A stretch of 20,154 bases of DNA, from NCBI GenBank assembly GCA_038893995.1, contig JAWAQK010000046.1:1-20154 (forward strand), written 5' to 3'. The DNA is from Candidatus Thorarchaeota archaeon. GTDB lineage: Archaea > Asgardarchaeota > Thorarchaeia > Thorarchaeales > Thorarchaeaceae. Below are positions 1 to 20,154 of this stretch, piece by piece. Every line of letters starts with the position of its first letter. Positions within the stretch are counted from its first letter, which is position 1. The position numbers and the translations under genes were made by a program. The notes under the pieces are model-generated. The model was not told the origin of the DNA. It ran no database searches and saw only the letters and a program-made list of their open reading frames with translations.

Positions 1-187
1 CCTCTGCAAGACGGACCATCAATTCTCTGTTGTAGCGAATCTTGACCAGACACGTGTATCGTGCTCCAGATACGGGGGACTCACTGGTATAGCCCGTTCC
101 AGTCTGCTGTACGCGCGCGAGCACTCCGTCAAATGTACCGTCGAGATCCGTGAAGCATCTTCTATACTCCTGTTCTAGTCCGCTCAA
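1..187 (-). CDS. Probable HerA/DUF87-family ATPase, N-terminal fragment (runs off the window edge)
   Basis: Not in the ORF track. TTG at 187-185 has AGGAGGT (200-194) upstream, and the frame is open to the window edge: MSGLEQEYRRCFTDLDGTFDGVLARVQQTGTGYTSESPVSGARYTCLVKIRYNRELMVRLAE. It overlaps the end of the NurA-like gene by 26 nt. The HerA identity is inferred from the usual nurA-herA coupling and a beta-rich N-terminus; no Walker motifs lie in the window. Confidence 0.6.
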   Translation of the reverse strand, partial: MSGLEQEYRRCFTDLDGTFDGVLARVQQTGTGYTSESPVSGARYTCLVKIRYNRELMVRLAE

Positions 188-2096
188 AGCCTGACCTCCT
201 CTCTCTGAAGCTGCTCACATAGAATATGAATTCCCTCAGGTCCGGTCTGTTACATATCCACGATGACACACTCCTGACCATTGACCTGAAGTGTTTCTGA
301 TAGAATTTCGCGACCTTGTCTGCGGTATAGAGCGGCCTTATGTGGCCGAACAACTCAGGAATGCTCCTCATGGTCATCCTCGAGAAGAGCGCTATGATGA
401 AGTCCTGGATGGGGCTCGGGGCGTTCAGATACAGCACGGCTTCGACCTGTTCTGGATCATCTTCGTGCCCATCGTAGTCATGTCTCAGTACTACAGTGTT
501 CTCCGGGCGGTCATCATAGCCGGCATAGGCAAGACGATCGTAGAGGAGGACGTTGCTCCTGAGCCGGCTGTCGCTGGCCGCCGCCGAGAGCTGAAAGTAG
601 GCCTTCACAAAGGTCCGGTTCAGGCCTATCTGATTACGTCTTGCTCCAGATACGAGCCCAGGTCGGTTGGACAGGTCCGGGACAATCGTCTTGAAGGCCG
701 TATCGTACTCGATGGTTGCCCAGGGCGGGACAAGTCTGTGTCTTTCCTGAAGGCTGATCCACTGGAGGACCATCCTGTCCGTATCGGGAGCCTGTTCGAC
801 TGACTTAGGAATGTCTGTCTTCATGTGGCCCGTGTGACAGAGGGTTGGAATCAGCTGTCTCTTCATGTCTCTCGCCGAGCTATCCTTTGCCACACCGACC
901 AGCAGTATCCTGTTTCTCCAGCAGTACATGGTCATCAGCTGCAGACAGCAGTAGCTCAGGAAGGCAATGTCATTGGTGGTCATCCATCTACCTCCGATCC
1001 TGAACCTCTGCTGACAGTCGACCGATGGATCCTCTGAGAAGATCCTCTCGCAGAGATCTCTGACCAGTAGTTCAACTCGCTCGACGACGTCTCTGTACTT
1101 CGGATCTATCTCGAAGACATTGCCTCTTCTGACAATGATGGGGTCCTCGGACAGACTTCTCTTCATCCCCTTCTCCAGTGCCGCATCAAGTCTGGACTGA
1201 CCCCTATCGCCAGTCAATCGAAGAGTATCACTCAGTTCCTGCCTGGTCATTGACCGGCTGTGAAGCAGTTCAGCCACGATTCGGGGCAACAGGTACTCTG
1301 CCCTTGGAGGTGGGGTGTTGAGCTCTCTCAGTCCAAAGATTCTCCTGAAATAGACCCATTCGGTCTTTGTGAAGGGTCTGCCCTTCACCTCGTGACCGAT
1401 GAGTGCACACTCGGTGTCAAGATCTATCCGGTGCTCTGAAGTCTCTGCGTAGGATGATGCCTGTTCAGCAGAACAGATTCTATCAAGGAGTAGGATATCG
1501 ACATGGTCCTTGTCTGAGACAAGTCTGTACGCTAGATAGAACTCTGCGAGACACATCATGTACTCAGCAAGGGCGGAGTTATCTGCGACATAGGCATCCC
1601 CGCGGCCAACGGCGACCTCCAGTGGGCCGTTCTCGTCACGCGGCAGCAGTGACTGGTCCAGAAATGGGACCTCGTTCACATATACGGGAAGTACACTCGT
1701 CACACCTCTGCCACTTGAGTAGGGCTCGCGGTATCTGATGCTGATACTTCCCGACTCATCGACCATGGCGACGCCAGTTACAGCAAACGCCCCTGCATAG
1801 AAGATCATCATGTCGAAGAGTCTGTGTTTGTACAGAGTCCCATCTATCCCTGCGAACGTGAGACGAGTCTTTCCAAAGAACCTCCTGACGAACTCGACAT
1901 CGGTCATCTGGTCATGACTGATCATGAGCCGTGAGATTGCCGCATCATATGCTCCGCTCAGAGCCTCAAGCCTAGTCGTGTAGTCTCGGACCTGTTTCTC
2001 TGCACTGCTCCGCAGCTGGCTGCCCACCCGGTTCGACGTTGGGCCGATTCTTGACGCATTGCCGCTCAAGTTATCCCGTTCATTCCCAGTTTCCAT
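162..2096 (-). CDS. nurA: NurA-domain nuclease, long form with an internal winged-helix-like insertion
   Basis: 644 aa. NurA-type motifs FAGIDGT, MCLAEFYLA, DILLLDR, LVGVAKDS and C-terminal GHIRPLYTADKVAK. Central segment SMTRQELSDTLRL...IIVRRGNVFEIDPKY resembles a wHTH. Confidence 0.75.
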   Translation of the reverse strand: METGNERDNLSGNASRIGPTSNRVGSQLRSSAEKQVRDYTTRLEALSGAYDAAISRLMISHDQMTDVEFVRRFFGKTRLTFAGIDGTLYKHRLFDMMIFYAGAFAVTGVAMVDESGSISIRYREPYSSGRGVTSVLPVYVNEVPFLDQSLLPRDENGPLEVAVGRGDAYVADNSALAEYMMCLAEFYLAYRLVSDKDHVDILLLDRICSAEQASSYAETSEHRIDLDTECALIGHEVKGRPFTKTEWVYFRRIFGLRELNTPPPRAEYLLPRIVAELLHSRSMTRQELSDTLRLTGDRGQSRLDAALEKGMKRSLSEDPIIVRRGNVFEIDPKYRDVVERVELLVRDLCERIFSEDPSVDCQQRFRIGGRWMTTNDIAFLSYCCLQLMTMYCWRNRILLVGVAKDSSARDMKRQLIPTLCHTGHMKTDIPKSVEQAPDTDRMVLQWISLQERHRLVPPWATIEYDTAFKTIVPDLSNRPGLVSGARRNQIGLNRTFVKAYFQLSAAASDSRLRSNVLLYDRLAYAGYDDRPENTVVLRHDYDGHEDDPEQVEAVLYLNAPSPIQDFIIALFSRMTMRSIPELFGHIRPLYTADKVAKFYQKHFRSMVRSVSSWICNRPDLREFIFYVSSFRERRSGFERTRTGV

Positions 2097-2124
2097 GAGT
2101 TCCCTGAAATAATAGTCTTGCTAG

Positions 2125-2136
2125 GACATATATTGA
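2125..2136 (-). promoter_or_regulatory. TATA-like box upstream of the nurA-like gene
   Basis: Minus strand reads TCAATATATGTC, about 30 nt upstream of the ATG at 2096, in a GC-rich background. Confidence 0.45.
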
Positions 2137-2156
2137 GGTGCAATGCATGTCAGGAG

Positions 2157-3419
2157 TCAGGACGCGTTCTGATTGGCCTCAGACTCCCGTCCAACGCGCC
2201 GCAGGGTCGCTAGCAGGATGGCCAGTGGCACTGACACTACTAGACCCATGATCCCGGCAACAAGGTAGAGTGTTCTGAGGCTGCCTGTCGTGATCCAGAC
2301 CCATTGACCTACGATTGGGGCCACCAGTCCTGTGGACGACATGATGAACGTAAAGCTTCCAAGTGTACGTCCCTGCATCTCCTTCACTGCACCCTCCGCA
2401 ACTAGCGACCTCTCTGCGCCGCCCCACATGACAATTGGCAAGGCCCATGCAATGTTCAGTGCAAACATCATCGCCAGCCCGGAACCCAGTGCAAACAGGA
2501 CGAATATGGTGGATTCTGCGATCACAGAGAACAGTAGTGCGGCCCTACGGTTGCGGTTCACCAGTTCGCTCGCCGAGTACATCAGCAGTGCACTCGTGAA
2601 GGAGAAGGCACTCCACGTCTGGGCGTACTCCACATCAGTTACACCCCACTCAAACACGCAGAGGTTCCCCAAGTAGCCGATGACCATGTTGAAGCAGAAA
2701 TAGAACGGCACCATTCCGACTACCAGCTTCCAGAAATTGGGTCCGACACCCTTGAATGTCAGCACAGGACCGCGCCGGGCCCGTTCCATTATCTTCTTGT
2801 CTAGGCTCTCGTGGACCATTACGATGACGGATATCATGCCTATGATGGCCATCACTGCGCCTATGAGCATCAGTGTGTCCGCATTCGTGCCTGCAGAGAT
2901 CATGGCTCCAGCAATCAGCGGACTCAGGCCATCAGCTACAAATGCTGGTAGGAGCACGAGCATGAACTTTCGTGGAGCATCAGTGGCCTGTTGAGCCGCG
3001 ATAACGTCTGCAGGCATTGCTCGGGTGATTATGAGTACAAATGACCAGCCACACTGTGCCATGGCGTAGAACAGAGGTATTGCTGGCCAGACCGGGAATA
3101 GCGTCATCCCTGACAGCCCTGCCACCATGGGCAGGAATGCGACTATCATTGTCCTTCTGCGTCCGATGAGGTCTGAAGCCATTCCAGATGCGTAGAATCC
3201 GAACAGCAGTGCAACTGTACCTGCCGTGTAGGTCGCACCCATCTGGAACTCCTCTGTCAGGTGGTCCTGCATGAAGACTCCAAATCTCCATGCCCAGATG
3301 CTCATCGAGAACTGCGAGATGCCTGTGGCCACTGCAAGTCGCCATAGGTCTCCAGTCAGGCCGAGGAATTCTCTTCGCAGACCCGGACTGGTATGAATGT
3401 CGCTGGAGCTGATACTCAT
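2157..3419 (-). CDS. MFS transporter
   Basis: About 12 hydrophobic segments, MFS motif A GMASDLIGRRR and EMQGRTLGSF in the second half. ATG 3419 is preferred to TTG 3446 because a TTAAAG box lies at 3458-3453. Confidence 0.88.
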   Translation of the reverse strand: MSISSSDIHTSPGLRREFLGLTGDLWRLAVATGISQFSMSIWAWRFGVFMQDHLTEEFQMGATYTAGTVALLFGFYASGMASDLIGRRRTMIVAFLPMVAGLSGMTLFPVWPAIPLFYAMAQCGWSFVLIITRAMPADVIAAQQATDAPRKFMLVLLPAFVADGLSPLIAGAMISAGTNADTLMLIGAVMAIIGMISVIVMVHESLDKKIMERARRGPVLTFKGVGPNFWKLVVGMVPFYFCFNMVIGYLGNLCVFEWGVTDVEYAQTWSAFSFTSALLMYSASELVNRNRRAALLFSVIAESTIFVLFALGSGLAMMFALNIAWALPIVMWGGAERSLVAEGAVKEMQGRTLGSFTFIMSSTGLVAPIVGQWVWITTGSLRTLYLVAGIMGLVVSVPLAILLATLRRVGRESEANQNAS

Positions 3420-3621
3420 ACGTACACCCACAGGTCGCGGACTCAATGACTACTTTAACTAATCTCTGTGGCAGCGCTGCTGTCGTCTGTCGCCCGCCTC
3501 AGACGAGAGTCACAGTCGCACCACTGCGGCGATATATCACGTGTACCAAGAGGGGAGTGGTCCCTAAACACATTATTAAGACGATTCAGCAGGCGCGAGC
3601 ACAAGACTGGAGACCTGACCT

Positions 3622-4248
3622 ATGAACAGAAGAGGAGCACTCATCGCAATAGAAGGGATCGATGGGTCAGGAAAGACGACACAGGCAGAGATGCTTGTCA
3701 AGAGACTCAGGCAACATGGTCTAGAGGCGGAGCTGTTGCATGAACCTACTGAAAGTGAGTGGGGGCATAGAATAAGAGAGCTCGCACGCAGTGGACGAAC
3801 TGTGTCACCTGATGAGGAGCTGGAGTACTTCATCAATGATCGAAAGTGGGATGTGACGAATAACATACGGCCACTGCTTGAACAGAATGTGGTTGTCGTG
3901 ATGGACCGATACTACCTCTCAAGTATCGCTTACCAGGGTGCTCTGGGGATCGACACTGATCGCATCGCCAAGATGAATGAGTTTGCACCGCGTCCGGACC
4001 TCGTCATCATCTTGGACGTCGACCCCACGACAGGCCAGGAGAGGATCGAGAGAAGAAAGAAGGGACGTCCAAACTACTTCGAAGACCCCGCCTACCTCGA
4101 GAAGGTCCGCATGATCTTCAGGTCGCTTGAGGATGTGTTAGAGAATGTCATGATCGTGGATGCGTCCGGCAGCATTGATGAAGTGCACGAGACTATCTGG
4201 AATCTGGTCTCGTCCCTCCTGAGGTCGCTCCATGTCGAACCAGTATGA
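3622..4248 (+). CDS. tmk: Thymidylate (dTMP) kinase
   Basis: IAIEGIDGSGKTT P-loop, HEP, VVMDRYYLSSIAYQG and PRPDLVIILDVDP motifs. AT-rich TTATTAAG at 3573-3580 upstream. Confidence 0.96.
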   Translation: MNRRGALIAIEGIDGSGKTTQAEMLVKRLRQHGLEAELLHEPTESEWGHRIRELARSGRTVSPDEELEYFINDRKWDVTNNIRPLLEQNVVVVMDRYYLSSIAYQGALGIDTDRIAKMNEFAPRPDLVIILDVDPTTGQERIERRKKGRPNYFEDPAYLEKVRMIFRSLEDVLENVMIVDASGSIDEVHETIWNLVSSLLRSLHVEPV

Positions 4249-4318
4249 GTGGTGACAGAAGAGAATCGGTACTGTCGCCTGGAGGCTGTCTGGCCCACAC
4301 GCAACTCTTAAAGATGCC

Positions 4319-6379
4319 ATGTCCCAAACGCCCGCACACAAAGAGTCTGAGGAGCGCCCCTGCTTGCCCATTATCCTGTCTGAGGCTGACCTCATCCTGA
4401 ACCGAGCAGTCACGTTTGAGTGGCTGTATACAAACGGGCTTGGCGGTTATGCCTCTTCAACTGTTGTAGGGCTCAACACCAGAGGTCATCATGGGCTACT
4501 GATCTGCTCACTCAGTCCTCCTGTGGACCGGTGGCTCACAGTATCGCGACTGGATGAGGTGGTCGTCACCTCTGAGGGCGAGTGCAACTTCAGTACTGAG
4601 CAGACTCCTCACGAGATGACCCGGGGGTACAGGTACCTCAAGGGATTCCAGCTCAACCCCCTTCCGCAGATGATCTATGCGACGCCCAAGGTCGAGATGA
4701 AGAAGACCGTGTTCATGGCGTACAGGCGCAATATCACAGTTGTAAACTACGAGATTACCACAGGTGAGGAAACGGTCTTCACAGTGACCCCGCTCCATAC
4801 CTCTCGTAGACTCAATGATCGTCCCCCAATGCTGGACTTCACCCCACAGTATGAGACCATTGATTCACAGACCTACTTGGCCTACGACGACAGAAGCTAT
4901 AGCCCGTGGGTCTTTGCATACACACCAGATATGGAGTTCATGCCATCGAAGATCCGTGTCACGCAGCCTCAGGTCTACCGACACGACCAGGCCACAGGAT
5001 TGCCCTACGTAGAAGAGCTCTGGATACCGGGCGTCTTTCACACCATTCTCTCTCCGGGATCACACTTCCTGTCGTTCCTATTCGCGGCATCGTCGAACAA
5101 GAAACAGCTTGTGCAGGATGTCGGGCCTCTTGCCAAGGCCACGGTCAAGGACTTCGCCAGACTGAGATTTGATGAACTCCGACGCAGAAAGATGCTCAAC
5201 GACAAGGCATTCTCACTGACGGGAAAGACAAGGGACGAGGATATCGAGTGGCTCGTCTTCAATGCAGACTCTTTCATTGTCGATAGAGCGACGTCCAAGG
5301 CCCGGTCAGTCATCGCAGGCTACCACAACCTGGTCGACATTGGTCTGGACGCACTAATATCCGTGCGTGGTCTGACAACGGCAATTGGTCGATTTCAGGA
5401 TGCTCGGGAGATACTGACGACCTACGCACGGCACTCTCGCTACGGTCTTGTCGCCAACAACTTCCCTGATGTGGGCATTCAGCCCGAGTACAACAGCGTG
5501 GATGCGTCGCTATGGTACATATTGGCCCTCAAACACTATGTTGATGCGACAAGCGATCTCGAGTTCCTACGCGGTATCGCCGGAGAGACTGCACAGTCCA
5601 TAATCTCGGCATACCGACTGGGAACCAAGTTCAACATCCACGAGGATCACGACGGTCTGATATTCTCCGGAATAGAGGGTGTCGAGGTCTCCTGGATGAA
5701 CGAGAAGATTGGCGACTGGGTGGTCACCCCGCGGATTGGCAAGTGTGTGGAGGTCAATGCACTCTGGTACAACTCTCTGATGAGCATGCGGGACATGTTG
5801 AGGGCACGGGGTGACGATCCCTACGAGTACGATGCAGTCGCCCAGTGGGTAAAGGAAGCGTTCGTCCAGGCCTTCTGGAACGACGAACTCAACTGTCTGT
5901 ACGATGTGGTCAGCGACGAGGGGAACGACCCCTCAATCCGACCCAATCAGATCTTTGCGATTGGGCTCCCATATCCGCTACTTGAGGGCGAGAAGGCGGA
6001 GGCGGTCCTGAGCATGGTGACAAAGGAACTCCTGACACCGTTTGGACTGCGGACCCTCTCTCCCAGAGACAAGAGATTTGCGCGCGCGGTCACAGGAGGT
6101 CCGCGATCGATCGCTGGTGCAGTGCATCAGGGTGCGGTTCATCCCTGGTTGATCGGTCCCTTCATAACGGCGTATCTGACTGTCAAGGGACGTACGGAGG
6201 ACAACAGGCGGTTTGCTGAGAAAGAGTTCTTCCGGCCCGTCTTGAACACGATTCGCTCGGGGTGCCTGGGCACGGTGTCCGACATGTTCGATGGTTCCAA
6301 GCCTCATAGAGACCGGGGTTGCGTGTCTCGTGCACGGAGTGTAGCAGAGCTACTGCGTGTATACTTTGAGGAGCTCTGA
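4319..6379 (+). CDS. Glycogen debranching enzyme / amylo-alpha-1,6-glucosidase homologue (GDE_N + GDE_C, GH133-like); catalytic motifs degenerate
   Basis: EWLYTNGLGGYASST, HGLL, VIAGY, YNSVDASLWY, PRIGKCVEVNALWYN, IRPNQIFA, LLTPFGLRTLSP and HQG motifs. The true start may be TTG 4364 (GAGGAG at 4349-4354, TTAAAG at 4309-4314). Confidence 0.9.
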   Translation: MSQTPAHKESEERPCLPIILSEADLILNRAVTFEWLYTNGLGGYASSTVVGLNTRGHHGLLICSLSPPVDRWLTVSRLDEVVVTSEGECNFSTEQTPHEMTRGYRYLKGFQLNPLPQMIYATPKVEMKKTVFMAYRRNITVVNYEITTGEETVFTVTPLHTSRRLNDRPPMLDFTPQYETIDSQTYLAYDDRSYSPWVFAYTPDMEFMPSKIRVTQPQVYRHDQATGLPYVEELWIPGVFHTILSPGSHFLSFLFAASSNKKQLVQDVGPLAKATVKDFARLRFDELRRRKMLNDKAFSLTGKTRDEDIEWLVFNADSFIVDRATSKARSVIAGYHNLVDIGLDALISVRGLTTAIGRFQDAREILTTYARHSRYGLVANNFPDVGIQPEYNSVDASLWYILALKHYVDATSDLEFLRGIAGETAQSIISAYRLGTKFNIHEDHDGLIFSGIEGVEVSWMNEKIGDWVVTPRIGKCVEVNALWYNSLMSMRDMLRARGDDPYEYDAVAQWVKEAFVQAFWNDELNCLYDVVSDEGNDPSIRPNQIFAIGLPYPLLEGEKAEAVLSMVTKELLTPFGLRTLSPRDKRFARAVTGGPRSIAGAVHQGAVHPWLIGPFITAYLTVKGRTEDNRRFAEKEFFRPVLNTIRSGCLGTVSDMFDGSKPHRDRGCVSRARSVAELLRVYFEEL

Positions 6380-7372
6380 ATGCCAATGTCGCTGCCCGAC
6401 AGTGTCAGGCTGATCCGGGTTCCCACCGGCCTCCCGGTCGGAGATGTGAACTGCTATCTCATCCTGGGAGAGCCTCTGACTCTGATTGACACAGGACTGA
6501 TGACAGACGAGGCGTGGGCTGCCATTGAGAGAGGGTTCGCCGAGGTCGGTTTGAGACCTGGAGACGTGGAACAGATCCTGCTGACACACGGGCATGTGGA
6601 CCACGCGGGTCTCTGCAGTCGCCTCAGTTCCGAGAGACTCAGACTCCACGGGGATGTGCCGAGAGTGTTCATCCACGAACGGGACCACCATCGTGTCGTT
6701 GATTATGACTCGTTCATAGAGAGGCGTGCAGAGGCCTATGTCCGAGTTGCCAAGATGGCTGGAGTCCCACCTGAGTCGCTGAGTATCTCGCCATCTCTGA
6801 TCGTGTACTACTTCAGAGAGCTTGGGGCGTCGATACCACACGCCACCCCAGTCCGCAACTCTACTGTCTTTGATAGCGGGGCAGGGGGGCTGAAGATCGT
6901 CGATACCCCAGGTCACACGATGGGTTCCATGTGCCTGGTGTTGGAGGCAGAGAGAGTGGTGTTCTGTGGAGACCACATACTCGGTGACATAAGCTCCAAT
7001 CCGAGCATAGACTTTGACTCAGTCGATGATATACCGATGAGGATATACCTCCAGTCCATCGAGAGGATGCTGCCCTACAGTGGCTATCTCTTCCTCCCAG
7101 GACATCGGTCATTCATCACTGATGTCAATGCAAGGATCGAAGAGCTCAGACATGAGTACTCTACCAAGCTCGAGCGCGTCATGACTCTCCTGGGCCAGAA
7201 GCCAAAGACGCTCTTTGAGGTCTCACGCATGTTGTTTGGATCCTACCGGTTTGACCAGCTGATACTTGCCATCTCCGAGACATTCGACCTTCTCAGGATC
7301 CTTCGTGATCAAGGTCGAATCACTATGAACGAAAGAGATGGAGTCTGGGTGGCCCAGAGAGCAATTCTGTGA
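6380..7372 (+). CDS. MBL-fold metallo-hydrolase with C-terminal winged-helix-like domain
   Basis: LIDTG, THGHVDH (HxHxDH), TPGHT, GDH and PGH motifs. The ATG directly follows the TGA of the upstream gene, suggesting translational coupling. Confidence 0.92.
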   Translation: MPMSLPDSVRLIRVPTGLPVGDVNCYLILGEPLTLIDTGLMTDEAWAAIERGFAEVGLRPGDVEQILLTHGHVDHAGLCSRLSSERLRLHGDVPRVFIHERDHHRVVDYDSFIERRAEAYVRVAKMAGVPPESLSISPSLIVYYFRELGASIPHATPVRNSTVFDSGAGGLKIVDTPGHTMGSMCLVLEAERVVFCGDHILGDISSNPSIDFDSVDDIPMRIYLQSIERMLPYSGYLFLPGHRSFITDVNARIEELRHEYSTKLERVMTLLGQKPKTLFEVSRMLFGSYRFDQLILAISETFDLLRILRDQGRITMNERDGVWVAQRAIL

Positions 7373-7422
7373 TCCCCGTCGGCCAAGGCGGAGTTGTGGG
7401 ATACACCTTCAGAACGACTGTG

Positions 7423-8073
7423 CTAGGTCTCGAGCAGTCTTCGCAACTCCTCTGGCAGCCTGCTCTGGACCGAGCTGGGCTGGGTCAGAAAGCTGTTCTC
7501 CTGCGGCATGACAAGGCTCCAACCGCCTCTGGAGTATTCGTACGCGGTGCAAGACGCATACTCACTGTCGAGCCAGTCCTTGAGTGTGGGCTCCCCACCA
7601 TAGACCAGTGACCTGAAGATGACATCGACATCTGGAGCCACGACCACTGCTATGCTCCCTCCGACGTTATTTGAGGCTATGGACGTGAGTGTATACTTCA
7701 CCCTCTTCACAGAACTTGTGAGAGAATGTCCGTGGTCGTCTGTCGACCACCACTTCCTTATCTGCTCGGCCAACCTCGCTGGGTCTGAACCACTCTTCAG
7801 CTCGTATCCTGATAGGTCCTTGAGGACAATGGTGGGCGTACCGAACTCCCTCTCCATGATCCTGGCGGTCTCCACTGATGGAGTGTCCGGTGATGAGTAG
7901 ATTGCCGTCAGCATGGGGATGATACGTGAGTGGCAGAGGTCATCTATCTGCTTGGTCCCCGTGTCTGAGAGCCTTCCGCCCCAGTCAGTCGGTTCGCCAT
8001 GCACTACGAAGTATACGAGGGTCCTCGGGTAAATGGCGGTCTCTCTATCGCGCCTCTCCATCATCTCGAACAT
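7423..8073 (-). CDS. Histidine phosphatase (phosphoglycerate mutase-like) superfamily protein, degenerate active site
   Basis: VYFVVHGEP (RHGE-like), LSDTGTKQ, AIYSSP...SVETA and SIAVVV follow the His_Phos_1 layout. The start may be ATG 8064 or 8061. Confidence 0.75.
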   Translation of the reverse strand: MFEMMERRDRETAIYPRTLVYFVVHGEPTDWGGRLSDTGTKQIDDLCHSRIIPMLTAIYSSPDTPSVETARIMEREFGTPTIVLKDLSGYELKSGSDPARLAEQIRKWWSTDDHGHSLTSSVKRVKYTLTSIASNNVGGSIAVVVAPDVDVIFRSLVYGGEPTLKDWLDSEYASCTAYEYSRGGWSLVMPQENSFLTQPSSVQSRLPEELRRLLET

Positions 8074-8202
8074 CTGTCAGCCCCCGCTATGCTCGTCACA
8101 CGAGGTTAATAACGTCATCCGTATATTCCAGGCCTTCATACTGGTCTGTCTTGAAAAGGCTTTTACACAAAGACTCGAAACTGATTCCAGAGGTCGAATC
8201 AA

Positions 8203-8895
8203 TTGAGGATCACACTCGACAAGTTGAACCGTCTCGATGGTCAGACCTGTTTCATCTGTGGAAAGTACCTGCTGAACTATACCCCCGGTGACCTTGCCTA
8301 TGAACAGATTGTGCTGGGAGGTCCTAGAAAGGCAAAACCTGAGAGGTATCATCTTTTCCAGTGTCCCGGCTGTGGGCGAATCGGACACAAGAGATGCTGG
8401 TACGAACACGCCGACAAGCCTGTCGGTGCAGGTCTGTTCAGGGGACCAAAGGGTTTTGAGATGAAGTGCCCCATCTGCGGACATCTGATCGCACCTCTGA
8501 GGAAGGATAAGACCGACTGGCGGAAGGGCTACGAGATCCCTGGCCATCCTGATAGTGAGCTACTCGAGCTCTACATTGCGGACGTGAGCCAGTACAAGGC
8601 CAGTTCATTCATTGGGAAAATTGGTGCTGCAATCGGGGGGTTTGTGAAAGCAGTTTCGGTGGGGTTCAGCAGCCTGACACCGGCAGAACGAAGCTCCATA
8701 CAGGCCGCTGCAGACAGGAGTGGGCAGTCGATGTCGGACGTTCAGGACCGGGTCTTTCGACTCAACATCAGTCCTCAAGAGAGAACTCAGCTGCGGGAAC
8801 TGAAGTGCCAGCACTGTGGAGCACGGTTGCCTACACCTGGCCAGTTCGACGACGCTATAATCTGTGAGCACTGCAACACGGCTCATCTACTGTGA
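8203..8895 (+). CDS. Zinc-finger protein: N-terminal C4HC3 (PHD/RINGv-like) finger plus C-terminal C4 zinc ribbon
   Basis: CFIC ... CPGCGRIGHKRCW ... CPIC (C-x2-C, C-x2-C-x4-H-x2-C, C-x2-C) and CQHC-x15-CEHC at the C-terminus. TTG start with GAGGT at 8190-8194. Confidence 0.75.
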   Translation: MRITLDKLNRLDGQTCFICGKYLLNYTPGDLAYEQIVLGGPRKAKPERYHLFQCPGCGRIGHKRCWYEHADKPVGAGLFRGPKGFEMKCPICGHLIAPLRKDKTDWRKGYEIPGHPDSELLELYIADVSQYKASSFIGKIGAAIGGFVKAVSVGFSSLTPAERSSIQAAADRSGQSMSDVQDRVFRLNISPQERTQLRELKCQHCGARLPTPGQFDDAIICEHCNTAHLL

Positions 8896-9119
8896 CACAG
8901 GAACAAATACGTCTGTCACGGCTTAAGTGACTCTAGTTCCTGCGGTGCTACGATCCATGCCGCTCTAAAGCTGTGCAATACCGTATTCGAAAATACGAGG
9001 GAGGTGACGGGATTCAGATCCTTCAAGTCCCTCCCCCTCGTTGAATCGGTCCCAATGGACGACTGATCCCGCTCATGGGGCCTTGGCACATGAGAATCTA
9101 TTGCGTACAGTCGTCGCAG

Positions 9120-9422
9120 CTAGTAGACTTCCCGGGGACTGCGAGTCAGCCGCTCCGGCAGTTGTCCTCCCTCGCCGACCACCTCAAGTTCGTGTCCTCG
9201 GCCGTAACGACCGCCATCCTTGGCAAGAAAACCGGTCTTGGATATACCTTGTGCCTGCCTCTCTGCAGTCCTGCGAGTGATCATACTGACACCATTGGGA
9301 ATCATCATCTTGAGCTTCTTCTGAGTATCGTCTATGATCAGTAGTATCGAGTCGTCAGACGACGATCGAGTAGTCTCCTGAAACTGAGAGTTCTTCTCAT
9401 TGAACTCGAGATAGATTGGCAT
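9120..9422 (-). CDS. Single-domain gelsolin-like protein (Asgard-type putative actin regulator)
   Basis: 100 aa with GGAGGT RBS. DDSILLIIDDTQKKLKMMIPNGVSMITRRTAERQAQGI...LEVVGEGGQLPERL follows the gelsolin-repeat layout: two strands, long helix, strand, E-G-x-x-x-P. The CDS is well supported; the family call is pattern-based. Confidence 0.55.
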   Translation of the reverse strand: MPIYLEFNEKNSQFQETTRSSSDDSILLIIDDTQKKLKMMIPNGVSMITRRTAERQAQGISKTGFLAKDGGRYGRGHELEVVGEGGQLPERLTRSPREVY

Positions 9423-9453
9423 CTCACTTGACCTCCAGTCTGAGTGACTGAGT

Positions 9454-9480
9454 TGTTGAGAGTCAACACGGTATATATGT
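9454..9480 (-). promoter_or_regulatory. TATA box with adjacent inverted-repeat operator upstream of the gelsolin-like gene
   Basis: TATATA at 9472-9477. Perfect inverted repeat TGTTGA-gag-TCAACA at 9454-9468, just downstream in the direction of transcription. Confidence 0.5.
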
Positions 9481-9556
9481 CAATCTCGCCTGACATGCCT
9501 TCGAGGCGAGCTCCTGGTCACAGGGGTCTACTGACTGGCCTCTAGTGATATGAGGC

Positions 9557-11791
9557 TCATCTCCATTCACTGTCACTCTTTGGAAGCGTATCCTTCGGAG
9601 GCTCAGTCTTCTCGTATTCCTTCACCAGCTCGACCACGCCTGGCACCCAGTCGAGTCCGAGTTCACGGATCTTTGCGAGAGTCGGGACACCGTTACGAGT
9701 CCATCCCCTGCGCCTGTAGGTCGCGTCGGTGAGCAGTCTGTATTGTTCCTCCCTGAATGAACGTAGGGCCGCGATCTTGTCACGTGTGCTCATCTTTGAG
9801 CAATCGATCCCACACTTCTCCTTGAGCTGGGCGTCGTACCTCTCTCTCCGACTCTCGTACTCCCACTCCGTCACGGGACCCATGCTACGGTAGGGTGGGT
9901 TTGAGTCGTGGACTCTGAGCCCCTTGCCCTGTCTGATGTTGAACAGACGCTGAAAGTTGTAGACCTTTTCGCTCATCTTGATGAGGTCGTTCCCGGTTAC
10001 TTGCTTTCCTGTCATGGCCGTGTAGAATCTTGCATAGAACTCAACGTGCTTGGGCACCTTGGCTGGTTCCGCGCTCTGCTTGTTATCGGCAGGCACGACG
10101 TCGTTCCATGGGAGCTTGCAGAGACCATTCAGTCCGAACCATGTCCTCCACAGTGGGAAGTAGTACAGGGCCTCAGCCTTCTTCTCGAACGTCGGTAGGT
10201 ACTTGTGCACCATGTCCATGAATATGAGCCAGGCCTCGTCGTGCTGAGGTCCCTTGAGTGTGAGCCCGTATCCCCCCTGCTGGGCCAGGCTCTCCTTGGT
10301 CACGTACTCGCTGTATTCCAGCCCCTTGTGCTCCATCCCGATGTCCTGCATGAATGCCCTATCTACACCGAAGTTCTTGGCAAAGTAGTCCTTCAGATAG
10401 GCAACTCCCTTGCCAAAGTGCTCAGCGCCCCATCCCTTTCCTGAGGCCATCTCGTGGAGAACGGCAAGCACCTCATCTGCAGCTCCCCACTTGAGTCTGT
10501 GACCCCCGGTCGCTCTCTCATCAATCAACCCCTCCTCGTACAACTCCATGACGAAGGCCATCGTGGTCCCAAAGCTTATCGTGTCGATGCCGTAGGTGTC
10601 ACAGTAGTAGTTTATCTCTGCGACGTCATGCGGATCCCACACTGCGATGTTGGAACCACAGCCTGCGATTGTCTCGTACTCCGGGCCGTCAACAACGACC
10701 TGCTGCCCCTTCTTTGGGCCCGTCCGGGGCACAAACCCCTCGATGCAGTGCGAACAGTTTATGGCACAGGGTCTCCAGCAACCGTCCCAGCCCTTGCCTG
10801 TATTCGTGAAGATCTTCTCCCACGTCTCGCCGTAGAGGCTCTTGGCCTGTGGGTCGCTACCTGACCGGAAGTTCCTACATGGCAGCAGATCGAACTCGTC
10901 CATTATGCTGGGAAGGTGACCTGTTCCGATCACCCTCATTCTGTTCTGCTTCGGGTCCAGCTCGAGTATCTCCGACGAGTGCTCACGGCCTACGGCCTTG
11001 ACACCCTCGGGGTCAGCGGGGCCGTTCATCTCGAGAGTGATCTTGTCTCTCTTTGCGACGAGCGCTCTCAGCCTCTTGTCAGCAAAGACCGTGCCAGTGC
11101 CCCCTCTGCCCGCCTGCTTGTAGCGAGGCATGTTACGCCGCATGTCCCACCACGAGAAGTTGAGACATCCCATCCACGCATGTCTTGCCGCGGGCCCAGT
11201 CGCGACTACTGAGATATCGGCCCCTCCCTTCTGGGTATGCCTCTCAGAGAGCACACGCACAAGCTCGTAGGCAGTGTCGGGTAGCCCTGATGCGTCGAGT
11301 ATCTGGATCCTACCCTCATCCCCGTCGATGAACACATAGACATCCCTGTCCGCCTTTCCCTGGATCGCGATGGCGTCGAATCCAGCAAACTTCAGGTTGG
11401 GCCCAAAGTAGCCCCCGACATTGCAGTCGATCGGTATCCCAGTCTGTGGCGAGATTGTCGTCACGATGGACTTACCCGTGCCAGGATACTGAGTGACTCC
11501 ACCCAGGGGGCCTGAGGCTATGCACAGTACGTTCTCTGGGTCAGACCATTTCACGACTCGGTCCGATGGCATGAGTGTCCACATGAGGTAGAGGTCAAAC
11601 CCCTTGCCACCATTGAAAGTATCAATGGCCCTCTGGTCCAGAGGCCTGATCTCTATGGACAGTCTTGTCAGATCAACGTAGAGAACCTGACGCGCGTATC
11701 CGTGCTTCAGCTGGGGAACCTGATAGGCGAGCTCTCTCAGCGACACTGTACTCACTCCCGTTGGCACCTGCTGTTGCTCACCTGCTTCCAA
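9557..11791 (-). CDS. Tungsten-dependent aldehyde:ferredoxin oxidoreductase family protein (AOR/WOR)
   Basis: LYVDLT, PENVLCIASGPL, SPQTG, NLKFAGFDAIAIQGKA, AGRGGTG, CxxPCxxxC Fe-S motif, GPEYET, CDTYGIDTIS and RRGWTRNGVPT...LGL. TTG start. Subfamily and substrate cannot be determined here. Confidence 0.93.
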   Translation of the reverse strand: MEAGEQQQVPTGVSTVSLRELAYQVPQLKHGYARQVLYVDLTRLSIEIRPLDQRAIDTFNGGKGFDLYLMWTLMPSDRVVKWSDPENVLCIASGPLGGVTQYPGTGKSIVTTISPQTGIPIDCNVGGYFGPNLKFAGFDAIAIQGKADRDVYVFIDGDEGRIQILDASGLPDTAYELVRVLSERHTQKGGADISVVATGPAARHAWMGCLNFSWWDMRRNMPRYKQAGRGGTGTVFADKRLRALVAKRDKITLEMNGPADPEGVKAVGREHSSEILELDPKQNRMRVIGTGHLPSIMDEFDLLPCRNFRSGSDPQAKSLYGETWEKIFTNTGKGWDGCWRPCAINCSHCIEGFVPRTGPKKGQQVVVDGPEYETIAGCGSNIAVWDPHDVAEINYYCDTYGIDTISFGTTMAFVMELYEEGLIDERATGGHRLKWGAADEVLAVLHEMASGKGWGAEHFGKGVAYLKDYFAKNFGVDRAFMQDIGMEHKGLEYSEYVTKESLAQQGGYGLTLKGPQHDEAWLIFMDMVHKYLPTFEKKAEALYYFPLWRTWFGLNGLCKLPWNDVVPADNKQSAEPAKVPKHVEFYARFYTAMTGKQVTGNDLIKMSEKVYNFQRLFNIRQGKGLRVHDSNPPYRSMGPVTEWEYESRRERYDAQLKEKCGIDCSKMSTRDKIAALRSFREEQYRLLTDATYRRRGWTRNGVPTLAKIRELGLDWVPGVVELVKEYEKTEPPKDTLPKSDSEWR

Positions 11792-11917
11792 CGTCCTTTT
11801 ATTCCTACTGTATCGGCCCCATGATGCTGCTGCTCTCTATGATGCAACCTCATTGTGACGCCATATGGGCCGGCGAAGACTCTCCTATTGGTCCACAGGG
11901 GCAGCCACTACATCCAA

Positions 11918-11935
11918 AGTACATTAATATTGTAG
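11918..11935. promoter_or_regulatory. AT-rich, possibly bidirectional TATA element between the divergent AOR gene and the V4R-roadblock-GTPase operon
   Basis: ACATTAATATTGT at 11921-11933 in the roughly 200-nt divergent gap. Confidence 0.4.
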
Positions 11936-11996
11936 GCCGTGGTTCTTTCTATTGCCCCGCGCCCCACAGAACTGCCCCCATCATGAGGTGAAACGA

Positions 11997-12644
11997 TTGG
12001 TCAAGACAGTAGAGGCTCCGCCTGAGCTCCATCCTACCATCGAGTCTATAGAAGCCAAGTACGAGGATATCATGAGTAAGGAGCTGAAGTACCTCCCTGA
12101 GAAGAGCAGGATTCAGCTCGTGGGCGAGAACGTGATGTTCATCGGCCTAAAGTCCATCGGAATATCTCTCAAGGACGAGTTGGACAGTGTCCTCGGAGTG
12201 TCCGGCAGAAACATAGTAATATACCGTCTGGGTCAGGCCTTCGGTCGTAGCGAGGCACAGCGTCTACTGCCGATCCTCGGATACACCGACCCTGTACGGA
12301 GGCTGCTGGCAGGACCGATCTGGGCTGCCTACTCCGGTTTCGTGAGGGTACGGCTGTTGCCGGGCTCGAATGTGGCGTCAGACGAGAACTACTTCTTGTT
12401 CTACGAGCATCCGGACAACTTCGAGGCTCAGCTGTGGAAGGCCGCAGGTAGGACTTCCCATGACCCGGTCTGTCATTTCAACGCCGGCTACTCTTCCGGC
12501 TGGTGTTCGGTGGCGACTGGACTTGAGCTGGACGCAGAGGAGGTCATGTGTGAGGCTGCAGGCCACAAGGTATGCCGATTCATAATGTACCCCAGCAGTA
12601 AACGTCTGCTGTATCAGGAGAAACTCGACGAATACAGGAAGTAG
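11997..12644 (+). CDS. Stand-alone XylR_N/V4R ligand-binding domain protein
   Basis: Start reassigned to TTG 11997 (GAGGTGA at 11985-11991; in frame with the tracked 11952 ORF). YRLGQAFGRSEA, AGP, NFEA and PVCHFNAGYSSGWCS...AEEVMCEAAGHKVCRF, with the C/E/C/C zinc site typical of XylR/DmpR/MopR sensor domains. No AAA+ or HTH domain. Confidence 0.9.
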   Translation: MVKTVEAPPELHPTIESIEAKYEDIMSKELKYLPEKSRIQLVGENVMFIGLKSIGISLKDELDSVLGVSGRNIVIYRLGQAFGRSEAQRLLPILGYTDPVRRLLAGPIWAAYSGFVRVRLLPGSNVASDENYFLFYEHPDNFEAQLWKAAGRTSHDPVCHFNAGYSSGWCSVATGLELDAEEVMCEAAGHKVCRFIMYPSSKRLLYQEKLDEYRK

Positions 12645-12656
12645 AGGTGACTGGAG

Positions 12657-13019
12657 ATGAGTGCAAAGATTCAGAAGCTGGAACAGATTCTCAACAACCT
12701 GATTGCAAACAGTGAAGCAGACGGATGCGCCCTCGTCAACGACAAGGGCCAGATCATGGTGGCACAGCTCAGACAGGGCGTGGATCAGAAGGCCATATCT
12801 GCAATGGCCACTGCTCTCATGTCAATCGGCATACGGGTCGGTGAGGCCCTCGAGGCGGGTGCACCGAGGACCATTGTCATCGAGGGGAAGGACAAGACGA
12901 TCATTCTCATGAGCATAGGCACGAATTCGTTGATCGCCACTGCTCCTGCAAATGCTAGGATCGGGCTTGTCGACTTCGAGATGACGAAGGCGGCCCAGGA
13001 GATCACAGGAGTACTGTGA
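12657..13019 (+). CDS. Roadblock/LC7 (MglB-like) protein 1
   Basis: 120 aa. Helix, then CALVNDKGQIM, AISAMATALMSIG, IVIEGKDKTIIL and IGLVDFEM. GAGGTGA RBS at 12644-12650. Confidence 0.92.
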   Translation: MSAKIQKLEQILNNLIANSEADGCALVNDKGQIMVAQLRQGVDQKAISAMATALMSIGIRVGEALEAGAPRTIVIEGKDKTIILMSIGTNSLIATAPANARIGLVDFEMTKAAQEITGVL

Positions 13020-13056
13020 TAGTGCAGAGGCCTGCACCCCGACGAAGGACTCAGAA

Positions 13057-13707
13057 ATGACGACCCCTTATCGCCTGAAGACCTACGACTACAAGGTCTA
13101 CGTCACCGGACCATTTCAGGCCGGAAAGACGACGCTGATCCACACGCTAGATCCTCATGCGATCTCGGTGGAGCGTGACCTCAGGGAAGAGTGGCGTGGC
13201 GAGAAGGCGACCACCACGACTGGGTTCGACCTAGGTCGTGTCGTCTGGGTCAGGAAAGAGCTGGCCCAGGCAGGTCTGATAGTGCCGAAGAAGGAGTACA
13301 GCATGGAGTCGTCAGAGTACAACGGCTGGTTGACGAGGGAGATAGAGCTTCGAGGAGTTCCAGGACAGCTTCACTTCAAGTTTGTCCGAGACACCATGAG
13401 GGCCAACACCGACGGAATACTGTTCATAGTGGACTCATCGGACCCCGGCATGATCGGCGATGCAGTGGCCATCCTTGCTGAAACGAGGGCGGCCCACAGC
13501 GACATACCAATAGAGATCATAGCAAACAAACAGGACCGGCCCGACGCCTCTCCTCCAGAGACCGTAGCACTCTGGCTAGGGGTCGAGCGCGCCACGCCGA
13601 TGTCAGCAAAGGACAGGCAGTCATGCAAGGATGCACTCACGATGCTGCTCAAGAAGATAGAGGCTGCAGCGGGCAGTTCAGCTTCCCAGATGGGAGAGGG
13701 CAACTGA
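13057..13707 (+). CDS. Small GTPase, MglA/CvnD-like
   Basis: G1 GPFQAGKTT, G2 TTTGFD, G3 GVPGQ (the non-DxxG form typical of MglA/CvnD), G4 NKQD and G5 SAK. Confidence 0.92.
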   Translation: MTTPYRLKTYDYKVYVTGPFQAGKTTLIHTLDPHAISVERDLREEWRGEKATTTTGFDLGRVVWVRKELAQAGLIVPKKEYSMESSEYNGWLTREIELRGVPGQLHFKFVRDTMRANTDGILFIVDSSDPGMIGDAVAILAETRAAHSDIPIEIIANKQDRPDASPPETVALWLGVERATPMSAKDRQSCKDALTMLLKKIEAAAGSSASQMGEGN

Positions 13708-13722
13708 GAGAGGAATGAATGA

Positions 13723-14181
13723 ATGATGAACGACACGGGAGAGATCGTAGGCCCCGGTGCAATAGTCACAAGGCTCCTCGGCGAGTTTGCGGCCCGAGTC
13801 CCTGTCTGGTCCGTCACCGCGTTTACGGTGGACGGGTATGTTGTGGGAAACAAACTATCAGAGGACCGTATTCCCGAGACAGTGGCACCAGTGATAAGCT
13901 CGATGTCTGCCGGGCTAATAACGATAGCAGAGGACTTCATACGTCTTGTCGATGGCGCCAAGGTCTTCGGGCAGATTCTGGTTGATTCGAGGGATGCACA
14001 GGGTGGCCTCGCGTTCTCTATAATACTCAGACACGTGGCACAGAACCTTCTGCTGAGCTGCATATTCCCACACTCGACCCCACTGGGGCTGGTCACATTC
14101 GAGATCGAGACCTTGTGTCAAGAGCTGTCAGAGGCAGTAAGAGGCTGGGACACAAAACTACACGAACAGAGCTTGACGTGA
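13723..14181 (+). CDS. Roadblock/LC7-like protein 2 (divergent)
   Basis: VTAFTVDGYVV, VISSMSAGLITIAE, QILVD and PLGLVTFEIETL match the roadblock pattern. Lies within the operon. Confidence 0.8.
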   Translation: MMNDTGEIVGPGAIVTRLLGEFAARVPVWSVTAFTVDGYVVGNKLSEDRIPETVAPVISSMSAGLITIAEDFIRLVDGAKVFGQILVDSRDAQGGLAFSIILRHVAQNLLLSCIFPHSTPLGLVTFEIETLCQELSEAVRGWDTKLHEQSLT

Positions 14182-14194
14182 GGAGGCGGGCCAC

Positions 14195-14617
14195 ATGAGT
14201 GTCGGTCGTGGACAGAGACTCAATGATACGCTGAGAGATGTGTTTAGAGGGACCTCTGAGACAGTCCGTTGGTGTATCGTGACCAACGAGAGAGGCCTGA
14301 TAGTCGCGTCGATCACCGATATCGGACCTCAAGAGGAAAAACTTGCAGCAATGGCCTCTCTTCTCTCGGAGACCTCCAAGAGAATCTCGACCAATATTGA
14401 GGGTGGTAAGTTTGACACCGCCAACATCGAGTTCTCGGGCCACCGGATGTCGATGGCCGAGTTTCCAGTGCGGGGTCGACCGTTTCGTATTGCAGTAGTT
14501 ACCTCGCAGGCAAGACCCGCCGGACTCATGAATAGGCTTAGGAGACTCAGGCACCCGGGTGTCACGAAGCTGCTGAGTACAGCGGCGGTCCGAATTGCAC
14601 AGATACTTGAGGAATGA
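14195..14617 (+). CDS. Roadblock/LC7 protein 3 with polybasic insertion
   Basis: CIVTNERGLIVAS, KLAAMASLLSETSKRI and ANIEF. GAGGAGG RBS at 14180-14186. Confidence 0.85.
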   Translation: MSVGRGQRLNDTLRDVFRGTSETVRWCIVTNERGLIVASITDIGPQEEKLAAMASLLSETSKRISTNIEGGKFDTANIEFSGHRMSMAEFPVRGRPFRIAVVTSQARPAGLMNRLRRLRHPGVTKLLSTAAVRIAQILEE

Positions 14618-14637
14618 GTGGAGGGTCACACTGAATC

Positions 14638-15006
14638 ATGAGCAGTCGGATAGTTGAACTGTCAATGGTCCTGAGGGAGTTGGACCAACGATGCGGTCTA
14701 TTTGGTTCAGCGCTCGTGAATGAGAAGGGTCAGCTGATGTCATCGTCTCTACCGCAGGGTGTAGACGAGAGGGCCATCTCTGCGATGGCTGCTTCTATGC
14801 TCTCGATCTCCAGGAGAGTGTCGGAGGAACTGGGGTGCGGAGAGCCACAGTCAATAGTCCTTGAGGGCCAACGGAAGCTGATCGTGATGACCCTCGTGAG
14901 CAACCTAGTTCTTGTTGGCATGGCGAGGGTCGATGCAGAGGTGTCCCTGATCGGTTTCGAGATGGACGAAGCGGCCGCTCGAGTAAGACTCGTTCTGGGT
15001 GCATGA
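14638..15006 (+). CDS. Roadblock/LC7 (MglB-like) protein 4, close paralogue of protein 1
   Basis: SALVNEKGQLM, QGVDERAISAMAASMLSIS, IVLEG and LIGFEM. GGAGG RBS at 14619-14623. Confidence 0.92.
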   Translation: MSSRIVELSMVLRELDQRCGLFGSALVNEKGQLMSSSLPQGVDERAISAMAASMLSISRRVSEELGCGEPQSIVLEGQRKLIVMTLVSNLVLVGMARVDAEVSLIGFEMDEAAARVRLVLGA

Positions 15007-15128
15007 GCTCGATCAGGTTCACAGTATGTCTTGGTTCGTAGACCGGTCCTGCAGGCCGATCTAGTGTGTTGTGGTCCGAGTGTGCTCGGGACCTCGCCGT
15101 TCTCACCCTGGTCGTCAACTGTCTCCAA

Positions 15129-15173
15129 TCAGCTGAACATGTTCAAGACAGTGTCAGCTGGACATGCTTAAAT
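15129..15173 (+). promoter_or_regulatory. Operator-like repeats and TATA-like box
   Basis: Direct repeat TCAGCTG(A/G)ACATG at 15129-15141 and 15154-15166. Perfect palindrome TGAACATGTTCA at 15134-15145. TTAAAT at 15168-15173. Confidence 0.5.
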
Positions 15174-15491
15174 CAAGATCATGCATAGGGAGAATCACAG
15201 CCGCACCGCAGTGATGAGAGTGTTGTCTCCTCGGCCCCCAGGCTCCAGATCTAGACGTCCGGTGTGTGAGGGCTCTCTCCTTGAATGCTCAAATGATCCC
15301 GTGGAATGGCATCTGCATCCTCACTACTTGTATTGTCAGAGGAGTCGTATCTCGCGGGCCTATAGCGACTATCGTTCCTCCCCTACTTCGCGGGCCAGAT
15401 GCTGTGGATGCAGAATGAGAGCCTCTAGAATGATACAGTCCTGGCATGAATTGGTGCCAAACATGCAGCACAGTCATGGAGGTGGACGGGA

Positions 15492-16319
15492 ATGAGCGAT
15501 CTGACAGTGTTGAAGATTGGGGGATCGCTCCTCACTGACAAGACGCGTGATGAAGGTCTGAGGCCACACATACTGGATTCGTTGGCCGAGGAGCTGAGAC
15601 AGTGTCTTGACGATGGGCTACTCGAGTCGATCGTGATCGTACACGGCGTCGGATCCTTTGGGCACCCTCTTGTCATGCGACACGGACTCCACAGGGGTCT
15701 CGTAGGACATCACCAGCTACTGCCCATGTCCATAGTCCAGTCCAGGGTCAACGAACTCAGAGCTGCGTTGGTCAGAAGCCTTCAGGACCACGGGATTCCT
15801 GCATGCCTCCTGCATCCATCGTCCATGGCAGTCTCAGACGGTGGGGCCATCAGCCGATTCTTCGTAGAACCGTTGCAGGGCTTTCTCGGTATGGGTATGG
15901 TACCAGTACTGGGTGGCGACATGTTGGTGGACACGAAGACTGGCATCTCAGTATGTAGTGGCGATCAGCTCGCCGTACTCATCGCGAGGTGGATGCACGC
16001 GGGGCGTCTCATATTTGCATGCGACGTCAGTGGGGTCTATACGGCAGACCCAAAGCTAGATTCTCAGGCCCGGCTGCTACCGGAGATAGACCTGAGCCAG
16101 CTGGACCGGTTGCCTGCCCCAGATGAGTCATCTGATGCCAGTGGTCGAATGTGCGGCAAGCTGAGGTCGATCTCTACTGTGGCGGACCTCATCCGAGAGG
16201 GTCTCGAGGTCTGCCTGCTGAGCATGTTGCAGCGCGGCAATCTGAGGGCGCTATTGTCGGGAGCGCAGGTCGAATGCACAAGAATAGTGTCACATCCGGC
16301 TCAGCTCTTGTCGACCTGA
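15492..16319 (+). CDS. ipk: Isopentenyl phosphate kinase (amino-acid kinase family)
   Basis: LKIGGSLLTDK, VHGVGSFGHP with the IPK-signature His, VPVLGGD, CSGDQL, DVSGVY and DASGRMCGK. GGAGGTG RBS at 15478-15484. Confidence 0.85.
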   Translation: MSDLTVLKIGGSLLTDKTRDEGLRPHILDSLAEELRQCLDDGLLESIVIVHGVGSFGHPLVMRHGLHRGLVGHHQLLPMSIVQSRVNELRAALVRSLQDHGIPACLLHPSSMAVSDGGAISRFFVEPLQGFLGMGMVPVLGGDMLVDTKTGISVCSGDQLAVLIARWMHAGRLIFACDVSGVYTADPKLDSQARLLPEIDLSQLDRLPAPDESSDASGRMCGKLRSISTVADLIREGLEVCLLSMLQRGNLRALLSGAQVECTRIVSHPAQLLST

Positions 16320-16394
16320 ACCAACGATCTCCCGGAACTGTACAATATCCATATCCCTATCTGGAGTTCGGTCCAATTGAAACGTGAGAATGAC

Positions 16395-17411
16395 ATGACG
16401 CGAGCGGAGCTCGTGGGACTCGTCACCAATATCCAGCGATTCTCGGTTGAAGATGGACCCGGAATCAGGACGACAGTATTCCTCAAGGGTTGCCCCATGA
16501 GCTGCACCTGGTGTCACAATATCGAGGCTGTAGACCCCCACCGTCGCCTCGTGTGGCACTCGAAGAGGTGCATCGGTGACGGAGCGTGTGTGACGGTCTG
16601 TCCGAACGGAGCGTTGAGCCTGAGACCCACCGGAATGCTCATTCGTCGTGACGTCTGTCAGACCTGTGGCACTTGCCTGGGTGTATGCGTGACGAGCGCA
16701 CTAGAGATCATTGGCAAGACATGGACGCCGAGCGCACTCGTCGAAGAGGTGCTGAGAGACCGTGTCTTCTTCGAGACCTCCAACGGGGGTATCACATTCT
16801 CGGGTGGAGAGCCCACATATCAGCCTGACTTCCTGATTGATTCCGCTCGCCTTGCACGAGACAACGGTCTGCATGTGGCAGTCGAGACCTCTGGATACTG
16901 CAGTGCAGAAGTGTTCGAGAGACTCCTCGGCGTGGTCGATCTCGTACTCTACGACCTGAAACAGATCGATCCGTCACTTCATCTGAGATTCACTGGTGTG
17001 AGTCTGGACAGGATCCTGAGCAACGCCCGACTACTGGGGAAGTCCTCGGTCCCTGTGTGGGTCCGCACTCCTGTCATTCCCGGTCACACAGACTCCCCAG
17101 ACAACATCCGAGGTATCGCAAGTTTCGTGGCAGAGTCGTTGCCTAGCGCTGAGCGCTGGGAACTTCTCGCATTCAATAACATGTGCATCGACAAGTACCG
17201 CCTGTTGGACATTCCCTTCGCCCTGGAGCACACTCCTCAGATGACGGCTGATGACATGCAGAGACTCGTCGCCCTGGCAAGAGAGTCTGTGCACATGCCT
17301 GTGCGTTGGAGTGGTCCAGTCCGCGTGCACCGGGCTGACAATCATGCTGGAACTGCGATAGGGTCCACCTGCGGATCCGTCAGAACAGGTGCTTGCATTC
17401 CTCCTCCCTGA
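16395..17411 (+). CDS. Glycyl-radical enzyme activating protein (radical SAM with ferredoxin-like insertion)
   Basis: IQRFSVEDGPGIRTTVFLKGCPMSCTWCHN (CxxxCxxC), insertion CIGDGACVTVCP / CQTCGTCLGVC, GGITFSGGEP, VETSG, LYDLK and RTPVIPG. Start is ATG 16395 or TTG 16377. Confidence 0.93.
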   Translation: MTRAELVGLVTNIQRFSVEDGPGIRTTVFLKGCPMSCTWCHNIEAVDPHRRLVWHSKRCIGDGACVTVCPNGALSLRPTGMLIRRDVCQTCGTCLGVCVTSALEIIGKTWTPSALVEEVLRDRVFFETSNGGITFSGGEPTYQPDFLIDSARLARDNGLHVAVETSGYCSAEVFERLLGVVDLVLYDLKQIDPSLHLRFTGVSLDRILSNARLLGKSSVPVWVRTPVIPGHTDSPDNIRGIASFVAESLPSAERWELLAFNNMCIDKYRLLDIPFALEHTPQMTADDMQRLVALARESVHMPVRWSGPVRVHRADNHAGTAIGSTCGSVRTGACIPPP

Positions 17412-17532
17412 GTCCTGAACGGCACAGTGGTCCATGACTCAGGCCAGACATGGACTGACTCCTGCTACGAAATCTCATCGAACGTGGGCCTGCGCATCAG
17501 ACGGAGAACCGACACTCGGCGTGCGCAACGAG

Positions 17533-17658
17533 TCAGACGATCAACCCGAGGAGCCTGAGGAGTTCAAACCTGACTGTCTTCCACTCTTCTTCTTCTCTCT
17601 CCTCGTCTACAGTGTCTCCTATCTCGACAACCTCATTTGTTTCTGTTTCGCAGCTCAT
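17533..17658 (-). CDS. Small acidic protein, 41 aa (below the ORF-track cutoff)
   Basis: MSCETETNEVVEIGDTVDEEREEEEWKTVRFELLRLLGLIV*. Perfect GAGGTGA RBS at 17671-17665, 6 nt before the ATG. Purine-rich sense strand; TATA-like TAATATTTAT upstream near 17794-17785. Confidence 0.65.
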   Translation of the reverse strand: MSCETETNEVVEIGDTVDEEREEEEWKTVRFELLRLLGLIV

Positions 17659-17742
17659 TCGCTGTCACCTCGGACGAGCAGTATCTTCTGAGTAGACCAT
17701 CGGTCGTTCGCGAAAGGTGCTATTGTCACAGAGACATAGATT

Positions 17743-17806
17743 CCCATAATACGTCTCAGTCAATTCTGGAGCCCCATAATGCCCATAAATATTAGATACA
17801 CCCATA
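17743..17806. repeat. Four copies of CCCATA around a TATA-like element
   Basis: CCCATA at 17743, 17773, 17782 and 17801. The third copy runs into ATAAATATTA. Confidence 0.5.
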
Positions 17807-18158
17807 GACTACTCACGTCGCGCATCGGGAACATAGGGCGCGCTCTCGGGGTTGGTGTTTGCCACAGGTATCCGGACCAAGGTGGGACCCCGAAGCTGGC
17901 TGGGCCTGAACAGTATCATGCGGGAACGGTCTCAGATACGGCCGATACCAGTAGTCCCTCGTACCTGGGAGTCCCTTGGAAACGTGCCGCCCCCTGTCGT
18001 ATCCACCACGGAACTGGCATGCTGGCTGGTGACACCCTGGACCAGGGTTGGTCTGCGCACGGAGGACGCCGACCGTGCATCGTGGCGAGCACCTTATGTG
18101 CACAAGCTCGGTCGTTGGCCTGCCACGTAGTTGACATTCCATTGTGCGGTGCGAAAGG

Positions 18159-19388
18159 ATGAGTGAGTCCGAACCAGGATTGGCGACTGAGAGAGCGGTC
18201 GTGTTCCGTGACTTGACAGAGATCGACCCTGCTCTGCACGCAGTAACAGGGCTCTACAGGTACCCGGCAAGGTTCATCCCACACGTGGTACTCTATGTGT
18301 TGAAAAACTACGCTCGGCCGTCGGACAGGGTCTTTGATCCCTTCGCTGGTACTGGCACAGTCGGGTTCGTCTCAAGGGTTCAGGGGCACGACTACGAGCT
18401 ATGGGACCTCAACCCAATGGTCGATGTCATCCATAGAGTAGTCCTTGAGAGCGACACTGAACTGGATGTGGAGGCAGTCATCCGGACACTGAGATCTCAC
18501 GAGGATGAGTTCACACCTGCCTGGTCTGGGCACACGTACTGGTTCGATGAGAGGATCCTCCCTGTCCTGTATCGTGCATGGGGCTTCTACCACTCCATCG
18601 AGAGTCCGTCAGTGCAGCTTGCTCTGACCTTGCCGCTGCTCAGAGTGAGTCGACTGTATTCCTACGACGACAGGGCAAGGATGAAGCTGTCGAGTTCAAG
18701 GAGATCTCGGGAGAGAGTGGGCAGACTCCTCCTGGGTGACTGGATGAAGGACTTCTACTCGACGTTGAGTCGTACTGTGAAGGACCAGTGTCGAAAGATA
18801 CGGCTCTACCGCGCGTTGTGCGGGCATGATGTGGACTCATCAGTCATGGGTGGGGTTGACACGCTCTCTACAGATCTCAGGACCGAGGCGGACATCCTCA
18901 TCACATCTCCCCCCTACCTTCAGTCACAGGAATACATGAGATACTCCAAGCTTGATCTGGCTTGGCTTGGTCACGACGAGTCTGACATGGCCCGACTGAG
19001 AGGAATGGAGGTCCCCTACCGTCAAGCGCCTCCCGTACGTATAGGCTCGTCTACCTTCGAACTGTTCCGGGCGATGTTCGAACACGATTCTGTCCTGAAG
19101 ACCTACGATGCATACTTTAACGCAATAGTGGGGTCCCTTGCGAGGCTATCCAAGAGAGTGAGGTCTCGGATGGCCATCTTTGTGGGACGGTCGAGCATGC
19201 GGGGACAGCCCGTGCCTATAGATAGAGTACTGGTCGAGCACTTCTCCTCGATGGGGTGGCGTCATGAGGCCACGCTCGTGGACCGCATCGCTGCACGAAC
19301 TCTGTTTCCCTATGGTCTGAACCCCTCGACCAAGATCCCCGACCAACGTACAACTGCAGAGCGACTGGTCGTGTTGACCAGGGAGTGA
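18159..19388 (+). CDS. Amino-DNA methyltransferase (N4-C/N6-A; motif I before motif IV, alpha-type order; SPPY suggests m4C)
   Basis: HAVTGLYRYPARFIP, VFDPFAGTGT (SAM-binding) and DILITSPPY (catalytic). ATG 18159 follows AAGG. Confidence 0.88.
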   Translation: MSESEPGLATERAVVFRDLTEIDPALHAVTGLYRYPARFIPHVVLYVLKNYARPSDRVFDPFAGTGTVGFVSRVQGHDYELWDLNPMVDVIHRVVLESDTELDVEAVIRTLRSHEDEFTPAWSGHTYWFDERILPVLYRAWGFYHSIESPSVQLALTLPLLRVSRLYSYDDRARMKLSSSRRSRERVGRLLLGDWMKDFYSTLSRTVKDQCRKIRLYRALCGHDVDSSVMGGVDTLSTDLRTEADILITSPPYLQSQEYMRYSKLDLAWLGHDESDMARLRGMEVPYRQAPPVRIGSSTFELFRAMFEHDSVLKTYDAYFNAIVGSLARLSKRVRSRMAIFVGRSSMRGQPVPIDRVLVEHFSSMGWRHEATLVDRIAARTLFPYGLNPSTKIPDQRTTAERLVVLTRE

Positions 19389-19931
19389 CGTCCGGGTGCA
19401 ACATGTTCGGATCCAGTCCGGAATGTATATCTTTAATTACAGATTGTAACTTAGTCGTGCGTAGTATGGCTGGTGATGACTTCTCAGTCTGTTGTCACTT
19501 GAGATCCGCGGCACAGAGGTGATGTTGACGCATTCTACGTGTACCCAGCATGGAGTCAGACGAGCTGAGCCAGGAAACTCGTCCCGACGCGTCGCACAGG
19601 CCGTGGGATGCTCGTTCTTCTGCTCGTCCGAAATCTCACCCAATATGACGGATGCATCATCATCGCTCTCAAGCGACATCGTGATATCTGTCGGGGACAG
19701 CCCGTATGTGGGCTTGCCAGTACAGTCACCCTCTGTCTATGTGACATCGATGAACATATTAAGGCCGTGTCCTGCCTCAGGCCACTGTGAGACACAGTCC
19801 CATGTGTGGTTCCAGCAGTACTGTAATTCCGGACGGTCTGCCGGTTCTGCACAGGCGCATGGTCCATGTGATCGAGAGTACAAAGACTGGTATCTTACAA
19901 CGTTGACAGGTCTGTTTGCAGGTGATCCTCG

Positions 19932-20154
19932 GTGACCACAGACGTAGCTGGCGTGACAGACTCACAGCGGGAATGGGAGCCGCGCATAGTCGCCTTCTGT
20001 TGCAACTGGTGCTCGTACGCTGGTGCGGACCTTGCTGGCACGAGCCGGATACAGTATCCTCCAAATGCACGGATCATCCGTGTCAACTGCACTGGGAGGA
20101 TAAGTCCGGACTTCATACTGGCACCACTGGAGATGGGCGCAGACGGTGTGCTGG
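19932..20154 (+). CDS. mvhD: Methyl-viologen-reducing hydrogenase delta subunit / hydrogenase iron-sulfur subunit, N-terminal part (runs off the window edge)
   Basis: Not in the ORF track. GTG at 19932 follows AGGTGA (19920-19925): [74 protein letters not shown], the canonical MvhD/FlpD signature. Confidence 0.95.

Follow-up and report, generated by a model that had tools for sequence, protein, structure and literature searches.

Which kind of G-protein system is encoded where a single archaeal operon combines a V4R-domain protein, a small GTPase and four roadblock proteins? We addressed this question in a 20,154-nucleotide stretch of a hot-spring Thorarchaeota genome (hereafter the window), in which six + strand open reading frames occupy positions 11997-15006. 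Our initial annotation had read them as a possible forerunner of Ragulator or a conservon-like switch. We now propose, with a probability of roughly 0.6, that this Thorarchaeota operon encodes a G-protein switch of the MglA/MglB type, coupled to a sensor. We found no description of a V4R-led four-roadblock GTPase architecture in the literature, and the operon names testable candidate partners for an archaeal G protein.

The six-gene operon

The genes follow the order V4R, RB1, GTPase, RB2, RB3 and RB4, with successive intergenic gaps of 12, 37, 15, 13 and 20 nt. The earlier description of six co-oriented genes in this order, 12-37 nt apart, was accurate, and each reading frame was found at its given position. 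GAGG-type ribosome-binding sites lie 5' of five of the six starts and a weaker GAAGGA lies 5' of the GTPase gene, in agreement with the claim that most of the genes carry such a site. A TATA-like AT-rich box (TTAATATT, 11924..11931, + strand), approximately 66 nt 5' of the V4R start, is a candidate archaeal promoter for the operon; sigma-70 style promoter scans do not apply to archaea, and the box was read straight from the sequence. A Pfam-type domain search found no kinase or HTH domain among the six products, and no membrane span was apparent in them (the top 19-residue Kyte-Doolittle mean, 1.73, falls in a roadblock core strand), as had been expected of an operon annotated without kinases, HTH regulators or transmembrane proteins.

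The identical six-gene order is found on at least eight other contigs with differing flanking genes (two of these copies are truncated by a contig end), and the block is therefore beyond chance. Three of these are public contigs that hold the six-gene set with different flanks. These observations confirm that the six-gene operon exists as described.

The GTPase and its roadblock proteins

The GTPase gene (13057-13707, + strand) encodes a 216-aa protein with a single G domain and no C-terminal roadblock domain. Its motifs are GPFQAGKTT (G1), TTTTGFD (G2), GVPGQ (G3), NKQD (G4) and SAK (G5), and we scored their conservation on an alignment of 20 Asgard relatives. The P-loop pattern GxxxxGK[ST] is present, with G18, G23 and K24 invariant in all 20. 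In G2, T53 and T54 are invariant and no arginine is adjacent; threonine replaces the intrinsic arginine finger, which group 1 MglA proteins possess. G3 has valine for threonine and lacks the usual aspartate, with G100 and G103 invariant and P102 and Q104 nearly so. The [NT]KxD motif of groups 1, 4 and 5 is found as ANKQD, in which K158 and D160 are invariant and N157 nearly so, and an interswitch insertion of approximately 25 residues is conserved. MglA groups 2-5 are defined by a Thr-Thr G2, a GTPGQ G3 and a coupled MglB gene (PMC4316618). A roadblock gene within four genes marks the MglA family, and here four sit in the GTPase operon.

By sequence, the nearest solved relative is MglA (3t12, E 2e-7). 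The AF2 model (pLDDT 90.7) has as its top Foldseek match 3t1q_A, MglA-GppNHp complexed with MglB (E 1e-9), with Arl/Arf close behind, and neither the sequence matches nor the 50 best fold matches listed include a Rag structure. Judged by its motifs and modelled fold, the GTPase is an MglA-family protein of the groups 2-5 type; its position in the tree is poorly supported. Assignments to the Rag, Rab or CvnD types were rejected on the motifs and on the MglA-type best relatives listed. CvnD (group 2) identity would call for NxFD/DAR in G4 and G5 (definition in PMC4316618), rather than NKQD/SAK.

The roadblock proteins are all encoded on the + strand: RB1 (12657-13019, 120 aa), RB2 (13723-14181, 152 aa), RB3 (14195-14617, 140 aa) and RB4 (14638-15006, 122 aa). 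Relative to the 23-bit Pfam cut-off of Robl_LC7 (PF03259), RB1 (36.9 bits) and RB4 (42.7 bits) lie above, RB3 (21.7 bits) lies just under, and RB2 has no Pfam match. Profile-profile alignment to RB1/RB4 with hhalign gave 98.7% and E 4e-16 over the full length of RB2, and 97.6% and E 3e-12 for RB3; relatives of RB2 also carry a roadblock/LC7 name in public records. At the level of sequence comparison, four roadblock proteins in three subfamilies are verified, with RB1 close to its paralogue RB4 (43% identity in the alignment) and RB2 and RB3 in divergent subfamilies of their own. The roadblock, GTPase and V4R identities first assigned were thus borne out by Pfam, hhalign and motif alignment.

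By sequence, RB1 and RB4 are related to the Thorarchaeota structures 7f8m, 7yh1 and 9jue (PMC10933270), and RB1 also to CvnB5 (3leq). RB1 has in addition a weak Pfam match to LAMTOR5 (E 0.024, under the cut-off), and its gene always lies immediately 3' of the V4R-fold slot in relatives. RB4 is distributed over the V4R-led clade plus scattered other lineages, and most relatives of the operon have three roadblocks only. RB3 carries a polybasic stretch ahead of its last helix, the basic insertion being present in 18 of 18 aligned orthologues. RB2 has an invariant Thr-x-Asp-Gly motif (T35, D37, G38).

By analogy with MglB and MglA, roadblock dimers may govern the GTPase's nucleotide state. RB2 would be the likeliest direct partner, because its gene is always immediately 3' of the GTPase gene and because it alone among the roadblocks keeps the Asp-Gly pair invariant, which the MglB partners of group 2-5 MglA typically have. 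RB2 probably pairs with RB3, and RB1, together with RB4, may serve as the adaptor that docks V4R.

The V4R protein and the slot upstream of RB1

V4R (11997-12644, + strand) is a stand-alone XylR_N + V4R protein of 215 aa. We took the TTG at 11997 as its start because all orthologues begin there, each with M-VKTVEAPPE. It matches V4R (40.6 bits) and XylR_N (26 bits) above the Pfam cut-offs, and its nearest solved relatives are the sensor domains of PoxR, CapR/DmpR and MopR (E 4e-9 to 1e-7). A predicted zinc site, Cys159-Glu182-Cys185-Cys193, aligns with the PoxR pattern and is invariant in 11 orthologues. His102 and Trp130 of the PoxR chain, which we take to be the pair contacting the phenol hydroxyl, are not conserved: the aligned positions in V4R are Ala110 and His138. 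The protein thus resembles PoxR, MopR and DmpR of the XylR-NtrC family in its XylR_N + V4R arrangement, its Cys-Glu-Cys-Cys zinc site and its sequence similarity (E 4e-9), but it ends with the sensor domain, with no AAA+ sigma-54 activator or HTH (DNA-binding) fusion, and its gene shares an operon with GTPase and roadblock genes. It has no Pfam match to the TRAPP family (PF04051), hitting V4R/XylR_N instead, and its sequence does not match Thor TRAPPC3 at E 0.01. V4R and Bet3 have a common fold (PMC2253512; PMC10933270), and the kinship of this protein with TRAPP/Bet3 is at the fold level only.

Across Asgard genomes, the RB1-GTPase-RB2-RB3 core is old: its order is kept in families f1, f13, f14, f17 and f18, and in f22 the genes are rearranged yet linked. 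The slot 5' of RB1 is variable, and almost always holds a V4R/Bet3-fold protein. In most lineages it is filled by a 155-aa Bet3/V4R-fold protein accompanied by a Cys microprotein, in some by a MarR-like wHTH and in the window's clade by the zinc-site V4R. The AF2 model of the 155-aa protein (pLDDT 94) has a Bet3/V4R fold and aligns best with TRAPPC3/Bet3 chains, some from TRAPP-Ypt1 complexes (VIA Z 11.0, rmsd 3.4 and 147 residues aligned for TRAPPC3; Z 10.5 for Thor TRAPPC3; Z 9.5 for MopR/PoxR). It shows no sequence similarity to the window V4R (hhalign probability 0.9%), so what fills the common slot could have been replaced by an analogue and not by a homologue.

The family of zinc-site V4R proteins is a small one of 27 clusters, confined to Thor, with 12 orthologous copies in 11 of the 86 family genomes, and most Thor operons of the family are without it. 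Six copies, from as many genomes in genera g1, g2 and g7, lie within the operon, and three, from g8 and g15, lie 1.4-4.4 kb from one; those in G348 and G349 and the second G323 copy are apart from any such operon on the available contig. The expected synteny of V4R with the cluster in relatives was recovered in the six genomes with an in-operon copy, and in most other Asgard lineages a Bet3/V4R-fold protein fills the slot. In every in-operon case the gap between V4R and RB1 is 12-13 nt, and the flanks vary by lineage. The G323 operon lacks RB1 (V4R-GTPase-RB2-RB3-RB4), and therefore V4R cannot rely on RB1 alone. Among neighbouring genes, an isopentenyl phosphate kinase and a mevalonate-kinase-like gene are repeatedly adjacent.

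Complex prediction was run on two RB1 chains plus V4R, with only V4R scored as partner and with three controls. The median score was 0.59, against 0.03 for the best control, with contact agreement of at least 97% between runs and a partner pLDDT of at least 88. Of 80 solved complexes, 58 attain the support mark used, as do 2 of 110 mismatched pairs, and the range up to 0.60 holds just seven of those 80 solved complexes and both passing mismatches. Modelling of V4R with RB1, one of the pairings first suggested, returned the contact, at a score within the weak band, and we treat the V4R-RB1 contact as a weakly supported prediction. Contacts between Bet3-fold and longin-fold subunits occur in solved TRAPP complexes, which the score may echo.

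Eleven Thor sister operons have a gene for a soluble PAS + HATPase_c protein directly 3' of the last roadblock, often with a MarR-like wHTH gene after or before it, and Loki-type loci have a downstream HATPase_c gene too. The wHTH matches MarR_2 weakly. DUF742, which we take to be CvnC, the conservon protein without an assigned function, was not among the wHTH matches, and no CvnC-like protein is encoded in the window operon. The PAS-histidine-kinase-like protein and the MarR-like regulator replace or accompany the V4R-fold input, and the sister operons therefore suggest a single GTPase/roadblock core whose sensor and output genes can be exchanged.

Alternative readings and related systems

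V4R might be a passenger, inserted upstream in one Thor clade and working alone, for instance by binding a ligand or acting as a carrier for some metabolic pathway nearby, in which case the functional unit would be only the roadblock-GTPase cassette. Its restricted family, found in 11 of 86 genomes, would fit such a role, as would the three copies apart from any GTPase operon, the lack of a zinc-site V4R in most family operons and the weak predicted contact with RB1. We consider it unlikely, however: the short gap to RB1 is kept despite differing flanks, nine of the 12 copies lie no more than 4.4 kb from such an operon, the genomes being 2-4 Mb in size, another V4R/Bet3-fold protein otherwise occupies the slot, and in an f13 lineage (L087) a Pfam V4R gene also directly precedes a roadblock run and GTPase. 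The kinase-bearing sister operons and Loki-type loci raise a different reading, a conservon-like system, comparable to CvnA-D, in which the G-protein module cooperates with a sensor resembling histidine kinases and with a winged-helix protein; the window operon would be a reduced variant with its kinase encoded elsewhere. Conservons combine a kinase-like sensor, a roadblock, a protein with no function assigned and an MglA-family GTPase (PMC4316618; PMC13343842). This comparison holds for the sister operons but breaks down in the window operon, where kinase, wHTH and the CvnD-type G4/G5 motifs are all missing; moreover, the sister-operon wHTH is only weakly MarR_2, DUF742 does not appear, and conservon kinases are membrane sensors whereas those of the Thor sister operons are soluble PAS proteins. 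A reduced conservon thus seems quite improbable to us.

Two eukaryote-like readings fare worse on the partners' identities. In one, a Bet3/V4R-fold subunit on a roadblock/longin-like platform would act as a GEF for the GTPase, a forerunner of the TRAPP core; the fold shared by V4R and Bet3 (PMC2253512; PMC10933270), the TRAPPC3/Bet3-like slot protein of the sister operons and the weakly predicted V4R-RB1 contact are in line with it. However, the window V4R is nearer in sequence to the phenol-sensing domains of bacteria than it is to Thor TRAPPC3, its partners are Robl_LC7 roadblock proteins and not longin/sedlin, the GTPase is MglA-type and not Rab, and the complex score may stem from the model's memory of TRAPP, all of which make this very unlikely. 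The Ragulator idea of the initial annotation, in which the four roadblocks would form a LAMTOR2-5-like scaffold and, in the manner of Ragulator with Rag, anchor and activate the GTPase, could draw on the presence in a single operon of four roadblock genes from three subfamilies, on the sub-threshold LAMTOR5 match of RB1 and on the conserved polybasic stretch of RB3, which might touch membranes. We hold it to be highly improbable: the GTPase is a single MglA-type G domain without the C-terminal roadblock domain of Rag, no Rag was among the 50 best fold matches listed, all six operon products are assigned and none is LAMTOR1-like, most relatives have only three roadblocks, and two MglB genes to one GTPase have already been described in prokaryotic MglA systems (Wuichet and Sogaard-Andersen 2015, PMC4316618). 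What the window operon shares with Ragulator-Rag is several different roadblock-fold subunits beside a small GTPase; nothing in it points to a lysosome-like anchor.

We therefore favor the sensor-coupled MglA/MglB-type switch. Its tight operon unites an arginine-less TT / G(T/V)PGQ GTPase, four roadblocks and a zinc-site XylR_N/V4R protein, as read from their sequences. V4R would bind a small hydrophobic, non-phenol ligand and thereby bias the switch. A bolder version, which we consider improbable, is a ligand-gated archaeal switch in which the V4R/Bet3-fold sensor, docked on a roadblock dimer, tunes the MglA-type GTPase, a prokaryote-style forerunner of the TRAPP-like design of Bet3-fold subunit, longin/roadblock platform and small GTPase. 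Such a switch might read a lipid or isoprenoid intermediate, an idea based on the two recurrent kinase neighbors.

Among known systems, MglA-MglB(-MglC) of Myxococcus xanthus and Thermus thermophilus and MglA groups 2-5 (PMC4316618) resemble the window operon in that a small Ras-like GTPase, lacking aspartate in G3, is encoded beside roadblock/MglB genes. Groups 2-5 share the G2 Thr-Thr and G3 G(T/V)PGQ, and MglA is the best solved relative by both sequence and fold. The window operon differs in its four roadblock genes of three subfamilies, its interswitch insertion, its V4R-fold gene and its Asgard host. In conservons (CvnA-D; Mfp), too, sensor-type genes share an operon with genes for a roadblock and an MglA-family GTPase, and the Thorarchaeota sister operons add the histidine-kinase-like and winged-helix proteins; the window operon, in contrast, has canonical NKQD/SAK, several roadblocks instead of one and a soluble V4R sensor. 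Tran et al. 2024 (PMC10933270) studied TRAPPC3, Thor-RB and Thor-Rab singly, from the same phylum and in the same three fold classes, and reported that MK-D1 GTPase genes generally lie outside operons with roadblock, longin or TRAPPC3 genes. The window operon differs from that set by joining the three classes in one operon, with a GTPase that is MglA-type rather than Rab-like and a V4R that is not a TRAPPC3 orthologue. Another conserved Asgard operon with a roadblock-superfamily protein and a small GTPase, the LAMTOR1-like roadblock / Rab-like GTPase / DENN operon (Liu et al., bioRxiv 10.1101/2020.10.19.343400), has its parallel here without DENN but with a GTPase of another family, four roadblocks and V4R.

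A conserved operon led by a V4R gene

The operon comprises six plus-strand ORFs at 11997-15006, encoding, in order, the V4R protein, RB1, the GTPase, RB2, RB3 and RB4 (RB, roadblock protein). Successive gaps are 12, 37, 15, 13 and 20 nt, and ribosome-binding sites of the GAGG type lie ahead of five of the six starts, in agreement with the initial annotation of six co-oriented genes with gaps of 12-37 nt, most with an RBS. That annotation had also noted the absence of a kinase, an HTH regulator and a membrane protein, and we found no such domain or membrane-span-like stretch in the six products. The V4R gene was taken to start at the TTG at 11997, since all orthologues start M-VKTVEAPPE there. 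A candidate TATA-like AT-rich box is found at 11924-11931. A scan of 11600-15600 for sigma-70 promoters and intrinsic terminators, a type of scan unsuited to archaea, gave no more signals than shuffled sequence did. The contig (C46) belongs to a genome bin of 2.33 Mb that is 91% complete and that is assigned to Thorarchaeota by the public names of close relatives. The sequencing-run search placed the window in two hot-spring metagenome DNA runs from one study, of which one may be the source of the window, and listed no RNA run.

The upstream neighbor is a divergent aldehyde:ferredoxin oxidoreductase gene. Downstream, 485 nt beyond RB4 (gap 15007-15491), lies an isopentenyl phosphate kinase (IPK) gene (15492-16319, plus strand; IPPK_Arch 156.8 bits, cut-off 120). 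The 104-aa ORF at 15181-15495 in this gap matched no family and is probably not a gene; nested pairings in the gap had been flagged in the initial annotation as a possible leader RNA. Elsewhere in the window, 8203-8895 (plus strand) encodes a 230-aa protein with weak zinc-ribbon and prokaryotic-RING matches, and a 100-aa ORF at 9120-9422 (minus strand), called "gelsolin-like" in the initial annotation, has no family match.

A locus search with the GTPase alone gave only five loci. We therefore used a phylum-wide approach instead, in which the GTPase was searched against 400 genomes of the phylum, about 60 flanks were fetched and their ORFs were labelled with iterated profiles. The operon proved to be real and conserved. 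The order RB1-GTPase-RB2-RB3 is constant throughout family f1 and is also found in the Asgard families f13, f14, f17 and f18, while the Loki-type family f22 has two divergent units, one with a slot protein (the gene product encoded before RB1), RB1, RB2' and a long roadblock protein, and the other with the GTPase and RB2.

The proposed association of the V4R gene with the cluster holds in relatives. Its orthologues number 12 copies in 11 of 86 family genomes. Half of the copies lie within the operon (in the window's own genome, G000, and in G312, G313, G314, G315 and G323, the last without RB1), three others are at a distance of 1.4-4.4 kb from one (G324, G328 and G387), and the remaining three lie elsewhere on the available contig. 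The same six genes occur on three further public contigs with quite different flanks, and a more distant locus in f13 (L087) carries a Pfam V4R gene immediately before a run of roadblock genes and the GTPase. In the GTPase tree, V4R-led operons form one clade (support 0.94) inside the Thor operons that carry a Bet3-fold slot protein; the window's GTPase falls beside this clade, with poor support.

An MglA-type GTPase and its roadblock proteins

The GTPase carries the motifs GPFQAGKTT (G1), TTTTGFD (G2), GVPGQ (G3), NKQD (G4) and SAK (G5), and has some 25 residues inserted between strands beta-2 and beta-3; 20 relatives, drawn from several Asgard families, share both the motifs and the insertion. 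In MglA groups 2-5 a Thr replaces the intrinsic arginine beside the G2 Thr and G3 reads GTPGQ, and [NT]KxD is kept by groups 1, 4 and 5, while group 2 (CvnD) has NxFD and DAR (PMC4316618). Judged by its motifs, the GTPase fits groups 2-5 but not group 2. Its best solved sequence relative is the MglA structure 3t12 (E 2e-7), and the top fold match of its AF2 model (pLDDT 90.7) is 3t1q_A, MglA-GppNHp in complex with MglB, with Arl and Asgard Arf structures close behind. No Rag chain is among the best 50 fold matches listed. We conclude that the GTPase is MglA-type; a Rag or CvnD type was rejected on domain make-up and motifs, and a Rab identity was not favored, as Rab is outranked by MglA and Arl/Arf.

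A second, orphan copy with 53% identity is encoded in the same genome (G000:C8:34082-34678, minus strand, equivalent to L010:5095-5703:-), with no roadblock neighbors detected; other Thor genomes contain orthologues that are likewise orphans (L066-L068). Its motifs are degenerate (GVPGS for GVPGQ, ASKQD for ANKQD), and it may be unable to hydrolyse.

RB1 and RB4 are clear Robl_LC7 proteins with 43% mutual identity. Solved Asgard roadblocks related to them are 7f8m, 7yh1 and 9jue, and CvnB5 is a more remote relative. RB2 has no Pfam match and RB3 scores slightly below the Pfam cut-off, but in profile-profile alignments both matched RB1/RB4 over their full length (RB2, 98.7%, E 4e-16; RB3, 97.6%, E 3e-12). 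Relatives of RB2 are labelled roadblock/LC7 in public records, and every named one is Asgard. Since RB1 and RB4 are alike and RB2 resembles RB3 only weakly (17%), these alignments divide the four roadblocks into three subfamilies.

RB2 alone of the four has the invariant Asp-Gly (T35, D37, G38), and Asp-Gly is the single conserved feature seen in the MglB proteins that are coupled to MglA of groups 2-5 (Wuichet and Sogaard-Andersen, PMC4316618). Wherever a lineage has an RB2-type gene, it lies directly 3' of the GTPase gene. RB3 has a polybasic stretch before its last helix (window 14513-14560), present in 18 of 18 aligned orthologues with varying sequence, as well as an invariant Arg63 and near-invariant ERG and FR(I/V)G. 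Through these elements RB3 might contact a membrane or provide the arginine-less GTPase with an arginine in trans. RB4 is found in the V4R-led clade and scattered through other lineages.

The V4R protein and its counterparts before RB1

The first gene encodes a 215-aa stand-alone XylR_N + V4R protein in which both Pfam domains exceed the cut-off. Among solved structures, the closest to it are phenol-sensing domains, those from PoxR, CapR/DmpR and MopR (E 4e-9 to 1e-7), and it gave no match at E 0.01 to Thorarchaeota TRAPPC3 structures. Residues C159, E182, C185 and C193 align to the Cys-Glu-Cys-Cys zinc pattern of PoxR/CapR/MopR-type sensors and are unchanged in 11 orthologues; by alignment, the product is a zinc-site V4R sensor domain. 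Phenol is an unlikely ligand, because Ala110 and His138 occupy the aligned positions of PoxR His102 and Trp130, which we take to be the residues gripping the phenol hydroxyl.

Three kinds of gene occupy the position before RB1: most lineages encode a 155-aa protein and, after it, a Cys microprotein of about 40 aa; some Thor operons have a MarR-like wHTH; and the window and its nearest relatives have the zinc-site V4R. The 155-aa protein has no Pfam match, but its AF2 model (pLDDT 94) matches Bet3/TRAPPC3 over the full length (VIA Z 11.0, rmsd 3.4, 147 residues), with Z 10.5 against Thor TRAPPC3 and 9.5 against MopR/PoxR. By hhalign its probability against the zinc-site V4R is 0.9%, and the modelled tie between the two is at the level of fold only. 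ESM Atlas leads for the protein were RdxA_C, MJ0207 and, at rank 23, a Thor TRAPP-domain cluster. Upstream, one contig carries both the V4R and the Bet3-fold protein with its microprotein; a search of the window's own 91% complete genome returned no Bet3-fold slot protein, an empty answer that is uninformative for a search of this kind. Altogether, a V4R or Bet3-fold gene nearly always fills the position before RB1.

The microproteins, encoded between the slot gene and RB1 (L054:4408-4555, L058:4419-4552, L059:2874-3002, L084:4429-4563, L072:718-851 and L109:3964-4086), share three conserved Cys in the pattern DC.HAG...WC.KK...C..YE. The window lacks one: 12 nt separate V4R from RB1, and neither flank has a matching small ORF. 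The 155-aa protein and the microprotein may be the split form of a fused protein, since ESM Atlas features tie the former to 'rubredoxin C-terminal domain' clusters.

Possible mechanism and variation among sister operons

TRAPP is built with Bet3-fold subunits contacting longin-fold subunits. We predicted a complex of V4R with two RB1 chains, both supplied as alignments. The median score was 0.59, against 0.03 for the best of three controls, and the verdict was weak support: of 80 solved complexes, 58 reached this mark, as did 2 of 110 mismatched pairs, and at 0.60 or below lie only 7 of those 80 together with both passing mismatches. The runs share at least 97% of contacts, with a partner pLDDT of at least 88. 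The prediction may nevertheless reflect the model recalling TRAPP. In the mechanism we infer, roadblock dimers would set the nucleotide state of the GTPase, with RB2, perhaps partnered by RB3, sitting on the GTPase and RB1/RB4 connecting to V4R, which would take a hydrophobic small molecule and bias the switch.

The initial annotation had proposed a ligand-gated switch of either proto-Ragulator or conservon-like type. The former fails because the GTPase is of the wrong type and a LAMTOR1-like gene is missing from the operon. The latter gains from the wider family. In 11 Thor loci (L054, L056-L060, L062, L064, L048, L103 and L109) the gene next to the last roadblock on its downstream side encodes a soluble, histidine-kinase-like PAS + HATPase_c protein, and an HATPase_c gene lies downstream in the Loki-type loci L079-L081, L092 and L094. 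Many of these operons are flanked by MarR-like wHTH genes, so that the family-wide parts list resembles that of actinobacterial conservons. The window's operon, however, has none of these genes, and its GTPase motifs also argue against a conservon. A TRAPP-like reading is possible at the level of fold only.

Other downstream genes vary. In f14 an IPK gene directly follows the last roadblock (201.7 bits), and in genus g2 a GHMP kinase, scoring best as mevalonate kinase but below cut-off, follows the V4R-led operon. Besides the window, IPK or GHMP-kinase loci are L069:2018-3355:-, L070 and L071; L047:2525-3670:-, L053:7063-8181:+, L100:3780-4886:-, L107 and L108. This adjacency is not universal (L106 has TrpE next, L049 a P-type ATPase) and could stem from ancient synteny or from a connection with isoprenoid lipid synthesis.

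Small GTPases are numerous in Asgard archaea, as are roadblock/longin and Bet3/V4R-fold proteins, and this operon family bears on which of them cooperate. In MK-D1, GTPase genes generally do not share an operon with genes for roadblock, longin or TRAPPC3 proteins, making GTPases hard to match to regulators, and Thor proteins were solved singly (Tran et al., 2024, PMC10933270); whether operons can reveal GTPase partners was asked by Dey et al., 2016 (PMC4917890). The family is an exception to the MK-D1 pattern: one MglA-type GTPase is tied to a defined roadblock set, of three or four members, and to a V4R-fold protein, and the sensor and output genes around the GTPase and roadblocks appear to be interchangeable. 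We found no paper describing this architecture. Liu et al. (bioRxiv 10.1101/2020.10.19.343400) described a different Asgard operon, with a LAMTOR1-like roadblock, a Rab-like GTPase and DENN; Wuichet and Sogaard-Andersen (PMC4316618), predating Asgard genomes, gave no conserved neighbors for archaeal group 4 MglA; and Podar et al., 2008 did not mention GTPase neighbors of V4R. The family supplies a small soluble protein set for pull-downs, GTPase assays and ligand screens. Should the V4R-roadblock contact prove true, it would be the first prokaryotic example in which a Bet3-fold protein and a roadblock platform act together on a GTPase, and would bear on the origin of TRAPP-like and Ragulator-like regulators.

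V4R and PAS kinases also pair independently, since at L099 (G323:C223) and L105 (G336:C167) V4R-type genes outside GTPase operons adjoin large PAS-HATPase_c kinase genes.
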